The notes below the pieces were generated by a model. It was given only the letters and a program-made list of their open reading frames with translations, was not told where the DNA came from and did not search any database. The translations under genes and the position numbers were made by a program. Shown here in pieces: positions 1 through 64,000 of a DNA stretch of 64,000 bases (position 1 is the first letter of the stretch; every line of letters begins with the position of its first letter). The stretch comes from Dehalococcoidia bacterium (lineage in GTDB: Bacteria; Chloroflexota; Dehalococcoidia; Bin125): positions 1,587,170-1,651,169 of the forward strand of contig OY760135.1 of assembly GCA_963663185.1 (NCBI GenBank), in the 5' to 3' direction.

Positions 1-657
1 CTGCGCCTCAAGGTCGGCGATCAGGAGTCGACCGATCAGCTCACCGTCATGATCGCCATGATCGTCATGATCGTCCTCGTGCATCTCACCATCTTGGTGC
101 TCTTGCCCGTGGTCGTGGTCGTCTTCATCGTCGTGTTCGTCATGATCGAGTGCAGCCGCCAGGGCGCCGAATGGGGCGAGTTCGAAGCCGTCATCCTCGA
201 TCGACTCGGCCAGGTCCAGAATGTGCTCCGCGTTCTCGAAGATGGCATCGGCGTAGGTCGCTTCGAGACCGCCGCCGTTGATGACGACCAGGTCGGCAGC
301 GGCGACTGCGCGGATGTCGGCGACGCTGAGCTCCAGGGTGTGTGCATCGGCGCCGGCTGGCACCAGGGTTCGCACGCTGACCCGGTCACCACCGACCTGA
401 CGGACCCAATCAGCAACGACCTGCGTTGACGCGACCACGTTGAGTGGCTCGCCCAGGTTTGCAGGTTGGCGGGGCTGCTGATCTTGATCTGGTGACGCGC
501 TCGATCGCGAGGACGCCGCAGGTTCAGACTGCTGTTGCTGCTCCGCTCCCAGTTGCTGTGCTTGTTGTTGCTGGTCACCGGAGCAGCCGACGAGGAGTGC
601 CGCCGCGAGGGACGGCAGAATGGCGGCGCAGAGCGCCAACTTGAAGAACCGAGACAT
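1..657 (-). CDS. Metal (Zn/Mn) ABC transporter substrate-binding lipoprotein, ZnuA-like; 3' end runs off the window
   Basis: Not in the ORF track; translated by hand from ATG at 657: MSRFFKLALCAAILPSLAAALLVGC (lipobox), Q-rich linker, LNVVASTQVVADWVRQVGGDRVSVRTLVPAGADAHTLE (ZnuA signature), then a long His/Asp/Glu-rich loop. Confidence 0.85.
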   Translation of the reverse strand, partial: MSRFFKLALCAAILPSLAAALLVGCSGDQQQQAQQLGAEQQQQSEPAASSRSSASPDQDQQPRQPANLGEPLNVVASTQVVADWVRQVGGDRVSVRTLVPAGADAHTLELSVADIRAVAAADLVVINGGGLEATYADAIFENAEHILDLAESIEDDGFELAPFGALAAALDHDEHDDEDDHDHGQEHQDGEMHEDDHDDHGDHDGELIGRLLIADLEAQ

Positions 658-689
658 GAACGGAACGATCTAGGCGGACGCAGGGTGTA

Positions 690-1163
690 TTAGCGGCCCG
701 TCCGCAGGCCCTTGAGGACCGCTTGGCCATGAGCGGCGGCCTTGGCGCGCTTCCAAACCTTGGTCAGCGCGCCGTGCGGTCCGATGATGAATGTAGCACG
801 AGTCATGCCAATGGACTTGCGCCCGTAGAGCGTCTTCTCGCCCCAGGCGCCGTAGCGCGTCGCGACGACGGCGTCCGTGTCGACGAGCAGCGGGAAGTTG
901 AGCTGGAACTTCTCGCGGAACGCTTGGTGAGACTCGGCGGCATCGGTCGAGACGCCCAGCACGACGGCGCCCTCGGCCGTGATCTCGTCCATATCGTCGC
1001 GCAACGAGCAGGCCTGTTTGGTGCAGCCCGGCGTGTCGTCGCGCGGGTAGAAATAGAGGACGACCGTCTGGCCGACGTAGTCGGAGAGCTGATGAATGTT
1101 GCCATCCTGGTCAGGAAGCTGGAAATCGGGAGCCTGGTCGCCTTTGGCGAGCGTGACGGGCAT
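690..1163 (-). CDS. bcp: Thioredoxin-dependent thiol peroxidase (Bcp/PrxQ)
   Basis: VVLYFYPRDDTPGCTKQAC peroxidatic motif. Confidence 0.95.
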   Translation of the reverse strand: MPVTLAKGDQAPDFQLPDQDGNIHQLSDYVGQTVVLYFYPRDDTPGCTKQACSLRDDMDEITAEGAVVLGVSTDAAESHQAFREKFQLNFPLLVDTDAVVATRYGAWGEKTLYGRKSIGMTRATFIIGPHGALTKVWKRAKAAAHGQAVLKGLRTGR

Positions 1164-1172
1164 GGCGAGAGC

Positions 1173-1601
1173 CTATTCGGTGTGAATCACCGGGCTGCCG
1201 TGATGATGGATCAACAGCCAGGTATCGGACGGCGTGTCCGCGTTGTCGGTCAGATCGGCGACCGCGGAGCGCTGGTAGATGTTGGTGGCGACGATCGGGA
1301 CGCCGGCGACGACTTCGCGTCCGGCGACGATGCCGATATCGCCGATCACGCGAGCGTCCTCGGCGGCGAAGACGATCTTGGGTTGAGCCGGATTGGTGAG
1401 AATGGCGCGCCAGGTGCGCTGAATCTCGGCGTGGCCCTTCGTGACGTTGCGATGCGGGTGAATGCAGGTGACATCGTCGGCTCGCTGCCAGAGATCGGAC
1501 ATCGCCTCAATGTCGCGGGCGTTGAAGGCTTCGTAGAACGCGCGATTGGCTTCGAGTACGGCTTGAACGGCCTGGCGCTCAGCGTCACCGGCGTCAGTCA
1601 T
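1173..1601 (-). CDS. NTF2-like/SnoaL-like protein
   Basis: ANRAFYEAFNARDIEAMSDLW...CIHP...LIHHHGS; start trimmed to MTDAG. Confidence 0.8.
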   Translation of the reverse strand: MTDAGDAERQAVQAVLEANRAFYEAFNARDIEAMSDLWQRADDVTCIHPHRNVTKGHAEIQRTWRAILTNPAQPKIVFAAEDARVIGDIGIVAGREVVAGVPIVATNIYQRSAVADLTDNADTPSDTWLLIHHHGSPVIHTE

Positions 1602-1638
1602 GCGGCATCCTCTGCTGGCGCTCACGTATGCTCGATAC

Positions 1639-3129
1639 ATGCGAAGTATACGAAGTGGGATCAAGGCAACGATCGTGCTGGGCCTGTCCTGCCTGGCGCT
1701 CGTCGCGTGCTCGGACGCGATCGATCAGGTTCAACCGGGGCAGGCGCAACCGGGGCAGGCGCAGTCAAAGCAGGGAGCGGCTGAGGGCGAGCGGTCTGCG
1801 GCGCAAACTCAGGAAACGGGATCGGCGCAGCAGGTCGAGTCGCAAGTCGCAGCCGATGACGCGCAGGAGGATTCCTCCGCAGCGCCAAGTGAGCAGGATG
1901 CAGCGCCTACGCCGCAGCAGCAAGCAGCGGCGCAGTCGCAGCCAGCGGAAGCGAGCAATGCGACGCCGCGCTTCAGCTTCCTGCCGCGAGATGCGACCGA
2001 AACGGCCGAGGGCATTCCGATCATCCGCGATAGTGAACGGCCTCAGTACTTCGGGCTTGACTGGGGCACGGACTGGAGCGTGCGACTGGTCAGCCTGGAC
2101 GAGCTGGCGCAAGGCGCCGGTCGTGACGCGATTCCAGCGCTCTCCGGCCCGCTCTACGTGACGCTGGCGGAGGCAGCGGAGTACTACACCGATGTCGTGC
2201 CGGTGGTGCAGATCAATGTCAACGGCGATGTGCGCGGCTACCCCCTGGAGATCCTCACCTGGCACGAGATCGTCAATGATGTCGTCGGCGGCATGCCGGT
2301 CGCGGTGACCTTCTGTCCGCTTTGCAACACGGCGATCGCGTTTGAGTCGCAGATCGGCGAGGAGCGCTATCGTTTCGGCGTCTCAGGGTTGCTGCGCAAC
2401 TCCGACCTCGTGATGTACGACCGCAATACGGAGTCGCTCTGGCAGCAGTCCTCGGGTCGGGCGATTGTCGGCGTGATGGTGGGCGCGCGTTTGAAGTACG
2501 TGCCCGCGACCGTGGTCAGTCTGGGACAGTTGCGCGCCGCGCACCCTGACGCGCTGATCCTGTCGCGGGACACCGGCTGGAACCGCGCTTACGGTCAGAA
2601 TCCCTATACCGGCTATGACGATCCGGAGAGTGGCGGACCGTACTCCTTCTTCTTCGACCGAGATTCGATCGACCCGCGTCTGCCACCGGCCGAGCGCGTG
2701 GTGAGCATTGAGGGTCCGTCGGGCGCAGCGATCGCGTATGCCTGGTCGCGACTATCGTCGCAGCGGGTGCTGCACGACCTGTTCGACGGCATCGATCTGG
2801 TCGTGTTCTGGACGCCTGGCGCGACATCCGTGCTTGATGCCGGCAACTTGCAATCGGCCCGGGCAGTCGGCGCGACGGCGGTCTTTGAGACGGCGCTCAA
2901 CGGTCGGGCGCTCAGTTTCCTGCCGAATGACGCGGATGCCAGCGGTCTGACGTTCATCGACGAAGCGACAGGATCGGTCTGGGACATCTTCGGTCGAGCG
3001 ATCGAAGGTGAGTTGGCGGGATCGCAGCTGACGCGCGTGATCCACTCGGATCACTTCTGGTTCGCCTGGCAGGCGTTCCACCCGGACACGGCCATCGGCG
3101 GCGGACCGAGCTCAGCGATCGGTTCGTGA
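1639..3129 (+). CDS. DUF3179 domain lipoprotein with low-complexity N-terminal linker
   Basis: Lipobox LVAC, Q/A/S-rich linker, WHEIVND...TFCPLCN...GLLRNSDLVMYDRNTESLWQQ and C-terminal HFWFAWQAFHPDT. Confidence 0.85.
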   Translation: MRSIRSGIKATIVLGLSCLALVACSDAIDQVQPGQAQPGQAQSKQGAAEGERSAAQTQETGSAQQVESQVAADDAQEDSSAAPSEQDAAPTPQQQAAAQSQPAEASNATPRFSFLPRDATETAEGIPIIRDSERPQYFGLDWGTDWSVRLVSLDELAQGAGRDAIPALSGPLYVTLAEAAEYYTDVVPVVQINVNGDVRGYPLEILTWHEIVNDVVGGMPVAVTFCPLCNTAIAFESQIGEERYRFGVSGLLRNSDLVMYDRNTESLWQQSSGRAIVGVMVGARLKYVPATVVSLGQLRAAHPDALILSRDTGWNRAYGQNPYTGYDDPESGGPYSFFFDRDSIDPRLPPAERVVSIEGPSGAAIAYAWSRLSSQRVLHDLFDGIDLVVFWTPGATSVLDAGNLQSARAVGATAVFETALNGRALSFLPNDADASGLTFIDEATGSVWDIFGRAIEGELAGSQLTRVIHSDHFWFAWQAFHPDTAIGGGPSSAIGS

Positions 3130-3136
3130 GAGACCG

Positions 3137-4018
3137 CTAGTCAAGCAGCTCAACCTCGTCGCCGAGCGAAACGGAACCGTGCTCCAGCACTGCGCAATAT
3201 GAGCCGAGATGCTGCTTCGTCTGCTCGATCAGGGCGCGGCCGACGGCGCGGCTGGAGCCGAAGTCGCGCTGCGCGTGGGCAGGGACGGAGCAGCGCACCG
3301 TGGTCGTGAGCAACTCAATCACGACCTCGCCGAGTCGCAGCTTCTTGCCGTTCCAGTCCACCTCGAGCAGGCCTTCGGCGGCGCCGCTGTCGATCAGGAT
3401 GTTGGGTCGGAAGCGACGCACGTCGACATCGCCACCGCCGCCGGCATCGCGCAGCGTGTTCAGCGATGACGTGGTCATGATGTGGACGGGGAAACAGTCA
3501 AAGTAGGTGCCTGGCGGCGTCGAGAAGCCGCGAAGCTCTTGCGGCAGACCTGTGAGATCGGGCAGCGGATCGTCGTCCTCGAGCCCGAAGACCTGGCGCA
3601 GCGCGGCGATCGGGTCGATACCCTCTGGTCCCGGCGCGCGACGATAGTGCTCGAGGTCGTCGGCTGGGTGCAGCGGCGTCAGGCGCACATCGCGTCCGAT
3701 CAGGGCGGAGAGCTGAGCGTCGCGGTCGTCGTCAGCGGAACTGACCTGTTCCTGGTCCGGCGTGGTGATGGCGACGGTCGGTGAGCGTCGCTGCGGCGTG
3801 GGCGCGTCGGCGTAGGCCGCGGCGAACTGCAGCAGCTTGGGGATTTGCCGCGCGCTGCGCGTTTCGTCCGCCTCAACCTCGCGCACGGCCCAGCCGCGGT
3901 CGCCCGCGAGACCATTCTGATCGACCTGCGACGAGTCGATCAGCTCGCCGCCCATCGACTTCACCGGGTAGCGCCAAATCTGACTTACCTTGCCGACGCT
4001 TACGTTGCCTGCGCTCAT
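3137..4018 (-). CDS. MOSC domain-containing protein
   Basis: RYPVKSMGGE N-terminus, RFRPNI, RCSVP motifs. Confidence 0.9.
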   Translation of the reverse strand: MSAGNVSVGKVSQIWRYPVKSMGGELIDSSQVDQNGLAGDRGWAVREVEADETRSARQIPKLLQFAAAYADAPTPQRRSPTVAITTPDQEQVSSADDDRDAQLSALIGRDVRLTPLHPADDLEHYRRAPGPEGIDPIAALRQVFGLEDDDPLPDLTGLPQELRGFSTPPGTYFDCFPVHIMTTSSLNTLRDAGGGGDVDVRRFRPNILIDSGAAEGLLEVDWNGKKLRLGEVVIELLTTTVRCSVPAHAQRDFGSSRAVGRALIEQTKQHLGSYCAVLEHGSVSLGDEVELLD

Positions 4019-4286
4019 CGTCTCACCTCATTCGATGCACCGCTCTGACGTGCGCGATGCAGAAGGTCTGTAAAGGAGGCTCCATCGGGGAACCGCTTGC
4101 CAGCAGGGTAGCTGCCTGTTCAATCTGTAGTGAGGTAGTAAGATTTGTCAAGATTGTCCGTGACGATTGTCTGAGCCGATCGTCTGAGCCGATTGCCTGC
4201 GCCGTTTGAGTTGGCCGGTTCAAACGGGCCTCTTTGAACTGGTCTGAGGGATCCGCCGGACGCAGCCGTCGCAGAAGGGTTGAGCG

Positions 4287-5210
4287 ATGACCACTCGTAC
4301 ACACGCCGCGCCTGTCCTGGACACGCTCTCGTGGCTGGAGGCGGAGGCGATCCACATCATGCGCGAGGTGGCGGCAGAATGTGAACGTCCCTGCCTGCTG
4401 TTCTCGGGCGGCAAGGATTCGATCGTGATGCTTCGGCTCGCGGAGAAGGCCTTCTGGCCGTCGCGCATCCCCTTCCCGGTGATGCACGTGGACACCGGGC
4501 ACAACTTCCCTGAAGCGATCGAATACCGCGATCGACGCGTCGCAGAGCTGGGCGTGGAGCTGATCGTCGCATCCGTGCAGGACTCGATCGATCAAGGTCG
4601 GGTGGTGGAAGAGGTTGGGCCGCGCGCGTCCCGCAATCGATTGCAGACCACAACGCTGCTCGACGCGGTCGAAGCGCACGGATTCAGGGCGCTGTTCGGG
4701 GGTGCTCGGCGCGACGAGGAGAAGGCGCGCGCGAAGGAACGGATTTTTTCCTTCCGCGACGCATTCGGACAATGGGACCCGTCGAATCAGCGTCCGGAGT
4801 TGTGGAATCTGTACAACGGGCGGCTGAACCGCTCCGAGCACATCCGCGCCTTTCCGCTGTCGAACTGGACTGAGCTGGATGTCTGGCAGTACATCAAACG
4901 CGAACACTTGCCGTTGCCTTCGATCTACTTCGCTCATGAACGAACCATGTTCCGTCGCGATGGCATGATCTTTCCCGTCTCCGAGTTCGTGCCGAGACTG
5001 TCGGGTGAGGATCCGTTCGCGGCCAAGGTGCGATTCCGCACCGTCGGCGACATGACCTGTACGGCGGGCGTGTTGTCGGAGGCCGCGACGCTCGATGCGG
5101 TCGTGGCGGAGATCGCCGCGACGCGGATCACCGAGCGTGGCGAGACGCGGGCCGACGACCGATTCTCGGAGGCGGCGATGGAAGATCGCAAGCGAGAGGG
5201 CTATTTCTGA
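4287..5210 (+). CDS. cysD: Sulfate adenylyltransferase subunit 2
   Basis: LFSGGKDS, HVDTGHNF, GGARRDEEKARAKER, FRTVGDMTCT. Confidence 0.97.
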   Translation: MTTRTHAAPVLDTLSWLEAEAIHIMREVAAECERPCLLFSGGKDSIVMLRLAEKAFWPSRIPFPVMHVDTGHNFPEAIEYRDRRVAELGVELIVASVQDSIDQGRVVEEVGPRASRNRLQTTTLLDAVEAHGFRALFGGARRDEEKARAKERIFSFRDAFGQWDPSNQRPELWNLYNGRLNRSEHIRAFPLSNWTELDVWQYIKREHLPLPSIYFAHERTMFRRDGMIFPVSEFVPRLSGEDPFAAKVRFRTVGDMTCTAGVLSEAATLDAVVAEIAATRITERGETRADDRFSEAAMEDRKREGYF

Positions 5211-6568
5211 TGACGCTGGCACGCGCGATGACCCTGAATGGTGCTCAGAGTGGCGCTCAAGAGCCTGCCGATCCGCTGGCTGTCGATCCGCGATCACAGA
5301 TCCGACCACTGGCGCGTCCGCTGTTGCGGCTGGCGACCGCGGGCTCCGTTGATGACGGCAAGTCGACGCTGATTGGACGTTTGCTCTTCGACGCCAAGCA
5401 GACGTATATCGACCAAATGGAGGCGATCGAGCGATCGTCGCGCACTCGCGGCGAGGACGATGTCAATCTGGCGTATCTGACCGATGGCCTGCGCTCCGAG
5501 CGCGAGCAGGGCATCACGATCGATGTCGCCTATCGCTACTTCTCGACGCCGCGACGCAAGTTCATCCTGGCCGATACGCCGGGTCACGTGCAATACACGC
5601 GCAACATGGTGACTGGCGCCTCGACGGCTGACGCTGCCCTGCTGCTCGTTGATGCTCGGCGCGGTGTCGTTGAGCAGACGCGCCGCCATGCTTATCTCTC
5701 GCATCTGCTCGGTATCCGACACTTCGTGCTCTGTGTGAACAAGATGGACCTGGTCGATTGGGACCAGGCGGTGTTCGAGCAGATCACGGAAGAGCTGACG
5801 CGATTTGCCTCGCGGATGGGAGTACACGACGTCCGCGCGATCCCGATTTCGGCCAAGTACGGCGACTGGGTGGTCTCGGCCTCGGATCGGATGGCCTGGT
5901 ATGACGGTCCAGCGCTGCTGGAGCTGCTTGAGACCCTGGAGGTTTCTGACGCGCCAGATCAGGCGGCGGCGCGATTGCCCGTGCAGTACGTCATCCGACC
6001 CTTGCGCGACGAGTATCACGACTATCGCGGCTACGCCGGGACCGTGGCGTCGGGCGTTCTGCGTGTTGGCGACCGAGTCAAGGTCATGCCGTCCGGATCG
6101 GAGACGACGATTGTCGGGATCGACGTCTTCGAGCAAGAGCTTGAACAGGCCGAACCGCCGATGGCGGTGACCGTGCGCCTGGCCGACGATCTTGATGTGC
6201 GCCGCGGCTCGATGATCGTCAGCGCCGATCAGCCACCGATGGCGACCAGCGAAATTGACGCCCACGTCTGTTGGATGAGCGATCGGGCGCAGCTACGTCA
6301 GCGCGATCGCATCCTGATCAAGCACGCCACGCAGACCACGAAGGCGTTGGTCGAGGCGGTCGGCGCGCGACTCGACGTGAATACACTGGAATACGATCTG
6401 ACGGCGTCTCAGCTATCGCTGAACGAGATCGGTCGGATACGCTTGCGCTTGATGTCACCGCTCGCGGTGGACTCGTATGAGGAGTCGCGCGCCACAGGCG
6501 CATTCATCCTGATTGACGAAGCGACCTCAGCCACGGTCGGCGCGGGGATGATCAACGCGGGCCGCTAA
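5210..6568 (+). CDS. cysN: Sulfate adenylyltransferase subunit 1 (GTPase), no fused APS kinase
   Basis: TAGSVDDGKSTLIGRLL, EREQGITIDVAY, DTPGH, NKMD; overlaps the cysD stop. Confidence 0.97.
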   Translation: MTLARAMTLNGAQSGAQEPADPLAVDPRSQIRPLARPLLRLATAGSVDDGKSTLIGRLLFDAKQTYIDQMEAIERSSRTRGEDDVNLAYLTDGLRSEREQGITIDVAYRYFSTPRRKFILADTPGHVQYTRNMVTGASTADAALLLVDARRGVVEQTRRHAYLSHLLGIRHFVLCVNKMDLVDWDQAVFEQITEELTRFASRMGVHDVRAIPISAKYGDWVVSASDRMAWYDGPALLELLETLEVSDAPDQAAARLPVQYVIRPLRDEYHDYRGYAGTVASGVLRVGDRVKVMPSGSETTIVGIDVFEQELEQAEPPMAVTVRLADDLDVRRGSMIVSADQPPMATSEIDAHVCWMSDRAQLRQRDRILIKHATQTTKALVEAVGARLDVNTLEYDLTASQLSLNEIGRIRLRLMSPLAVDSYEESRATGAFILIDEATSATVGAGMINAGR

Positions 6569-6583
6569 GCATCGGACTCATCC

Positions 6584-7489
6584 ATGTTGCGGCGTTGGAT
6601 ACTCAGCCTGCGGATACTCGGCCTGCTGTTCCTGTCCGTTGCGCTGTTGAATGCAGCCTGCGCGAGCGAACCTGACTACAACGCAGACCAGCTGATCCTC
6701 GCCACCACGACCTCGCTCAACGACTCTGGCCTGCTGGATCAACTGGTCCCGATCTTCGAGGAGGAAACGGGCGTCTCGGTCAAGATCATCGCGGTCGGAA
6801 CTGGCGCGGCTCTGCGCATGGGCGTTGAGGGCAACGCGGACATTCTGCTGACACACGCGCCCGATTCCGAACGAGAGCTGTTGATTGCCGGTGATGTCAG
6901 CAGCCGCACATTGGTCGCCTACAACGATTTCCTCATCGTCGGCCCGCGTCATGATCCAGCCGCGGTGACCGGATTGAGCGACGCGGCCGTCGCGTTGGCG
7001 AACGTCCGAGCCTCGTGCCTCGGCGGCGTCTGCGAGTTTGCTTCGCGCGGCGATGACAGCGGCACGCACAAGAAAGAGCTGTCGCTGTGGGCTGCGGTCG
7101 ATATCTCGCCGTCGGAGCTGGACGAGGACTGGTACCTGGAAGTCGGACAGGGGATGTCCGCGACACTGACTGTCGCGAATCAGCGCGATGCCTACACGCT
7201 GACCGATCGCGGGACCTACCTCTCGCTATCCGACAATCTACCCAACCTGATGCCCGTGGTGGAGGGCGACTCACGCCTGCTCAACTACTACAGCGTGTTG
7301 CCGGTGAGCGGCTCGAAGGGTCGAATCAATGCGCTGGCGGCGCGCGCCTTTCGCGACTTTCTGCTGCGCGAAGACGTTCAGGCGATGATCGACAACTACC
7401 TGGTCGAGGAATACGGTCGACCGCTCTTCATTGCGGCGGCTGGGGACAGCGAATCGGCGATCGCGGCGCGAGGCGGCGCTCCGCGCTGA
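6584..7489 (+). CDS. tupA: Tungstate ABC transporter substrate-binding lipoprotein (TupA family)
   Basis: ATTTSLNDSGLL, AVGTGAAL, SRGDDSGTHKKE, DAYTLTDRGT. Confidence 0.85.
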   Translation: MLRRWILSLRILGLLFLSVALLNAACASEPDYNADQLILATTTSLNDSGLLDQLVPIFEEETGVSVKIIAVGTGAALRMGVEGNADILLTHAPDSERELLIAGDVSSRTLVAYNDFLIVGPRHDPAAVTGLSDAAVALANVRASCLGGVCEFASRGDDSGTHKKELSLWAAVDISPSELDEDWYLEVGQGMSATLTVANQRDAYTLTDRGTYLSLSDNLPNLMPVVEGDSRLLNYYSVLPVSGSKGRINALAARAFRDFLLREDVQAMIDNYLVEEYGRPLFIAAAGDSESAIAARGGAPR

Positions 7490-7523
7490 CTCAGCGAAGC
7501 GCAGCGGCAGATACCATCGGCGC

Positions 7524-8222
7524 ATGGACTTGATCTGGGACGGCATCCGCGAGGCTGCGCGGCTGTGGTGGGCGGGCGACCGCGAGATCATTGAGATCAC
7601 GCTGCGGACGCTGGCGATTTCGTCGTCCGCGACGGCGTTGGCGCTGCTGATCGGGATTCCACTCGGCGCCGTCCTGGCGCTGCGTCGGTTTTGGGGTCGC
7701 GGACTCATCGTCGCGGCGGTCAACACCGGCATGGGCATGCCGCCGGTCGTGATCGGACTCCTGGTCGCGCTGATCCTCTGGCGCACGGGACCACTCGGTC
7801 GGCTCGATCTGATCTATACCCCCACCGCCATGGTGGTGGCGCAACTGTTGTTGAGCCTTCCTCTGGTAGTCGGCTTCTCGCTGGCCTCGATCCAGTCCGT
7901 CAATCCCCGACTGATCGGTCAGATCTGGGCGATGGGCGCCAATCGCTGGCAGGTCCTCTGGTTGCTGGTGCGCGAGACGCGCCTGGGGCTGTTGGCGGCG
8001 GTGATGGCAGGGTTCGGCGCCGCCATCTCTGAGGTTGGGGCATCAATGCAGGTTGGCGGCAACCTGGCGGGCGAGACGCGTGTCCTGACCACCGCCACCG
8101 TGCTGGAGACGGGACGCGGCAACTTTGAGGTCGCGATCGCGCTGTCGCTGGTCCTGGTCGTGCTGGCGTTCCTGGTCAACCTGGCGCTGACGACCGTGCA
8201 GCAGCGTCGGTTCGTGCGATGA
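7524..8222 (+). CDS. tupB: Tungstate ABC transporter permease (TupB family)
   Basis: NTGMGMPPVVIGL, AISEVGASMQVGGNL...TRVLTT. Confidence 0.85.
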   Translation: MDLIWDGIREAARLWWAGDREIIEITLRTLAISSSATALALLIGIPLGAVLALRRFWGRGLIVAAVNTGMGMPPVVIGLLVALILWRTGPLGRLDLIYTPTAMVVAQLLLSLPLVVGFSLASIQSVNPRLIGQIWAMGANRWQVLWLLVRETRLGLLAAVMAGFGAAISEVGASMQVGGNLAGETRVLTTATVLETGRGNFEVAIALSLVLVVLAFLVNLALTTVQQRRFVR

Positions 8223-9253
8223 GCCCGCAAGTCGACGCGCACATTGCGGTCCGAGACCTGGTCGTGCAACGCGGCGGCGTCACGGTGTTGGAAGTGGAAG
8301 CGCTCGATATTCCGCGCGGGCAGGTGAGCGCGCTGATCGGCCCAAACGGAGCGGGCAAATCAACCCTCCTGGCCGCGCTGCAACTGGTGCTGCATCCAGC
8401 GCGGGGGACGCTCACGCTCGACGGTGAGCCGATGCACGCCGATCCGGTGCGCACACGGCGTCGGATGGCGGCCGCCTTCCAGGAAGCGTTGCTGCTGAAC
8501 ATGTCGGTGAGGGCGAACGTTGAGTTGCCGCTGCGTTTGCGCGGGGCGCCTCGAACCCGCCGGCGAGAGCTGACTGAGTACTGGTTGGAACGATTCGGGA
8601 TCGCAGACCTGGCGTCGCGCCACGCGAAGCAGCTATCCGGCGGAGAGGCGCAGCGCGTCAGTCTGGCGCGCGCATTCGCCTCTCAACCCGAGGTGTTGCT
8701 GCTTGACGAGCCATTCGCCGGCGTCGACGCCCCGACGCGTGAGCATCTGATCGCAGACTTCGCGGAAATCGTCTCGCAGACGCGTCCAACCACCGTGCTC
8801 GTCACGCATGACCGAGATGAGGCGTTGCGACTCGGTGACCAGCTCGCGCTGCTGATTGATGGTCGTGTGAGGCAGGTGGGCGCGCCGCTGGACGTGTTTG
8901 ATCGACCCATTGATCGCGAGGCGGCGTCGTTTGTGGGAATCGAGAACATCCTGCCGCGCGCGTCTCTCGCGCTCGCTCAGGACGCTCCGGTGGGCGACTG
9001 GCTTTGCATCCGCGCGGAACAGGTCGGATTGGAGCGGGTCGGTTTGGAGGGGGGAGTCGGCGCGCGAGTGCTGAGCGCAAAGCTGGTCAGCTCACTGATG
9101 CAGGTGGAACTGATCCAGGACGGCGTCACCCTGGTCGCGAAGCTGCCGCGAGCGGCCTGGTCGCAGCTCGGCGTTGAGGTTGGCGATCAGGTGAGCGTGC
9201 GCATCGCGCCTGAGGCGATACATGCGATTGCGGACTCGCGCGAGCGGTTATGA
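8219..9253 (+). CDS. tupC: ABC ATP-binding protein (TupC-like) with C-terminal TOBE domain
   Basis: Walker A GPNGAGKST, LSGGE, LLLDEP; position in the operon. Confidence 0.8.
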   Translation: MSPQVDAHIAVRDLVVQRGGVTVLEVEALDIPRGQVSALIGPNGAGKSTLLAALQLVLHPARGTLTLDGEPMHADPVRTRRRMAAAFQEALLLNMSVRANVELPLRLRGAPRTRRRELTEYWLERFGIADLASRHAKQLSGGEAQRVSLARAFASQPEVLLLDEPFAGVDAPTREHLIADFAEIVSQTRPTTVLVTHDRDEALRLGDQLALLIDGRVRQVGAPLDVFDRPIDREAASFVGIENILPRASLALAQDAPVGDWLCIRAEQVGLERVGLEGGVGARVLSAKLVSSLMQVELIQDGVTLVAKLPRAAWSQLGVEVGDQVSVRIAPEAIHAIADSRERL

Positions 9254-9316
9254 TCAGGCTGTGGCTTCCTACACAGATGAACGGATGATTGCACCATGTC
9301 TTGGCGACCCAAGCGA

Positions 9317-10558
9317 ATGAAATTCGGACTCTTCCTGGCCCCGTTCCACCACGTGGGCGAGCACCCCACCCTGGCGATGCAACGCGACGTTGAGCTGATC
9401 GAGCATCTCGACGATCTGGGCTACGACGAGGCCTGGATCGGCGAGCATCACTCGTTTGCTCGCGAGATCATCTCCAACCCGATGATCTTCATCGCGGCGC
9501 TGGCAGAGCGCACCAAGCACATCAAGCTTGGCACGGGCGTGGTCTCGCTGCCGTACCACAATCCACTGATGATCGCGGACGATCTGCTCCAGCTCGACCA
9601 CATGACGCGTGGTCGCGTGATGCTCGGTGTCGGACCGGGCGCGCTGACCTCCGACGCCGTGCAGATGGGCATTGAACCGACCACGCAGCGTCGGCGCATG
9701 TCAGAGTCGTTCGATGCTATCGTTGCGCTCGCTCGCAGCGAAGAGCCGGTCTCCATGGAGACTGACTGGTTCTCGCTGACGGAGGCTCGGCTGCAGATGT
9801 CCTGGTACTCGGACCCGCATCCCGAGCTGGCGGTCGCGGTGATCCTCACTCCATCCGGTCCGCAGCTGGCCGGCAAGCATGGCGCCAGCCTGCTCTCCGT
9901 GGCAGGGGCCGATTCTGAGGGCATGAAGAACGTCTGGAGCTGGTACGAGGAGGCCGCGGCGGAGAATGGCCACGAGGTCTCGCGCAAGAACTGGCGCGTC
10001 GTCACCGCGGTCCATGTCGCCGAGACTCGCGCGCAGGCCATCGAGGATGTCCGCGCCGGCTTCCTCAAGCGCGCCTACGTCGGTGATGTGCGCGATCCTG
10101 GACGTCGCGGCGGTATCGCTCTGCAGATGGCGGACACCATCGAGGAAGCGATCGACAAGAACATGGTGATCGTCGGCTCGCCCGACGACGCGGTTGACCA
10201 GATTGAAGCCATGCACGACCGCTCTGGCGGCATAGGCGGATTGCTTGGCATGCACCACGAATGGGCCTCAACCGACGCCACCAAACGCAGCTACGAGTTG
10301 CTCATGCGATATGTCGCGCCGCGCTATCAGGGGCAACTCGATCGGCTCGTGGCGTCGCGCGACTTCGTTGAGGACCGCCAACTCGACATCTTTGGCGCGG
10401 GTCAGAAGGCGATGGCCAAAGCCTTCTCCGACGCCGGCAAGGAGCTCCCCGAGGCCTTCCGCCAGGCAGCGGCGGACCGGGCCGCCCTGTCCTCCAACGT
10501 GTCCTCCAACGGCGCCGAAACCCCAGCCGAAGCAGAAGCTGAGCCGGTCGCCGATTAG
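9317..10558 (+). CDS. LLM-class flavin-dependent oxidoreductase (limonene monooxygenase-like)
   Basis: MKFGLFLAPFH...GYDEAWIGEHHS...LGTGVVSLPYHNP. Confidence 0.9.
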   Translation: MKFGLFLAPFHHVGEHPTLAMQRDVELIEHLDDLGYDEAWIGEHHSFAREIISNPMIFIAALAERTKHIKLGTGVVSLPYHNPLMIADDLLQLDHMTRGRVMLGVGPGALTSDAVQMGIEPTTQRRRMSESFDAIVALARSEEPVSMETDWFSLTEARLQMSWYSDPHPELAVAVILTPSGPQLAGKHGASLLSVAGADSEGMKNVWSWYEEAAAENGHEVSRKNWRVVTAVHVAETRAQAIEDVRAGFLKRAYVGDVRDPGRRGGIALQMADTIEEAIDKNMVIVGSPDDAVDQIEAMHDRSGGIGGLLGMHHEWASTDATKRSYELLMRYVAPRYQGQLDRLVASRDFVEDRQLDIFGAGQKAMAKAFSDAGKELPEAFRQAAADRAALSSNVSSNGAETPAEAEAEPVAD

Positions 10559-10571
10559 GGTGACTAGGCGG

Positions 10572-10614
10572 CCCTCACCCAGCCCGCTCCCTCAGGCAGA
10601 GGGTTAGGGTGAGG
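10572..10614. repeat. GC-rich palindromic intergenic (REP-like) element
   Basis: CCCTCACCC...CTCCCTCAGGCAGAGGG...GGGTGAGG hairpin between the LLM gene and thiN. Confidence 0.55.
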
Positions 10615-10616
10615 AC

Positions 10617-11285
10617 ATGCAAGTCGTCGTTGCGCTCGCGGGCGAGGTCCACGATTCAGCGCTCGTCCGCAGTGCGCTTAACGGCGCAGATCTGATCGTC
10701 GCCGCGGACGGCGGCGCTAACCGCCTGCAAGAGCTGGGCATCCTGCCGCATGTCGTGATCGGCGACCTCGACTCGCTCGCCGGCGACGATCTCTTCCGCC
10801 TCAAGTCAGTAGGCGTGGATTTCGAGCCGCATCCCGCTCCCGAGCAACGCACCGATGGCGATGTCGCCATTGAGTACGCGCTCAAGCGCGGCGCAAGTCG
10901 TATCATCATCTTCGGCCTGTTCGGAGGCCCACGCTACGACCACGCCGTCGCCAACCTCTACCTGCTCACGCATCCCAGCCTGCGCCAGACTCCCACCTGG
11001 ACCGTCGACGGTTGGACCGCCCTGACCGTGCTCAACGGCGACGGCGTATCGCAAGCCCATTTCCAGGGAAGCATCGGCGACTACGTCACGATCACCGCCG
11101 TCAGCGAAACCGTCGAGGGCATCACTACCGTCGGCCTCAAGTGGCCGCTCGCCAACGCCACGTTCACGCGAGGGCTGAACGAAGGCACTTCGAACGAGCT
11201 CATTAGCGATCGCGCGATGATCCAGATCACGAGCGGCACCGCCTTCGCAACGCATCACTTCCGCAGCGAGCGATTGCCGGTCTAG
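10617..11285 (+). CDS. thiN: Thiamine diphosphokinase
   Basis: IVAADGGA, VIGDLDS, TDGDVAI, GGPRYDHAVAN, GTSNE. Confidence 0.9.
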   Translation: MQVVVALAGEVHDSALVRSALNGADLIVAADGGANRLQELGILPHVVIGDLDSLAGDDLFRLKSVGVDFEPHPAPEQRTDGDVAIEYALKRGASRIIIFGLFGGPRYDHAVANLYLLTHPSLRQTPTWTVDGWTALTVLNGDGVSQAHFQGSIGDYVTITAVSETVEGITTVGLKWPLANATFTRGLNEGTSNELISDRAMIQITSGTAFATHHFRSERLPV

Positions 11286-11363
11286 GTGTGAGTCTGTACG
11301 CTGAATTGGTAACGCTCAAGCGCGGCATGCGGTGCCACAATTCGGATGTACGGAGGTTGGGCT

Positions 11364-11941
11364 ATGACTGAAGCCAGCTTGCCGATTCAGTGGCGGGCAG
11401 GAAAGAACGGTATCCTCTCGCAATGGACAACTTGACCTCTCCGGGCAACGTCTGGCATGATGGTTGGAATAGCACACGAGAGTGCATGAGCATTGATATT
11501 GGTGATCCTGGTGAAGGAGTCCCTGGTCGGCCAGTGTATGCTGCGGGATACAATCCGAGACCCGTTGCAGCCTATGTATGGGCCAGACAGGCACAGCGGT
11601 GCATCGCATATCTCACCACCACAAACGATGATTCGCCACCTTCCTTTTCCGGCGGCCCCGCCGATCCATTAGTTAGGCTCGTGCATATCGATTTCTCGGT
11701 CGCTAATCCGAGGTCGATCGGATCATCTTGGAAGCTGCTTCAGCGGATCGATCCCTACAACGGGTTCGCGATCTACCTCAGCGTGACATCAGTGGTTTCT
11801 GGGGGTACCGACGAGTGCGACAACGAGTCAGATGGAGCCCATCTGCATATGGATGCGCCTGAGTCAGAGAGCGGCTCGCGCAACTTGTCGCTGAGTAGCG
11901 GTCAGTCGGTCTCCACTACAACCAACGTGTTCGGAACCTAA
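11364..11941 (+). pseudogene. Divergent LasA/M23-like Zn metallopeptidase, copy A, with an apparent -1 frameshift near 11420-11435
   Basis: GGAGG RBS then ATG 11364 (MTEASLPIQWRAGKNGILSQ, TGA at 11433-11435). Homology to copy B continues in the 11390-11941 frame: WH-x12-D(IG), LVHID, GAHLHMD. Confidence 0.7.
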
Positions 11942-11956
11942 GACAGGAGAGATACG

Positions 11957-12130
11957 ATGTCAACTTCTACGGCAGCAACTGTCCGATACCTGGGCGACGA
12001 ACCGCTGACTCTGATGCTTGCGACTGAGGAGGTGTATCACTTTGAGCCGAGAGCGGACGCGCGAAGTGTGCTGGCTGAGGACCTCGACTTGTTCCGAGAT
12101 TTGCCGCAGTTCGAGGTGGATGAAGGCTAG
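11957..12130 (+). CDS. 57-aa hypothetical protein homologous to the C-terminal domain of M23 copy B
   Basis: AGGAGA RBS; MSTSTAATVRYLGDEPLTLMLATEEVYHFEPRADARSVLAEDLDLFRDLPQFEVDEG; same frame as the upstream ORF. Confidence 0.75.
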   Translation: MSTSTAATVRYLGDEPLTLMLATEEVYHFEPRADARSVLAEDLDLFRDLPQFEVDEG

Positions 12131-12178
12131 GCCGAGCCATGGGCAACGACATCGTAGCTAGCTGAGGGTAGCTGAAAG

Positions 12179-13414
12179 GTGATTACGGCGGGCATGCTGA
12201 GTCCATGCGCCCTCCAACTTGCGCGGGCCGGAGTGATCTGGACTGTCGCCGCAATCGCGTTTGTTGCACCGTTTGTTGCACATGGTGGTGGTGGGCTTGA
12301 ACCCGTAGCGGCTAGATCGACGCCACACACTACGTATGCTCAGGCTGAGCGCTCTGATGCCGCCTGGTACCGAATAGCCGTTCTCACTGTCCAAGTCGAC
12401 GCAGCGCTGGAAGCGCTTCTGTTTGAACACCGGTGCCGACCCTATGGCTCAACTCCATCGACAGATGAGCAACCACTATTCGGCAAATATGCGATACATG
12501 AAGCACTGACCGCCGCTCGTCTGATGTGGCCCCATGTACTCACACTCTCTCCAGTACTGTCGAAGTATTACTGGCCGCTGCGGTTCCGCTTGGGGCAGAT
12601 TGCGCAAACCCGAGGGCAAGAACGAGCTGAGTTGGTTTGCCGTCCCGACTTCCACCTCATTCGAAGTCGTTGGAATCAAGTGCTCTCCGGTTCGGCGCCC
12701 GGCATACAACCCCCGTTTCATTGGCCAACCTTGCAGCGGCTCGGCGCATTGCGCCGGATTGGCGCAGCGTTTGATCGCGCCGTCGACACGACTTGCCACA
12801 GCCTAGATGCTGCAGATGCTGCGCTAACTTCAGATCCCGCTCAGGTTGCTGTGCTGAAACATTCTTTAGGTGCGGCCACAGCTACATTACGGAGCGCCCC
12901 TACTCCCAAGCCTCGTCAACGAGGATTGTTCCATCTGTGGCAAGGAAATCAGAGCGCTGTGGGGGAGTGGACGTCCGACCTGGAACGATCGTTAGGAGAT
13001 GGCGTTCGCCGCCACGTCTGTGGGCATCTGCTGTATCAGTTGCTTTGGGGTTCGTATTACACATGGCTGAGCCAAGACTACGATGAAGACGAGGCAATGA
13101 AACTGGATCAATTGCTGCAGTGGACTCAACTTGAGGTTGGTCTACGCCAAATCTGCGACTTCCCGAAGAGTGCCGCCTCACCGCTGATTCTCTTTAGCAT
13201 CGACAGGCTTGTGTCGCCTGTGCGTACCGTAGCTCCGTTGCCGGTCGAACTCCGCCCTCAACGGGATGAAGTCGTCGTAGCGGTGCAGAAATGGTTGCCT
13301 GAGCGTGATCAGGTGAGATCGTTGGAGGTGGGCGCTGTGACCTGTCCGGACTCGTCTCTGCAATCACTATCGGCGTTCTTGACCAACATCGCCGCACTTC
13401 CGCCTACGGATTGA
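12179..13414 (+). CDS. Hypothetical exported/membrane-anchored protein (cassette A partner)
   Basis: 411-aa ORF, N-terminal hydrophobic segment, lower GC than flanks; start may be 12194. Confidence 0.6.
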   Translation: MITAGMLSPCALQLARAGVIWTVAAIAFVAPFVAHGGGGLEPVAARSTPHTTYAQAERSDAAWYRIAVLTVQVDAALEALLFEHRCRPYGSTPSTDEQPLFGKYAIHEALTAARLMWPHVLTLSPVLSKYYWPLRFRLGQIAQTRGQERAELVCRPDFHLIRSRWNQVLSGSAPGIQPPFHWPTLQRLGALRRIGAAFDRAVDTTCHSLDAADAALTSDPAQVAVLKHSLGAATATLRSAPTPKPRQRGLFHLWQGNQSAVGEWTSDLERSLGDGVRRHVCGHLLYQLLWGSYYTWLSQDYDEDEAMKLDQLLQWTQLEVGLRQICDFPKSAASPLILFSIDRLVSPVRTVAPLPVELRPQRDEVVVAVQKWLPERDQVRSLEVGAVTCPDSSLQSLSAFLTNIAALPPTD

Positions 13415-14711
13415 ACACGTCCCGCTTGCCGTTCCGACTCGAGGAGGCCGCGAAGGCGAAGATCCCTCGTGCCATTGACGACTCCTGCTCAGTCGCCCTG
13501 GCGTCGTAGATCTGCGCTCGCAGTTGGTGTACGTCCGGGCTGTTCGGCGCGGCCAGTGCGGCGCCCTCGATCAGATGGCAGGCCAGCTGCAGGTTGCCGT
13601 TCTGCATCTGGGCGCGGGCGCGGTCCAACACCGGTTGCAGACCGCCAGCGAGGGTGACCCATTCCGCTGCTTCAGCCGAACGCGGCGCCGGCAGGAGACG
13701 GTCCGGCTCGCCCTCGTACCAGCCGGCGTAGTAACGCCAGACCGAGTGAATGATGAACTCAGGATGGTCGTAGGCGGAGCTCAGGTACGGCTTGTCAAGC
13801 AGGTCCTGCGGCATCTGCACTTCGTGCAGAATACGGTCGAGGGTGTAACCCAGGTTCATCAGCGCCAGCGTCTGGTTCTCGATGGAATCGAGCAGGTCAG
13901 CGGTGTCGTTGAGCGCTTGGGCGACCCGCTCCGCGCCGAAGATCGGGAAGCCATGTCCCGGACTCATCAGTTCCGCGCCTTTGCCGGCCATCTGTCGCAG
14001 ACCTGTTGCCCATTCGCCCACCCAGCGCTGCACTTTCTGCGGATTCCCCGCATTCGGGACCGCCCAGATGAAGAGGTCGCCGGGGAACAACCATTTCTTC
14101 TCGGGTACCCAGGTCCAGGCGGCGTCTTCCGTCTCGCCGCGTGTGTGCGTGACCTCGAAGGTCAAGTCGCCGACCGAGAATTGGACGGCGTTGTCAAACG
14201 TGACATCCGGGTAGCGGAAGGTGTCCGGCCAGGGCACGCGCAACTGCGCCGCGTCCATGCCGGGACGGATGAACTGCCGAGAGTTGATCGCCGTGTTGTA
14301 GCCGACGGTGCGCTTGTAGCGATCGAAGTGCGCAGGGATGTGCTGTTGCCCGTAGACGATTGGTCGCGGTTGTCCGCGTTCGGCGGCCTCAGCGTCAAAC
14401 CTGCCGACTCCGAAGATGTGGTCGACGTGGTGATGCGAGTAGACCGCCGCGCGCAGCGGATCGTCCGGCCTCCAGCCGCGCACCGCCGAGTACAGACCTT
14501 CCGCATCGCGCGCCGTGCCCGTATCCAGCATCACCAGACCGTCGCCGGTGTCGAGCGTGTTCATCGACGCGGCCGACTTGATGTAGAGGAAGTCGTCGTC
14601 GATTTCCTCAGGCTCGCGATCATTCCAGGTCGACGTGACCGGATGGGCGTCGCGGATGATGTCGATCTCGCCTCGCCACAGTCGGTCGCAGAAAGTTCGT
14701 AGGTCCGCCAT
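13404..14711 (-). CDS. Alkyl/aryl sulfatase (MBL fold, SdsA-like with dimerisation domain)
   Basis: YSHHHVDHIFG, GETED, PGDLFIWAVPNAGNPQKVQR, PGHG. Confidence 0.85.
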   Translation of the reverse strand: MADLRTFCDRLWRGEIDIIRDAHPVTSTWNDREPEEIDDDFLYIKSAASMNTLDTGDGLVMLDTGTARDAEGLYSAVRGWRPDDPLRAAVYSHHHVDHIFGVGRFDAEAAERGQPRPIVYGQQHIPAHFDRYKRTVGYNTAINSRQFIRPGMDAAQLRVPWPDTFRYPDVTFDNAVQFSVGDLTFEVTHTRGETEDAAWTWVPEKKWLFPGDLFIWAVPNAGNPQKVQRWVGEWATGLRQMAGKGAELMSPGHGFPIFGAERVAQALNDTADLLDSIENQTLALMNLGYTLDRILHEVQMPQDLLDKPYLSSAYDHPEFIIHSVWRYYAGWYEGEPDRLLPAPRSAEAAEWVTLAGGLQPVLDRARAQMQNGNLQLACHLIEGAALAAPNSPDVHQLRAQIYDARATEQESSMARGIFAFAASSSRNGKRDVFNP

Positions 14712-14830
14712 GGCCGCGCTCCTTGGTCTGGTTCCAGTGAACAGTGCGCCGCGTGAGTTTCGCGACACTCAGTCGTAAGATATGACCAGAGCAACGATTG
14801 CGTTCAACATCCTCAGGAGAGGAGTCAACC

Positions 14831-15127
14831 ATGCCCATGTACGAGTTCAAGTGCGAGAGTTGTACCCACGTCTTCGATGTCCTGGCGAAGATGGGTCAGG
14901 CGCCGACGACACCGGATTGTCCGGCCTGCGATGGCGGTGTCGGCGCCCGAGTGTTCGGCGCCGGAGTGGCGATCCATACAGGTTCTGGCGGCTCATCCTT
15001 CGACGACTTCGATATGGGCGCGATGGGCGGCATGCCCGATATGGGTGGTATGGGCGGCCACGGCCACGATCATGGTCACAGCCACGACGACTTCGGCATG
15101 GACGATTTTGGGATGGACGGCTTCTAA
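14831..15127 (+). CDS. FmdB-family zinc-ribbon protein with Gly/Met/His/Asp-rich tail
   Basis: MPMYEFKCESC...CPAC; AGGAG RBS. Confidence 0.85.
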   Translation: MPMYEFKCESCTHVFDVLAKMGQAPTTPDCPACDGGVGARVFGAGVAIHTGSGGSSFDDFDMGAMGGMPDMGGMGGHGHDHGHSHDDFGMDDFGMDGF

Positions 15128-15157
15128 GCCGCTGTCGTCCGCTCGGCGGTTGCGCCG

Positions 15158-15460
15158 GTGATCTATCTGCTTCGCGTGCGCGGCGACTCGATGCTGCCGA
15201 CGTTGCGGCCGGGCGGCTTCGTGCTGGCGCTGTCGACGCGATTGCTTCAGGTTGCGCCCGGGTCGGTCGTGGTGTTTCGACGGCGCGATGAGCTACTGAT
15301 CAAGCGCACGCTGACTCGCGAGGACGCGGGCTGGTTCGTGGTCGGCGACCAGCCGTCGCGGAGCACGGATAGCCGACGCTTCGGCGCGGTTCCGCGCGAG
15401 GACATTCGCGCGGTGGCGGTCTGTTCCTGGTGGCCGATTCGTTGGTTGTATCGGATTTGA
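15158..15460 (+). CDS. Short S26-family peptidase (SodX / Ni-SOD maturation protease-like)
   Basis: VRGDSMLPTL (catalytic Ser), LIKR (Lys), GDQPSRSTDSRRFG; 100 aa. Confidence 0.75.
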   Translation: MIYLLRVRGDSMLPTLRPGGFVLALSTRLLQVAPGSVVVFRRRDELLIKRTLTREDAGWFVVGDQPSRSTDSRRFGAVPREDIRAVAVCSWWPIRWLYRI

Positions 15461-15469
15461 CACGGGCGC

Positions 15470-15498
15470 TTGCATGGTCGTGGCAGATTGGCGACAAT
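15470..15498 (+). promoter_or_regulatory. Putative sigma70-type promoter of groEL
   Basis: TTGCAT-N17-GACAAT directly upstream of CIRCE. Confidence 0.5.
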
Positions 15499-15505
15499 AC
15501 GGGCG

Positions 15506-15532
15506 TTAGCACTCTCTGGCTGTGAGTGCTAG
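15506..15532. promoter_or_regulatory. CIRCE element (HrcA operator)
   Basis: TTAGCACTC-N9-GAGTGCTAG, one mismatch to the consensus, upstream of groEL. Confidence 0.92.
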
Positions 15533-17194
<1,662 letters not shown>

Positions 17195-17222
17195 GCGCGT
17201 CTCGCCAGAACGCAACCACCGA

Positions 17223-17252
17223 GCGGGCCGCTCCCTTGGCGGAGCGGCCCGC
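17223..17252. terminator. GC-rich stem-loop after groEL
   Basis: GCGGGCCGCTCC-CTTGGC-GGAGCGGCCCGC; weak U-tract. Confidence 0.5.
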
Positions 17253-17293
17253 TTGTCATATCTGGCAAGATCGCAGCGGAAGACAGCGATGAC

Positions 17294-18760
17294 ATGATCA
17301 ATTCGGGCGCGCCGCGTCGACGCGCCAAGATCGTCGCCACGCTCGGTCCCGCCTCGAGCGATCCGAGCAGCGTCTGCGCCCTGGTCGAGGCAGGCCTTGA
17401 TGTCGCGCGGATCAACTTCTCGCACGGCGACGCAAATTCGTGGCTGCGGACCATCCGCTCCGTGCGTCAGGCGCAGCTGGAGACCGGCAAGCCGGTGGCG
17501 GTGCTCGGTGACCTGCAAGGCCCCAAGATTCGCATCGGTTCGGTGCCAGAGGCCACTGAGATTGCACGTGGTGATCCGGTTGACATCATCGCCGGCGGCG
17601 ACATTGAAGGCGGCTACAGCGACGATGGCACGCTCACAGTCGGCTGCGGATACGCGGCGCTGATCGACGAGGTCGAGGTGGGCAGCAGACTGTATCTGCG
17701 GGACGGCGAACTGGATCTGCGGGTCGAGCGGTTGGACGGAGCGAGGATCGAGACGACCGTGCGCGGAGGCGGGCTCTTGACCGCTCGCGCTGGTCTGCAC
17801 GCGCCCGGTGCTGGCGCGCGCCTGCCTGCTGTGACCGATCGGGACCACGCTGGCATCCGCTTCGCGGTTGAGCACGGCTTCGACTACGTGGCGCTGTCCT
17901 TCGTGCGCGATCGCCGCGACCTGGCGGAGGCTCGCGCTGCTATAGCGGCGGCCGGCGGCCATCTACCCGTCGTCGCCAAGATCGAGACGATCTCCGCGAT
18001 CCAGGACCTGGAGTCGATCATTGACGCTTCGGACGGGGCGATGGTGGCGCGCGGTGATCTCGGCGTGGAGGTTGGCGCCGCGGAAGTGCCGCTCGCACAA
18101 CGATCGATCATCAACGCATCGAGTCGGGCGCTGATTCCGGTCATCATCGCGACGCAGATGCTGGAGTCGATGACGACGCGCCGGCGTCCAACGCGAGCCG
18201 AGGCGTCGGATGTCGCCAACGCGGTCTGGGATGGCGCAGACGCGCTGATGCTGTCCGGCGAGACCGCTGTCGGGAGCCACCCGGTCGAGGTCGTGAGGAT
18301 GATGGACGACATCATCTGTCGCGCGGAGCAGGGCGATCCGAGGCGGCATGCGCGTTCGGATGAGATCAGCAGCGATACCGCGCGCACGATCAGCCAAGCG
18401 GTCGCAACGGCGGTTGAGCAACATCCGCAGGCCAAAGCGGTGATCGTCTTCACCGTATCGGGCCGTTCAGGGCGGTTGATCTCGCAGGTCCGCTTGCCGG
18501 TGCCCACGATCGTGCTGGCCCCGTCGGATGCGGTGATGCAGCGTCTGGCGCTGAGTTGGGGCGTCGATCCTCGCCATTGCGAGCCTCCGAGCACGATCGA
18601 GGAGATGCTGGCTGATGTCGAGCGAGCCGCGATTGCGGAACTGGGACTCGGAGCAGGTGATTCAGTGGTCGTGACGGGCGGCCTGCCGCTTGGTCAGGGT
18701 TCGCCAACGAACTTTCTCAAGCTGCACAAGCTTGACCATGCCGTGGACTCGATATCCTGA
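17294..18760 (+). CDS. pyk: Pyruvate kinase
   Basis: KIVATLGPAS, DLQGPKIR, AKIET, MVARGDLGVE, ATQMLESM. Confidence 0.97.
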   Translation: MINSGAPRRRAKIVATLGPASSDPSSVCALVEAGLDVARINFSHGDANSWLRTIRSVRQAQLETGKPVAVLGDLQGPKIRIGSVPEATEIARGDPVDIIAGGDIEGGYSDDGTLTVGCGYAALIDEVEVGSRLYLRDGELDLRVERLDGARIETTVRGGGLLTARAGLHAPGAGARLPAVTDRDHAGIRFAVEHGFDYVALSFVRDRRDLAEARAAIAAAGGHLPVVAKIETISAIQDLESIIDASDGAMVARGDLGVEVGAAEVPLAQRSIINASSRALIPVIIATQMLESMTTRRRPTRAEASDVANAVWDGADALMLSGETAVGSHPVEVVRMMDDIICRAEQGDPRRHARSDEISSDTARTISQAVATAVEQHPQAKAVIVFTVSGRSGRLISQVRLPVPTIVLAPSDAVMQRLALSWGVDPRHCEPPSTIEEMLADVERAAIAELGLGAGDSVVVTGGLPLGQGSPTNFLKLHKLDHAVDSIS

Positions 18761-18785
18761 ACAGAACCATCAGAGGAGGCGCGAT

Positions 18786-19166
18786 GTGACCGAACGATCA
18801 GAGATGCTCGAAGTAGAGATTGGCGAGGCCTGCGAGATCGACCCATCTGCCGGTCCGATTGAGCAGCGTGATACGTCCGTCGCAGAACGAGATGTGCTGC
18901 TCTACATCAATGTCTGGTGCGGCGATTGCCGACGCGCCGTGCGCTTCCTTGATGAGCACGAGATCGGCTACCGCACGATTGACATCGACCAGGATGCAGA
19001 GGCGGCGCAGACGGTGGAGTCGCTGAATCGCGGCAATCGCTCGACGCCGACGATCCTGGTCAACGGTGAACACGTCGCGACGGAACCGAGCCGTGCGCAG
19101 CTCGCCGAAATCTTCGGTACGGTCGACACCGAGCCGCGCGGGCTGCTGCGCCGCCTCAGCCGCTAA
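18786..19166 (+). CDS. Glutaredoxin-like (mycoredoxin/NrdH-like) protein
   Basis: WCGDC, GNRSTPTILVNG; GAGG RBS before the GTG start. Confidence 0.8.
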   Translation: MTERSEMLEVEIGEACEIDPSAGPIEQRDTSVAERDVLLYINVWCGDCRRAVRFLDEHEIGYRTIDIDQDAEAAQTVESLNRGNRSTPTILVNGEHVATEPSRAQLAEIFGTVDTEPRGLLRRLSR

Positions 19167-19228
19167 GCTGCCCCGCCTTACTGACGGCGTGCTGGTGCTG
19201 ATTGGCCGCCGGCGCAGTTGGCGCTTGT

Positions 19229-20191
19229 TCAGGCGCCCAGCACCTCAGGGTTGACGATCGCCTCCGGGCGATTACCGCTGACCACATTGACGACATTGCG
19301 GGCGGCGAGCGCCCGCATCGCGTAGCGCGTCTCCTCCGTCGCGGTGCCGATGTGCGGGAACGTGATCACGTTGGGCAGCTTCACAATCGGCTCGTCTGGA
19401 TCGGGCGGTTCCTGCTCAAGCACGTCAAGGCCGGCGCCAGCGATCTGTCCCGCCACGAGCGCGTCGTGCAGCGCGACCTGATCGACGGCCGGTCCGCGCG
19501 AAGTGTTGATCAGATAGGCAGTCGGCTTCATCAGTGCGATCTCTCTCGCGCCAATCATGTGTCGCGAGGACTGGTTGAGGTCAGTGTGGACGCTGACGAA
19601 GTCGGACTCCGAGAGCAACTCGTCAAGGGCGCGCTTCTCGGCCGGCGGAGCGTCTGCGGGCGGCGTGTCGTAGATGTCGTACCAGAGCACCTTCATACCG
19701 GCGAAGTTGGCTCGTCGCGCCACCTCCTGCCCGATGCGTCCGAAGCCGACAATGCCAATCGTCTTGCCGAGCGGGTCGTTGGCGAGCGCTGGATAGGGTT
19801 CGCGTCGTCCCCAACCGCCTGAGCGGTTGTAGGCCTCAAACTCCATCAGATGCCTGGAGAGCATCAGCAGGAAGGCCATGGTGAGGTCAGCGACGGCGGC
19901 GCTGAGCACGCCTGGCGTGTTGCAGAGCGCCACGCCGTTGGCGGTCAGCAGCGGCACGTCAAAAGCGTCGAAACCGACCGACGTGGTCGCGACCACCTTC
20001 AGGTTGGGCGCGAGATCGAGGACCTGTCGGTCGATCTTGACGAGCGGCGACAGGATGACGCCGTCGGCATCCTTGATCGCTTCGATGAACGCGCCACGGT
20101 CGCGTCCATCGACCACGCGGACATCACCGGCTGAGGCAAGGTGGTCATGCAGCTCGTCTTCAATCGGAACGGCCTGGACGATGGTGGGCAT
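19229..20191 (-). CDS. D-isomer-specific 2-hydroxyacid dehydrogenase (glyoxylate/hydroxypyruvate reductase-like)
   Basis: GIVGFGRIG, LINTSRG, GLDVLEQEP, PHIGTAT. Confidence 0.92.
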   Translation of the reverse strand: MPTIVQAVPIEDELHDHLASAGDVRVVDGRDRGAFIEAIKDADGVILSPLVKIDRQVLDLAPNLKVVATTSVGFDAFDVPLLTANGVALCNTPGVLSAAVADLTMAFLLMLSRHLMEFEAYNRSGGWGRREPYPALANDPLGKTIGIVGFGRIGQEVARRANFAGMKVLWYDIYDTPPADAPPAEKRALDELLSESDFVSVHTDLNQSSRHMIGAREIALMKPTAYLINTSRGPAVDQVALHDALVAGQIAGAGLDVLEQEPPDPDEPIVKLPNVITFPHIGTATEETRYAMRALAARNVVNVVSGNRPEAIVNPEVLGA

Positions 20192-20256
20192 GGGACTGGT
20201 TCCTGTTCCCGTTTTGCGGTTTTGAGAATGGTAAGCGAGGATTTACTACCGTCGGC

Positions 20257-20551
20257 AGTCGCCTGATCATTTTGCTCCCCCGTTGCAGGCCTGGAACGGC
20301 AGTCTCGTGACGGATGGGATGATGCACCGGTAGTCGCATGATCACTTTGCTCCCCCTTGCAGGGGGAGCTCCCGCGTAGCGGGTGAGGGGGCTCCCTCAG
20401 CGCCTGCGATGTGATCGGAGCCCCAGCCGCCTGATTTCGCGGTACAAGTTCCTGCACGACGGCAACCCTCAGCGCCCGCGATGTGATCGGAGCCCCAGCC
20501 GCTGCCCCCCCCCTCTGCCTTCGGCATCTCCCCCCCCTGGAGCGGGGGGAG
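20257..20551. repeat. Composite intergenic repeat: two direct-repeat pairs plus REP/MITE-like palindromic arms
   Basis: ~33-bp pair at 20257-20289 and 20332-20363; 37-bp pair at 20394-20430 and 20466-20502; hairpin arms at 20349-20391 and 20505-20551. Confidence 0.8.
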
Positions 20552-20591
20552 CGGGGGGAGAAAGAATCCAGCTAATGCAGAGTACGGCGGC

Positions 20592-21611
20592 CTAGTGAGC
20601 ATCCAGCCGGTACACCCGCTCTGCGGTGTCATGGAACATCTGATCCTTCTCGTCCTGCGAGTAGTCGGCGACGAGCTTGAAGAACTGGTTGTACATGTTC
20701 GTGTAGCTGCAAGACGCTTTGTCGACCGGGAAGTTGCTTTCGAACATGCAGCGCTCAGGGCCGAAGGACTGGATCGTGTGCTCGTACCAGCGACGGTTTG
20801 CTTCCAACAGCTCGTCGGAGGACGGCGCTCGCTCGTGCTCGTGCCAGCCGAAGCCGTTGATCACCATCTGGATGCCGCCGACCTTGGCGACGACGTTGTC
20901 GCAGGAGGCGAGCTCGCTGATCGATTCGCGCCACTCGGCGAAGACTGCGTCATGCTGTCCGGCGTAGGGTCCGATGCCGAGCGGTCCACCCAGGTGATTG
21001 AGGATGATCGTGGTCTCGGGGAAGGCGCGGGCGAGATCGGTCAACTCGGGAATCTGCGGGTGGTAGAGCCAACCCTCGAAGCTGAGGTCGCGCTTGCCGA
21101 GCTCGGCGAAGCCTTCGCGGTAGGTTTCGTTGAGGTAGACGTGCGGCCCCGGTTCGATGCGAGAGTTCGGCACGTCGGGAGACGGATCCCAACTGGCGTG
21201 ATGGCGAATGCCGCGGAATCGCCCGCTCATTTCCATGTGCGCGTCAAGCACCTCGCCGACGGCGCCGCCGAGCATCAGGTTGGCGTGTCCAACGATGCCC
21301 GTGCAGGCGCGCATGGCGCCGTAGAGTCCGCTGGCGCTCTGCGCCGAGACGCCGGCGACGAACTCCGTCTCGCCGACCGGCCGCATCGCCTCCGGACCGT
21401 CGCTGCGGTACATCGCGCTGCACTCGATGAACACGGTCTGACGGACATTCAGGTCGGTGGTGTCGTCCAGCAGCTCGTCGAGGAAGTAGCGCAGCATCGG
21501 GCGGTCGGCGCGCGCGTCCCAGAGGTGGTGATGCGGGTCGATGATCTTCTGATCGGGATCGACAGCGGGTTCCTGGTTCGTCGCCAGCCAGTCGAAATTG
21601 TTGGTGACCAT
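20592..21611 (-). CDS. Amidohydrolase family (lactonase-like, COG3618 type)
   Basis: IIDPHHHLWD, ILNHLGGP, MFESNFPVD. Confidence 0.88.
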   Translation of the reverse strand: MVTNNFDWLATNQEPAVDPDQKIIDPHHHLWDARADRPMLRYFLDELLDDTTDLNVRQTVFIECSAMYRSDGPEAMRPVGETEFVAGVSAQSASGLYGAMRACTGIVGHANLMLGGAVGEVLDAHMEMSGRFRGIRHHASWDPSPDVPNSRIEPGPHVYLNETYREGFAELGKRDLSFEGWLYHPQIPELTDLARAFPETTIILNHLGGPLGIGPYAGQHDAVFAEWRESISELASCDNVVAKVGGIQMVINGFGWHEHERAPSSDELLEANRRWYEHTIQSFGPERCMFESNFPVDKASCSYTNMYNQFFKLVADYSQDEKDQMFHDTAERVYRLDAH

Positions 21612-21619
21612 GTGGACTC

Positions 21620-22426
21620 CTATGCGTCGTCGATCAGCGCTCGGAGGCCCTTGCCGAGCTCGGTGTAGCCCTGGTTGAGCAGGAAACGGTCCCAGCCGAT
21701 GCAGAAGTGCTTGACGCCAAGGTCGAGGTAGCGCTGCGCCTGTTCGACCGCGCCGATCTCAATCCGCGGCGCGACGCCGTACTCGATTGACTTGGCGATC
21801 GTCCTCTCCTCAGCCTCTCGAATCGCCTCCGGATTGGGGCGTTCGTCGAAGGAGAAGCCGTAGTCGCTGGGTCCCCACTGCGTCATGTCGACGCCGAGCT
21901 CGGCGGCGCGTTCGAGGATCGCGTCGATATCCTCCAGCGCGACGCGCTTCTCGATCATGATCACCGTGACGATCCCGTCAAGGTCGGCGCCGTAGTCACC
22001 TGCGGCGTAGCCGGCCAGCGCGGGACGACGCGTCTTGACGCCCATGTGTCCGCCGACGTTGCCGAGCGTGCTCGGCTTGTCAGGGCGAATCGCCTGGAGC
22101 GCGAGGTCGACGTTGTCGGGTGTGCGGATGTCGGTGTAGAGCACCGACTTGAATCCCGCGCCCAAGGCGGCCTGCGCCCAGAAGGTCTGGTTGGCCTGGT
22201 CGAGCTTGATCATCAGCGGCAAGTTGCCGCACTGAGCCGCCCGCGCGAGGTGGTAGAGCGTCTTCATGTCGAAGGTGGAGTACTCGGCGACATACTCGCC
22301 GTAGTCGAACTGCCCGGTGTCGCCGATCAGTTCGGCGATGTCAGGGTCGTTGAAGAGGAAGTGCGTGCCGATGGTCGGTTCGCCGGCGTCGAGCTTCTCG
22401 CGAAACGTGTTGGAAAGGACGGCCAT
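21620..22426 (-). CDS. HpcH/HpaI aldolase family protein
   Basis: FREKLDAGEPTIGT, VIMIEK, WGPSDY. Confidence 0.8.
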   Translation of the reverse strand: MAVLSNTFREKLDAGEPTIGTHFLFNDPDIAELIGDTGQFDYGEYVAEYSTFDMKTLYHLARAAQCGNLPLMIKLDQANQTFWAQAALGAGFKSVLYTDIRTPDNVDLALQAIRPDKPSTLGNVGGHMGVKTRRPALAGYAAGDYGADLDGIVTVIMIEKRVALEDIDAILERAAELGVDMTQWGPSDYGFSFDERPNPEAIREAEERTIAKSIEYGVAPRIEIGAVEQAQRYLDLGVKHFCIGWDRFLLNQGYTELGKGLRALIDDA

Positions 22427-22480
22427 GTGTTCAGCTCCTAGCGGGATGCAACGGTGGTCTCAAAACAGGGTAAAGGCGGT

Positions 22481-23383
22481 CTACACACGGCGGCGGCGGA
22501 CAGGGTCGAGGCGCTCTGACAGGACGTCGGAGAGAAAGTTGAGACCGATCATCAAGACAGCGAGGACGATCGCCGTGAAGATCACGAAGTGCGGGGCTGG
22601 TTGCATGTACTGCTGCGCCTCTCGGAGCATGGTGCCGAGCGTGGCGTTGGGCAACTGAATGCCGACTCCGAGGAAGTTGAGCGCAGCCATCGCCAGGACG
22701 GAGGCGACGAAGGCGATCGGTAGCTGCACCGCGAAGGCGCCGAACGTGTTGACCGCGACGTGTCGGAAGAGGACACGTCGTCCGGAGGCTCCCAGTGTTC
22801 GCGCGGCCATGGCGTAGTCGCGTTCGCGCTCTCGCAGCACGCCTGCGCGCGCGAGTCTCGCGGTGACGGGGATGTTGAACACGGTGATCGCGACGGCCAG
22901 CGAGAAGAGTCCGGTACCGAGGATGGTGGAGGCAACGATTGCCAGCACGAGGCCGGGGAACGACATCAGCACGTCGAGGGCGCGCATGACCAGCGTGTCA
23001 ACCCAGCGTCCGACCCAGCCGGCCACGTAGCCCACGCTGATGCCGATCGTCATGCCCACCAACACCGCGCTGAAGCCGGTCAGAATCGTCCGACGCGCGG
23101 AAACGGAGACGCGCGCGAGCAGATCACGCGAGAGATGATCGGTACCGAAGGGATGTCCCCAGGACGGCCCCAACAACTTTTCGCCGCGCTCCGACCAATT
23201 CGGGTCCGTCGGATCGATCAGCGGGAAGATGAAAGCGAAGAAGAAGATGGCCGCGAGCAAGAAGATCGCGATCGCGCCTCGAGGTTCGGACGCGATGCCC
23301 TTCAGCTCGCGCGCGACTGAGAGCAACGCGCGCGAGGCGGCATGCTCTTCGGAGAAGTTGACCGGCGACGCCTGAGCCGCCAT
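22481..23383 (-). CDS. Peptide/nickel ABC permease (DppC/OppC)
   Basis: HPFGTDHLSRDLLAR, RERDYAMAARTLGAS. Confidence 0.92.
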   Translation of the reverse strand: MAAQASPVNFSEEHAASRALLSVARELKGIASEPRGAIAIFLLAAIFFFAFIFPLIDPTDPNWSERGEKLLGPSWGHPFGTDHLSRDLLARVSVSARRTILTGFSAVLVGMTIGISVGYVAGWVGRWVDTLVMRALDVLMSFPGLVLAIVASTILGTGLFSLAVAITVFNIPVTARLARAGVLRERERDYAMAARTLGASGRRVLFRHVAVNTFGAFAVQLPIAFVASVLAMAALNFLGVGIQLPNATLGTMLREAQQYMQPAPHFVIFTAIVLAVLMIGLNFLSDVLSERLDPVRRRRV

Positions 23384-23384
23384 C

Positions 23385-24344
23385 TCAGCTCTCCGTCCGT
23401 CCGCCGATGCGGATGCGGGGATCAAGCGACACGTAGATGACGTCGATCAGGAGATAGACGAACATGAAGATCGCGACGATCAACATGGTGATGATCTGAA
23501 TGATGGCGTAGTCGCGGTCACGGACGGCGGTGGCGAGCGCGCGACCCATGCCTGGCCAGGTGAAGACCGATTCGATGATCAGTGTCCCGCCGAGGATTTC
23601 CGCGAAGTTGAACGCCATAATCGTGACGACAGGGATCAGCGACGGCTTGAGCGCGTGGCGAAGAATGACGATGGAGTGTCGCAATCCCTTGGCTCGCGCG
23701 GTGCGGATGTAGTCCTCGGTCAGCGTGTCGAGCATGGACTGTCTGGTGAAGCGCAGAATCTGGGCGGCGACAATTCCGCCCAGCGCGAGACCGGGCATGA
23801 GCAGGTGCAGCAATGCCTGATCGAAATCCTCAGTGATCGGCACTCGGCCGAATGACGGCAAGAAATCGAGCGCCACGGCGAAAATGATCAGATAGAAAAA
23901 TCCGGCGATGAATGACGGTACGCCGATGTTCCAGCCGGCCCAGACTGAACCGAAGTAGTCCCAGAAACCGCCGCGATTGATCGCGGCGAGGATGCCGAAG
24001 AGCAGCCCCAGTCCGAAACCGATGATCGTGGCGAAGATGGTCAGCTCCATTGACGCCGGAAACGCGGTGGCGACGACTTCCCAGACCTCGATCCCTTTGT
24101 TCGAGATGCCGAAGTCGCCCTGAAAGATGCCGCTGACCCAGGTGACGTACTGGTCGAAGAACGGCTGATCAAGCCCCCAGAGGGCGCGCAGATCGTCCTG
24201 GCACTTGGTGCCGACCGAGTTCTCGCCGCAGGCGGCGACCGCTGGATCGCCAGGGATCAACCGCACCGCTGCGAAGATCAACAGGGATGCGACGAAGAGC
24301 GTCGGAATCAGCTGCGTCAGCAGGCGCGAGAAAATGTACTGCAT
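23385..24344 (-). CDS. Peptide/nickel ABC permease (DppB/OppB)
   Basis: IPGDPA, EDYIRTARAKGL, IIESVFTWPGMG. Confidence 0.92.
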   Translation of the reverse strand: MQYIFSRLLTQLIPTLFVASLLIFAAVRLIPGDPAVAACGENSVGTKCQDDLRALWGLDQPFFDQYVTWVSGIFQGDFGISNKGIEVWEVVATAFPASMELTIFATIIGFGLGLLFGILAAINRGGFWDYFGSVWAGWNIGVPSFIAGFFYLIIFAVALDFLPSFGRVPITEDFDQALLHLLMPGLALGGIVAAQILRFTRQSMLDTLTEDYIRTARAKGLRHSIVILRHALKPSLIPVVTIMAFNFAEILGGTLIIESVFTWPGMGRALATAVRDRDYAIIQIITMLIVAIFMFVYLLIDVIYVSLDPRIRIGGRTES

Positions 24345-24466
24345 TGACGGGCGGCAATGTTCAGGTTCAGCGTCCGCGCCGCGCTCGGCTAACCGAGCGC
24401 GGCGCGGCAGAGCAAGAGGTTGCGATTCGGTCAGGTCGGACGCAGGGTCGGACGCTGGGTCAGCGG

Positions 24467-26332
24467 CTAGACGCGCGCGCTTTCGACGTAGACCCAACCT
24501 TCGCTATCGAAGTCGACCTCAACGTTGTTGGTGTTCCAGGAACCGGCGTACTGTCGGAACAGGACGTTGGACCAGGCCACATCGAGGTACCGCTCGTTGA
24601 AGATTCGCCAGTCGCCGTACTCTTCATTGAAGGTGCCGTTCTTGGCCGCCTCGATCATGTCGAGCCACTCCAGCTCCTCCCTGATGCCTTCGCGGTCGCG
24701 CAACGGCGTCACGCCTTCACCGACGGGCGCATTCATGCGGCCGTCGTAGGCGTCGGCGAAGAGGACGGTGACCGACGGGTCGCCGGGCTTGACCCAGTTG
24801 CCGAAGCCGATGATCATGTGGTCAAACGTGCCTGTGGTCTGGAGCGTGATCATCTCCGTGTATTCACGGTTCGTCACTTCCATGTTGATGCCGAGCTGGA
24901 GCAGCTCCTGCTGCAGCAACTGAGCAACAGCTGGCGCGTCAACGCGTTCGGGCAGTACATCGGCCCTTAGAGTCGCATCAGCGTCAACCAGGCCTGCGGC
25001 ATCCAGCAGCTGGCGGGCAGTGGCGGGGTCATAGATCGGCTTGTCGAGTTCGGCGTCAAAGGCGGGTGAGCCTGGCTGCCAGGGCAAGCGCCCGGCGACG
25101 TCGAATGTGCCGGCGAACTCTTCGGTGATGCGCTCGCCATCCACCAGCAAGAGCACACCCTGTCGAGCGCGCTTGTCGTGGAACGGCGGCGAGTCAGCGC
25201 GGAACCGCAAGACGCGGCCGCCTGCGCCGATGTGGATGCGACCGTAATGGTCAGGGCTTTCGATCAGTCGCGCTTCGGCCTCAGGGTTGCCGATTGGCAC
25301 GCCATAGTGCGAGTGGATATCGCCGGTTTCGAGGGCGGCTGCCATCGCCAGGTTGTCGGCGAAGATTGAGAACTCGATCTTGTCGATGACCGGGCGGCCA
25401 TTCCAGTGATCCTCGAAGGCGACGAGGTCATAACCGCGGTTCGGGTCATAGTTTTCGAATGAGTAGGCGCCGGTGCCGATCAGCACACCTTCGGTTGCCT
25501 GATCGAGCGTTTCGCGGTCGGCGATGTTGGTTGATGAGGTCAACGTGTAGACGTAGCCGGTGGGTTGACTGAAGTTGAGCTGAGCCGTCGTGGCGTCGGT
25601 GGCCACCGCCGAGTCGAGGTTGGCGGACATCAGATGCAGCGGGGAGCCGCCGCCGCCGACGTCCGGGTTCTTCAGCTCCTCATACGTGAAGGCCACATCC
25701 TCTGCCGAGAAGGCGCGACCACTGTGATACGTGACGCCTTCGCGCACGTTGAAGATGTAGGTCACGTTGTCGGGCTGTTCCCAACTGGTGGCCAGATCGG
25801 GCGAGGGCGAGAAATCGGGGTTGACCATGCGCTGCATGTTGCCGATGTCGTCCTGCAAGCCGACCGGCCCGCTCCAACGCGTGAGTCGATTGAAGAGGCC
25901 GCCATTCTGATTGATGGCGGTGTTGTTGCCGGCTGTGTTCAGAGGGATGCGGATGAAGTTGGGCGTCGAGGTGTTGCCGCGCTTCCAGACACCGCCGGTC
26001 GCCGCGACCGTCCGTTGTTGCGCTTGCTGCTGTGCCGCAGCCTGCTGGGCGTCCTGGCGGTCGTCCTGAGCGTCGGCGGCGGATTGCTGCTGCATCGCTT
26101 GCTGATCGGCCTGTTGCTCGGCTGCGGATTGGTCCTGCTGCTGCATCGCCTGCTGATCGGCCTGTTGCTGGGCCTGCGTTTGAGCAGCGCTTTGCTGACC
26201 GTCGTCATCATCTCCACCGCAACCGACCAGCGCCAGTCCTGCGGCGCCAACGCCAGCCCGGGCGCTCGCTCGGAGCAGCGAGCGACGGCTCAGTCGCTGT
26301 CGCTGCATTCGTGTCCAATAGTTTCGTTCCAT
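24467..26332 (-). CDS. ABC substrate-binding protein family 5, Tat lipoprotein with Q-rich linker
   Basis: LSRRSLLR...LVGC; PDLATSWEQPDNVTYIFNVREGVTYHSGRAFSAEDV. Confidence 0.9.
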   Translation of the reverse strand: MERNYWTRMQRQRLSRRSLLRASARAGVGAAGLALVGCGGDDDDGQQSAAQTQAQQQADQQAMQQQDQSAAEQQADQQAMQQQSAADAQDDRQDAQQAAAQQQAQQRTVAATGGVWKRGNTSTPNFIRIPLNTAGNNTAINQNGGLFNRLTRWSGPVGLQDDIGNMQRMVNPDFSPSPDLATSWEQPDNVTYIFNVREGVTYHSGRAFSAEDVAFTYEELKNPDVGGGGSPLHLMSANLDSAVATDATTAQLNFSQPTGYVYTLTSSTNIADRETLDQATEGVLIGTGAYSFENYDPNRGYDLVAFEDHWNGRPVIDKIEFSIFADNLAMAAALETGDIHSHYGVPIGNPEAEARLIESPDHYGRIHIGAGGRVLRFRADSPPFHDKRARQGVLLLVDGERITEEFAGTFDVAGRLPWQPGSPAFDAELDKPIYDPATARQLLDAAGLVDADATLRADVLPERVDAPAVAQLLQQELLQLGINMEVTNREYTEMITLQTTGTFDHMIIGFGNWVKPGDPSVTVLFADAYDGRMNAPVGEGVTPLRDREGIREELEWLDMIEAAKNGTFNEEYGDWRIFNERYLDVAWSNVLFRQYAGSWNTNNVEVDFDSEGWVYVESARV

Positions 26333-26405
26333 GTCGTCGTAACTCCCTCTCAGTGTTGCCTTCATGCGATCAGGCCTGCGATTATGCCCAATTCGCGTCT
26401 GGATC

Positions 26406-26421
26406 GTTAGCCTATGCTAAC
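26406..26421. promoter_or_regulatory. Inverted repeat, candidate operator upstream of the SBP operon
   Basis: GTTAGC-CTAT-GCTAAC. Confidence 0.35.
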
Positions 26422-26561
26422 AGGATTCATGACATGATCAGCCGTCGTTTAGTCAGTTGCGCTGTGCGCCAGCACGATGATGTCCCCGCGAAGTCCCTCC
26501 GTGAAATCAAGGACGCACTCGGCTGATCCGACATGCCTGGCGAGGCATTGCAGAGGCTCCG

Positions 26562-26588
26562 CAACACGCACAACACGCACAACACGCA
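26562..26588. repeat. 9-bp tandem repeat x3
   Basis: CAACACGCA x3. Confidence 0.8.
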
Positions 26589-26716
26589 TTGCAGCGACTC
26601 TGAAGAGAGCCTTGCATGACGTCTTGCGTAAGCCTTGAGGGGGACGATCGGCGCATTTCCCGCCCTCGCGGGATGCGCAATTCCGATCTGTGAAACCGCC
26701 GCACCGCAAGAGTTAG

Positions 26717-27403
26717 ATGGGAACGAGCATGGAACTATACGAACACCGGGTGACGATGGTCGAGCCGGGACGCTTTCGCGAGTACCGCGACCATTTCCTG
26801 CAGCACACCTGGTCTCGCCTGATTGAGGCCGGCTTTCGACCGCTCTGCCTGCTCAATCCCACGATTGGCGGCGAGCCGGAAGAGGTCCACAGTTTCGTCG
26901 GGATTCCGTCCTGGAGTGACTGGCGACAGGCTCAGGAGATCATCGTCGGACTGAGCGATGATGACGCTCGCAGCGTTCGGCGACCGCTGATTGTCAGCGA
27001 GTCGGTCGAGCCGCTGATTCCCAATTCGGGTCGACCGCTGGCGGAGACGCCCGCCTCCGATCGGCGCGCCGTGTATGGCTTGCGACGTTGGACGATTGAT
27101 CCCGCCAACTGGCGACACTTCGCCGAACTGACGGAGCACGGCGTCTGGCCGGCGATGGACGCGATGGGGCATCGCGTGCTCGGCAACTTCCACGATGCGG
27201 CGCTCAGTGATGACCTGAAAGTCACCAATCTCGCTGGTTACTACAGCGTTGGACACTGGCACGAGACGCGTTCGGCGACAGACCCGTCGTCGGGTGTGCC
27301 AGCGGAGTTGCGGCAGCTGCTCGCGCAACGTGGGCGCGAGCGCCAGGCGTTGGTGCGGCACACCTGGGTTCAGCTGATGAACGCGCACTGGCCCGATGAT
27401 TGA
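26717..27403 (+). CDS. NIPSNAP-like protein (two tandem domains)
   Basis: LYEHRVTMVEPG...; VYGLRRWTIDPANW... Confidence 0.65.
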   Translation: MGTSMELYEHRVTMVEPGRFREYRDHFLQHTWSRLIEAGFRPLCLLNPTIGGEPEEVHSFVGIPSWSDWRQAQEIIVGLSDDDARSVRRPLIVSESVEPLIPNSGRPLAETPASDRRAVYGLRRWTIDPANWRHFAELTEHGVWPAMDAMGHRVLGNFHDAALSDDLKVTNLAGYYSVGHWHETRSATDPSSGVPAELRQLLAQRGRERQALVRHTWVQLMNAHWPDD

Positions 27404-27417
27404 ATCGCGCTGAACGG

Positions 27418-28980
27418 TTAGGGCATGTAGGGGATGCGGCTGGTCGGGCCGAGCTGGGTGGCGATGTGCGACTGCGCGTCACGGACGAAGTCAACCATCA
27501 GCGGACGCGTCTCGCGCGGGTCGATCATGTCCTCGATCCCGAAGGCGTGAGCCGTGCGCAGCGGCGAGCGAATCTCGTTCAATCGAGCCTCGATCTCCAA
27601 CCGCTTCGCCTCTGGGTCGGACGACTCGCGAATCTCTCGGCGATAGGCGGCGGTCACGCCGCCCTCAATGTGCATCGAGCCCCAATGCGCGGAGGGCCAG
27701 GCGTAGCGCCGGTAGAGCGCGTGTCCGCGGCGGTATTGCAGGCTCCCGGCGACGCCGTAGGACTGCCTCGTGATGAAGGCGAGGTATGGCATCTGCGATA
27801 GCCGACTGAGCAGCATCAGCCGGGCGCCGGTGCGGATGATTCCGCTGCGCTCATCGGCAGGCCCAACCGAGAATCCAGGCTCGTCGCAGAAGTAGACCAG
27901 CGGCAGGTGGAAGGTGTCGCAGAGTTGCACCATGCGGGCGATCTTCTCTGATGCCGCCTTGTCGGTGGAGCCACCGTTCTCGCGCGGGTTGTTGATCATG
28001 ATGCCGACGGGATAGCCGTCCACGCGCGCGAGTCCGGTGATGCGGGACTTGCCCCAGTGCGGTTGGATTTCGAAGAACGAGTCGTGGTCCAGCACAAGGT
28101 CGAGCAGCTTGCGCGGGTTGTAGACGCGTCGGATGTTGCGCGGAATCAGCGATAGCAACGCCTCTTCACGACGCTGTGGGTCATCGGTCGGCTCGGCTCG
28201 CGGAGGCGCCTCCCAGACATTCTGCGGCAGATAACTGAGGAATCGCCGCGCCTGCGCCATCGCGTCGGCTTCGCTCTGCGCCAGGTTCTGCACGACGCCC
28301 GTTTCATAGACATGAACCTGCTCGCCGCCAAGCTCCTCCTTCGAGATGTCGAGGCCACGGCTGGCCTTGACCACGGGCGGTCCGCCGACGAAGAGCTGGC
28401 TGGTGCCCTTGACCATCACGTTGAAGTGGCCGTCCACTGCGATCACGGCGGGGGCGCCCGCCACTGAGCCGAGCACGACATTGACCATCGGGACGTGCCA
28501 GAGCAGATCTTCGATGCCGGATCCGCCGCCGATCTCAGGTCCGACGATGTAGGTGCGGCCCAGCGTCTCGAAATGCTTGACGCTGCCACCGGTCGCGTCG
28601 AGCAGGCGCACGTACGGGATCCGATGCATGAAGGCGTGTTCGAGCGCCCAGCTGCCCTTGCGTCCGATGAAGCCGTCGGCTGATCCGCCGCGGATCGTGA
28701 AATCGTCGCCCTGCACCGCTACCTTGCGGCCATTGATCCTGGCAACGCCCACGACGCTGTTGGCCGGCGTGAGCGCGGTCAGCTCGTTGCCTTCCCAGCT
28801 CGGATTGCCGGCCAGGACCCCGGTTTCCTGAAAGCCGTTCCGATCGCTCAGCAATTGAATCCGTTCGCGCACGGTGAGTTTGCCGCGGCCCTTGTGGAAC
28901 GCGACGCTGTCCGGGCCGCCCATCTCTCGCGCCATGGCGGCGCGACGCTCAATCTCATCCAATTCCGCTTGCCAGCTCAT
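27418..28980 (-). CDS. Acyl-CoA carboxylase, carboxyltransferase (beta) subunit
   Basis: MGGPDSVAFHKGRGKLTVRERI, DFTIRGGS, GIEDMIDPRETR. Confidence 0.9.
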   Translation of the reverse strand: MSWQAELDEIERRAAMAREMGGPDSVAFHKGRGKLTVRERIQLLSDRNGFQETGVLAGNPSWEGNELTALTPANSVVGVARINGRKVAVQGDDFTIRGGSADGFIGRKGSWALEHAFMHRIPYVRLLDATGGSVKHFETLGRTYIVGPEIGGGSGIEDLLWHVPMVNVVLGSVAGAPAVIAVDGHFNVMVKGTSQLFVGGPPVVKASRGLDISKEELGGEQVHVYETGVVQNLAQSEADAMAQARRFLSYLPQNVWEAPPRAEPTDDPQRREEALLSLIPRNIRRVYNPRKLLDLVLDHDSFFEIQPHWGKSRITGLARVDGYPVGIMINNPRENGGSTDKAASEKIARMVQLCDTFHLPLVYFCDEPGFSVGPADERSGIIRTGARLMLLSRLSQMPYLAFITRQSYGVAGSLQYRRGHALYRRYAWPSAHWGSMHIEGGVTAAYRREIRESSDPEAKRLEIEARLNEIRSPLRTAHAFGIEDMIDPRETRPLMVDFVRDAQSHIATQLGPTSRIPYMP

Positions 28981-29035
28981 CGGTTGCCTCCTCAGCGTTC
29001 CATGACAAGTTAGTAGTAGCCGAGGGAGCGTGCCG

Positions 29036-29938
29036 TCACTGCGCGTTGCGCAACTGCGGATCAAGGAAGTCGCGCATCCAGTCGCCGAAGACGTTGACGA
29101 CCAACGACACCACAATGATCGCGATTCCAGGAACCGTGACCAACCACCAGGCGATGCTGATCAGGTCACGGCCTTGCGAGATCATGATGCCCCATGAGAT
29201 CGAGTCTTGAGCGATCCCGACGCCGAGGAAGCTGAGTCCCGCTTCGGCGATGATTACGGTGGCGACATTCAGCGTCGCCAGGATGACAATCGAGTTGACC
29301 AGGCTGGGCAGGACGTGCCGCACCATGATCCGCAGGTCGTTTGCTCCGATGGTCCGGGCGGCGATCACGAACTCGCGCTCTTTGAGGCCGAGCGTCTCTC
29401 CACGGACCAGGCGGGCGAATGTTGCCCACAAGGCGAAGACAAGCACGATGACGACGTTGGTCAAGCTCGGGGGCCAAATGGCGCGCAGGAATACCGCGAT
29501 GAGAATCGCGGGCATCGCCAGTTGCAGGTCGACCAGGGCCATGATCACGCGGCTGGTCCAACCTCCGAACCATCCCGCCAGGAGGCCAAGCATCGAGCCA
29601 ACCACGGTGGCCAGCGGAATCACCATGAGGATGGCGAGCAGTGAAATTTGGGCGCCGTGAATCAATCGGCTCAGCGTGTCGCGGCCAAGATCATCGGTGC
29701 CCAAGGGATGGTCGATACTTCCGTCAGCCTCGAAAAATGGGGGCTGCAACCGACCAACCAGATTGAGCTTGAAGGGATCCTCCGGCGCGATGTAGGAACC
29801 GAACACACCGACGATGACGAACAACAGCAGAACCGACAGCGTCACAGCCAGGGTCTTCGGAGAACGAATTTGCCAACTGCGACGCCGTCCGGCGAACGGA
29901 TCCTGAACCTCTGGAGGTGGCGACTGCGACTCTGTCAC
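29036..29938 (-). CDS. Peptide/nickel ABC permease (DppC/OppC)
   Basis: HPLGTDDLGRDTLSRLIHGA, KEREFVIAARTIGA. Confidence 0.92.
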   Translation of the reverse strand: MTESQSPPPEVQDPFAGRRRSWQIRSPKTLAVTLSVLLLFVIVGVFGSYIAPEDPFKLNLVGRLQPPFFEADGSIDHPLGTDDLGRDTLSRLIHGAQISLLAILMVIPLATVVGSMLGLLAGWFGGWTSRVIMALVDLQLAMPAILIAVFLRAIWPPSLTNVVIVLVFALWATFARLVRGETLGLKEREFVIAARTIGANDLRIMVRHVLPSLVNSIVILATLNVATVIIAEAGLSFLGVGIAQDSISWGIMISQGRDLISIAWWLVTVPGIAIIVVSLVVNVFGDWMRDFLDPQLRNAQ

Positions 29939-29941
29939 AAC

Positions 29942-30877
29942 TCAGATCGCTCCCGTCCGAATTCGTGGATCGATGAATGTGTACGAAACATCAACGACGA
30001 GGTTGACGAAAACGATCCAGACGGACGTCAACAGCACCGATGCCTGAATTACGGGATAGTCGGTGGAGATGATTGACTGGATAATCAGCTGCCCAAGCCC
30101 TGGCCAGGCGAAGACGGTCTCGACGATGATTGCCCCGGAGAGGATGTTGCCGACCTGCAGGCCTAAGAGAGTGATCACGGCCAACATCGAGTTGCGCAGG
30201 GCGTGCTTGAACAGCACCGCACGCTCGGTCAGGCCTTTGGCACGAGCTGTGCGGATGTAGTCCTGTTGCAGCGTGTCGAGCATCGCCGACCGCGTGAATC
30301 GCATCACGGCCGCGGCAGGGAACGAGCCCAATGTGATCGCAGGCAGAATGATGCTCTGCGGAGTCGTGCGGGACCCGGTCGGAAGCCAATCGATGTTGAG
30401 CGCGACGAACAGGATCAACATCAATCCCAACCAGAAGTTGGGCACAGCCTGACCGAACAAGGCTCCCAGCCTGCTAATGATGTCGGTCGCCCCACCTCGC
30501 CGCACCGCTGACACGATGCCCAACGGAATACCTATGGCAAATGCGACGAAGAGGCCGGCGGCGCCGAGCTGAATCGTGGCGACCAACCGTTCGCCGACCA
30601 CATCAGTCGCAGGCCTCGTCGCACGGAACGATTGGCCGAAATCGAGCCGCACGACATCCCAGAGGAATTGTCCGTACTGCTCGAACAGTGGGTCATTGAG
30701 ACCGTATCGGTCCTTGGCTTCTTCGATCTCTGCAGCGGTTGAATCGATTGGCGCGAGCAGCGAGACGGGGTCGCCCGCCCCACGGCTCATGAAGAAGACG
30801 ATGGTAACCACGCCGAAGACGACCGCGATCGAGCGCAGCAACCGTCCAACGGCAGTCGTCCCGAGTTCGCTGCGCAT
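29942..30877 (-). CDS. Peptide/nickel ABC permease (DppB/OppB)
   Basis: QDYIRTARAKGL, VETVFAWPGLG. Confidence 0.92.
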   Translation of the reverse strand: MRSELGTTAVGRLLRSIAVVFGVVTIVFFMSRGAGDPVSLLAPIDSTAAEIEEAKDRYGLNDPLFEQYGQFLWDVVRLDFGQSFRATRPATDVVGERLVATIQLGAAGLFVAFAIGIPLGIVSAVRRGGATDIISRLGALFGQAVPNFWLGLMLILFVALNIDWLPTGSRTTPQSIILPAITLGSFPAAAVMRFTRSAMLDTLQQDYIRTARAKGLTERAVLFKHALRNSMLAVITLLGLQVGNILSGAIIVETVFAWPGLGQLIIQSIISTDYPVIQASVLLTSVWIVFVNLVVDVSYTFIDPRIRTGAI

Positions 30878-30894
30878 CGTTGCTCATTTCTTCG

Positions 30895-31037
30895 ACCTCC
30901 CCCAGTGGGGGAGGTGTCACAACGTGTCGGAGGAGGCCGCCGCCAACGAATCACGAATCTCGGCAGACGCACCGAAACCCTGCGGTTGTCTCCCGGGTCC
31001 CCTCAGTCCCTGCGAGACAGCTCCCCCAAACGGGGGA
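30895..31037. repeat. REP/MITE-like palindromic element
   Basis: ACCTCCCCCAGTGGGGGAGGT (30895-30915) and CCCCTCAGTCCCTGCGAGACAGCTCCCCCAAACGGGGGA (30999-31037); same style as the 20349-20551 arms. Confidence 0.7.
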
Positions 31038-31049
31038 ACGCTGAAATGC

Positions 31050-32963
31050 CTACGTCTTGAGCTTCTGCGCGAAGATTGGATTGAGGCCGGTTGAGGTGCC
31101 GTAGAACTCGTTGTAGAGCACATTCGGCGTCGTCGCGTAGAGGTGCGGCAGACCGAACAGCGGGACCTGGAAGGCATTCTCGTATGAGATCACCGACGCC
31201 TGGTAGTACAGGTCGTTGGCGCGCTGCTGATCGAAGTCGACGTTGGCCTCTTCGATCAACGCCTGGAACGCCTGGAACTCTGGTAAGAGATCGTCGTCCG
31301 CCTGCGCGTGCGAGTACGGAGCGCCAATCGTCGTGACCAGCCGGTAGGCGAACGCCGAACCCAGCGGCGCGCCACTTGTGACGCCGGCCTGATTGAAGAT
31401 GAATGGATTCGGCAGCTCGTTGTTGCGCATCAGCGCGAGCGCGTTGCCAAAGTCGGCATAGTCGATCTCGACCTGGAAGCCCACGTCGTTCAACATCTGC
31501 TGAACCGCCGGCATCCAGATGCGGTCGGCGGTCCAAAGGCCGGTCGGCAGGGTGATCGTGAATGAGAATCCTACCTGACCTGCTTCTTCAAGCAGCGCCC
31601 GAGCGCGATCAGGATCGTAGTTGTACTGACCCTCCAGGTTGCCGAGCGGCGGGTCGTAACCGGCGGGGAAGGGCGAGTAGGCTCGTTCTTCAGTGCCGGT
31701 CAGCAGGTTGTCGATGATCGCCTGGGCGTCGATTGCGTAGTTGGCCGCCCGCCGGACGCGGACGTCGCGCCAGGGATTCTCGCCGCCGGTGATGGGGTCG
31801 ACCGAGCCGTTGACCGGCAACTCGATTGCCATGACACGAACGTCGGGCAGCGCGATCACCTTGAAGTCGTCGCGGTCTTCGAACTGGCTGGCAACGTCCG
31901 GGCTGATCCGGTAGGCGATGTCGACCTCACCTGCCTCCAGGGCGGCGGCTCGGGCCTGCTCCTCAGGGAAGTAGCGGCCCGTCATGTACTTGGCCCAACC
32001 AGCCTTCCACTGGAAGGGGGAGTCGCGGTCGAACGCGAACTCCTCGAACCGCTCGCTGCGAATCTCCTGGTCGGGCACCCAGGACATGAACTTGTACGCG
32101 CCGAAGCCGACCGGGTTGTTGGCAAAGTGGTCGTCGCCGTTGTCGATGATGTACTGCTTGGGCAGCATGCCGAAGTTGATCCCACCCGACTGCTCAGCCG
32201 CATCGACGAAGGGAACGTCCATCGCGATGTCGACCGTGTATTCGTCAATGACCGTGATGTCGCCCATCCAGGCGGCGCGGGCGCGCAATTGCGACTGGAA
32301 GTCGGGGTTGTACTCAGCCCGACCAAGGATGCGCTCGAAGTAGAACTGCACCGCTTCGGCGTTGAGCGGCTCGCCGTTATGGAAGGTAGTGCCCTCTTTG
32401 ATCGTCCAGCGGAAGCTCGAGAGGTCGTCGGCGAACTCCCAGTCGCCGAAGCCACCGGTCTGCTGGATCACACGACCCGAGTTGTAGGCCGCCAGAGCCG
32501 CGAAATGCAGGTTGTTGCTGGCGCCCTGACCGCCGCCGCCGCCGGCGGTAGTGATGTCGAGCGTGGGCGGGAACGAGCCGTAGCCGACAATCAGTTCGGC
32601 ATCGAGGTCGACTTCACTGACCTCGGCCTCTTGCTGGGCAGTGCTTCGATCCAGCTCCTCCTGCTCTTGCTGGTCCTGTTGTTCGACCTGCTGAGCTTGC
32701 TGATCGGCCTGCTGCTCCTGCTGGTCCTGCATCGCCTGCTGTTGCGCGGCCTGCTGCTGATCTTGCTGCTGCATCGCCTGTTGCGGCTGGTCTTGCTGCT
32801 GATCGGCCTGAGCGGCTGACGGCTGCTGATCGTCATCGTCGTCATCGCCGCAACCAACGAGCGCCAGGCCTGCTGCGCCAACTCCGGCGCGGGCCGAGGC
32901 TCGGAGCAGCGCACGGCGGCTGAGTTGGGATCCACGAAGTCGCTGCCAGTGGTTGGTCATCAT
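31050..32963 (-). CDS. ABC substrate-binding protein family 5, Tat lipoprotein with Q-rich linker
   Basis: LSRRALLR...LVGC; WTIKEGTTFHNGEPLNAEAV, PWRDVRVRRAANYAID. Confidence 0.9.
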   Translation of the reverse strand: MMTNHWQRLRGSQLSRRALLRASARAGVGAAGLALVGCGDDDDDDQQPSAAQADQQQDQPQQAMQQQDQQQAAQQQAMQDQQEQQADQQAQQVEQQDQQEQEELDRSTAQQEAEVSEVDLDAELIVGYGSFPPTLDITTAGGGGGQGASNNLHFAALAAYNSGRVIQQTGGFGDWEFADDLSSFRWTIKEGTTFHNGEPLNAEAVQFYFERILGRAEYNPDFQSQLRARAAWMGDITVIDEYTVDIAMDVPFVDAAEQSGGINFGMLPKQYIIDNGDDHFANNPVGFGAYKFMSWVPDQEIRSERFEEFAFDRDSPFQWKAGWAKYMTGRYFPEEQARAAALEAGEVDIAYRISPDVASQFEDRDDFKVIALPDVRVMAIELPVNGSVDPITGGENPWRDVRVRRAANYAIDAQAIIDNLLTGTEERAYSPFPAGYDPPLGNLEGQYNYDPDRARALLEEAGQVGFSFTITLPTGLWTADRIWMPAVQQMLNDVGFQVEIDYADFGNALALMRNNELPNPFIFNQAGVTSGAPLGSAFAYRLVTTIGAPYSHAQADDDLLPEFQAFQALIEEANVDFDQQRANDLYYQASVISYENAFQVPLFGLPHLYATTPNVLYNEFYGTSTGLNPIFAQKLKT

Positions 32964-33130
32964 GTTTCCTTCCGATGTCCGAAATGTTCGTATGCGCGAA
33001 ATATAACGAATCTGAGACGTCCTCATGGAGCAGGGGACGCGCACTCCGTCCAGAGGCGCGCATCACTCTGGCCCAACGACGCCGATATCATTCGAGGCAG
33101 AAGTCATCGCGTCGGTATTGGAGGTTTCCC

Positions 33131-34198
33131 ATGGCAGCTGAGTTTTGGACGATGGGGGCTGGGCGCCCGACGAGCGACGATCCGTCCGTCTTTGACGGCG
33201 TGCAGATGGCCGTGCAGGCCGAGCAGCTGGGCTATGACGGGATTGTCTGGGTCGACAGCCAGAATTTGGCGCCCGATTGCTACATCTCGATGGCGCTGGC
33301 GGCGCACGCGACCTCGCGGATTCAGCTCGGAACCGGCGTGACCAATTCCTTCACCCGTCATCCGGCGATCACCGCGTCTGCCATCGCGACAGTTCAGGCG
33401 GAGAGTCGGGGACGAGCACACATGGGAATCGGTCGCGGCGATTCAGCGCTGGCGCACCTCGGCCTGGCGCCGCACGGCGTGGTGGAGTTCGAGCAGTATC
33501 TGAGTCAGCTGCAATCCTACCTGCGCGGCGACACCGTGCCGTTCGGGGCGACCGATGTCGACGCGCTCGGCCTGGCCGACACGCCGCAGGCGAGTCGGAT
33601 TTACTACATGTCGCAGATGGGTCCGAAAGTCCCCGTGGATGTTGCGGCGACCGGACCGCGCGTGATCCAGGCCGCCGCGCGCCATGCCGACCGCATCAGC
33701 TTCAACGTCGGCGCCGACGTGGAGCGCACGCTCTGGGGAATGGAGGTCGCGCAGGAGGCGCGGGTGGAGGCGGGACTCGATCCGGATATCCCGTTTGCCG
33801 CCTATATTCCGCTGGCCGTCCACGACGATCCTGAGCAGGCGATGCGAATCGGAGCGGGTCAGGTCTCGCTGTTTGCGCGATTCTCCAACATGTACGGCAC
33901 GGTCGTCGGTCCGGCGAGCGATCAGCAAGCCAGGGTGCTGGGCGACATCCACGACCACTACGACATGCACGGGCACGGTCGTCCGGGCAGCGCGCAGGCG
34001 GACGTGATCCCAACCGAGTTTGAGCGCTCGTTCGGAATCTTCGGCTCGCCCGACTACTGCGTGCAGCGATTGGGAGAGCTGGTCGAAATCGGGATCGACC
34101 GCTTCATCTTCCGAGGCTCACCACTCGATCCGAGCAATCCCGACACGGAATCCAGCGCGCGCTTCACGCAAGAAGTGATTCCGCAGCTGAAGGGCTAG
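33131..34198 (+). CDS. LLM-class flavin/F420-dependent oxidoreductase
   Basis: GYDGIVWVDSQN, LGTGVTN, GIGRGDSA. Confidence 0.9.
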   Translation: MAAEFWTMGAGRPTSDDPSVFDGVQMAVQAEQLGYDGIVWVDSQNLAPDCYISMALAAHATSRIQLGTGVTNSFTRHPAITASAIATVQAESRGRAHMGIGRGDSALAHLGLAPHGVVEFEQYLSQLQSYLRGDTVPFGATDVDALGLADTPQASRIYYMSQMGPKVPVDVAATGPRVIQAAARHADRISFNVGADVERTLWGMEVAQEARVEAGLDPDIPFAAYIPLAVHDDPEQAMRIGAGQVSLFARFSNMYGTVVGPASDQQARVLGDIHDHYDMHGHGRPGSAQADVIPTEFERSFGIFGSPDYCVQRLGELVEIGIDRFIFRGSPLDPSNPDTESSARFTQEVIPQLKG

Positions 34199-34203
34199 CA
34201 CCA

Positions 34204-35268
34204 ATGGCAGTCGAATTCTGGACAGCCGGACGAGGACGCGCGTCGAGTGGAGACCCGTCGGTATTCACCTCGGCCAGGCAGGCGCAACGCGCGGAAGAGC
34301 TGGGCTACGACGGGATCACGTTCGTCGACAGTCAGAATCGGGCGAGCGACTGTTACGTCGCATTGACCGTGGCTGCTCATGCAACCACCAGGCTCAAACT
34401 GGGCACCGGCGTGACCAACTCCTACACCCGCCACCCTGCCGTAACCGCTTCGGCGATCGCGGCGATCCAGGCCGAGAGCGGCGGTCGGGCATATCTCGGA
34501 ATTGGGCGCGGCGACTCCGCGCTGGCACACCTCGGACTGGCGCCGCACGCGGTGCCGGCCTTTGAGCGCTACCTCGAGCAGCTTCAGGGCTACTTGCGCG
34601 GCGAAGACGTGGCATTCGGCGAGACCGATGTCGATGTTCTGGGTCTGGCTGACACCCCGGACACCAGCCGCCTCGAGTGGCTCGAATCGTCGTACGCCAA
34701 AGTACCGGTCGATGTCGCGGCCACTGGACCGCGGGTGATCGCCGCCGCCGCGCGTCACGCCGATCAGGTCAGCCTCGCGGTTGGAGCCGACCCGGAACGA
34801 ATCAAGTGGGGCATGGACGTCGCGTGGGAAGCCCGCGCCAACGCAGGCCTTGATCCTGACATTGACTTCGGCGCCTACATTCCGACGGTCGTCCATGACG
34901 ACCCTGAAACAGCCTTGGGCATCGGCGCACCCGGGCTCTCGCTCTTCGCGCGCTTCTCCAACATGTACGGCGAGATCGTCGGGCCGGCTACTGACAATCA
35001 GCGCGACGTGCTGACCAAGATCCACGACAGCTACGACATGCACGGTCACGCACGGGAAGGCAGCGCGCAGTCGGCCCAGGTGACGCAGGAGTTCGCCGGC
35101 AGCTTCGGAGTCTTCGGCCCGCCGGACTACTGCGTCCAACGACTCGGAGAGCTGATCGAGCTGGGCGTCACCCGCTTCTTCATCACCGGCGCCACGCTCG
35201 ACCCCAGTCACCCCAGCTCGGAGTGCAGCGAACGCTTCGTGAGCGAGGTCGCCCCGCAGCTGCGATAG
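34204..35268 (+). CDS. LLM-class flavin/F420-dependent oxidoreductase (tandem paralog)
   Basis: Same motifs; collinear with the upstream gene. Confidence 0.9.
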   Translation: MAVEFWTAGRGRASSGDPSVFTSARQAQRAEELGYDGITFVDSQNRASDCYVALTVAAHATTRLKLGTGVTNSYTRHPAVTASAIAAIQAESGGRAYLGIGRGDSALAHLGLAPHAVPAFERYLEQLQGYLRGEDVAFGETDVDVLGLADTPDTSRLEWLESSYAKVPVDVAATGPRVIAAAARHADQVSLAVGADPERIKWGMDVAWEARANAGLDPDIDFGAYIPTVVHDDPETALGIGAPGLSLFARFSNMYGEIVGPATDNQRDVLTKIHDSYDMHGHAREGSAQSAQVTQEFAGSFGVFGPPDYCVQRLGELIELGVTRFFITGATLDPSHPSSECSERFVSEVAPQLR

Positions 35269-35315
35269 GGTCGATCCGTCTCGGATAGGATCATCTGAAC
35301 GACGGAGAGTCCGAG

Positions 35316-36962
35316 ATGACCGACTGGACGAATCAGCTGTATTTCGGCGACAACCTCAGCGTGCTGCGTGAGCACATCCCGGACGAGTCAGTCGACCTGA
35401 TCTACCTCGACCCGCCGTTCAACTCCAACGCTACCTACAACGTGCTGTTCGAGGAGAGATCGGGTGAGGATCCTACGGCGCAGATCATCGCCTTTGAGGA
35501 CACGTGGCACTGGACGATCGAATCGGAGCGAGCCTACCGGGAGGTCGTGACCGAGGGACCTGACAAGCTCGGCCGATTGCTCCAGGCGATGCGCGAGTTC
35601 CTGGGCCAGAACGACATGATGGCGTATCTCACGATGATGGCCCAGCGTCTGGCTGAACTGCACAGAGTCCTCAAACCAACCGGCAGCATCTACCTCCACT
35701 GCGACCCGACGGCGAGTCACTACTTAAAGTTGCTAATGGATGCGGTGTTCGGAAGCAAACAATACCGAAACGAAATCGTTTGGCAGAGGACGCAGAGTCA
35801 CAACACAGCGAATCAGTATGGAAGAGTTGCTGACGTGCTCTTCTATTACTCCCGCGGTGAAAGCTGGACTTGGAATCCGATCTTCACTAAGTACAGCGAT
35901 GAGCAGCTTAGGCGTCATCGCTACGATGATGGCGATGGGCGCATGTACAGACTCGATGACTTAACTGCTCCAAGGCCCGATAGTCGATCAGGAAAGTTCG
36001 AGTGGCGGGGTACAATGCCCGGCGCCAATCGCGGTTGGGGGTACACACTAGAACAACTTGAACACTGGTGGAGTGAAGGGCGAATTCGAGCTAAACGCGA
36101 TGGAACTCCTCGCATGGATGGACTCAAGGTCTATCTGGAGGATACAGAAGGAAAACGTCTCCAGAGCATTTGGACAGATATACCGAGAATTGGTAACACT
36201 TCAAGAGAGCGTCTGGGTTATCCGACTCAAAAGCCGGAGGCACTGTTAGAACGCATCATTAGAGCAAGTAGCTCTGAGGGCGATGTCGTGCTCGATCCCT
36301 TTTGTGGCTGCGGCACGGCGGTTGTTGTCGCCGAGCGGCTCAAACGGCGCTGGATCGGCATTGATGTCACACATATCGCAGTTTCGCTGATGAGATACCG
36401 ACTCCAGGAGAGTTTTAGCGACGATCTTTCGGACTACGAAGTGATCGGCATTCCGAAAGATGTCGCCAGCGCACGCGCGCTCGCCACTGAATCGGAGCAC
36501 GACGGGCGATACCAATTTGAGTACTGGGCGCTCGGCCTCGTTGACGCACGCCCTGCCACCGGCAAGAGAGGCGCCGACTCGGGCGTTGATGGCTACATCA
36601 ACTTCTTCGATGACAATTCCGGCAAGGCCAAACGGATCATCGTGCAGGTCAAGAGCGGGCACGTCAATCGCGGCATGATCGCCACACTCAGGGGCGACAT
36701 GGAACGCGAAGACGCGGCGATCGGCGTCTTCGTCACGCTCGAGGAACCGACCGAGCCGATGAGGCGGGAAGCCATCGCATGCGGCTTCTACGAACCCGAG
36801 AGTCTGCCCGGCAATCAGTATCCGAAACTGCAGATCTTCACCATCGAACAGCTGCTGGAAGAGGCCAAGCCGAAGTATCCACAATTCGGCGGCGCTGCGA
36901 CCTTCAAGCGCGCGCCGCGCCACGTCGAGGAGGGCCAGCAGGGCGGGTTCTTTGGAGATTAG
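35316..36962 (+). CDS. Beta-class N6-A/N4-C DNA methyltransferase with C-terminal Mrr-like endonuclease domain
   Basis: LIYLDPPF (motif IV), YPTQKPEALLERII, DPFCGCGT (motif I), then GADSGVDG...IVQVKSG. Confidence 0.88.
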   Translation: MTDWTNQLYFGDNLSVLREHIPDESVDLIYLDPPFNSNATYNVLFEERSGEDPTAQIIAFEDTWHWTIESERAYREVVTEGPDKLGRLLQAMREFLGQNDMMAYLTMMAQRLAELHRVLKPTGSIYLHCDPTASHYLKLLMDAVFGSKQYRNEIVWQRTQSHNTANQYGRVADVLFYYSRGESWTWNPIFTKYSDEQLRRHRYDDGDGRMYRLDDLTAPRPDSRSGKFEWRGTMPGANRGWGYTLEQLEHWWSEGRIRAKRDGTPRMDGLKVYLEDTEGKRLQSIWTDIPRIGNTSRERLGYPTQKPEALLERIIRASSSEGDVVLDPFCGCGTAVVVAERLKRRWIGIDVTHIAVSLMRYRLQESFSDDLSDYEVIGIPKDVASARALATESEHDGRYQFEYWALGLVDARPATGKRGADSGVDGYINFFDDNSGKAKRIIVQVKSGHVNRGMIATLRGDMEREDAAIGVFVTLEEPTEPMRREAIACGFYEPESLPGNQYPKLQIFTIEQLLEEAKPKYPQFGGAATFKRAPRHVEEGQQGGFFGD

Positions 36963-36968
36963 GCTGCT

Positions 36969-38129
36969 TCAGTCGGACGCCGCCGCAGCGTCGAGGAAGC
37001 TGAGCAGCAACTCTGCGACCGCTTCTGGCTGTTCCTGCTGCACCCAGTGACCCGCGCCGTCAAGGAGATGTCGTCCTAGCAGTTGCGTACAGGCCTGCGG
37101 CATCCGATCAATCGCGCCCGGCGACTGGTACACGCCCCAGTCGGACGCGCCGCCGATGAACGCCGCCGGCACGTTAATTGTCTTGCCGTGGAAGAGCTGC
37201 AACTGCGCCAGACACTGCGGATCGCGCGTCGCCCGATACCAGTTCAGACCGCCCTGGAAGCCGTTGCGTTCGTACTCACCGGCGTAAACGGCCAGTTCAG
37301 CTTGCGAAAGCCATGCGCAGTTGGCGATCTCTTCCGCGGATGGCATCTCGTGCGCCACCGTTGTGGGCATGTCCTCATCCTGATCCATTACGTAGTAGGT
37401 CGGCAGCTTGGCCAGCTCGGTCGCCGACCACGCCTCCAGCGGATGCGGCTTGTTCCCCGGCGTGCCGGCGCTTTCGAGCCAGTCGGCGCTCTTGTGGTGG
37501 TAGTAGGCGCGCAGGAAGTCGTGGACTCCTTGCGGCGCGTTGGTCATGTCGGCGTCGGCGGGTCGCGTGCAGTAGTAGAGCTGGTAGTGCTTGCGCGGCC
37601 GGTCAAGTTTGGCCAGGTCGTCGGCGATGCTCGCCGATCCTGCCGCGCCCGAGCCTCGATGCTCTCCCGCCGGTAGCCCCGGCGGGCCGGTGAATGGCCC
37701 ACTCATGGTCACAACCGAGTGGAAGATATCGGGCCGAATCAGCGCGCAGTAGGCCGCGACCGGTGAGCCGAAGTCATGGCCAAAGACGCCGTCAACCGTG
37801 TCCCAGCCGAGCGCGCTAACCAGCCCGACGGCGTCGCGGGTCAGGTTCAGCATCCCATAGGGCATCAGGCTGTCGTCGTAATCTGCGAGCCAACCAGTCG
37901 TGCGACCGTAACCGCGCTGGTCGGGGGCGACGACGTGGCAGCCGGCGTCCGCGAGCAGCGGCATCAGTCTGCGCCAGCTGTAGGCGAGCTCCGGGAATCC
38001 GTGCAGCAGCAACAGTCGTTGTCCGCCAGAGTCCCAACCCGCTTCGAGGATGTGGACGTCGAGACCGTTGACGTCGGGGATGTAGCGCGTGCGGATGCGT
38101 GGATCGAGGGTGACGGTGTCGTATGACAT
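36969..38129 (-). CDS. Alpha/beta hydrolase (epoxide hydrolase-like)
   Basis: LLHGFPELAYSWR, GHDFGSP, GAGHWVQQEQP. Confidence 0.9.
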   Translation of the reverse strand: MSYDTVTLDPRIRTRYIPDVNGLDVHILEAGWDSGGQRLLLLHGFPELAYSWRRLMPLLADAGCHVVAPDQRGYGRTTGWLADYDDSLMPYGMLNLTRDAVGLVSALGWDTVDGVFGHDFGSPVAAYCALIRPDIFHSVVTMSGPFTGPPGLPAGEHRGSGAAGSASIADDLAKLDRPRKHYQLYYCTRPADADMTNAPQGVHDFLRAYYHHKSADWLESAGTPGNKPHPLEAWSATELAKLPTYYVMDQDEDMPTTVAHEMPSAEEIANCAWLSQAELAVYAGEYERNGFQGGLNWYRATRDPQCLAQLQLFHGKTINVPAAFIGGASDWGVYQSPGAIDRMPQACTQLLGRHLLDGAGHWVQQEQPEAVAELLLSFLDAAAASD

Positions 38130-38200
38130 CACGGTGCCTGGTCGTCTGAGTGGTCGTCTGAGAGGCCCTGGGCTGACGGCCCTGGACTAGCGGCGCTGAA

Positions 38201-38989
38201 CTAGCGGCCCTTGAATTGAGGCTGTCGTTTCTCCATGAACGCCCTTGGGCCTTCGACCGCGTCCTCAGAGCCGAAGGCCCGGGTGGCGAGGATCGACTCC
38301 ATGCTCCAGGCCTGTTCCCAGGACATGCCCATCGCGCCGCGAATGGCAATCTCCTTGGCCGTGCGCACCGCGAGCGGTCCGTTGGCGCAGATCAGATCGG
38401 CGATCGCGTGCGTGGTGGGGAGCAGGTCCTCAAGCGGCACGACGCGATTAATCAGGCCGCAGTGCAGCGCCTCCTGAGCGGAGAGTCGGCGTCCGGTGAG
38501 CAGCAGCTCCATCGCCCAGGCCCATGGGATCTGGCGCGGCAGGCGGATGTGAGCGCCCGCGTCGGGGACGATCCCCCAGCGCACCTCCTGCAAACCGAAC
38601 TCGGCGTGCTGGGCGGCGACGCGAATGTCGGTGCCGAGCATGTATTCGAGTCCGCCGGCGATGCAGTACCCGTTGATCGCGGAGAGCACGGGCTTGTAGA
38701 CGTGATGCAGGTTGCGTGTCTCGCGCACGCGAAGCGGTTCGTCGCGGGTGCCGGCCGCTTTGGCGGGAATGGTGCTGCCAAGATCGGCGCCGGCGCAGAA
38801 GGCGCGTTCGCCCGCGCCCGTGATGATCAACACCCAGAGGTCAGGGTCGCGACTGAAATCCTCCGTGGCGTCGTTGAGCAGACGCAGGAGTTCGGGCGAC
38901 ATCGCGTTCATGCGCTCAGGGCGATTGAAGGTGATGGTCGCGCGACGGCGAGCGTGGTCGGTGTCATAGAGCAGTGGCTGGTCGGTCAT
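38201..38989 (-). CDS. Enoyl-CoA hydratase/isomerase
   Basis: FNRPERMNAM, FCAGADL, INGYCIAGGLE, GLQEVRWG. Confidence 0.93.
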   Translation of the reverse strand: MTDQPLLYDTDHARRRATITFNRPERMNAMSPELLRLLNDATEDFSRDPDLWVLIITGAGERAFCAGADLGSTIPAKAAGTRDEPLRVRETRNLHHVYKPVLSAINGYCIAGGLEYMLGTDIRVAAQHAEFGLQEVRWGIVPDAGAHIRLPRQIPWAWAMELLLTGRRLSAQEALHCGLINRVVPLEDLLPTTHAIADLICANGPLAVRTAKEIAIRGAMGMSWEQAWSMESILATRAFGSEDAVEGPRAFMEKRQPQFKGR

Positions 38990-39029
38990 AGCAGGCGGCT
39001 CCCCTTCGGCTTACGTAGCTACAGTCTAG

Positions 39030-39302
39030 AGTCCGCTCAGAACAGCATCCATCCAAATCGGAGTAGTCATTGCCACTGCCGACGGCGAGCGGGGCCGTTC
39101 CTACGAGTCGGGCGGAGTCCGGTTTACGTCGGCCGATCCTGCGGCTGGACTGCTGACCGACTCCGACGGCGGCGTCTGGACGATTCGCGAGAGCAGTCCG
39201 CTCGGCCCGGACGGAGATGTGCTGCCGCGAGTGGGAGGACACAACGCCTACTGGTTCGCGATCACCAATCAGACCAACAACGGTCGGTTGTGGGAGGACT
39301 GA
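39030..39302 (+). pseudogene. 5'-truncated remnant resembling a DUF3179 C-terminus
   Basis: Startless frame after TAG at 39027-39029: ...DGERGRSYESGGVRF...LTDSDGGVWTI...DGDVLPRVGGHNAYWFAI...TGA. Confidence 0.55.
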
Positions 39303-39408
39303 GCTTCGACGTCACCCAGCCTGTCTCATCCCATAATCTAGGTCGCACATCGCCAGACCATCATGCTACCCAAAACCTTGTACCTCGCCAGTCGCCGCTC
39401 GCGGTCAC

Positions 39409-40407
39409 TTATCCAACCAGGCAAGACAACAACAAGTCTTCGTACGTACTCACAGCCTGCCGCGCAATTTCATTGTCGCCAAAGCGAAATCCATCCGTCA
39501 AGTGACTTCCATCATTTCTTGATATCCACAACCGCCTCATCTCTTCCGACCACAGCTCCAACAGCCTCAACATCGGTTGCTCAGCCTGCAGTACACTAGG
39601 CCCGCACTGCTCATGGCGCACAATAACAGATGCTCCGCTAAACGCCTTTATCTGTGTTTGAGCAATACTCACAGCCAACAACAGCTTCGACGTCCCATCC
39701 TTATCATTACTTGAATTCCCAGTGCTTCCATAACAGGCCGTCACTAAGCAACTCTCCAACAGACTCCGCTTAATCAAGTGCAACTCAATCAACAACCTCC
39801 CTTCCCCACTACGCGAGGAATAAAGCGCATTGGAGTTTGTTCGTTCACCAGGTAACGACCACAACGCTCGATACATTGCATCTATCGCACCGTGAACATC
39901 ATTGCTACAGCGAAGCCCATCCAATACTGGATATTCAGATACTGCGACCGATAGGCAGTGATCGAAATCGCGCAACTGTTGCAATAGAGCAGTGCTAGCC
40001 CTGTACAGCCGGTCTTCGCTATTCTCCTCTCCAAGCAATTGGCCGCGCCACCCTTGCAGCATCTGAATCAACACACCAACTCGGAATTGTGATGCTTCGA
40101 GGGTACCCACGGCCCCACTGCGCAAGGCCTCCGCGTGATTGTCGTTGAAATATTCTTTGAGAAGCAGGGATGCCGAATCATACGCAAGTTCAATGTCAGC
40201 CATTAACACAACGATGCGCAATACCTCTGCATCAAATGGAATCTCTTCAGGCCGCAACTCCCTGCGCCCTCCATCCGATGTCACCGAATCCGGCGACTCC
40301 AAGCTTTGAGATCCGGATCCCGGGATCGGATCATGGCAACCGGTGAACAAGACCATGCTCAGGAACACCGCCAACCATGGGAGCACGACCCGCAACGGCA
40401 TCCGCAT
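39409..40407 (-). CDS. Hypothetical lipoprotein (cassette B partner)
   Basis: Lipobox VLFTGC; lower GC than flanks. Confidence 0.7.
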   Translation of the reverse strand: MRMPLRVVLPWLAVFLSMVLFTGCHDPIPGSGSQSLESPDSVTSDGGRRELRPEEIPFDAEVLRIVVLMADIELAYDSASLLLKEYFNDNHAEALRSGAVGTLEASQFRVGVLIQMLQGWRGQLLGEENSEDRLYRASTALLQQLRDFDHCLSVAVSEYPVLDGLRCSNDVHGAIDAMYRALWSLPGERTNSNALYSSRSGEGRLLIELHLIKRSLLESCLVTACYGSTGNSSNDKDGTSKLLLAVSIAQTQIKAFSGASVIVRHEQCGPSVLQAEQPMLRLLELWSEEMRRLWISRNDGSHLTDGFRFGDNEIARQAVSTYEDLLLSCLVG

Positions 40408-40448
40408 GCAACAGACCTTGCTGCCTCAACACCACGCTCCCCAAGATG

Positions 40449-41279
40449 CTAGCAGTGCCCGCACGGTGTAGGACCGTCCAGATCGGAGTAGCGATCACTT
40501 TCGGGTTCAACCACCAGTATGAAGTTGGGTAAATCGACTAAGCGTTTGGCGTCGGCCCACCTGACTTGAACCGCTTGATGCTCAGGTTCGAAGTCGAAGC
40601 GGCCATGGTGGTCTAGCTGCACGGATATCCGTTCTGTTCCACGATACTGGACCCAGACTAAGTCCGCTGCAGATGGCTCTGGGCCGAACGTGAAGGCTAG
40701 ATCGCCCGTGTCGACCTGTTGGTTGTGGTACAGGTCGCAATTCTTCGTCGCCCAACCAGGCGCATCCATATGCAGATGTTCACCAAAGTATCGCCAACTG
40801 CACAAGTCTCGGTTGTTCGGCTGTTGGGGTGAAACTTGACTCAGTGAGATAGTCGTTGCGGACAACGGCGCAACTGAACCAACCCTCGGCCAGACTCCAG
40901 TGCGAAGATTACGCGGATTTGAGCTGTCGAAATCCATATGCGCGTAGCGAACCACAGGATCACTTGCGGATATCGGGAGAGCGATCGTTGGTTGAGTGGG
41001 GCTTGCCATAGCCACGGCCGCACAGTCATTGAGTCTCATTGCCCACAGTGAGACTGACGAAAGCGACGGATTGACACCCGAAATGTATGTTGGATCACCG
41101 GACGTGGCGCCAATGTCCAATCCCATACAGCTTCGTTGACAGTGTTCGCCTTCGCCGTCGCAGAACGAATTGTGCCAAGGGGAAGCCTGCCCCGTCGGAG
41201 TACATCCGCAACCATTCTGGCTACTGGAGATATGGGCCGACGCCCCTATTCGCCACTCGAAAGTGAGAACGTGTTCCAT
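40449..41279 (-). CDS. Divergent LasA/M23-like Zn metallopeptidase, copy B, with fused C-terminal small domain
   Basis: H36...D55(LDIG), RYAHMD (H114), GEHLHMD (H168/H170); AGAGG RBS; no signal peptide; Cys-rich. Confidence 0.75.
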   Translation of the reverse strand: MEHVLTFEWRIGASAHISSSQNGCGCTPTGQASPWHNSFCDGEGEHCQRSCMGLDIGATSGDPTYISGVNPSLSSVSLWAMRLNDCAAVAMASPTQPTIALPISASDPVVRYAHMDFDSSNPRNLRTGVWPRVGSVAPLSATTISLSQVSPQQPNNRDLCSWRYFGEHLHMDAPGWATKNCDLYHNQQVDTGDLAFTFGPEPSAADLVWVQYRGTERISVQLDHHGRFDFEPEHQAVQVRWADAKRLVDLPNFILVVEPESDRYSDLDGPTPCGHC

Positions 41280-41336
41280 ATGATTCCTCTTCTACAGGAT
41301 GCGGTTGTTTTCCTGACGGTATGCAGGTCGGGTCCT

Positions 41337-42518
41337 TTAGCTGCGCGGCAGGCCCAGGCCGCGCGTGGCGATGATGTTTCGCTGGATCTCGTTGGTGCCG
41401 GAGTAGATCGTGCTGGGCACGGAGAGCAGATACTGCTCGGGCATGTCTCCGGACCAGGGGGCGGTCGGCTCCTCGGGGATCAGCTGACCTGAGAGGCCGA
41501 ACATCTTGATCCCGTAGTTGTAGATCTTCTGGCCCAGCTCGGACTGGAAGATCTTGATCACCGATGCCTCGTAGTTGGGCACGTTGCCGGTCGCCTGGAT
41601 ATGGCCGATGCGGTAGCCGAGATACTTGGCGACGTTGTTGGCGACGACGAGGTCGGCGAGACCGAGTCGGTAGCGGTCGCGCTCGTCGGCCGAGCCGTTC
41701 TGCAGTTCCTCAGTCAGGCCCTCGAGTGTGCGGCGCTGACCGGCGGTTGTGCCGATGCCGGAGCGCTCGAAGTCGAGCAGGGTCATCCCGACGTACCAGC
41801 CGCGATTTTCCTCGCCGATGCGGTTCTTGACCGGGACGCGGACATCCTCGAAGAAGACCTCGTTGAAGTGGTGTCGGCCAGCCATGTTGACCAGCGGTTG
41901 CACCGAAAGTCCGGGTGTGTTCTTGATGTCATCGATCAGGAGGAAGGAGATGCCGCGATGCTTGGGCGCGTCCGGGTCGGTGCGGACGAGGCAGAACATC
42001 TGGTTCGCGCGGTGACCGCCGGAGGTCCAGATCTTCTGGCCGTTGATGATGTAGTCGTCGCCATCGCGGACGGCGCGCGTCTGCAGCGAGGCGAGGTCGG
42101 AGCCGGAGCCGGGCTCCGAGTAGCCCTGACACCAGATGTGCTCACCTGATGTGATCTTGGGCAGGTAATCGGCCTTCTGCTCGTCGGAGCCGTGGATGAT
42201 CAGGGTCGGGCCGATCATGCCGACGCCGAAGCCGCGCGTACCGGTGTCGGGCGCGCCGTGATAGCCGAATTCCTCGTTGAAGACGATCTGCTCATAGATC
42301 GACGCGCCGAGACCGCCGTACTCCTTCGGCCAGGCCGGAGCGATCCAGCCGCGGTCGGCGAGCTTGCGGTTGAAGTCAAGCGCGTTGTCGAAGTCTTCGT
42401 CGTTCTCGCGGGCGCCGCCGGGGCCTTCGCTGGAGGCGGGTTCGGGGATGTGGTCCAGCAAAAAGCTGCGGACCTCGCCGCGCAGGGTTTCTTCGGTTTC
42501 TGAGAATCGGAGTTCCAT
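41337..42518 (-). CDS. Acyl-CoA dehydrogenase family protein
   Basis: CQGYSEPGSGSDLASL, INGQKIWTSG, IYSGTNEIQRNIIA. Confidence 0.95.
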   Translation of the reverse strand: MELRFSETEETLRGEVRSFLLDHIPEPASSEGPGGARENDEDFDNALDFNRKLADRGWIAPAWPKEYGGLGASIYEQIVFNEEFGYHGAPDTGTRGFGVGMIGPTLIIHGSDEQKADYLPKITSGEHIWCQGYSEPGSGSDLASLQTRAVRDGDDYIINGQKIWTSGGHRANQMFCLVRTDPDAPKHRGISFLLIDDIKNTPGLSVQPLVNMAGRHHFNEVFFEDVRVPVKNRIGEENRGWYVGMTLLDFERSGIGTTAGQRRTLEGLTEELQNGSADERDRYRLGLADLVVANNVAKYLGYRIGHIQATGNVPNYEASVIKIFQSELGQKIYNYGIKMFGLSGQLIPEEPTAPWSGDMPEQYLLSVPSTIYSGTNEIQRNIIATRGLGLPRS

Positions 42519-42567
42519 CAGTCGTACCTCGCTAACTCGCTGATCGGTCTGGGGCTGCCTGAATCTG

Positions 42568-42642
42568 TGGAGCGGGAGACGGGATTCGAACCCGCGACCC
42601 TCTGCTTGGGAAGCAGATGCTCTACCACTGAGCTACTCCCGC
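42568..42642 (-). tRNA. tRNA-Gly (CCC)
   Basis: GCGGGAGTAGCTCAGTGGTAGAGCATCTGCTTCCCAAGCAGAGGGTCGCGGGTTCGAATCCCGTCTCCCGCTCCA; cloverleaf with encoded CCA. Confidence 0.97.
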
Positions 42643-42703
42643 AGGATGACGCGCGCCATGTTGATGAAATGGTCACACGTACCTGCATCGTACACGCCCA
42701 CGC

Positions 42704-43519
42704 TCATGGACGCGCCGCCATGCTTTGCAGCAACGCTGCGCCCATCGCCGCCAGCAGCAGGATGCCGCCGCCGGCGATCCCGATGATGGCCGCGTCCCGG
42801 ATCGCGAGTGAGATCGCGTCCGCTCCGATCAGCCAGAGGTCTGTCGTGAACTCGTCCGATGTGAGATCGGCGCGACGCTCGAATTCGGATTGCAGCCATG
42901 AGGTAGTGAGCCAGGTCGCCGCTGCGGCGAGCGCTACGGCGAGCGTCGGCATCGCGATGCGCGCCAGCCCTCGCGCCTGCGAGGCGGTAGCGATCAGCAG
43001 CAGCCCGGCGAGCACGCCGCTGATCAGCAGCGCGACGGCTGCTACTTGCCGGCCGCCGTCGGTGAGGCGGCCGATCGTGCCGTCGAAGGCGGAAGCGCGT
43101 GAGATCAGTCGGAACTGCTGCGGTGAGTCGGCGATCGTCGAGAAGCCGTCGTCGTAGATCAGCGCGGCAGAAGCGAGCGCGATCGAGTCGCTGACTCGCT
43201 CTGGTCCTTCCAACAGCGCAGACGGGTCCAGCTGCAGCGGCAGTGGATAGCCCTCGAGCGGGATCGGCTCATCGTTGGCCGCCAGAGACTCCAACTGCGG
43301 CCAGGATTGACTGACATACTGGTCAATCTCCAACAGTGAACGGACGACGCGATTGAGGAAGGCCTGCGCCGTTGACCGCTCGGTCAACTGGGTCGCCGCA
43401 TACGACAGGATCGCCGCGCTCGATGCCACGATGGCGCAGCTCATGGCGAGGAGCAGGACGAGTCGGTTCCAGCGGCGTTCGCGTGATTGGGCGCGCCGAG
43501 CTGGCGATCGATGGCTCAC
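42704..43519 (-). CDS. Hypothetical multi-pass membrane protein
   Basis: Several hydrophobic segments; GTG start overlapping the stop of the upstream gene. Confidence 0.65.
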   Translation of the reverse strand: MSHRSPARRAQSRERRWNRLVLLLAMSCAIVASSAAILSYAATQLTERSTAQAFLNRVVRSLLEIDQYVSQSWPQLESLAANDEPIPLEGYPLPLQLDPSALLEGPERVSDSIALASAALIYDDGFSTIADSPQQFRLISRASAFDGTIGRLTDGGRQVAAVALLISGVLAGLLLIATASQARGLARIAMPTLAVALAAAATWLTTSWLQSEFERRADLTSDEFTTDLWLIGADAISLAIRDAAIIGIAGGGILLLAAMGAALLQSMAARP

Positions 43520-43962
43520 GATGGCGCGGACTCGATCAGCAGCGAGCCTGAGAGCAGCTCCGGCAGGCTGCGTCCCTGTGGGTCGATCCAGGGCAACCAC
43601 AATCCGATGCCCAGGATCAGCAGGGAGGGCCACCAGACCAGGCTGCGGATGACGAAGGTTCGTTTGCCGGCTTGCAGCTCTCGCAGTCCGAGGGCTCGAG
43701 CGCCGATGGTCCGCGCGCCCAGTCCGGCGTACCAGGACGAGAGAGGAAACCAGGACAGCGCGATTGCGTAGCCCACGCTCCACTCGCCAGGGGAGGGGTC
43801 GCGCAGGAGCGGATCGACCTGCAACAGCATGGCGAGCAGCGCCACCCCAAGACAGCCGCCGCCGAGCAACCCAATCATGAGGAAATCGATCGCGGCCGCG
43901 AGCGAGCGAGCCTCACGACGGACGACAGGAATCAACACAGGCTCAGACGCTGGGCGGGCCAT
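43516..43962 (-). CDS. RDD-family-like membrane protein
   Basis: RSLAAAIDFLMI...RTIGARALGLR...FVIRSLVW. Confidence 0.6.
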   Translation of the reverse strand: MARPASEPVLIPVVRREARSLAAAIDFLMIGLLGGGCLGVALLAMLLQVDPLLRDPSPGEWSVGYAIALSWFPLSSWYAGLGARTIGARALGLRELQAGKRTFVIRSLVWWPSLLILGIGLWLPWIDPQGRSLPELLSGSLLIESAPS

Positions 43963-43990
43963 CAACGGGGATGATCGTAGCATCGATTGC

Positions 43991-45151
43991 ATGACTGGTC
44001 GCAGCAAGCGATTTGCCGACTCCGTTGCGTTGGGCGCCATCCTGTTCGGCGTGATCGCGGCGGTGGTGATTGGTGTTCTGGCAGCGTTGGTGTTGCGGGC
44101 GCCGCCAGCAGACGGTCTGGATGCCACTGTTGCCGATGCAACGCAGACACACCGCTTCTCGCTGTTGGGCTATGAGCTGACCCATCTGCCGAATCGCTGG
44201 TTGACTGGCGCCGCGGCGTGGTTCAGCGACCCCGCGCCAAACGAAGCGGCGATTCTGGATCAGTGGTTTGCGGGCAACGAAGACGGCGATCGCAAGGCAG
44301 TGGAGCGATTGTTGGAGCGGCGCTTGAGTGAGGCCATCGTCGGGCTGGAGTTGGATACGTCGTTACCGCTGTTCGGCAGCGTGCGCACGGTTTGGCCGCC
44401 GGTTGACATGGATTTGTCGGAGCCGTTGCGAGTCTTAGCCGTGTCGCCGCGTGACGAGGTGCGTCTGGAGCAAACGGTGCTGTTGGCGGCCGGGTTGTCG
44501 AACAGCGAGGTCGCGGAGATAGAAGCGGCGATTGAATCGGACGGACAGTGGTCGGCCTGGGTGCAGACGGTGGGCGGCGTGGCACTATATCCGGCCTTCA
44601 TCGTTGAGGGCCGTAACTTCCAATCGACGCTGGCGGTGATGGGTCATGAGTGGGTGCATCACTATCTCGGCTTTCATCCGTTGGGGTTGGCGTACGGACA
44701 AGGTTCGGATATGCGCACCATCAACGAGACCGTGGCGGACATCGTAGGCGATGAGCTGGCGACCGCTGCGGTCGCCGATGAGTGGTTCGGCGCCGTTCCA
44801 GACGAGGCTGCTGGGCGCGAACGGGCCGAGATCCGAGAGACGACCGATCCGATCCTGCGGGAGCTGCGCCTGGAGGTTGATGAACTATTAGCGCGAGGCG
44901 AGGTTGAGGCGGCCGAATCACGGATGAATGCAGCGCGGATCGAGTTGACGCAGTTGGGCAGACCGTTTCGGCGCATCAACCAGGCCTTTCTCGCGTTTCG
45001 CGGCGGATATGGAGCGAGTCCGTCCTCAGCGAGCCCGTGGGGTGAGCGCCTGATCCGGTTGCGCGATTCCAGCGACTCCGTCGCCGCATTTCTCAGCCTC
45101 ATCCGCGAGGTCTCAACCTCGGACGCCGCCCTGCAGCTGACAGGCCCGTAG
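43991..45151 (+). CDS. Membrane-anchored putative Zn metallopeptidase (HExxH, gluzincin-like)
   Basis: N-terminal TM segment; GHEWVHHYL...INETVAD. Confidence 0.6.
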   Translation: MTGRSKRFADSVALGAILFGVIAAVVIGVLAALVLRAPPADGLDATVADATQTHRFSLLGYELTHLPNRWLTGAAAWFSDPAPNEAAILDQWFAGNEDGDRKAVERLLERRLSEAIVGLELDTSLPLFGSVRTVWPPVDMDLSEPLRVLAVSPRDEVRLEQTVLLAAGLSNSEVAEIEAAIESDGQWSAWVQTVGGVALYPAFIVEGRNFQSTLAVMGHEWVHHYLGFHPLGLAYGQGSDMRTINETVADIVGDELATAAVADEWFGAVPDEAAGRERAEIRETTDPILRELRLEVDELLARGEVEAAESRMNAARIELTQLGRPFRRINQAFLAFRGGYGASPSSASPWGERLIRLRDSSDSVAAFLSLIREVSTSDAALQLTGP

Positions 45152-45191
45152 ACCTTCGGCCTTAGCGTAGGCCTCAGCGTGGGCTCCACGC

Positions 45192-47996
45192 TCAGTCCTG
45201 AGGCAGAGCGACCTCGATCTCTTGCACGATCTCTCCGAGATAGCGATCGTTGACTACGAGTCGGATGCGGTAGACGCCGGCCGGTGCTTCGCTGGTGTCC
45301 CAGCGGGCGAGCACGCCGCTTGCGGGCGCCTGGTCGGCGCTGGCCAGCGTCATCGCCGGGTCGTCACCGATCCGCCGAGCGCTGAGCGTCCAACCCGTCA
45401 GCTCGGCGCTGTCAGCTCGGCCTGCGAGAATCACTTCGCCGCGCGCGATGACCGCGCCATCAATGGGAGCGTCGAGTCGGATCGGAGCTTCGGCCTCGTC
45501 AACCGTGCCAGGACGCAAGTACGCGACCCGATGCGTTCGCAACCACTCCACCACTACCGGATCCAGGCTGGAACCGCCTCGTTCCGCGATCGTGGGAGGC
45601 TCCAGCCAGACGCCGTCTTGCAAGAATGCAGGCGGCGTATCGACAGTGGCGCGCTGGAGCGTGCGTCGGTCGACCGTGACCTCGAAGCAGATCCCGTTGT
45701 CAACCGCGGGCGCGGTGCGAATGGAAGTGAAGATCTCTTCCCGCCGTGTCGCGCAGGGATTAGCGAGTTCGCTGTGTCGATTGAGTCCATCGGGCTCGGT
45801 GATCTGACTGCGATTGGCCAGGTTCACCGCTGGCGTGTACACCGCGGCGCGGTGAATGGCGCCGGGCGTCGGGAAGGCTTCCACCGCTACACCCTGGTGC
45901 GCGGCGATCATGACTCGATTCCAGATCAGTCCCGCCGTGCTCACTGACGAACCGCCGGTCATCGGCGACTCGTCGGCGTTGCCGACCCAAACGCCTATCG
46001 CCAGCTGCGGCGTATAGCCGACCGTCCAATAGTCTCTCCGCAGATCGTCCATGCCTGGATCGCCCGCCGTGCCGGTCTTGACGGCGGCGGGACGACCGAT
46101 TTGCAAGAGGCTGTCCGAGCCGTAGAGCAAGGAGCGGGCGTCGTTGTCAGAGAGGATGTCCGTGATCTGATAGACCTGCGCGGGGCTGGCGACGGCGTGG
46201 CGCTCCGGTTCGCCGCTCGCCGACCACTCGTACAACAGCCGTCCGTCCGCGTCGCGGATCTCGAGCACGGCGACCGGATCGAGACTTCGGAAGCCGAGCG
46301 GCAGGGAGATCGTGGTCGGATGACCCTTCATCTCGCCGCCGTTGGCCAATGCGGCGTAGGCGAAGGTCAGGTCCAGGAGCGAGACCTCGCCGCCGCCGAG
46401 CGTGATGGACGGTCCATACGCGCCCGGATCATGCATCGTGGTGATTCCGATCTGATGCATCGTGTCGAGCAGCGCGGAGAGCCCAAGTCGGTCCGCCGTG
46501 TTGAACGCGGGCACGTTCATCGAATTGGCGAGCGCGCTGCGGATCGTGACCGGTCCGCGAAAGACGGCGTCGAAGTTTTGCGGTTGGAACTCGGTCCCGT
46601 CCGCTTCTGTGTATGTCGTCGGCACATCCCAGAGCACCGTCGCGGGATGCCAGACGCGCGGGTCGATCTCAAAGGCGGTCAGATAGGTGAGCGGCTTCAG
46701 CGCCGATCCGGGCGAGTGCGTTGCGGTCGCCAGATTGACCTGGCCATCGATCGTCTCGTCGAAGAAGTCGCGGCTGCCGACCATCGCCAGAATCTGACCG
46801 CTGGACGGTTCAATCGCGACCAGCGATGCGTTGTGGGCGCCGGTCTCGGCTTCGAACCCGGTGATCGCCGAGCGCAGCTCGAGTTCTGCCCGTTCCTGCA
46901 GCGAGTAATCGAGCGAAGTTCGGATGCGCAGGCCGCCGTTGTTCATCAGGTTGTCGCAGCCGCCGGCGCCGATCGGCGGGACGAAGCGTCCCAGCCGGCA
47001 GAGCGCCTCGACCTCGGCCTGCACGTAGATCACGTAGTGAGGCGCCGTAATCGTGAACTCAGCCGAGTCGTAGCGCAGCGGCTCCTCCCAAGCGGCCTCG
47101 GCTTCGGCTGATGTGATGTAGCCGTGCCGCTGCATCAGATCGATCACTTGCGCCTGTCGACGCTTGGCGCCTTCCGGATTGACGAGCGGGTTGTAGAGCG
47201 ACGGCGCCTGCGGCAGTCCCGCCAGCATCGCTGACTCGGCCAGACTGAGTTCGGCCGCCGACTTGCCGAAGTAGCGTTGACTCGCCGCGCCGATGCCGTA
47301 TGAGAAGTTGCCGTAGTAGATCGAGTTCAGATACCACTCGAGGATCTGTTGCTTGCTGTACTCATTAGTCAGCTCGACGGCGAGGATGGTTTCCTTGACC
47401 TTGCCGCGCACTCGGTTCCAGGTGCGACCGCTGCGCTCTTTAGGGGGAACGAGGACGTTCTTGACGAGCTGCTGGGTGATTGAAGAACCGCCCGATCCGC
47501 CAAGGAACTCAGAGCTGCCCACGCCAAAGTTCTCCCACGCCGCGCGCAACAGTCCGCGCAGATTGATCCCTTCGTTGTTCCAGAAGGACGCGTCTTCCGT
47601 CGCCACGGTGGCGTTGATGATGTGCTCGGAGACGCGGTGCAATCGGACCGGCGCGCGCAGTCCGTCGTGCGGCCGGGCGTATTCGAAGAGCAGGACGCCG
47701 TCGGCGCCGCTGCGGTCGAAGATTCGACTGCTGCCCAGCAGCCGCTGCGTCTCTTCGATCTCGTCTGGCGGCGCGAGGTCGTTGGCGACGTCGGAGTAGA
47801 TCAGGTAAGCGCCGCCGGCGACGGCGCCAAAGAGGAGCATGGGCATACCGGCCAACAACAGCGCGATCATCCAGATGCGTGTCCGTTGAGGCTGGGCTCG
47901 ATTGCCGCGTTTGCGACGACGGCTGCGCATCGCCAGACGCGTGGCGAGCGTCAGACGACGCTGGCGATGTTTGGAGTCTGGCGGCGTCGCGCTCAT
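45192..47996 (-). CDS. Class A penicillin-binding protein (transglycosylase-transpeptidase)
   Basis: ATEDASF, GGSSITQQLVKN, ILEWYLN, SPGSALKP (SxxK), SMN, KTGT. Confidence 0.93.
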   Translation of the reverse strand: MSATPPDSKHRQRRLTLATRLAMRSRRRKRGNRAQPQRTRIWMIALLLAGMPMLLFGAVAGGAYLIYSDVANDLAPPDEIEETQRLLGSSRIFDRSGADGVLLFEYARPHDGLRAPVRLHRVSEHIINATVATEDASFWNNEGINLRGLLRAAWENFGVGSSEFLGGSGGSSITQQLVKNVLVPPKERSGRTWNRVRGKVKETILAVELTNEYSKQQILEWYLNSIYYGNFSYGIGAASQRYFGKSAAELSLAESAMLAGLPQAPSLYNPLVNPEGAKRRQAQVIDLMQRHGYITSAEAEAAWEEPLRYDSAEFTITAPHYVIYVQAEVEALCRLGRFVPPIGAGGCDNLMNNGGLRIRTSLDYSLQERAELELRSAITGFEAETGAHNASLVAIEPSSGQILAMVGSRDFFDETIDGQVNLATATHSPGSALKPLTYLTAFEIDPRVWHPATVLWDVPTTYTEADGTEFQPQNFDAVFRGPVTIRSALANSMNVPAFNTADRLGLSALLDTMHQIGITTMHDPGAYGPSITLGGGEVSLLDLTFAYAALANGGEMKGHPTTISLPLGFRSLDPVAVLEIRDADGRLLYEWSASGEPERHAVASPAQVYQITDILSDNDARSLLYGSDSLLQIGRPAAVKTGTAGDPGMDDLRRDYWTVGYTPQLAIGVWVGNADESPMTGGSSVSTAGLIWNRVMIAAHQGVAVEAFPTPGAIHRAAVYTPAVNLANRSQITEPDGLNRHSELANPCATRREEIFTSIRTAPAVDNGICFEVTVDRRTLQRATVDTPPAFLQDGVWLEPPTIAERGGSSLDPVVVEWLRTHRVAYLRPGTVDEAEAPIRLDAPIDGAVIARGEVILAGRADSAELTGWTLSARRIGDDPAMTLASADQAPASGVLARWDTSEAPAGVYRIRLVVNDRYLGEIVQEIEVALPQD

Positions 47997-48051
47997 GGCT
48001 TCACAGTACGCCGACTGCCGCGCAAGGCGAGGGGGCGATAGGCTCCATATT

Positions 48052-48363
48052 GTGACCGATTCTGACGTGACCCCATTCAGCAGCGATCAGGTGCGCCGCC
48101 TGGCGTCGCTCGTCCGTATTGAATTGACGTCTGAGGAGGTGGATGAGTTCCGCAGCGAGCTGGCGAGCATCCTGTCGCACATTGATGCGCTCGCCGCGAT
48201 CGACACCGCCGATGTGCCGCCGACCAACAATGGCGCCGATCTCCTCAACGTGCAGGCTGAGGATGTGTCGCGTCCCTCCATGACGCGCGAGGAGATGATG
48301 GCCAACGCGCCGCAGCGCGAGGGCGACTATTTTCGCGTACACGCAGTGCTCGACCAATCATGA
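48052..48363 (+). CDS. gatC: Asp/Glu-tRNA amidotransferase subunit C
   Basis: VRRLASLVRIEL...NAPQREGDYFRV; precedes gatA. Confidence 0.9.
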   Translation: MTDSDVTPFSSDQVRRLASLVRIELTSEEVDEFRSELASILSHIDALAAIDTADVPPTNNGADLLNVQAEDVSRPSMTREEMMANAPQREGDYFRVHAVLDQS

Positions 48364-49889
48364 CGTCCGGCAAGGCCCTCACGTCCGTCAATTCCCTCAA
48401 TTCCCTCAAGTCGATTGATGACCAGCATGACGCGGAGCTGCTCTCTCTGACGCTCGCAGAGGCGTCGCGGCGACTGCGTCGCGGCGAGCTCACGTCGCGT
48501 CGATTAACCGAGGCGTTTCAAGCTCGCATCGCCGATACGGACGAGACGGTCCGCGCCTTCGTCACGCTGACCACGCAGGATGCTCTGGCAGCCGCCGATG
48601 CAGCCGACGACCTGCTCGCTCGCGGTGACGCGGCGTCGCCTCTGACCGGTCTGCCGATTGCGCTCAAGGATGTCCTGATGACTGAGGGCGTGCGCACCAC
48701 CGCCGGATCGCGCATGTTGGATAGCCTGATCCCGCCCTACGACGCCACGGTCGTGTCCAAACTACGCGAGGCGGGCGCGGTCTCACTCGGTAAGACGAAT
48801 ATGGATGAGTTCGCGATGGGATCGTCGACCGAGCATTCTGCCTGGCACCCGACCGCGAATCCATGGGACCTGGAGCGAGTGCCTGGCGGCTCTTCGGGCG
48901 GGTCCGCCGCCGCGCTGGCCGCGCAACAATGTCTCGCTTCACTCGGATCCGACACGGGCGGATCGATTCGTCAACCGGCCTCGTTCTGCGGGGTCGTGGG
49001 ACTCAAGCCGACATACGGGCGCGTCTCTCGCAACGGCTTGATCGCCTTTGCCAGCTCGCTCGATCAGATCGGTCCCTTCACCCGCAGCGTTGAAGACGCG
49101 GCCATGTTGCTGCAAGCGATCGCCGGTCCCGATCCACTCGATGCCACTTGCTATGACCTGCAGCCACCCGATTTCTCCGCCGGTCTGGAAGACGGCCTTG
49201 ACGGGTTGCGCATTGCCGCGCCGCAAGAGTTTTTCGGCGACGGCATGGATGACGATGTCGCGGTCGCGGTGGAGGCGGCGCTTGACCTGCTCGCCGCAAA
49301 CGGCGCCGTCGTGGACCGATCGCCGACGATGCCGACGATACCGATGGCGCTGCCGGTCTACTACGTGCTCGCGCCGTCCGAGTGCTCAGCCAATCTGGCG
49401 CGATTCGATGGCGTCAAATATGGCTACGGCGCTCGCGGTGGGGAGTCAATGTGGGCGGATATGGAATCGACCCGTCAGCATGGTTTCGGGCGCGAGGTGA
49501 AACGTCGGATTCTGCTGGGTGCCTATGCGCTCTCAGCGGGCTATTACGACGCCTACTACTTGCAGGCGCAGAAAGTACGCACGTTGATCCGTCGCGAATT
49601 CGACCGCGTCTTTGAGGATCATGATGTGATCGTCGCGCCGACCGCGCCGACCGTCGCGTTCAAGCAAGGCGCGATCTCCGACCCGTACCAGATGTATCTG
49701 AATGACATTTTTACGATTCCTGCGAATATCGCTGGCCTGCCTGCGATCTCGGCGCCGGCCGGATTCGGCGAAGGTGGCATGCCCGTCGGTCTACAGTTCG
49801 TCGGCAACCGATTGGACGAACCCGCCGTCCTACGGGCCGCGAACGCCTACGAACGGCTTGCGAGTTGGCCGACCGTCCCGCCGCAGTAG
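48360..49889 (+). CDS. gatA: Asp/Glu-tRNA amidotransferase subunit A
   Basis: GKTNMDEFAMGSSTE, PGGSSGGSAA, DTGGSIRQPAS. Confidence 0.97.
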   Translation: MTSGKALTSVNSLNSLKSIDDQHDAELLSLTLAEASRRLRRGELTSRRLTEAFQARIADTDETVRAFVTLTTQDALAAADAADDLLARGDAASPLTGLPIALKDVLMTEGVRTTAGSRMLDSLIPPYDATVVSKLREAGAVSLGKTNMDEFAMGSSTEHSAWHPTANPWDLERVPGGSSGGSAAALAAQQCLASLGSDTGGSIRQPASFCGVVGLKPTYGRVSRNGLIAFASSLDQIGPFTRSVEDAAMLLQAIAGPDPLDATCYDLQPPDFSAGLEDGLDGLRIAAPQEFFGDGMDDDVAVAVEAALDLLAANGAVVDRSPTMPTIPMALPVYYVLAPSECSANLARFDGVKYGYGARGGESMWADMESTRQHGFGREVKRRILLGAYALSAGYYDAYYLQAQKVRTLIRREFDRVFEDHDVIVAPTAPTVAFKQGAISDPYQMYLNDIFTIPANIAGLPAISAPAGFGEGGMPVGLQFVGNRLDEPAVLRAANAYERLASWPTVPPQ

Positions 49890-50007
49890 GTACGGTCCTC
49901 TGTACGTCAACGTTCAGATCCGCTCGCGTGTCGGCCATGCGCGAGTCGCTGGATGGGGAAACAAACTCGGATCATGCTCCTGAGTGCTGGTATATGGTGA
50001 ATCGGTG

Positions 50008-50499
50008 ATGGATTCGATTCTGGAACCGGTCCTGCGAGAACTGGCGCGTGACGCGCGATTGACGGCGACGCAGATCGCGATCAAGTTGGGCGAGGACGAA
50101 ACGGATGTCGCCGCCGCAATCGCTGAGGCGGAAGCGCGCGGCATCATCCTCGGCCGCGGCGCCAAAATCAACTGGGAAACGCTCGGCCTGGCGACCGTCT
50201 ACGCGGTCGTGGAAGTGACGGTCGAGCCGCAGGAGAATGTCGGCTACAACGCGGTCGCGCGGCGCATCGCTCGCTTCGACGAGGTGCAGACGGTGTACTT
50301 CGTCTCGGGCGCCTACGACCTACTGGTGATGGTGGCCGCAGACAACATGCGCGGCATCTCCGACTTCGTGGGTGAGCGACTGGCCACGATGCCTGGCGTG
50401 AAAGGCACGACGACGCGCGTGCTCATGCGTCGCTACAAGGAGGACGGCGTGTTTATCGAGGCTGACTTGCAGAATGACCGTCAGCGAGTGGTCTTCTAG
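50008..50499 (+). CDS. Lrp/AsnC family transcriptional regulator
   Basis: LARDARLTATQIA HTH; VSGAYDLLV. Confidence 0.9.
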   Translation: MDSILEPVLRELARDARLTATQIAIKLGEDETDVAAAIAEAEARGIILGRGAKINWETLGLATVYAVVEVTVEPQENVGYNAVARRIARFDEVQTVYFVSGAYDLLVMVAADNMRGISDFVGERLATMPGVKGTTTRVLMRRYKEDGVFIEADLQNDRQRVVF

Positions 50500-50542
50500 G
50501 GCGTTTGATACGACAGCCTGATGACAGGAGCCGAGAGCAGCC

Positions 50543-51787
50543 ATGCCGATCGCGTCTAACGAGCGTCTGCCAAGCCGCGTTGAGGCCTCGCCTGATCGCG
50601 AGCGCCTGGAGGGCGCGGCATCGCGCCTTGCAGACCGAGTCCAGGCAGTTCCCGGATCTGGCATCCGTCGCTTTTTCGACATCATCGCGACGATGGATCA
50701 GGTGATCTCGCTGGGCGTGGGTGAACCGGATTTCATCACGCCCTGGCCGATCTCGGAGGCTGGCATCCGCGCCATTGAGCAGGGGCACACCCACTACACC
50801 TCCAATCTTGGATTGGTTGAGCTGCGTGAGGCGATCGCCGCCGACCTTGCCCGCCGCTACGGCGTCGAGTGGAGTCCCGCCGATGAGATGCTGATCACGA
50901 CCGGCGTTTCCGAAGGGCTCGATCTGGCCGTCCGCGCGATTATCAATCCTGGTGATGAGGTGATCGTCGCTGATCCCTCCTACGCAGCGCATGCGCCGGC
51001 GATCGTGTTGGCCGGCGGTGTGCCGGCGCCGGTCATGACGCGCGCGGCGAACGGCTTTGCGCTCGCGCCGGACGATGTCGCGGCCGCGATCACGCCTCGC
51101 ACGAAGGCGCTGTTGCTGGGCAACCCTTCGAATCCGACCGGCGCCGTGCTCGATCGTCCCGCGCTTGAGGCGCTCGCCGACCTCGCGCGACGACATGATC
51201 TGCTGGTGATCTCGGACGAGATCTACGATCGTCTCATCTACGGCGGCGCCGAGCATACGCCGATCGCAGCGCTGCCGAGCATGCGGGAACGCACCATTAC
51301 GTTGGGCGGATTCTCGAAGTCGCATGCGATGACCGGTTGGCGCGTCGCCTGGGCAGCTGCGGCCACCGACCTGATGGGCGGCATGCTGAAAATCCATCAG
51401 TACACGATGATGTCCGCTCCGACTGTCGCCCAATACGCCGCCCTCGAAGCGATCCGCGCCGGGGAAGAGTATGTCGTCTCCATGCGCGAGGAATATGACC
51501 GCCGCCGGCAGCTGATGTGGCGCGGTTTCAACGCCCTTGGCCTCGCCTGCGCCGAGCCGAAGGGCGCGTTCTACGCGTTCCCGTCAGTCGCGCAGACCGG
51601 CTATGACGACGAGACCTTCGCGGAGCAACTGCTCTTGCAGGAGCAGGTTGCGGTCGTGCCAGGGTCGGCGTTTGGCGCGGCGGGCGCAGGCCACGTGCGG
51701 GCCTGCTACGCGACGAGCTACGAAGAGATTGAAGAGGCGCTCGTTCGCATCGGTCGATTCCTGCGTCGCGCGCCAATGGCCAAGTAG
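50543..51787 (+). CDS. Class I/II aminotransferase (YugH/AlaT-like, paired with Lrp)
   Basis: SLGVGEPDF, NPSNPTG, SDEIY, GFSKSHAMTGWR. Confidence 0.92.
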   Translation: MPIASNERLPSRVEASPDRERLEGAASRLADRVQAVPGSGIRRFFDIIATMDQVISLGVGEPDFITPWPISEAGIRAIEQGHTHYTSNLGLVELREAIAADLARRYGVEWSPADEMLITTGVSEGLDLAVRAIINPGDEVIVADPSYAAHAPAIVLAGGVPAPVMTRAANGFALAPDDVAAAITPRTKALLLGNPSNPTGAVLDRPALEALADLARRHDLLVISDEIYDRLIYGGAEHTPIAALPSMRERTITLGGFSKSHAMTGWRVAWAAAATDLMGGMLKIHQYTMMSAPTVAQYAALEAIRAGEEYVVSMREEYDRRRQLMWRGFNALGLACAEPKGAFYAFPSVAQTGYDDETFAEQLLLQEQVAVVPGSAFGAAGAGHVRACYATSYEEIEEALVRIGRFLRRAPMAK

Positions 51788-51862
51788 CCCGCGCGAACCC
51801 ATCGGGCGATCCCAACGCGCGGACTCAAGCGGGCTGATCGAGCCAGCCGCTAACCTGTCGGC

Positions 51863-52591
51863 ATGACGTTTCGGCTCAATCCACCTGAAGATACGCCGCC
51901 GCCCGAAGATCTGACGCTGAGCATCACTGGCGTACAGGCTCGTCCTCGCGATGTGGAGTCGGGCGAGCCGGATCCATCGCGCCTCAAGCTCAGGCTGCGC
52001 ACGACTCGCGGCGTGATTTGGGGATTGCTCGACGTCAGCGAGGGTCAGACGGGCGCGCTGGTCACCTGCTCCGGCGCGATGGGTGGAGAGCACGAAACGC
52101 GCGGACCCGCAGACTCCGTGTACCGTCGCCTGGCCGAGCGGCTGCCGGGCGAGGGCGTGTCCGTCTTGCGGATTCACTACCGCATCGCGGGCGAGTTCGA
52201 GGAATGCGTACTCGATCTATTGGGCGCCTGTTCCTTCCTCAGCGGCATCGGCGCCAAGCGAATTGTCCTGGCCGGACACTCGTTTGGCGGCGCAGTGGTG
52301 ATCAAGACCGCGCAGATCCTGCCTCGGGTCAGCGGCGTGATCTCGCTCTCGCCGCAACTCTTCGGGACGCGCCAGGTGGAAGAGATGGCGAAACCGCTGT
52401 TGCTCATTCACGGCACGGCCGACGCCATTCTGCACCACATGGCATCTGAGGACATCTACGAGCGGGCGACCGAGCCCAAGAAGCTCGTGCTGATCCCAAA
52501 TGGCGGCCACGGCCTGGCCGAGGAACCGGAAACGGTCATGTCAGAGATGCATCAGTTCATCCAAACCCACGCCGGTCCACCCGTCGTCTAG
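51863..52591 (+). CDS. Alpha/beta hydrolase
   Basis: GHSFGG nucleophile elbow; HGTAD...GGHG. Confidence 0.85.
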   Translation: MTFRLNPPEDTPPPEDLTLSITGVQARPRDVESGEPDPSRLKLRLRTTRGVIWGLLDVSEGQTGALVTCSGAMGGEHETRGPADSVYRRLAERLPGEGVSVLRIHYRIAGEFEECVLDLLGACSFLSGIGAKRIVLAGHSFGGAVVIKTAQILPRVSGVISLSPQLFGTRQVEEMAKPLLLIHGTADAILHHMASEDIYERATEPKKLVLIPNGGHGLAEEPETVMSEMHQFIQTHAGPPVV

Positions 52592-52798
52592 CGCCACCAC
52601 GACCGTTCACTAGCCAATGAGGAACTCTCTGGCGGGTTCCGCTGCTTCCCGCATGAGCCGCATGAGACCTGTGCGAACGCAACGACCGCCCCAGCGCGTA
52701 TCTGGCCGCGGCTGCCGCGGCAATGACGGAGTGGAGGTTGCCGCGCAGGTCTCCTTTGGGCGGAACCGGAGCGGAGCGCGACCGAGGCGGGTGCTCAG

Positions 52799-53659
52799 CT
52801 AACCGCTGCTCGCGCTGTTGCCACTACTACCGACGCCCAGCCGCTCCACGATGGCGCGGGCTGCGTTCGTCAGCTCCATGGGCACAATCCACTTGGTGCT
52901 GTCGCTGGTCGCGAGCGTGCGTAGGGCGTCGAGGTATTGCAGTCCCATCGTGTTGCCGTGCGCGTCCTGCGCCACCTCGTTGATCGCCGAGATCGCACTC
53001 GCGTAACCCTCCGCCTCGAGCAGCTGCGCTTCCTTGTGACCGGAGGCGCGCAGAATCTGCGACTGACGCTCACCCTCCGCCTCAAGGATGGCGGATTGTC
53101 GCGCGCCCTCGGCGACATTGATCTGCGCGTCACGCGATCCTTCAGACTCGGTGATCTGCGCACGCCGCGTGCGTTCCGCCGACATCTGGCGGGTCATCGC
53201 CTCGGCGATCGCGGGCGGCGGCTCAATCTCGCGGATTTCCACCGCGGTGACCTTCACGCCCCAGCGATTGGTGACTTGGTCGAGCTTGACCTGCATTTGA
53301 TCATTGATGTCGTCGCGGCGCGAGAGCACTTCGTCCAGATTCATCTCGCCGACGACGGCGCGCAGCGTGGTCGTGGCGAGCTGCCGCGCGGCGCCCAGAT
53401 AGTCTCGGACTTCGAGGACGGTGCGCTCCGGTTCCATGACGCGCAGGTAGACGACGAAGTCGACATCGACGCCGGCGTTGTCGCGCGTAATGTTGCGCTG
53501 CGGCGGGACGTCGAAGTACTGCTCGCGAGTGTCAACCTTGGTGCCGGCCTGGATGATCGGGATGACCCAGACCAATCCAGGACCCTTCATGCCTACGTAG
53601 CGACCAAGCTGGAACTTGGCGATCCGTTCATAATCTCGGACCATGTTGAGAATCGCCAT
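52799..53659 (-). CDS. SPFH/band 7 (stomatin-like) protein
   Basis: FQLGRYVGMKGPGL, ATTTLRAVVGEMNLDEVLSRRD, WGVKVTAVEI. Confidence 0.92.
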   Translation of the reverse strand: MAILNMVRDYERIAKFQLGRYVGMKGPGLVWVIPIIQAGTKVDTREQYFDVPPQRNITRDNAGVDVDFVVYLRVMEPERTVLEVRDYLGAARQLATTTLRAVVGEMNLDEVLSRRDDINDQMQVKLDQVTNRWGVKVTAVEIREIEPPPAIAEAMTRQMSAERTRRAQITESEGSRDAQINVAEGARQSAILEAEGERQSQILRASGHKEAQLLEAEGYASAISAINEVAQDAHGNTMGLQYLDALRTLATSDSTKWIVPMELTNAARAIVERLGVGSSGNSASSG

Positions 53660-53779
53660 GCGGTGCTCCTGTCTGCAATCTTGTGTCGGTATTCTTGCGT
53701 TCGCTTGAGTATATGGAGTTGTAAACGCCGTCGGAGGCATAAGCTGAGCGAATGAGCGACGACAGATGAACGACGACCT

Positions 53780-54706
53780 ATGAGCGACGACCCGTCCAAG
53801 CCGCTGCCCGAGCAGCAGCCTCCGATTGCGCAGCCCTGGTATCGGCGCTTGATGCGTAGTCGCGCGAATTCGTGGATTGACCTGACGCGACCCTACATCG
53901 GGTTCTGGATGATGTTCACCGCCGGATTGATGACGGTCGCCGCGGCGCGAGGCTCGCTGGAGTGGACCTTGCCGATCGTCTACGCCGGCATGGTGCAACT
54001 GCTGAGCCTGGCGGCCGGCATGATCAACGACGCCCATGATATCGAGATCGACAACAGGACGCGCCTCTATCGACCGATCCCGATGCGTGGGGTGACGGCC
54101 CGATCGGCGTTGATTGCCGCAGCGTTTCCCGCAGGCCTGGGGGCCGCCATCGGATTCGCCAACGACTGGCAGGTCGGCGTGATCGGAATGGCGATGCTGC
54201 TGGCGAGCGCCCTCTACAGCTATGCCTGGCGCGGGTCCGTGATGGGAGTCGCGTCGTTCGCTCTGATCGGCGTGTTGATGCCGGCCGGCGCCATCCAGCT
54301 GACGGGCGCTTCCATCTCAACCGCTCATTTGCTGTGGCTGATTCCAGTCGGCGGACTCAGCGGAGCCGCGACTTACATGATTTACAAGTTGCCCTTCTAC
54401 GAATTCGACGACTTTGACGGCTACCGCTCAGTCCTGCATTGGCTGGGGATTGATACCGCGATCGCCATGTCCTGGGCGGTTCTGGCGGCGGCGTTGGCGC
54501 TGGCTGCGGCATCGCTCAATGTCTCTGGCGGCGACCTGCTCTGGCTGCTGGGACCGCTGCTCTATCTGATCCTGGCTGGACTCTTCTGCTTTGCCTCGTT
54601 GATGAACCGCATCAGCTACATCCGTCTGGTCATGCAACGCTGGCTGATCGTGCCGTTCATACCGCTCACGATGATCTGCTGGCTCGCCGCCGCCGCGGGA
54701 GTGTGA
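53780..54706 (+). CDS. UbiA prenyltransferase family protein
   Basis: NDAHDIEIDNRTRLYRPIP; multi-TM. Confidence 0.85.
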   Translation: MSDDPSKPLPEQQPPIAQPWYRRLMRSRANSWIDLTRPYIGFWMMFTAGLMTVAAARGSLEWTLPIVYAGMVQLLSLAAGMINDAHDIEIDNRTRLYRPIPMRGVTARSALIAAAFPAGLGAAIGFANDWQVGVIGMAMLLASALYSYAWRGSVMGVASFALIGVLMPAGAIQLTGASISTAHLLWLIPVGGLSGAATYMIYKLPFYEFDDFDGYRSVLHWLGIDTAIAMSWAVLAAALALAAASLNVSGGDLLWLLGPLLYLILAGLFCFASLMNRISYIRLVMQRWLIVPFIPLTMICWLAAAAGV

Positions 54707-54740
54707 TACATCCAGGACGGACGGCGTCGACAGCGCTCTG

Positions 54741-54810
54741 CTATTGCAGCGCCCGCCTGTTGCAGATCTGGCCTATTGCAGATCTCGCCTATTGCAGATC
54801 TGGCCTATTG
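54741..54810. repeat. 16-bp tandem repeat (about 4 copies) between convergent genes
   Basis: CTATTGCAGATCTGGC-type units at 54741, 54757, 54773, 54789, partial at 54805. Confidence 0.85.
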
Positions 54811-55875
54811 GAGGGCGCCCGACGCGGCAATCGGCCACTCAGCCTCGACGGCGCCTGCGCGGTGTGCGTACAAGGTCCGATGCAGCAACACCGTGCTGTC
54901 CGAGTAGTGCGGGACCAGTTGCACGCGATCGCCGAGTTGCAGTTGCGTGCCGCCGTGGCGTGACAGGTGCGTGTGCTCGGCGCTCAGGCCGAGGCAGCGC
55001 CAACCTTCAGGCTGCGCGACCTCTGGCAACCCGGTGTGGCGACCGGTTGCTTTCCAGCCCGCATCGGCGGCGGATCGCTCAGGATCCGTTGCCGATACCA
55101 CCTGGCAGATCAGGCTCAGCGCCTGTTGGTGTCCGGCGACGCCCATCGACTGGTAGGTCAGATCCATCAGCGCCGCGCCGCCTGCCTGCAACTCCGTCAG
55201 GGTGCCCTGTTGCAGGACGAACCGATAGTTGCCGCTGCCACCGCCCGACAGCACGCCAATCTCATGGCCATTTGCGCGGCAGAGGTCGAGCGCCTGATTC
55301 AGAATCGCGGCGGAGGCTGCCGTCTCTGCTTCCTTCTCGTCGTCGGGCAAGTTCATGACGTGTCCCTCATAGCCCATCAGGCCGCGCATTTTCACCCCTG
55401 GCAGATCGTCGATCAATGCGCACAGCGCTGGCGCCAACTCCGGCGTGGTACCGCAGCGATGCAGATTCACATCAATATCCACGAGCAGATCGATCTGTAC
55501 GTTCGCTTCGTCAGCGGCGGCCGCAATCTGGCGCGCGTTCGAGGCATCGTCCACGGCGACGCATAGACGCGCGGTTCTGGCAATCTCCACCAACGTCTGG
55601 ATCTTGCGCTCGCCGATCACCTCGTTTGCGATCAGGATGTCTGCAATGCCGCCGCGCGCCATGGCCAACGCTTCGGACGCCTTGGCGCAGGTCACGCCGA
55701 CTGCGCCTGCTGCGATCAGCCGCCTGGCCAGGTCAGGCGACTTCGCCGCCTTGATGTGTGGTCGCCAGGCGATCCCGACCTCGGCGCAACGGCGGGACAT
55801 CAGCGCCGCATTGTGCTCCAACGCATCGAGGTCAATCAGCAGCGCCGGCGTGTCCAGATTCCAGATCGAGGTCAT
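54805..55875 (-). CDS. DSD1-family PLP enzyme (D-threonine aldolase / D-serine dehydratase-like)
   Basis: LDTPALLIDLD, RPHIKAAKS, GLMGYEGH, LSAEH. Confidence 0.88.
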   Translation of the reverse strand: MTSIWNLDTPALLIDLDALEHNAALMSRRCAEVGIAWRPHIKAAKSPDLARRLIAAGAVGVTCAKASEALAMARGGIADILIANEVIGERKIQTLVEIARTARLCVAVDDASNARQIAAAADEANVQIDLLVDIDVNLHRCGTTPELAPALCALIDDLPGVKMRGLMGYEGHVMNLPDDEKEAETAASAAILNQALDLCRANGHEIGVLSGGGSGNYRFVLQQGTLTELQAGGAALMDLTYQSMGVAGHQQALSLICQVVSATDPERSAADAGWKATGRHTGLPEVAQPEGWRCLGLSAEHTHLSRHGGTQLQLGDRVQLVPHYSDSTVLLHRTLYAHRAGAVEAEWPIAASGALQ

Positions 55876-55919
55876 AGCATCCTCCCTAAGGACATTGCCA
55901 GCCTAGGGGAGCATCACCG

Positions 55920-56660
55920 ATGCCATTCAGCGAGATCAACGGACTGCAACTCTTCTATCAGGAACAGGGTCCCGCTGCGGAGGACGCGCCGACGATCGTC
56001 ATGGTGCATGGCACGCAGGGCAACGCCTCTGTCTGGGCGGGGCTCTTTGACGCGTTCTCTGACCGCTATCGCTGCGCGGCGCTGAACCATCGCGGTCGCG
56101 CGCCGTCCGAAGCGCCGGACGATCCTGACGCGTACCGCATCGAACAGTTCGCCGACGATCAGGCTGCGTTCATCGATCAGCGCGGATATGAGCGCATCGT
56201 GATGATCGGCTGGTCCCTGGGCGTGCGCACCACCCTGTCATATCTGGACCGGCATGGATCGTCGCGGGTCGCTGGCGCGATCCTGGTGGGCGGTCCGCCC
56301 TCGCCCCGCTTTGGCGGACAACCGCTCCAGGATCCCAATCGCGAGGCGCCGCCGCGAGAGGTCTGGGGACAGCGATTCGAAGCGGTCAGCGAGGCGTGCT
56401 GGCAAGGCTCACAAGCGTCTCGCGCCAGCTGCGACCTGGAGTCTGTGTTGCCAACGCTCGATCTGCCGGTCGCCATTCTGCACGGTCGACAGGATCCGAT
56501 CGCGCCCTACGCCGCTGCCGAGTTCATGGCTGAACAGTTACCCGATGCGATGCTTGTCCCCTTCGAAGAGTCGGGGCACGCGCCCATCTTCTCGGAACCC
56601 GAGCAGTTCGTGGCCGAGATGACCGCATTCCTCGATCACGTGCTCGCTAGTTCGGGCTAG
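55920..56660 (+). CDS. Alpha/beta hydrolase
   Basis: GWSLG; ESGHAP. Confidence 0.88.
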   Translation: MPFSEINGLQLFYQEQGPAAEDAPTIVMVHGTQGNASVWAGLFDAFSDRYRCAALNHRGRAPSEAPDDPDAYRIEQFADDQAAFIDQRGYERIVMIGWSLGVRTTLSYLDRHGSSRVAGAILVGGPPSPRFGGQPLQDPNREAPPREVWGQRFEAVSEACWQGSQASRASCDLESVLPTLDLPVAILHGRQDPIAPYAAAEFMAEQLPDAMLVPFEESGHAPIFSEPEQFVAEMTAFLDHVLASSG

Positions 56661-57397
56661 TCGTCCTCTTCACCAGCTCGGAAGAGGTGGTGGTAGAGCG
56701 CGCCGGCGGCCACAGCGCCGATCGCTGGTCCGATCACGTAGATCCAGAAGGAGTCAAACGCATTCGATACCAGCGCCGGCCCGAAGGTTCGGGCAGGATT
56801 GACCGATGCGCCGGTCATCGGCACGGCGATCAGGTGAATGATCATCACCGTCAGCCCGATCGCCAACGGCGCCGCGACGCCGAATCCCTTCTTCGAGACG
56901 GCCGTCGCGAAGATGACCGACACCAGCGCGGCCGTCAGCAGGATCTCGAGCAACAACGCTCCGCCGTCGCCTCCGACCAGTTCCTGGTTGATGCCATGCG
57001 CTCCGAAGTTGGATGCGTTACCGACGTCGTTGACCACAATCACGTAGAGCACGGCGGTCGCCAACGCGGCGCCAGCGAGCTGCATCACCATGTAGACGAC
57101 GCCGGGTCCCGGCTTGATGTTGCGTGTCACGATCATCGCCAGGGTGACAGCCGGATTCAGGTGACCGCCCGAGTAGTTTGCGGTCGCGTAGACCATCGCG
57201 GCGATCGCGATGCCATGCGCCAATGCGATGCCGACCAGTCCGGCGGCGCCAGGATCGTTGCCGCTCATAAAGAACACGGAAACGACCGCGCCGGTGCCGA
57301 TCAGGACGAATAGCATCGTCCCGATCAGCTCTGCGACATAAGCGCGCACGTTGGCTCCCGACGCGATCTCTGTGAGTCCCATGCGATCAGAGTCCAT
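56657..57397 (-). CDS. Aquaporin (MIP family)
   Basis: SGGHLNPA and ASVNPAR. Confidence 0.95.
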   Translation of the reverse strand: MDSDRMGLTEIASGANVRAYVAELIGTMLFVLIGTGAVVSVFFMSGNDPGAAGLVGIALAHGIAIAAMVYATANYSGGHLNPAVTLAMIVTRNIKPGPGVVYMVMQLAGAALATAVLYVIVVNDVGNASNFGAHGINQELVGGDGGALLLEILLTAALVSVIFATAVSKKGFGVAAPLAIGLTVMIIHLIAVPMTGASVNPARTFGPALVSNAFDSFWIYVIGPAIGAVAAGALYHHLFRAGEEDD

Positions 57398-57450
57398 CCT
57401 GCTCCTCCTTCAAGATCCAGTGCGCAGCAAGGCTAGCAAGCGCTCGCAAG

Positions 57451-57505
57451 CCTTGCCGTCCCTTTGCTGTCCCCTTGCCGTCCCCTTGCCGTCCCCTTGC
57501 CGTCC
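57451..57505. repeat. 11-bp tandem repeat x5
   Basis: CCTTGCCGTCC units, one of them degenerate. Confidence 0.85.
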
Positions 57506-57530
57506 ATGACGGCGTCGCCGGAGAGTCCGC

Positions 57531-58418
57531 TCAGTCCACCACCAGGGGCAGCGACTCGTCGGCGGCGTACTCCGACATCGATGCGTCGTAGACGGCGACG
57601 TTCTGGTATCCCAACAGGCTCAGCACGAAGGCGTCGTTCGACGCGGCGATGCCGCCGCCGCAGTAGGTGACGACCCGCTGACTCGGATCGGCGCCGGCGG
57701 ACGCAAACAGTTCCGCCAGCTGCTCCGAGGGCAGGTAGCATCCTGTCTCCGGATCGATCAGCTCCATCGCGGGGACGTTGGTAGAGCCTGGAATGTGGCC
57801 GGCGCGACCGTAGGTGCGTCCGCCGTCGGCGCCCGAGTGTTGGTCGCGACCGAGCGCGTTGATCAGGCAACCGCTACCGCTCGATTCGACGAATCCGCGC
57901 ACTTCCGCCAGGTCGGCGAATCGCGCCGAGTCGGCGCTTGGCGTGAATGTCGCGGCTGGATAGGACGCTGGCTCGGTCGAGCTGGCGCGACCCTCGTCCG
58001 CCCACCGTTTCCAGCCGCCGTCCAGGACCGCGGCCCGTTCACAACCCATCGAACGGAACATCCACCACAATCTCGCCGCCCACATCGAGCCCAGGCGGTC
58101 GTACAGCACCAACCGAGAGGTCTCCGAGATGCCGTGTCGACCGGCGGATTCTGCGAACGCATCCGCCGACGGCATCATGAAGCGCAGACGCTGATCGTTG
58201 TCGGAGAAGTCGGCCTGCAGGTCGAGGAAGCCAGAGCCGGGGATGTGGCCTGCGTCATACTCTGGGCGCCCGGACTCGACGCGATAGCCGCCGCCGTCGC
58301 GAGGCCGCAGAAACACGGTCGCCTCGAAGACGCGAACGTCAGGGTCTGCGTCAGGGTTATTGAGGTGTTCGGCAAGCCAATCTGTTGAGATCAGGTGTTC
58401 CGGGTTGGCAAAGGACAT
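57531..58418 (-). CDS. Two-domain sulfurtransferase (rhodanese/3-MST-like)
   Basis: GHIPGS twice, VLDGG, YCGGGIAA, YDASMSE. Confidence 0.92.
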   Translation of the reverse strand: MSFANPEHLISTDWLAEHLNNPDADPDVRVFEATVFLRPRDGGGYRVESGRPEYDAGHIPGSGFLDLQADFSDNDQRLRFMMPSADAFAESAGRHGISETSRLVLYDRLGSMWAARLWWMFRSMGCERAAVLDGGWKRWADEGRASSTEPASYPAATFTPSADSARFADLAEVRGFVESSGSGCLINALGRDQHSGADGGRTYGRAGHIPGSTNVPAMELIDPETGCYLPSEQLAELFASAGADPSQRVVTYCGGGIAASNDAFVLSLLGYQNVAVYDASMSEYAADESLPLVVD

Positions 58419-58689
58419 GCGGCGCGCCTTCCTGTTCGTCGGGTGAGTCAATCGGATATCAACATCCGACTCGATCCAGAGTAGGGCGTGTTCAGATCGA
58501 CGCGCAGAGGGACGGCGATCATCTCCTCAACAGCGACTCCTCATTGGCGAATGGCCAGCGATCAACCACGATGTCGGCTTCAGTGTCCGCTTGAGTGTCC
58601 TCTTGAGCATCTGCTTGCCGATAGACTGATCTGCGACGCAGACGAGTCGCGTACCGCCTCTTGAGCCACCTGTTGAGGAACCTGCCTCA

Positions 58690-59661
58690 GTGCCATATCT
58701 CAATACTTTCGCTCCGACCGCTGAGCCGATTGACATGACCCAGACGGAGGAGTTTGCCTCGCTCTGTGAGTCTGCCGCCGATCTCGGCATCGCGCACGCT
58801 GCCAACATTCGCTATGTGTCTCGCAACCTGGTGATTAATCACCTGCGACTACACCTGCTCGAGTGGGGTCAACCTGGCAAGCAGCCGATCGTGTTGCTGC
58901 ATGGCGGCAATCAGTCATCGCATAGCTGGGATCTGGTTGCACTGCATCTCGCCGACCGTTTCCACATCATCGCGCCCGATCAGCGCGGTCACGGCGACTC
59001 TGAATGGGCGCGCGACGCCGATTACGGACCGGATCAGATGGCCACGGACGTGCTGGAACTGATCGGCCTTGATGCTCTCGATCAACCGATCGTGATTGGT
59101 CACTCCATGGGCGGCATGGTGACGATGCGCCTGACCGCGCGCGAGCCTCAGCTACCCAAAGCGGTCGTTCTGGTTGACGTCGGTCCCGAGGTTTCGCAGC
59201 GCGGGGCGGAACAGATCCGCAACTTCGTCGTTCGCAACGTCGAATTCGAGCATCTGGACGAATTCGTCGATCGCGTCGCCGCCTATGACCCGTTCCGCTC
59301 TCGCGCGCACATGGAGCGGACAGCGCGCTACAACCTCGTCCATCGCTCCGATGGCAAGTACGTGGCGAAGTCTGACCGCATCCTGCACGATGAGAGCTTC
59401 CGCCGTGATCGCGGCGATCGACAGGACGTGGCCGACGGCTTTCATCAGTTCACCGGACCCACACTCCTGATACGCGGCGCGTCGAGCAACATTCTTAGCG
59501 CCGATGCCGCACAGCGCTTCGTCGCCGATCTGCCAAACGCGGACCTGATCGAAGTGTCCGACTGCGGACATAACGTGCATTCTCAAAACACGCCCGGATT
59601 CTTGCAGGCTGTGACCCCCTTCCTGCAGAACTGTCTCACGCCCGCTCCCGAGTCTGGCTAG
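58690..59661 (+). CDS. Alpha/beta hydrolase
   Basis: LLHGG, DQRGHGDS, GHSMGG, CGHNVH. Confidence 0.9.
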   Translation: MPYLNTFAPTAEPIDMTQTEEFASLCESAADLGIAHAANIRYVSRNLVINHLRLHLLEWGQPGKQPIVLLHGGNQSSHSWDLVALHLADRFHIIAPDQRGHGDSEWARDADYGPDQMATDVLELIGLDALDQPIVIGHSMGGMVTMRLTAREPQLPKAVVLVDVGPEVSQRGAEQIRNFVVRNVEFEHLDEFVDRVAAYDPFRSRAHMERTARYNLVHRSDGKYVAKSDRILHDESFRRDRGDRQDVADGFHQFTGPTLLIRGASSNILSADAAQRFVADLPNADLIEVSDCGHNVHSQNTPGFLQAVTPFLQNCLTPAPESG

Positions 59662-59670
59662 GATTGACAT

Positions 59671-60321
59671 ATGCCTGAGCAATACGTCGCACGCGATACG
59701 GAAACCGGCTTTGAGGTCACCGTCACCGGCGAGTTCCCGGCGCATCCGGACGATCGCATGCGCATCGCCCGCACGACGACCCTGTTCACACGACTGATGG
59801 CCACGCTGCTCCAGCGTGACGAGTCGCAGCGTCGGATGGGTTTCCGCGCGATTGAGGTGCAACTGGAGATCGCCGACGCGCTGATCAAGCAGGATCACCA
59901 GGAGGTGCAACGCTTGCTGCGCGACACGCTATCCACATTCGGCGTCAAGCCCGAACACCTGCGAGAGTTCACAGAGCGCATCGCCGAGTCCAGCGGCATG
60001 GATCCGCAGATGGCCGAAGAACTCGCCCGCACACTCGGCTTCACCGACGAGCCGGAGCCTGAGGCCGATTTCGAAACGATCGATGCCAGCGTCGAGCCGC
60101 CGTCAGCGTCGCCCAAGCTGTCGGAGCTGCACGAGCTGGAAGAGAAGCTGCGCATCCTCAAGGAGATGGATGAGCTCCTCACCAAGATGGAAGCTGCCAA
60201 CCCCGAAGCGGCGCCAGACGTTGAACCCGAACTTGACGCAGAGCTTGGCGCGACCCCATCCGATGATCTCGACGATCACCTCGATGACCAGCATGAGAAT
60301 GAGAAGGGACTTTTCGCATGA
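59671..60321 (+). CDS. Hypothetical protein with acidic C-terminal half
   Basis: Host-like codon usage; coupled to the next gene by an ATGA overlap. Confidence 0.65.
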   Translation: MPEQYVARDTETGFEVTVTGEFPAHPDDRMRIARTTTLFTRLMATLLQRDESQRRMGFRAIEVQLEIADALIKQDHQEVQRLLRDTLSTFGVKPEHLREFTERIAESSGMDPQMAEELARTLGFTDEPEPEADFETIDASVEPPSASPKLSELHELEEKLRILKEMDELLTKMEAANPEAAPDVEPELDAELGATPSDDLDDHLDDQHENEKGLFA

Positions 60322-60854
60322 GTCAGTCAGCCGTGAGTTACATCAAAGACATGCTCAGCTTCATCCACGGAGGCTTCCGCGACGCTCGCAACGGACAGTC
60401 AGTCGATCAGCTGCACTTCGTACCGGACGGAGAATCGCACTCCGTCGCCTGGGTGCTCTGGCACGCCGCCCGCGTCGAAGACCTGCTCGTGCAAGGCGCC
60501 TGGCAACAGAAGCAAGAAATCTGGCGCGAAGGCGAATGGGCTGAGAAGACCGGTCTGCCGGAGCGCGGCTTCGGCACCGGCCAATCGACCGATGAGGCCT
60601 CGTCCGTCGCCATCGGCGACCTTGACAACTTCTGGGCGTATCAGGACGCGGTCAACGAATCGACGCACGCGTTCCTCGATTCCCTGTCAGACGATGACCT
60701 CAGTCGTGAGATTCAGCTTGGCGACCGCACGGAGACGCTGGGCGAATCGATCACGCTGCACCTCTGCACTCACCTCAACGGACACCGCGGCGAAATCAAC
60801 CTGATCCGCGGCATGCACGGCCTCGACCCGGTGCGTCCCAACATGGGCGGCTAG
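60318..60854 (+). CDS. DinB/YfiT-like protein
   Basis: SVAWVLWHAARVED...HLNGHRGEI. Confidence 0.85.
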   Translation: MSQSAVSYIKDMLSFIHGGFRDARNGQSVDQLHFVPDGESHSVAWVLWHAARVEDLLVQGAWQQKQEIWREGEWAEKTGLPERGFGTGQSTDEASSVAIGDLDNFWAYQDAVNESTHAFLDSLSDDDLSREIQLGDRTETLGESITLHLCTHLNGHRGEINLIRGMHGLDPVRPNMGG

Positions 60855-60891
60855 GTCCGTCGCGCGCTCGCAAGCAAGCCTGGGAGGCAAG

Positions 60892-61782
60892 ATGCATGTG
60901 GTAATCACCGGCGCCAGTGGACTCGTCGGCGGCGCGTTGATCGCAGAACTGCGTCGACGCGGAGTCAACGTCACCGCCGTCTCACGCAACCCGCGCAACC
61001 ATGCCGCGCTGGCCGGCGTCAGCTGGACTGGCTGGGACGGCCTCACCGACGCCGTCGCCGGCGCAGCGGGCGTCGTCCACCTGGCCGGTGAAGGCATCGT
61101 GGACCAGCGCTGGAACGCCGCCCGCAAACAAGCCCTCCGCGATAGCCGAATCGACTCGACCCGACAGGTCGCGCAGGCGATCCAGGAGTCAGGAGAGAAG
61201 CCGGGCGTCCTCGTCAGCGCCTCTGCCATCGGTTACTACGGCGCCAAGGTTGAACGCGAGTCGTCCGAGGCGGCGCCGATGGGCGACGACTTCCTCGCCG
61301 AGCTCTGCCGCGACTGGGAGGCGGAGTCGCATGCCGCCGGCGTCCGCACCGTCAACCCGCGCATCGGCATCATTCTCGCCAACGACGGCGGTGCGCTGCC
61401 GCGTTTGTTGCTGCCCTTCAAGCTCGGACTCGGCGGTCCGATCGGTCGCGGCAAGGCCTGGTGGAGCTGGATTCACATCGACGATGTGGTAGGCGCAATC
61501 GTGCATGCGATCGAATACGCGCACGTTGAAGGCGTGATCAATCTCACGGCGCCGAATCCGGTGCGCAACGCCGACTTCTCCGCCGCACTCGGGCGCGCCT
61601 TGCGCCGGCCCGCATTGTTCCCGGTACCGCCGCAAGCGCTCAAGCTCGCGCTCGGCGAGGGGGCAAGCGTATTGCTGGCGTCACAACGCATCTTGCCGAC
61701 GCGCACCCTCGAGCAGGGCTACCGTTTCAAGTACACCGAGATTGACAGCGCACTCCAAGATCTCGCGGCGGCCGCGTCCTAA
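60892..61782 (+). CDS. TIGR01777-family NAD-dependent epimerase
   Basis: ITGASGLVG, SASAIGYYG, WSWIHIDD, NPVRN. Confidence 0.92.
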   Translation: MHVVITGASGLVGGALIAELRRRGVNVTAVSRNPRNHAALAGVSWTGWDGLTDAVAGAAGVVHLAGEGIVDQRWNAARKQALRDSRIDSTRQVAQAIQESGEKPGVLVSASAIGYYGAKVERESSEAAPMGDDFLAELCRDWEAESHAAGVRTVNPRIGIILANDGGALPRLLLPFKLGLGGPIGRGKAWWSWIHIDDVVGAIVHAIEYAHVEGVINLTAPNPVRNADFSAALGRALRRPALFPVPPQALKLALGEGASVLLASQRILPTRTLEQGYRFKYTEIDSALQDLAAAAS

Positions 61783-61787
61783 GCGAG

Positions 61788-62957
61788 ATGCCTGACTCGA
61801 TCGCGCTGCGCTATGGCGTCAATCCGCATCAAACGCCGGCGTCGGCCTTGGCGCTGGCGGCATGGCCGTTTGAGGTCCTCAACGGACAGCCCGGCTACAT
61901 CAACCTGCTTGACGCGCTCAGCGCTTGGCATCTCGTGCGCGAGCTGCGCGGCGCGCTCAAGCTTCCCGCCGCCGCGTCGTACAAGCATGTGTCGCCGGCT
62001 GGCGCCGCCATCGGATTGCCGCTCTCCGACCGACTCGCCCGCGCCTACGAGGTTGATCAGCTCGATCTCTCTGCGGTGGCCAGCGCTTACGTTCGCGCCC
62101 GCGGCGGCGATCTGGTCAGCGCCTACGGCGACTTCGCCGCCGTCTCCGATCCGGTCGATGAGTCGCTCGCGCGCTATCTCCGACGCGAGGTTTCCGACGG
62201 CATCATTGCGCCGGGTTATGAGCCGGCCGCGCTCGACATCCTGAAACGAAAGAAGGCTGGCCGGTATCTCATCCTGCAGGCAGATCCCGCGATCGAGCCG
62301 CCTGAGTTCGAGCGCCGCGACCACTTTGGCATCCAGCTCGAACAGCCGCTGGATCGGCGGCCCATTGACGATCGCATCTTCGGCCAGCCTGTCACTGAGT
62401 TGCGCGACTTCTCAGACGAGGTCAGACGCGATCTGCTCGTCGCCACAATCGCATTGCGGTACACCCAGTCCAACTCCGTCTGTCTTGCGGCCGAGGGCCA
62501 GGTGATCGGACTCGGCGCAGGGCAGCAGTCACGCATCCACTGCACCCGACTCGCTTGCGGCAAGGCTGACCGCTGGATGCTCCAACAACATGATCGTGTA
62601 TTGGATCTTCCGCTCCAGGCGACGCTGAAGCGTCCGGACCGATTCGCCGCCCGCGAACAGTTCATCGCCTGGGCCGAGCTGTCCCGGCCGGAGCGCGACC
62701 GATTGCAGTCTCAGGTGATTGAGTGGTCTGGTCCGCTCTCGGAGACCGAGCGAGGAGACTGGATTGGCGGCTTCAGGACCGTGTTGAGCCACGATGCGTT
62801 TATGCCGTTCCGCGACAACGTCGACCGCGCCCAGGCATCAGCCGTCACGCACATCCTGCAACCTGGCGGATCGATCGCTGACGCCGACACGATCACGGCT
62901 TGCAACGCCTACGGCATCACCATGGCCATGACAGGCCACCGCCTCTTCCGACACTAG
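61788..62957 (+). CDS. purH: Monofunctional AICAR transformylase (short PurH)
   Basis: LRYGVNPHQ, PGYINLLDAL, SYKHVSPAG, TQSNSV, GQQSRIHCT, SHDAFMPFRD. Confidence 0.88.
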   Translation: MPDSIALRYGVNPHQTPASALALAAWPFEVLNGQPGYINLLDALSAWHLVRELRGALKLPAAASYKHVSPAGAAIGLPLSDRLARAYEVDQLDLSAVASAYVRARGGDLVSAYGDFAAVSDPVDESLARYLRREVSDGIIAPGYEPAALDILKRKKAGRYLILQADPAIEPPEFERRDHFGIQLEQPLDRRPIDDRIFGQPVTELRDFSDEVRRDLLVATIALRYTQSNSVCLAAEGQVIGLGAGQQSRIHCTRLACGKADRWMLQQHDRVLDLPLQATLKRPDRFAAREQFIAWAELSRPERDRLQSQVIEWSGPLSETERGDWIGGFRTVLSHDAFMPFRDNVDRAQASAVTHILQPGGSIADADTITACNAYGITMAMTGHRLFRH

Positions 62958-63182
62958 ACACGAAACAGGTGCGATCAGGCTTCTCTCCCCAGTCTTCACC
63001 ATCAGCCTCACCAGCAGCCTGCCAGAGCCTGTTCGCATAGACGCGCCGACACCTGGTCAGGCTCCCTGTAACGCATCAATGCAACGCATCGATCTCATCC
63101 TCGCCTCCTCGTGGCAGAGTCTTGGCCCCATTGCCGCATTAGCGGGCGCGGAATGCGCCGAATCTCGTAGTACGCTCACAGC

Positions 63183-64000
63183 ATGCCTGACACATTCAAC
63201 GACGCCCCGATCGCGCTCTACGACACCCTCCTGCGAGACGGTTCGCAGATGGAGGGCATCGCCTTCTCACTGCAAGACAAAATCACGGTCGCGCATCGGC
63301 TCGACCAGCTTGGCATGCATTACGTCGAAGGGGGCTTTCCCGGCTCCAACGAAAAGGACGCCGCATTCTTTGAGCAGATGAAGTCCAATCCGCTCGAACG
63401 CGCTCGACTCGTCGCCTTCGGCGGCACACGCAAGCCCGGCTCGGATGTGGCCACCGACTTTAATGTCGTGGCCCTGCGCGAGGCCGAAACGCCCGTCGTC
63501 ACCTTCGTCGGCAAAGCGATTGCCTCGCAGGTCGCCAGCGTGCTCCGCACCTCGCGCGAAGAGAACCTCACCATGGTCCGCGAGTCTGTGGAGTACATGG
63601 CGTCGATCGGACGCGAGGTCCACTTTGACGCCGAGCACTTCTTTGACGGTTTTCTCGAAGATCCCTATTACACGCTCAACGTCGTTGCCGCAGCTCACCG
63701 AGCCGGCGCGCAATACCTGATCCTCTGCGACACCAACGGCGGCGCCATGACTGACGATCTCGTGAGCGCTATCCGCGCCGTGCGGGAGACGATCCCGGAC
63801 GCGAAGCTCGGTATCCACACGCACAATGATTGCGAGCTCGCCGTCGCCAACTCGCTCGCTGCCGTGCGCGCGGGCGTCAGCCAGATTCAGGGCTGTCTGA
63901 ACGGCTATGGCGAACGTTGCGGCAACGCCAACCTGTCGTCAATCATCCCGAACCTGCAGCTCAAGATGGGTCTCCGCGTTGTCGAAGACGACCAATTGCA
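63183..64000 (+). CDS. cimA: Citramalate synthase (LeuA/CimA family); 3' end runs off the window
   Basis: Translated by hand: LYDTLLRDGSQMEG, YVEGGFPGSNEKD, HFDAEHFFDGF, CDTNGG, HTHND, GERCGNANL. Confidence 0.88.
   Translation, partial: MPDTFNDAPIALYDTLLRDGSQMEGIAFSLQDKITVAHRLDQLGMHYVEGGFPGSNEKDAAFFEQMKSNPLERARLVAFGGTRKPGSDVATDFNVVALREAETPVVTFVGKAIASQVASVLRTSREENLTMVRESVEYMASIGREVHFDAEHFFDGFLEDPYYTLNVVAAAHRAGAQYLILCDTNGGAMTDDLVSAIRAVRETIPDAKLGIHTHNDCELAVANSLAAVRAGVSQIQGCLNGYGERCGNANLSSIIPNLQLKMGLRVVEDDQL

What the first reader, a model, noticed from the sequence alone, without database searches (positions are those of the whole stretch)
11290..13414. Cassette A of a duplicated M23-peptidase / small-domain / exported-partner system
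A lower-GC block sits directly after thiN, in the same orientation, with no mobility genes. By-eye alignment shows it is collinear with the 39409-41279 block: WH...C-M-x-x-DIG...P.Y..G.NP...WA...C.A...DP.VR..H.DF...NPR...W...HLHMDAP...N..L...Q.V.T...F. The H-x12-D, xxH and HxH ligands match LasA-type (M23A) Zn peptidases, which cleave peptidoglycan cross-bridges (established). The enzyme lacks a signal peptide and is followed by a small protein and a divergent exported protein. This layout resembles effector + adaptor + immunity modules (inference) and may be an undescribed antagonism or cell-wall remodelling system.
Basis: partly seen in the sequence, partly recalled or inferred. Interest (0 to 1): 0.85.

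Follow-up and report, generated by a model that had tools for sequence, protein, structure and literature searches.

The report
Broken copy of orphan enzyme-partner cassette
The block after thiN is one of two diverged copies of a rare three-part gene cassette found only in a few Chloroflexota genomes (an enzyme-like protein with LasA-type zinc-peptidase motifs, a small partner and an exported partner), but in this copy the enzyme gene is a frameshifted pseudogene and the peptidase assignment rests on motifs only, not on fold.

Summary
Cassette A (11364-13414, +) and cassette B (39409-41279, -) are diverged paralogues. The enzyme-like proteins share 30% identity (E 2e-19). A's 57-aa protein matches the C-terminal domain that is fused in B (E 8e-6). 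The third proteins are both exported but show no detectable homology. The family is tiny: about 11 representatives among 1.84 billion proteins, all unnamed and without Pfam, in Dehalococcoidia/Chloroflexota MAGs. Every locus keeps the same layout.

The M23 reading is only partly supported. All M23A signature positions occur in LasA order (WRxG, H-x12-D, RC, HxD, CxG..STGPHLH). However, Pfam and HMMER find nothing, hhalign gives 7-9% probability (P about 0.004), and a confident AF2 model (pLDDT 86.7) has no M23 or other significant Foldseek match.

All seven thiN-linked orthologous loci carry a different lesion or deletion, yet the gene shows dN/dS of about 0.08 between lineages. The exported gene 3 is intact in all seven.

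The best reading is a decaying effector/partner/immunity-like conflict module, with cassette B as the intact copy. Function is untested.

The parts
11352..11356 (+). Shine-Dalgarno-like GGAGG, 7 nt before the true start codon of gene 1
   Evidence: Sequence read. The ATG at 11364 aligns with the start of the orthologues in L001, L003 and L016.
11364..11435 (+). N-terminal remnant of gene 1: 23 codons (MTEASLPIQWRAGKNGILSQWTT) carrying the family's WRxG motif, ending in TGA. The TGA was created by a 1-bp deletion between 11434 and 11435, in the conserved Cys codon 24.
   Evidence: L001 has TGC-ACC, L002 has TGC and L003 has TGA at this codon. L012 is identical to the window.
11435..11941 (+). 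Body of gene 1 (168 codons) in a different frame from its start. It carries WH-x12-D, RC, VRLVHIDF, NPR and GAHLHMDAP, and is a pseudogene of the LasA-motif enzyme-like protein. The ORF finder's GTG 11390 start has no support in the orthologues.
11957..12130 (+). Gene 2: a 57-aa acidic (pI 4.1) small partner, homologous to the C-terminal domain (about residues 205-260) of the fused cassette-B protein.
   Evidence: It is intact in all orthologous loci that still have it.
12179..13414 (+). Gene 3: a 411-aa protein (or 406 aa from ATG 12194) with an N-terminal hydrophobic signal or anchor helix. It is predicted all-alpha and has six conserved Cys. It is intact in all seven thiN-linked loci.
   Evidence: There is no Pfam, NCBIfam or PDB match.
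40449..41279 (-). Cassette B gene 1+2 fusion, 276 aa and intact. It comprises the enzyme-like domain (about 1-203), the small domain (about 205-260) and a disordered Cys-containing tail (...PTPCGHC).
   Evidence: It is 98% identical to P0005 in a 3.2-Mb genome.
39409..40407 (-). Cassette B gene 3: a 332-aa protein with a signal peptide and lipobox-like FTGC. It is not detectably similar to cassette A gene 3.

Best explanation
Cassette A is a decaying copy, and cassette B the intact copy, of a Chloroflexota-restricted three-part accessory cassette.

Shown:
- Part 1 is a signal-less all-beta protein of about 190 aa. Its invariant residues reproduce, in order, the active-site signature of M23A (LasA/beta-lytic) zinc peptidases.
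- Part 2 is an acidic domain of about 60 aa. It is either a separate gene (cassette A) or fused to the C-terminus of part 1 (cassette B).
- Part 3 is an exported alpha-helical protein of 330-410 aa, with a lipobox in most cassette types. It diverges beyond recognition between cassette types.
- In this window the enzyme gene of cassette A is inactivated by a 1-bp deletion.
- Every thiN-linked orthologue has a different lesion, or has lost genes 1 and 2 altogether, while gene 3 stays intact.

Inferred:
- Part 1 is a metal-dependent hydrolase acting on the cell envelope, most likely peptidoglycan peptides.
- Part 2 is its chaperone or cis/trans inhibitor.
- Part 3 is a cognate protective (immunity-like) partner displayed outside the membrane.
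- The cassette therefore behaves like an effector/immunity conflict module. The enzyme is recurrently lost and the exported partner is kept as an orphan.
For: - Paralogy and collinearity.
- Tiny, unannotated family. There are 4-10 clusters among 5.8 billion proteins and 11 representatives among 1.84 billion. Members come from Dehalococcoidia MAGs and a Caldilineaceae-labelled MAG.
- The layout is conserved in all loci.
- M23A-like signature. WRxG, H-x12-D, RC, HxD and CxG..STGPHLH are collinear with LasA W11/R12/G14, H23-D36, C65, H81 and C111...H120/H122. hhalign gives P 0.0035-0.005, and 0 of 300 column shuffles reach the real score. The family definition is taken from PMC9662197.
- The host makes peptidoglycan: a class A PBP lies at 45192-47996.
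- Accessory, foreign-looking nature. GC3 is 0.55-0.64 against 0.80-0.87 in the flanks. Type-C cassettes sit beside IS21/DDE transposases.
- Hypervariability at the B locus. Flanking ECH is 84% identical to L009, while gene 1 is 35% identical and gene 3 is unrecognisable.
- Enzyme loss with partner retention. None of 7 thiN-linked loci has an intact gene 1, and the lesions are seven different ones. TPK is intact in 6 of 6 and gene 3 in 7 of 7. L015 has gene 3 directly after TPK.
- Gene 1 dN/dS is 0.07-0.08 between lineages, so the losses are recent and independent.
- In a fused-type cluster, an intact allele (P0034) and a split allele (P0014+P0010) coexist.
Against: - No fold support for M23. 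Foldseek of a confident model finds nothing significant in PDB or BFVD.
- Pfam PF01551 and HMMER against PDB are negative. With filters off, HMMER sees only the C.G.STGPHLH motif.
- No export signal, trafficking domain or secretion apparatus was found for the enzyme. How it would reach the envelope or a neighbouring cell is therefore unknown.
- No intact thiN-type enzyme exists in the databases searched, so it is unclear against whom gene 3 would protect.
- Gene 3 could simply have an independent function.
- The gene 3 model is of low confidence (pLDDT 47).
- PADLOC and PHROGs give nothing.
- Nothing here measures activity, binding or toxicity.
Confidence: 0.4

Rival explanations
1. Not a peptidase at all. 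Part 1 would be a new beta-rich fold with a His/Asp/Cys-lined, possibly metal-binding, site. Its resemblance to the M23 motif would be convergent or coincidental, and the cassette would have some unrelated accessory role, for example metal handling, redox chemistry or surface modification.
For: - Foldseek finds no M23 and no significant match at all. The best weak hits are jelly-roll CBM/APC10-like sandwiches with TM 0.1-0.2.
- All HMM-level tests are negative.
- hhalign probability is only 7-9%.
- The fused forms carry Cys-rich C-terminal tails (CGHC, GCDSC, GCGC..GCG, GGCCGGH), which suggests metal or redox chemistry.
Against: - Five catalytic positions and both Cys of a LasA disulfide occur in the same order.
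- The H-x12-D spacing is identical to LasA, and the STGPHLH heptad is nearly identical.
- The real hhalign score exceeds all 300 shuffles.
Confidence: 0.25
2. An endogenous cell-wall remodelling module. The enzyme would be a housekeeping or conditional autolysin, and the exported lipoprotein its membrane-side regulator or activator. This would resemble EnvC/NlpD-type or lipoprotein-controlled hydrolases.
For: - The M23-like signature is present.
- The host has peptidoglycan synthesis genes (L013).
- The genes are stably linked, and the thiN-linked copy is syntenic across lineages with dS>1.
Against: - The enzyme has no signal peptide.
- The family is absent from almost all Chloroflexota and is present in only a handful of genomes.
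- Codon usage is atypical.
- The enzyme gene is broken or deleted in all thiN-linked loci, while the supposed 'regulator' persists.
- The partner is hypervariable.
Confidence: 0.12
3. A split or fused toxin-antitoxin or abortive-infection-type defence cassette. The small acidic domain would be the cis (fused) or trans (separate) inhibitor of a cytoplasmic enzyme, and the exported protein a surface sensor or accessory. The fused case is analogous to toxin-antitoxin fusions such as CapRel (from my own knowledge, not tested here).
For: - The enzyme is cytoplasmic by sequence.
- The small partner is acidic (pI 4.1). It alternates between separate and fused states.
- The cassettes sit on small islands, some next to IS elements or a restriction-modification-like gene.
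- Loss-of-function alleles of the enzyme gene are frequent, as expected for a costly toxin.
Against: - There is no PADLOC or PHROG hit.
- The family is not found on phage, plasmid or viral contigs.
- This model gives no role for an exported Cys-rich protein.
- No trigger is known.
Confidence: 0.15

Closest known systems
M23A metallopeptidases: LasA/staphylolysin (PDB 3IT5), pseudoalterin (6IK4) and beta-lytic protease (8AF1)
   Same: - The domain size is similar, at about 180-200 aa, and is beta-rich.
- The signature positions are in the same order: N-terminal (P)W-R-x-G, H-x12-D, R-C, H-x-D and C-x-G-x-STGPHLH.
- The two conserved Cys align with the positions of the LasA C65 and C111 residues.
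   Different: - There is no pre-pro region and no signal peptide.
- Insertions are present. Spacing is about 23 rather than 12 residues between WRxG and the first His, 63 rather than 45 between Asp and the middle His, and 52 rather than 39 to HxH.
- The sequence after HxH is M-D-A-P rather than F-S/E.
- The Pfam M23 model does not recognise it.
- The AF2 model is not matched to any M23 structure by Foldseek.
Peptidoglycan-hydrolase effector / exported immunity pairs of contact-dependent antagonism, for example T6SS Tse1-Tsi1 and Tae-Tai (named from my own knowledge; general context in the papers listed)
   Same: - A signal-less enzyme gene is followed directly by a gene for an exported or lipoprotein partner.
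- The cassettes have an accessory, island-like distribution.
- The partner diverges fast.
- The partner is retained as an orphan after the effector is lost.
   Different: - No secretion apparatus, trafficking domain (PAAR, VgrG, LXG, MIX and the like) or adaptor family was detected in the window or in related loci.
- The host is a Chloroflexota member, in which no such delivery system is known to me.
- Binding and protection are untested.
M23 bacteriocins with dedicated immunity, such as lysostaphin-Lif and zoocin A-Zif, and latent LytM with an occluding pro-region (PMC4594094; PMC9662197)
   Same: - A lytic M23-type enzyme is encoded next to a self-protection function.
- The idea that an extra segment (here the small domain, fused in cassette B) could keep the enzyme latent.
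   Different: - Those enzymes are secreted with signal peptides.
- Their immunity genes are cytoplasmic FemABX-like transferases that alter the cross-bridge, not exported helical proteins.
- No sequence similarity to these immunity proteins was tested or found.

Membership tests
Peptidase family M23 (LytM/LasA) | First zinc-ligand motif H(x)nD (H-x12-D in M23A) | tested here: met
   WH-x12-D(I/V) is present in every member that has its N-terminal part. The exception is H-x18-D in the window's cassette B. The definition is from PMC9662197.
Peptidase family M23 (LytM/LasA) | Second motif HxH | tested here: met
   H168-L-H170 is invariant within (S/T)TGPHLHMD(A/G)P. It is nearly identical to LasA STGPHLHF.
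Peptidase family M23 (LytM/LasA) | Additional catalytic His upstream of HxH (His81 in LasA) | tested here: met
   H114 (VRxxHxD) is invariant. hhalign aligns it to the LasA YYH81MD stretch. The spacing to HxH is 52-54 residues, against 39 in LasA.
Peptidase family M23 (LytM/LasA) | Recognition by the family's sequence model (Pfam PF01551) or by HMMER against solved M23 proteins | tested here: not met
   None of the 11 members hits PF01551 at E<=10. The family profile against PDB finds no M23 chain. With filters off, only the 12-residue motif scores, at P of about 1e-3.
Peptidase family M23 (LytM/LasA) | Profile-profile homology to M23A | tested here: inconclusive
   hhalign gives 7-9% probability and P 0.0035-0.005. 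The greedy alignment is collinear over 132-140 columns. The score of 24.7 compares with shuffles of mean 12.7 and maximum 23.3, so 0 of 300 reach it.
Peptidase family M23 (LytM/LasA) | Conserved M23 beta-sheet-core fold with the ligands converging on one site | tested here: not met
   The AF2 model has pLDDT 86.7 and pTM 0.77. Foldseek against PDB and BFVD returns 0 hits at E<=1e-3. No M23 is among the top 50 PDB hits, and one phage M23 appears at E 0.4 with TM 0.23. Residue clustering could not be inspected because no coordinates were available.
Peptidase family M23 (LytM/LasA) | Zn-dependent cleavage of peptidoglycan or glycyl peptides | not testable with these tools
   This needs enzymology.
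M23A subfamily | Secreted pre-pro-enzyme | tested here: not met
   The proteins start 0-6 residues before the WRxG strand. Upstream in-frame extensions are not hydrophobic.
Effector-immunity (antagonism) module | A cognate partner gene invariably adjacent to and co-oriented with the enzyme gene | tested here: met
   Every locus examined has this arrangement: the window (twice), L001-L009, L013, L014, L016 and L017.
Effector-immunity (antagonism) module | Partner located in the compartment where the enzyme would act (exported or lipoprotein) | tested here: met
   All gene-3 products have an N-terminal hydrophobic signal. Four of five non-A types have a lipobox-like Cys. Localisation is predicted from sequence only.
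Effector-immunity (antagonism) module | Delivery apparatus or trafficking domain for the effector | tested here: not met
   None was seen in the window around either cassette or in the related loci. The search was limited to flanks of at most 10 kb.
Effector-immunity (antagonism) module | Orphan immunity retained after effector loss; polymorphism | tested here: met
   None of 7 loci has an intact gene 1, while gene 3 is intact in 7 of 7. L015 has gene 3 alone. The B locus is hypervariable.
Effector-immunity (antagonism) module | Toxicity of the enzyme and specific neutralisation by the cognate partner | not testable with these tools
   This needs expression and rescue experiments.
Known anti-phage defence systems (PADLOC) / phage proteins (PHROGs) | Match to a system component model | tested here: not met
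   Only sub-threshold noise was found: ZorA at E 0.03 on gene 3 and Rz-like at E 0.14 on a signal peptide.

The most novel reading that the evidence does not exclude
The cassette would be a previously undescribed conflict system of sponge- or marine-associated Chloroflexota. It would be built around a new fold family of metal hydrolase that either diverged beyond fold recognition from M23A or converged on its active site. Its small domain would act as a built-in latch, and its exported, hypervariable partner as the specificity or immunity determinant. The enzyme gene would cycle through recurrent loss of function in natural populations, in a cheater-like dynamic: strong long-term purifying selection, yet no intact copy in any sampled thiN-linked locus.
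Probability: 0.2. Interest if true: 0.8.

Novelty: new variant of a known kind. Interest (0 to 1): 0.55.

Why it matters
If the enzyme is active, this would be a very divergent, signal-less LasA-like hydrolase family with dedicated partners, in a phylum whose cell-envelope biology and interbacterial antagonism are almost unknown. It would extend the range of M23-type chemistry and could reveal a new self-protection principle.

The evolutionary pattern is a natural-history puzzle regardless of function. The enzyme gene is as constrained as its housekeeping neighbours, yet it is broken differently in every sampled lineage, while the exported partner persists. Read-level population data can address this directly.

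For annotation, the practical result is that cassette A's first gene should be called a pseudogene, and none of these genes should yet be named 'M23 peptidase'.

Tried and rejected
- Pfam, NCBIfam, PADLOC and PHROGs scans of all five products gave nothing usable.
- PDB sequence searches with single proteins and with profiles of gene 1 and gene 3 gave nothing.
- Foldseek of the cassette-B model against PDB and BFVD gave no significant match.
- AF2 of gene 3 with 10 homologues gave pLDDT 47, an all-helical model. I therefore ran no fold search on it, because the matches would be meaningless.
- Two scans of JGI metagenome contigs and one of IMG/VR viral contigs found no relatives.
- tblastn against plasmids and phages found no match.
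- The genome-contig scan found only two Dehalococcoidia MAG loci.
- Selenocysteine reading of the in-frame TGA at the Cys codon in L003: rejected as unlikely, because the downstream 60 nt fold no better than shuffles (z -0.2).
- Programmed frameshifting in the window copy: rejected. The required shift is -1 at A-ACT-TGA-C, which has no slippery heptamer, and each orthologue is broken at a different place.
- Third cassette or orphan fragments elsewhere in the window: none found by tblastn with all family members.
- Homology among the gene-3 groups: hhalign finds only the signal-peptide/lipobox region.
- Promoter and terminator scan: nothing above chance.
Full report
**What is there**

Three co-oriented ORFs lie downstream of thiN/TPK (10617-11285, Pfam TPK). 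They are 11390-11941 (183 aa as listed), 11957-12130 (57 aa) and 12179-13414 (411 aa). A second block on the minus strand holds a 276-aa ORF (40449-41279) and a 332-aa ORF (39409-40407).

- The 183-aa and 276-aa proteins are homologous, at 30% identity and E 2e-19.
- The 57-aa protein matches residues 210-253 of the 276-aa protein, at E 8e-6. Cassette B is therefore a gene1-gene2 fusion.
- The two third proteins show no similarity by BLASTP or by profile comparison.
- Both blocks are compositionally foreign. GC is 0.52-0.57 and GC3 0.55-0.64, against GC 0.64-0.66 and GC3 0.80-0.87 in the flanking genes.
- tblastn with all family members finds no further copy in the window.

**The enzyme gene of cassette A is broken**

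Alignment with related contigs and three-frame translation show that the gene starts at ATG 11364, with GGAGG 7 nt upstream. It encodes MTEASLPIQWRAGK..., which contains the WRxG motif found at the N-terminus of all intact family members.

One base of the conserved Cys codon 24 is missing in the window. The sequence is ACT TG-ACC where L001 has ACT TGC ACC. This creates TGA at 11433-11435 and moves the remaining 168 codons (11435-11941) into another frame. An independent short-read assembly (L012, ERR3887492) is 100% identical over 2135 bp including this deletion, so it is not a one-off sequencing error.

**How widespread the family is**

The family is very small.

- A search of 5.8 billion clustered proteins found 4 hits with the A protein and 10 with a family profile.
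- An exhaustive HMMER search of 1.84 billion representatives found 11.
- None has a Pfam domain or an informative name. The only names are 'hypothetical protein' from Chloroflexota MAGs, one of them labelled Caldilineaceae.
- The only hits among 185,579 species genomes are two Dehalococcoidia MAGs.
- Nothing was found in IMG/VR, phage, plasmid or JGI metagenome contig collections.

**The layout is conserved**

Every locus recovered has one of two arrangements:

- about 190 aa + about 62 aa + about 330-400 aa;
- a fused 276-291 aa protein + about 335 aa.

All gene-3 products begin with a hydrophobic signal. Most non-A types have a lipobox-like Cys. The gene-3 products fall into at least four groups that are not detectably homologous to one another. 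Type-C cassettes lie beside IS21 or DDE transposases.

At the B locus, the flanking ECH gene is 84% identical between the window and L009. Over the same comparison, gene 1 is 35% identical and gene 3 is unrecognisable.

**Is it an M23 peptidase?**

Evidence for:

- The invariant residues of the family are H36, D55, C86, H114, D116, C160, H168 and H170 in cassette-B numbering.
- They reproduce the M23 definition of H(x)nD plus HxH plus an upstream catalytic His (PMC9662197).
- The spacing is the M23A-specific H-x12-D. The C-x-G-..-STGPHLH stretch is almost identical to LasA.
- I verified the LasA sequence (3IT5) and took two further M23A sequences (6IK4, 8AF1) from PDB alignments.
- hhalign of the family against these three aligns RC with C65, HxD with H81, and CxG..GPHLH with C111...H120/H122. 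P is 0.0035-0.005.
- The extended alignment is collinear from WRxG to the C-terminal G-Q-S-V strand.
- None of 300 column-shuffled controls reaches the real score.

Evidence against:

- hhalign probability is only 7-9%.
- HMMER with filters off sees only the 12-residue motif.
- No member hits Pfam PF01551, even at E 10.
- A confident AF2 model of the cassette-B protein (pLDDT 86.7, pTM 0.77, nearly all beta) has no significant Foldseek match in PDB or BFVD. No M23 structure is among the 50 best PDB hits.
- I had no access to coordinates, so I could not test whether the His and Asp residues cluster.

Conclusion: the active-site signature is M23A-like, but family membership is not established. 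By the fold criterion it was tested and not met.

**Evolutionary behaviour**

I collected seven independent thiN-linked loci. Gene 1 is intact in none of them:

| Locus | State of gene 1 |
|---|---|
| window (= L012) | 1-bp deletion at codon 24 |
| L001 (97% identical strain) | 2-bp deletion right after HLH |
| L003 | TGC to TGA at codon 24 |
| L002 | frameshift near codon 179 |
| L016 | frameshift near codon 92 |
| L017 | internal deletion fusing the N-terminal part to gene 2 |
| L015 | genes 1 and 2 absent; gene 3 starts 32 bp after TPK |

TPK is intact in 6 of 6 loci and gene 3 in 7 of 7.

Despite the lesions, gene 1 is under strong constraint between lineages.

- Its dN/dS is 0.07-0.08 with dS above 1.
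- Its pN is 0.08-0.20, which is similar to TPK and the alkyl sulfatase at about 0.09.
- Genes 2 and 3 evolve two to four times faster, with pN/pS 0.3-0.5, but they stay open.

Each lineage therefore lost the enzyme recently and independently.

A fused-type cluster also has an intact allele (P0034) and a split allele (P0014+P0010) at more than 90% identity. Among gene-3 homologues, one (P0026) appears N-terminally truncated while its cluster mate P0031 is full length.

**Interpretation**

The host makes peptidoglycan, since a class A PBP lies at 45192-47996.

The following features fit an effector/partner/immunity-like conflict module better than a housekeeping autolysin:

- a signal-less enzyme-like gene, tightly linked to an exported and rapidly diverging partner;
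- small, compositionally foreign islets;
- frequent loss-of-function alleles of the enzyme;
- retention of the exported partner as an orphan.

The small domain is either separate or fused. It could be a chaperone or a latch.

All functional steps are inferred. These are metal binding, the substrate, how a signal-less protein would leave the cell, and what gene 3 does. No delivery machinery was seen. Gene 3 yielded only a low-confidence all-helical model (pLDDT 47) and has no sequence relatives of known function.

**Verdict**

- The M23 interpretation is supported at motif level only.
- Cassette A is a decaying copy whose first gene is a pseudogene.
- The cassette as a whole is an uncharacterised, lineage-restricted system of moderate interest.

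Noticed in passing
window 11433-11435; L003 310-312: The window's 1-bp deletion and L003's TGC-to-TGA change affect the same nucleotide, the third base of the conserved Cys codon 24. In L003 the TGA is in frame with the rest of the gene, which is the classic Cys/Sec alignment pattern. However, the 60 nt downstream fold no better than shuffles (z -0.2), so a nonsense mutation is more likely than selenocysteine.
   Followed up: partly
window 40449-40475 (-), C-terminus of the 276-aa protein; P0006, P0007, P0009, P0034: All fused-type proteins end in a disordered tail. It carries a D-R-(Y/F)-x-D-L-(D/E) motif followed by a Cys-rich end: PTPCGHC, ESCG, GCDSCSG, GGCGCAEKPGCG or GGCCGGH. The separate small proteins lack this tail. 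Its function is unknown; it might bind metal or be redox-active.
   Followed up: no
window 11939-11959: Gene 1 and gene 2 of cassette A are in the same reading frame, separated only by TAA and five codons. tblastn with fused-type proteins therefore runs straight across the boundary. Other split loci (L003, L005, L008) are not in frame, so this looks like a fission/fusion polymorphism rather than programmed read-through.
   Followed up: partly
window 42568-42642 (-): The only tRNA in the window is tRNA-Gly(CCC). It lies about 1.3 kb from cassette B, with one acyl-CoA dehydrogenase gene in between. The low-GC stretch at 39-41 kb (GC 0.54-0.55) is confined to the cassette.
   Followed up: no
window 35316-36962 (+): A 548-aa ORF lies in another lower-GC stretch (0.58-0.59). 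It corresponds in position and length to the L013 gene whose product hits N6_N4_Mtase, Mrr_cat and NA-iREase1. It is probably a fused restriction-modification enzyme. I did not scan it myself.
   Followed up: no
window 45192-47996 (-): This 934-aa ORF is a class A penicillin-binding protein (Transgly E 9e-55, Transpeptidase E 2e-19). It shows that this Dehalococcoidia-like host synthesises peptidoglycan.
   Followed up: yes
P0034 vs P0014 + P0010 (MXZ20324.1, Caldilineaceae bacterium SB0665_bin_25): Within one 90%-identity cluster of the fused type, one assembly has an intact 291-aa gene. Another has the gene split by a frameshift after ...VYVAGK into a 100-aa piece and a 242-aa piece. Loss-of-function polymorphism is therefore not confined to the thiN-linked clade.
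   Followed up: partly
BFVD hits (for example DUF7349 proteins of Bacillus phages CP-51 and BSP38; a 67-aa Myoviridae protein): Several short alignments of 51-68 columns have high Foldseek probability (0.94-0.99) but E of 0.1-0.5. They probably match the small C-terminal domain of the cassette-B protein. The aligned region was not reported, and I did not pursue it.
   Followed up: no
window 11364-13414 and orthologous loci L002, L003, L015-L017: The thiN-linked cassette is syntenic across lineages with saturated synonymous divergence. It nevertheless keeps a GC3 about 0.2 below its neighbours, so it has not ameliorated towards the host's composition.
   Followed up: no

What the first reader, a model, noticed from the sequence alone, without database searches (positions are those of the whole stretch)
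11957..12130. Small unknown domain: separate gene in cassette A, fused in cassette B
VRYLGDEPLTLMLATEEVYHFEPRADARSVLAEDLDLFRDLPQF aligns without gaps to VQYRGTERISVQLDHHGRFDFEPEHQAVQVRWADAKRLVDLPNF (about 40506-40658 on the - strand, C-terminus of copy B). In A it lies in the same frame 15 nt after the peptidase TAA and has its own AGGAGA RBS. This fusion/fission implies physical partnership, for example a targeting, secretion or chaperone module. The ORF is below the track's size cut-off.
Basis: partly seen in the sequence, partly recalled or inferred. Interest (0 to 1): 0.65.

Follow-up and report, generated by a model that had tools for sequence, protein, structure and literature searches.

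The report
Detachable tail domain of M23-like enzyme
A 57-codon gene in this marine Dehalococcoidia genome encodes a small protein domain that matches no described family. In a second copy of the same gene cassette that domain is fused to the end of the neighbouring M23-like enzyme; the split/fused pair is real and recurs in relatives, but the family is tiny and its function is inferred, not shown.

Summary
ORF 11957-12130 (+, 57 aa, "S") is homologous to residues about 207-256 of the 276-aa protein at 40449-41279 (-).

- **Pairwise match:** BLASTP gives E = 8e-6, 15/44 identical, no gaps.
- **Independent profile test:** an HMM built only from 17 non-window relatives finds exactly these two places among all 62,365 six-frame ORFs of the genome (E = 2e-19 and 5e-11; next best 0.78).
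- **Relatives:** at least 11 distinct loci carry S as a separate gene with its own Shine-Dalgarno site and start. About 6 carry it fused.
- **Frame:** the shared reading frame in cassette A is not conserved (5 loci in frame, 6 out of frame), so stop-codon read-through is not the mechanism.
- **Association:** S was never found without the enzyme gene "E" directly upstream. Stand-alone S proteins are strongly acidic, while their E partners are mostly neutral to basic.
- **Rate:** S evolves about three times faster than E.
- **E identity:** E carries M23-like motifs, but Pfam, profile-profile comparison and Foldseek do not confirm membership.
- **Third gene:** it encodes a hypervariable exported lipoprotein ("L").
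- **Distribution:** the cassette is a low-GC accessory insert in 6 of 37 genomes of the genus.
- **This genome:** E of cassette A carries a 1-nt deletion.

Best reading: S is a detachable, non-catalytic partner or specificity module of E. Its function is untested, and interest is modest.

The parts
11364..11435 (+). 5' fragment of the enzyme-like gene E of cassette A: 23 codons (MTEASLPIQWRAGKNGILSQWTT), then a stop.
Evidence: One search gives the translation. A 98.7%-identical strain (L040) reads through as one 192-aa ORF. The window lacks one base at about 11434 (tgcacc becomes tgacc).
11390..11941 (+). Main ORF of E, cassette A (183 aa from GTG). It is an M23-like domain with WH, CMSIDIG, VRLVHID and GAHLHMDAP motifs. 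It has no signal peptide and ends in TAA.
   Evidence: 30% identity to copy B, E = 2e-19; family alignment; no Pfam hit.
11942..11956 (+). 15-nt spacer gacAGGAGAgatacg carrying the Shine-Dalgarno-like site for the small gene.
   Evidence: Analogous GGAG-type sites lie upstream of every stand-alone S gene seen.
11957..12130 (+). S, the small domain gene (57 aa, net charge -9). Predicted fold is four beta strands, one helix and a fifth strand.
   Evidence: HMM E = 2.3e-19; AF2 pLDDT 80.9; charge.
12179..13414 (+). L, the partner exported protein of cassette A (411 aa, N-terminal hydrophobic signal or anchor, helical, hypervariable).
   Evidence: no BLAST similarity to the copy-B partner. Orthologues sit in the same slot in L040, L014, L041 and L043.
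40680..41279 (-). E domain of the fused protein of cassette B (residues 1-200).
   Evidence: all-beta model, pLDDT about 90-97.
40512..40661 (-). S domain fused to E in cassette B (residues 207-256), behind a GPEPSAAD linker.
   Evidence: strands 207-212, 218-222, 226-230, 237-240, helix 241-248, strand 253-256; HMM E = 4.8e-11.
40449..40511 (-). Acidic, Cys-containing C-terminal tail of the fused form (…DRYSDLDGPTPCGHC) plus the stop codon. It is absent from stand-alone S proteins.
   Evidence: tails DLDGDCGGCK, EEGCDSCSG, GGCCGGH, GGCGC… in other fused members; pLDDT below 65.
39409..40407 (-). L, the partner lipoprotein of cassette B (332 aa, lipobox LFTGC).
   Evidence: An analogous lipoprotein gene lies next to every cassette seen.

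Best explanation
What it is. S is a genuine protein-coding gene for a roughly 50-residue alpha/beta domain (four strands, a helix, a fifth strand). It is the detachable C-terminal module of a lineage-specific, M23-like, probably zinc-dependent enzyme, E.

Two architectures. In some cassettes S is made in cis, joined to E by a short Pro-rich linker, as in copy B. In others it is made in trans from its own ribosome-binding site 3-19 nt after the stop of E, as in copy A.

Inferred steps.
- Close stop-start spacing gives coupled, roughly equimolar synthesis.
- The acidic free S binds its more basic E non-covalently.
- S acts as a fast-evolving, non-catalytic specificity or binding module rather than as a catalytic part. 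This would resemble the C-terminal wall-binding domains of M23 lysins and the separately made binding subunits of some endolysins.
- E(+S) forms the effector half of a small accessory cassette. The other half is a hypervariable exported lipoprotein L, which looks like an immunity or partner protein.

Shown: homology, independent ORFs, both architectures, strict E-S adjacency, relative rates, charge pattern, accessory distribution. Inferred: binding, the role of S, peptidase activity, and the toxin/immunity logic.
For: Homology and recurrence.

Independent translation. S ORFs are intact with SD-like sites at spacers of 15, 12, 12, 12 and 3 nt (in frame) and 11, 11, 17, 17, 19 and 5 nt (out of frame).

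Coding constraint. pN is below pS for S in every pair, and dN/dS is about 0.2-0.4 where it can be estimated.

Strict association. All 8 stand-alone S clusters whose context was read have E directly upstream. No S occurs elsewhere in this genome.

Partnership. Free S has net charge -8 to -11. Its E partner has net charge 0 to +5 in 4 of 6 pairs. Fused S domains carry 0 to -2. The AF2 model of the fused protein has pLDDT 89.7 and pTM 0.80, and the S segment scores higher there than when modelled alone.

S follows E, not L. One genome (G048) keeps only L in the same slot, with no trace of E or S.

Fast evolution of S. G023/L013: E 76%, S 45%, L 44% identity. L008/G042: dN/dS 0.09 for E against 0.38 for S.

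E resembles M23. The conserved set WH…D, a third His and HLH fits the H(x)nD + HxH + upstream-His definition (PMC9662197 read). The best PDB fold hit is an M23 peptidoglycan peptidase. hhalign aligns the GxDI…G.PV motif.

Accessory cassette. It sits in low-GC islands, occurs in 6 of 37 genomes of the genus, and the slot is empty in most genomes checked.
Against: - No direct evidence of S-E binding. No PAE or multimer model was available, and there is no experiment.
- An acidic domain is unusual for a wall-binding module.
- E has no signal peptide, and no export or lysis gene is in the cassettes. How an E-S complex would meet the exported L or a cell wall is unexplained.
- M23 membership is unconfirmed: no PF01551 hit at E <= 1, hhalign probability 44% over 16 columns, Foldseek E = 0.11 with TM 0.24.
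- S shows no significant fold match. PsaD-like hits have E >= 0.4. Small uncharacterised phage proteins give E >= 0.012.
- The mirror-tree test found no S-L co-evolution beyond shared history (partial r = 0.17, p = 0.24).
- S stays intact beside disrupted E genes in 5 loci whose S was read. This would also fit an inhibitor role.
Confidence: 0.5

Rival explanations
1. S is an autoinhibitor, or an antitoxin-like or cytoplasmic immunity module. It would keep E latent in the producer, in trans when split and as a zymogen-like or sensor domain when fused. The Cys/acidic tail of fused forms could cap the metal site.
For: - S is a small, very acidic protein encoded immediately after a possibly harmful enzyme.
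- S evolves fast, as immunity or antitoxin proteins do.
- E is disrupted in about 7 of about 19 loci, and S next to it remains intact in the 5 of those loci where S was read.
- Fused forms add an acidic CxxC-type tail.
- From my own knowledge: fused and split toxin-antitoxin pairs exist, for example CapRel.
Against: - Intact fused forms are common. An inhibitor permanently tethered to its enzyme needs an activation step for which nothing is seen.
- The one locus that lost E also lost S while keeping L. That is the reverse of an orphan-immunity pattern for S.
- Each broken E has only one or two lesions, so the intact S may simply reflect recent decay.
- The tail is low-confidence and undocked in the AF2 summary.
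Confidence: 0.2
2. S is an export adaptor or chaperone that delivers the signal-less E to a secretion or release route.
For: E lacks any signal peptide, while its genetic partner L is exported. Small co-encoded partners of secreted effectors are common (my own knowledge).
Against: No secretion, holin or lysis gene lies in or next to any cassette. S shows no similarity to known adaptor or chaperone families in Pfam, NCBIfam, PHROGs or PADLOC. A chaperone is rarely fused permanently to its cargo.
Confidence: 0.1
3. In this particular genome, S of cassette A is a leftover of a cassette that is being lost. E_A is frameshifted, so S_A has no working partner here. This applies only to the window copy, not to the family.
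For: There is a 1-nt deletion at about 11434 relative to the 98.7%-identical strain L040, where E is an intact 192-aa ORF. Between the two strains S has 2 non-synonymous changes, 1 synonymous change and a changed stop codon in 174 nt.
Against: The S ORF and its SD site are intact. A restart at GTG 11390 or ATG 11423 could still give most of E. The deletion could be an assembly error in a long-read MAG. The other copy (B) supplies its own fused S.
Confidence: 0.15
4. E and S of cassette A are really one gene, expressed as a fusion by programmed stop-codon read-through.
For: The TAA and the S start are in the same frame, 15 nt apart. Four other split loci are also in frame.
Against: Six distinct split loci have 5-, 11-, 11-, 17-, 17- and 19-nt spacers, so they are out of frame. 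The stop codon differs between loci (TAA, TGA, TAG). Every S has its own SD site and start. No Rfam element is present.
Confidence: 0.02

Closest known systems
M23 lysins with a C-terminal binding domain (lysostaphin M23+SH3b; zoocin A M23+TRD)
   Same: An N-terminal all-beta enzyme domain carries an HxH motif, followed by a short flexible linker and a small, beta-rich, non-catalytic C-terminal domain. The architecture is described in PMC9662197.
   Different: - E is not recognised by the Pfam M23 model.
- S is about 50 aa, acidic, and has no SH3b or other family match.
- There is no signal peptide.
- The C-terminal domain can be a separate gene.
Two-polypeptide endolysins (the binding domain is made separately and assembles with the full-length enzyme, e.g. 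CTP1L; PlyC from two genes)
   Same: The non-catalytic module is supplied as its own polypeptide, with its own ribosome-binding site next to or inside the enzyme gene, and forms a complex with the enzyme (PMC4777826, PMC9430671 and PMC12203907; PlyC from my own knowledge).
   Different: In those systems the short product shares frame and stop codon with the long one, and the context is a phage lysis cassette. Here a true stop separates the two genes, the frame is not conserved, no phage genes are nearby, and the complex is only inferred.
Peptidoglycan-hydrolase effector plus immunity lipoprotein pairs (e.g. T6SS amidase or muramidase effectors with periplasmic immunity proteins; colicin M/Cmi). 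My own knowledge.
   Same: A small accessory cassette pairs a wall-enzyme-like protein with an adjacent exported, fast-evolving partner. Its distribution is patchy. One locus has an orphan partner.
   Different: No secretion system or release gene is linked. Immunity function of L is untested. Those systems have no S-like third component.
Fused or split toxin-antitoxin modules such as CapRel (my own knowledge)
   Same: A conserved enzymatic N-terminal part is paired with a small, fast-evolving C-terminal part that occurs either fused or as a separate downstream gene.
   Different: There is no sequence or fold relation. E is not a known toxin family. A lipoprotein gene is part of the cassette. 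There is no link to phage defence (no PADLOC hit).
Small uncharacterised phage proteins of 55-70 aa in BFVD (e.g. A0A8S5RVD2, J9PUM2)
   Same: Similar strand-strand-strand-strand-helix-strand topology. TM-scores normalised to the query are 0.60-0.70.
   Different: E-values are 0.012 or worse, identity is 7-24%, and none has a known function. This is a lead only.

Membership tests
Peptidase M23 (for the partner enzyme E) | HxH motif (second zinc ligand and catalytic His) | tested here: met
   G-x-H-L-H-M-D-x-P is invariant in all members that include this region. The definition comes from PMC9662197.
Peptidase M23 (for the partner enzyme E) | H(x)nD motif (first two zinc ligands) | tested here: inconclusive
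   The Asp of x-G-[IL]-D-[IV] is invariant (D55 of copy B). The residue four positions before it is Cys or Gly, not His. A conserved W-H lies 18-20 residues upstream and could serve as H(x)nD.
Peptidase M23 (for the partner enzyme E) | Additional catalytic His upstream of HxH | tested here: inconclusive
   An invariant His sits in V-R-x-x-H-[ILM]-D (H114 of copy B). It lies 54 residues before HxH rather than about 30.
Peptidase M23 (for the partner enzyme E) | Match to the family profile (Pfam PF01551) or to canonical members | tested here: not met
   No Pfam hit at E <= 1, while the same model finds 5 canonical M23 genes in this genome. hhalign against those five gives 16 columns at 44% probability.
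Peptidase M23 (for the partner enzyme E) | M23 fold | tested here: inconclusive
   The confident all-beta model has pLDDT 89.7. The top PDB hit is an M23 peptidoglycan peptidase (6jmx), but with E = 0.11 and TM 0.24-0.26.
SH3b or other known cell-wall-binding domain (for S) | Profile or fold match to a known binding domain | tested here: not met
   No Pfam family matched at E <= 1 for S_A, and at E <= 5 only two chance-level single-member hits appeared (LSM 0.078, Apis_Csd 0.12) across 18 S sequences. There are no NCBIfam or PHROG hits. The top 50 Foldseek PDB hits contain no SH3b, and the best hit is PsaD at E = 0.42.
Type II toxin-antitoxin or known defence system | Match of any component to known TA or defence families | tested here: not met
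   PADLOC gives nothing for E or S, and only chance-level hits for L. Pfam and NCBIfam give nothing.
Domain fusion/fission ('Rosetta stone') pair | The same two homologous modules occur both as one polypeptide and as two adjacent genes in related genomes | tested here: met
   Split: window A, L040, G023, L013, L008, G042, L011, L037, L014, L041, L043, L015. Fused: window B, P0006, P0010, P0008, P0012, G011. The E tree needs at least two changes of architecture.

The most novel reading that the evidence does not exclude
E(+S)/L is an undescribed polymorphic effector-immunity type of system in marine Dehalococcoidia. In it a signal-less, highly divergent LAS/M23-like enzyme carries a new-fold, hypervariable, detachable module S that sets partner or target specificity. 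S might be the surface read by the cognate lipoprotein L, or a sensor that releases the enzyme. The repeated switch between fused and split forms would then be part of how specificities diversify.
Probability: 0.2. Interest if true: 0.6.

Novelty: new variant of a known kind. Interest (0 to 1): 0.35.

Why it matters
If the reading holds, it defines a new small domain family with no match in Pfam, NCBIfam, PHROGs or the PDB. It would also provide a clean natural example of one accessory module being used both in cis and in trans with a lytic-enzyme-like protein. The lineage is uncultured and ocean-dwelling, and its cell-envelope biology and cell-cell antagonism are essentially unknown.

The split/fused pair gives a direct, testable prediction of a protein-protein interaction.

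The limits are clear. The family is very small (25 clusters among 1.84 billion representatives), restricted to a narrow lineage, and often decaying. Gene fission and fusion are in themselves ordinary evolutionary events.

Tried and rejected
Searches that found nothing useful
- Pfam, PHROGs, NCBIfam and PADLOC scans of E, S and L gave nothing meaningful.
- A PDB sequence search with the family profile gave only a chance-level hit.
- Foldseek found no significant match. Whole protein against PDB: best E = 0.11. S against PDB: best PsaD at E = 0.42. S against BFVD: best E = 0.012, all uncharacterised.
- The word-indexed 5.8-billion-protein searches found only the protein itself or a handful of close relatives.
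- Rfam and promoter/terminator scans of cassette A gave nothing above background.

Tests that were inconclusive
- hhalign of E against this genome's five canonical M23 domains gave only a 16-column local match at 44% probability.
- The mirror-tree test of S-L co-evolution, controlling for E, was not significant (partial r = 0.17, p = 0.24).
- The close-strain comparison (window against L040) has too few changes for a dN/dS estimate.

Ideas rejected
- Stop-codon read-through of E into S is rejected, because 6 of 11 distinct split loci are out of frame.
- The 3,900-aa repeat protein P0023, which scored E = 1.6e-5 with the whole-family profile, is not a member. Each repeat scores under 10 bits against the S model.

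Not available

Full report
**1. The observation**

Cassette A (+ strand) holds three ORFs:
- 11390-11941, 183 aa, called E here;
- 11957-12130, 57 aa, called S;
- 12179-13414, 411 aa, called L.

Between the TAA of E and the ATG of S lie 15 nt, gacAGGAGAgatacg, in frame, with AGGAGA 6 nt before the start.

Cassette B (- strand) holds a 276-aa ORF at 40449-41279, followed by a 332-aa lipoprotein gene at 39409-40407.

The enzyme-like parts are 30% identical (E = 2e-19). The two L proteins are not detectably similar. Both cassettes are lower in G+C (about 0.55) than their surroundings (about 0.64). The genome (3.28 Mb, one contig) has only these two copies.

**2. Is it more than chance?**

Yes. 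A profile of four family members was run against 1.84 billion representative proteins and returned 25 hits:
- fused proteins of 242-286 aa;
- E-only proteins of 150-197 aa;
- eight stand-alone S proteins of 64-69 aa (sequences, alignment).

As an independent control I built an S-only HMM from 17 sequences. None came from this genome or its near-identical strain. I searched it against every six-frame ORF of at least 30 aa in the genome (62,365 ORFs). Only S_A (E = 2.3e-19, 70.8 bits) and the C-terminus of B (E = 4.8e-11) were found, and the next hit had E = 0.78.

A 3,900-aa repeat protein that appeared is spurious. It scores under 10 bits per repeat against the S model.

**3. S is a separate gene, not a decayed tail and not a read-through product**

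Record titles name the relatives as Dehalococcoidia MAGs. Metagenome contigs come from marine surveys, including TARA.

| Arrangement | Loci and E-stop to S-start spacer |
|---|---|
| In frame | window A and L040 (15 nt), G023 (12), L013 (12), L011 (12, GTG start), L037 (3) |
| Out of frame | L008 (11), G042 (11), L014 (17), L041 (17), L043 (19), L015 (5) |

Each S has a GGAG-type site upstream. Stop codons vary (TAA, TGA, TAG). The shared frame in A is therefore incidental, and read-through is rejected as a mechanism.

S shows coding constraint. In all orthologous pairs pN is below pS, and dN/dS is 0.2-0.4 where dS can be estimated.

No terminator-like site lies between E, S and the start of L in cassette A. 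The one site found sits inside L, and the scan is at background level. A single operon is plausible, but this is an inference.

**4. Both architectures recur**

- Fused: window B and its 98% variant P0001, P0006, P0010, P0008, P0012, G011, and the fragment P0025.
- Split: the loci listed in section 3.

In an E-domain tree the split loci for which an E sequence was included (A, G023, L013, L008, L011, plus P0007 and P0013, whose architecture was not checked) form one clade with support 81/87. Three of these, plus L014 and L041, occupy the same chromosomal slot as cassette A, between thiamine pyrophosphokinase (TPK) and an MBL-fold alkylsulfatase (MBL). The split P0009/L037 locus falls outside that clade among the fused forms. 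At least two changes of architecture are needed, and only 4% of bootstrap trees allow a single change. The direction (fission or fusion) is not resolved, because the outgroup branch is long.

Fused forms always add an acidic tail ending in Cys motifs (DLDGPTPCGHC, DLDGDCGGCK, EEGCDSCSG, GGCCGGH, GGCGC…). Stand-alone S proteins lack this tail.

**5. What accompanies S**

For all eight stand-alone S clusters whose context was read, E lies directly upstream and a lipoprotein gene L lies next to the pair. L is downstream, upstream, or both in tandem arrays. No phage, secretion, holin or mobility genes are part of the cassette.

The cassette is accessory:
- Six of 37 genomes of the genus carry a real member.
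- Of eight genus genomes checked, the TPK|MBL slot is essentially empty in four (1-116 nt between the genes). Two more have gaps of about 300 and 550 nt with no E or S remnant.
- One genome (G048) has an L homologue only, with no E or S remnant. One (G024) holds something else.

S therefore travels with E, whereas L can persist alone.

**6. Properties that bear on function**

- *Structure.* The fused protein gives a confident model with the 28-sequence alignment (pLDDT 89.7, pTM 0.80). E is all-beta. S (207-256) is four strands, a helix and a fifth strand, with block pLDDT 88-96. The tail is disordered. S_A alone gives the same topology at pLDDT 80.9.
- *Fold matches.* None is significant. The whole protein's best PDB hit is the M23 peptidoglycan peptidase 6jmx (E = 0.11, TM 0.24). 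S gives PsaD-like hits at E >= 0.4. In BFVD it matches many small uncharacterised phage proteins, with query-normalised TM-scores of 0.6-0.7 but E >= 0.012.
- *Charge.* Stand-alone S has net charge -8 to -11. Fused S domains carry 0 to -2, with the negative charge moved to the tail. E is neutral to basic (0 to +5) in four of six split pairs, and -5 to -10 in fused proteins. This is what one expects if electrostatics replace the covalent link. It is suggestive, not proof.
- *Rates.* S diverges about three times faster than E and about as fast as L. For G023/L013 the identities are E 76%, S 45%, L 44%. For L008/G042, dN is 0.106 for E and 0.369 for S.
- *Co-evolution.* A partial Mantel test for S-L co-evolution beyond shared history is not significant.
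- *Decay.* E is disrupted in about 7 of about 19 distinct loci. The cases are window A, L043/44, L015-17, L014, G021, G011, and the deletion chimera P0016. In the five split loci among these (window A, L043/44, L015-17, L014, G021) S beside E is intact. G011 is a fused form, and P0016 has lost the start of S.

**7. The enzyme partner**

E has no signal peptide. It conserves W-H, x-G-[IL]-D-[IV]…G-x-P-[VT]-Y, V-R-x-x-H-[ILM]-D and G-x-H-L-H-M-D-x-P, plus several Cys.

The M23 family is defined by H(x)nD and HxH plus an upstream His (PMC9662197), and the set of conserved residues in E fits that count. Against this:
- the Pfam M23 model does not hit E at E <= 1, although it finds five canonical M23 genes in this genome;
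- hhalign against those five aligns only 16 columns around the GxDI motif (44% probability);
- Foldseek is inconclusive.

I therefore call E 'M23-like, probably a metallopeptidase' and do not file it as an M23 member.

A still more distant E' (331 aa, MAIDIG…YTHLD…GPHLHQ), paired with a lipoprotein but with no S, exists in three genus genomes.

**8. Cassette A in this genome**

A 98.7%-identical strain (L040) has an intact 192-aa E beginning MTEASLPIQWRAG… The window lacks one base at about 11434. E_A is therefore split into a 23-codon fragment (11364-11435) and the 183-aa ORF. The deletion may be real decay or an assembly error.

Between the two strains S differs by two non-synonymous changes, one synonymous change, and TAG replaced by TCG, which adds 9 residues in L040.

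**9. Interpretation**

- Firm: S is a real, previously undescribed small domain that exists both fused to E and as a separate gene tightly linked to E.
- Most likely (about 0.7): S binds E.
- Preferred role (about 0.35): a non-catalytic specificity or binding module. This is the usual role of the C-terminal domain of M23 lysins (PMC9662197), and it has a precedent for separate synthesis in two-polypeptide endolysins (PMC4777826, PMC9430671, PMC12203907). It fits the fast evolution of S, its loss together with E, and the fused architecture.
- Main rival (about 0.2): an inhibitor or antitoxin-like role. It fits the acidity, the gene order, the frequent inactivation of E, and the Cys tail.
- Less likely (about 0.1): an export adaptor.

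The larger picture, E(+S) as effector and L as immunity-like lipoprotein, is inferred from the patchy accessory distribution, low G+C, the hypervariability of L and one orphan L. It leaves unexplained how a signal-less E would leave the cytoplasm.

**10. Verdict**

This is an ordinary evolutionary event (domain fission or fusion) in an unusual, very small and narrowly distributed orphan cassette. Interest is modest (0.35). Novelty: a new variant of a known kind, namely a modular lytic-enzyme-like protein with a detachable accessory domain.

Noticed in passing
window 11364-11441: The enzyme gene of cassette A has a 1-nt deletion at about 11434 relative to a 98.7%-identical strain (L040), where it is an intact 192-aa ORF. 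Here it stops after 23 codons and resumes in another frame.
   Followed up: yes
window 12128-12130: The TAG stop of the small gene is TCG (Ser) in the close strain L040, which extends that protein by 9 residues to 66 aa. The C-terminal end of S is therefore not constrained.
   Followed up: partly
window 40449-40511; P0006, P0008, P0010, P0012, P0015, P0025: All fused E-S proteins end in an acidic stretch (D-x-[FY]-x-D-L-D-G) followed by Cys/Gly motifs (CGHC, CGGC, CDSC, GGCCGG, GGCGC…). Stand-alone S proteins lack this. It could be a metal-binding, redox or cysteine-switch tail.
   Followed up: no
L051 (G048) 453-1340; L045-L050, L052: The TPK|alkylsulfatase slot that holds cassette A is essentially empty (1-116 nt between the genes) in four of eight genus genomes checked. 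Two more have gaps of about 300 and 550 nt with no E or S remnant. One (G048) holds only an L-type lipoprotein gene with no trace of E or S.
   Followed up: partly
L024 1396-2391 (-), also G051 and G010: A more distant relative of E (331 aa, with a basic, low-complexity N-terminal extension and MAIDIG…YTHLD…GPHLHQ motifs) is followed by a lipoprotein gene but has no S domain.
   Followed up: partly
L037 283-2606; L006 833-3267: Cassettes can form tandem arrays in the order L-E-S-L, or L-E(S)-L. The lipoproteins share an N-terminal helical motif (…DALRLLALLSQLQ.EL.I…LI.P…WPL) and a C-x4-C motif despite otherwise extreme divergence.
   Followed up: partly
L043/L044, L015-L017, L014, L023 (G021), L006 (G011), P0016: The enzyme gene is disrupted in roughly a third of loci by frameshifts, an internal deletion, or an in-frame deletion that joins the E N-terminus to S. 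Some frameshifts recur in several independent contigs. This suggests E is costly or frequently lost.
   Followed up: partly
window 41142-41273 (residues 3-46 of copy B): All six amino-acid differences between copy B and its 98%-identical variant P0001 fall in the first 46 residues. None lies in the catalytic-motif region or in S.
   Followed up: no
window 15584-17194 and 9296-10558: The surroundings (luciferase-like monooxygenase, enoyl-CoA hydratase, acyl-CoA dehydrogenase, alkylsulfatase, amidohydrolase) and the marine sample sources fit a SAR202-type Dehalococcoidia. That name rests on my own knowledge, not on a test here.
   Followed up: no
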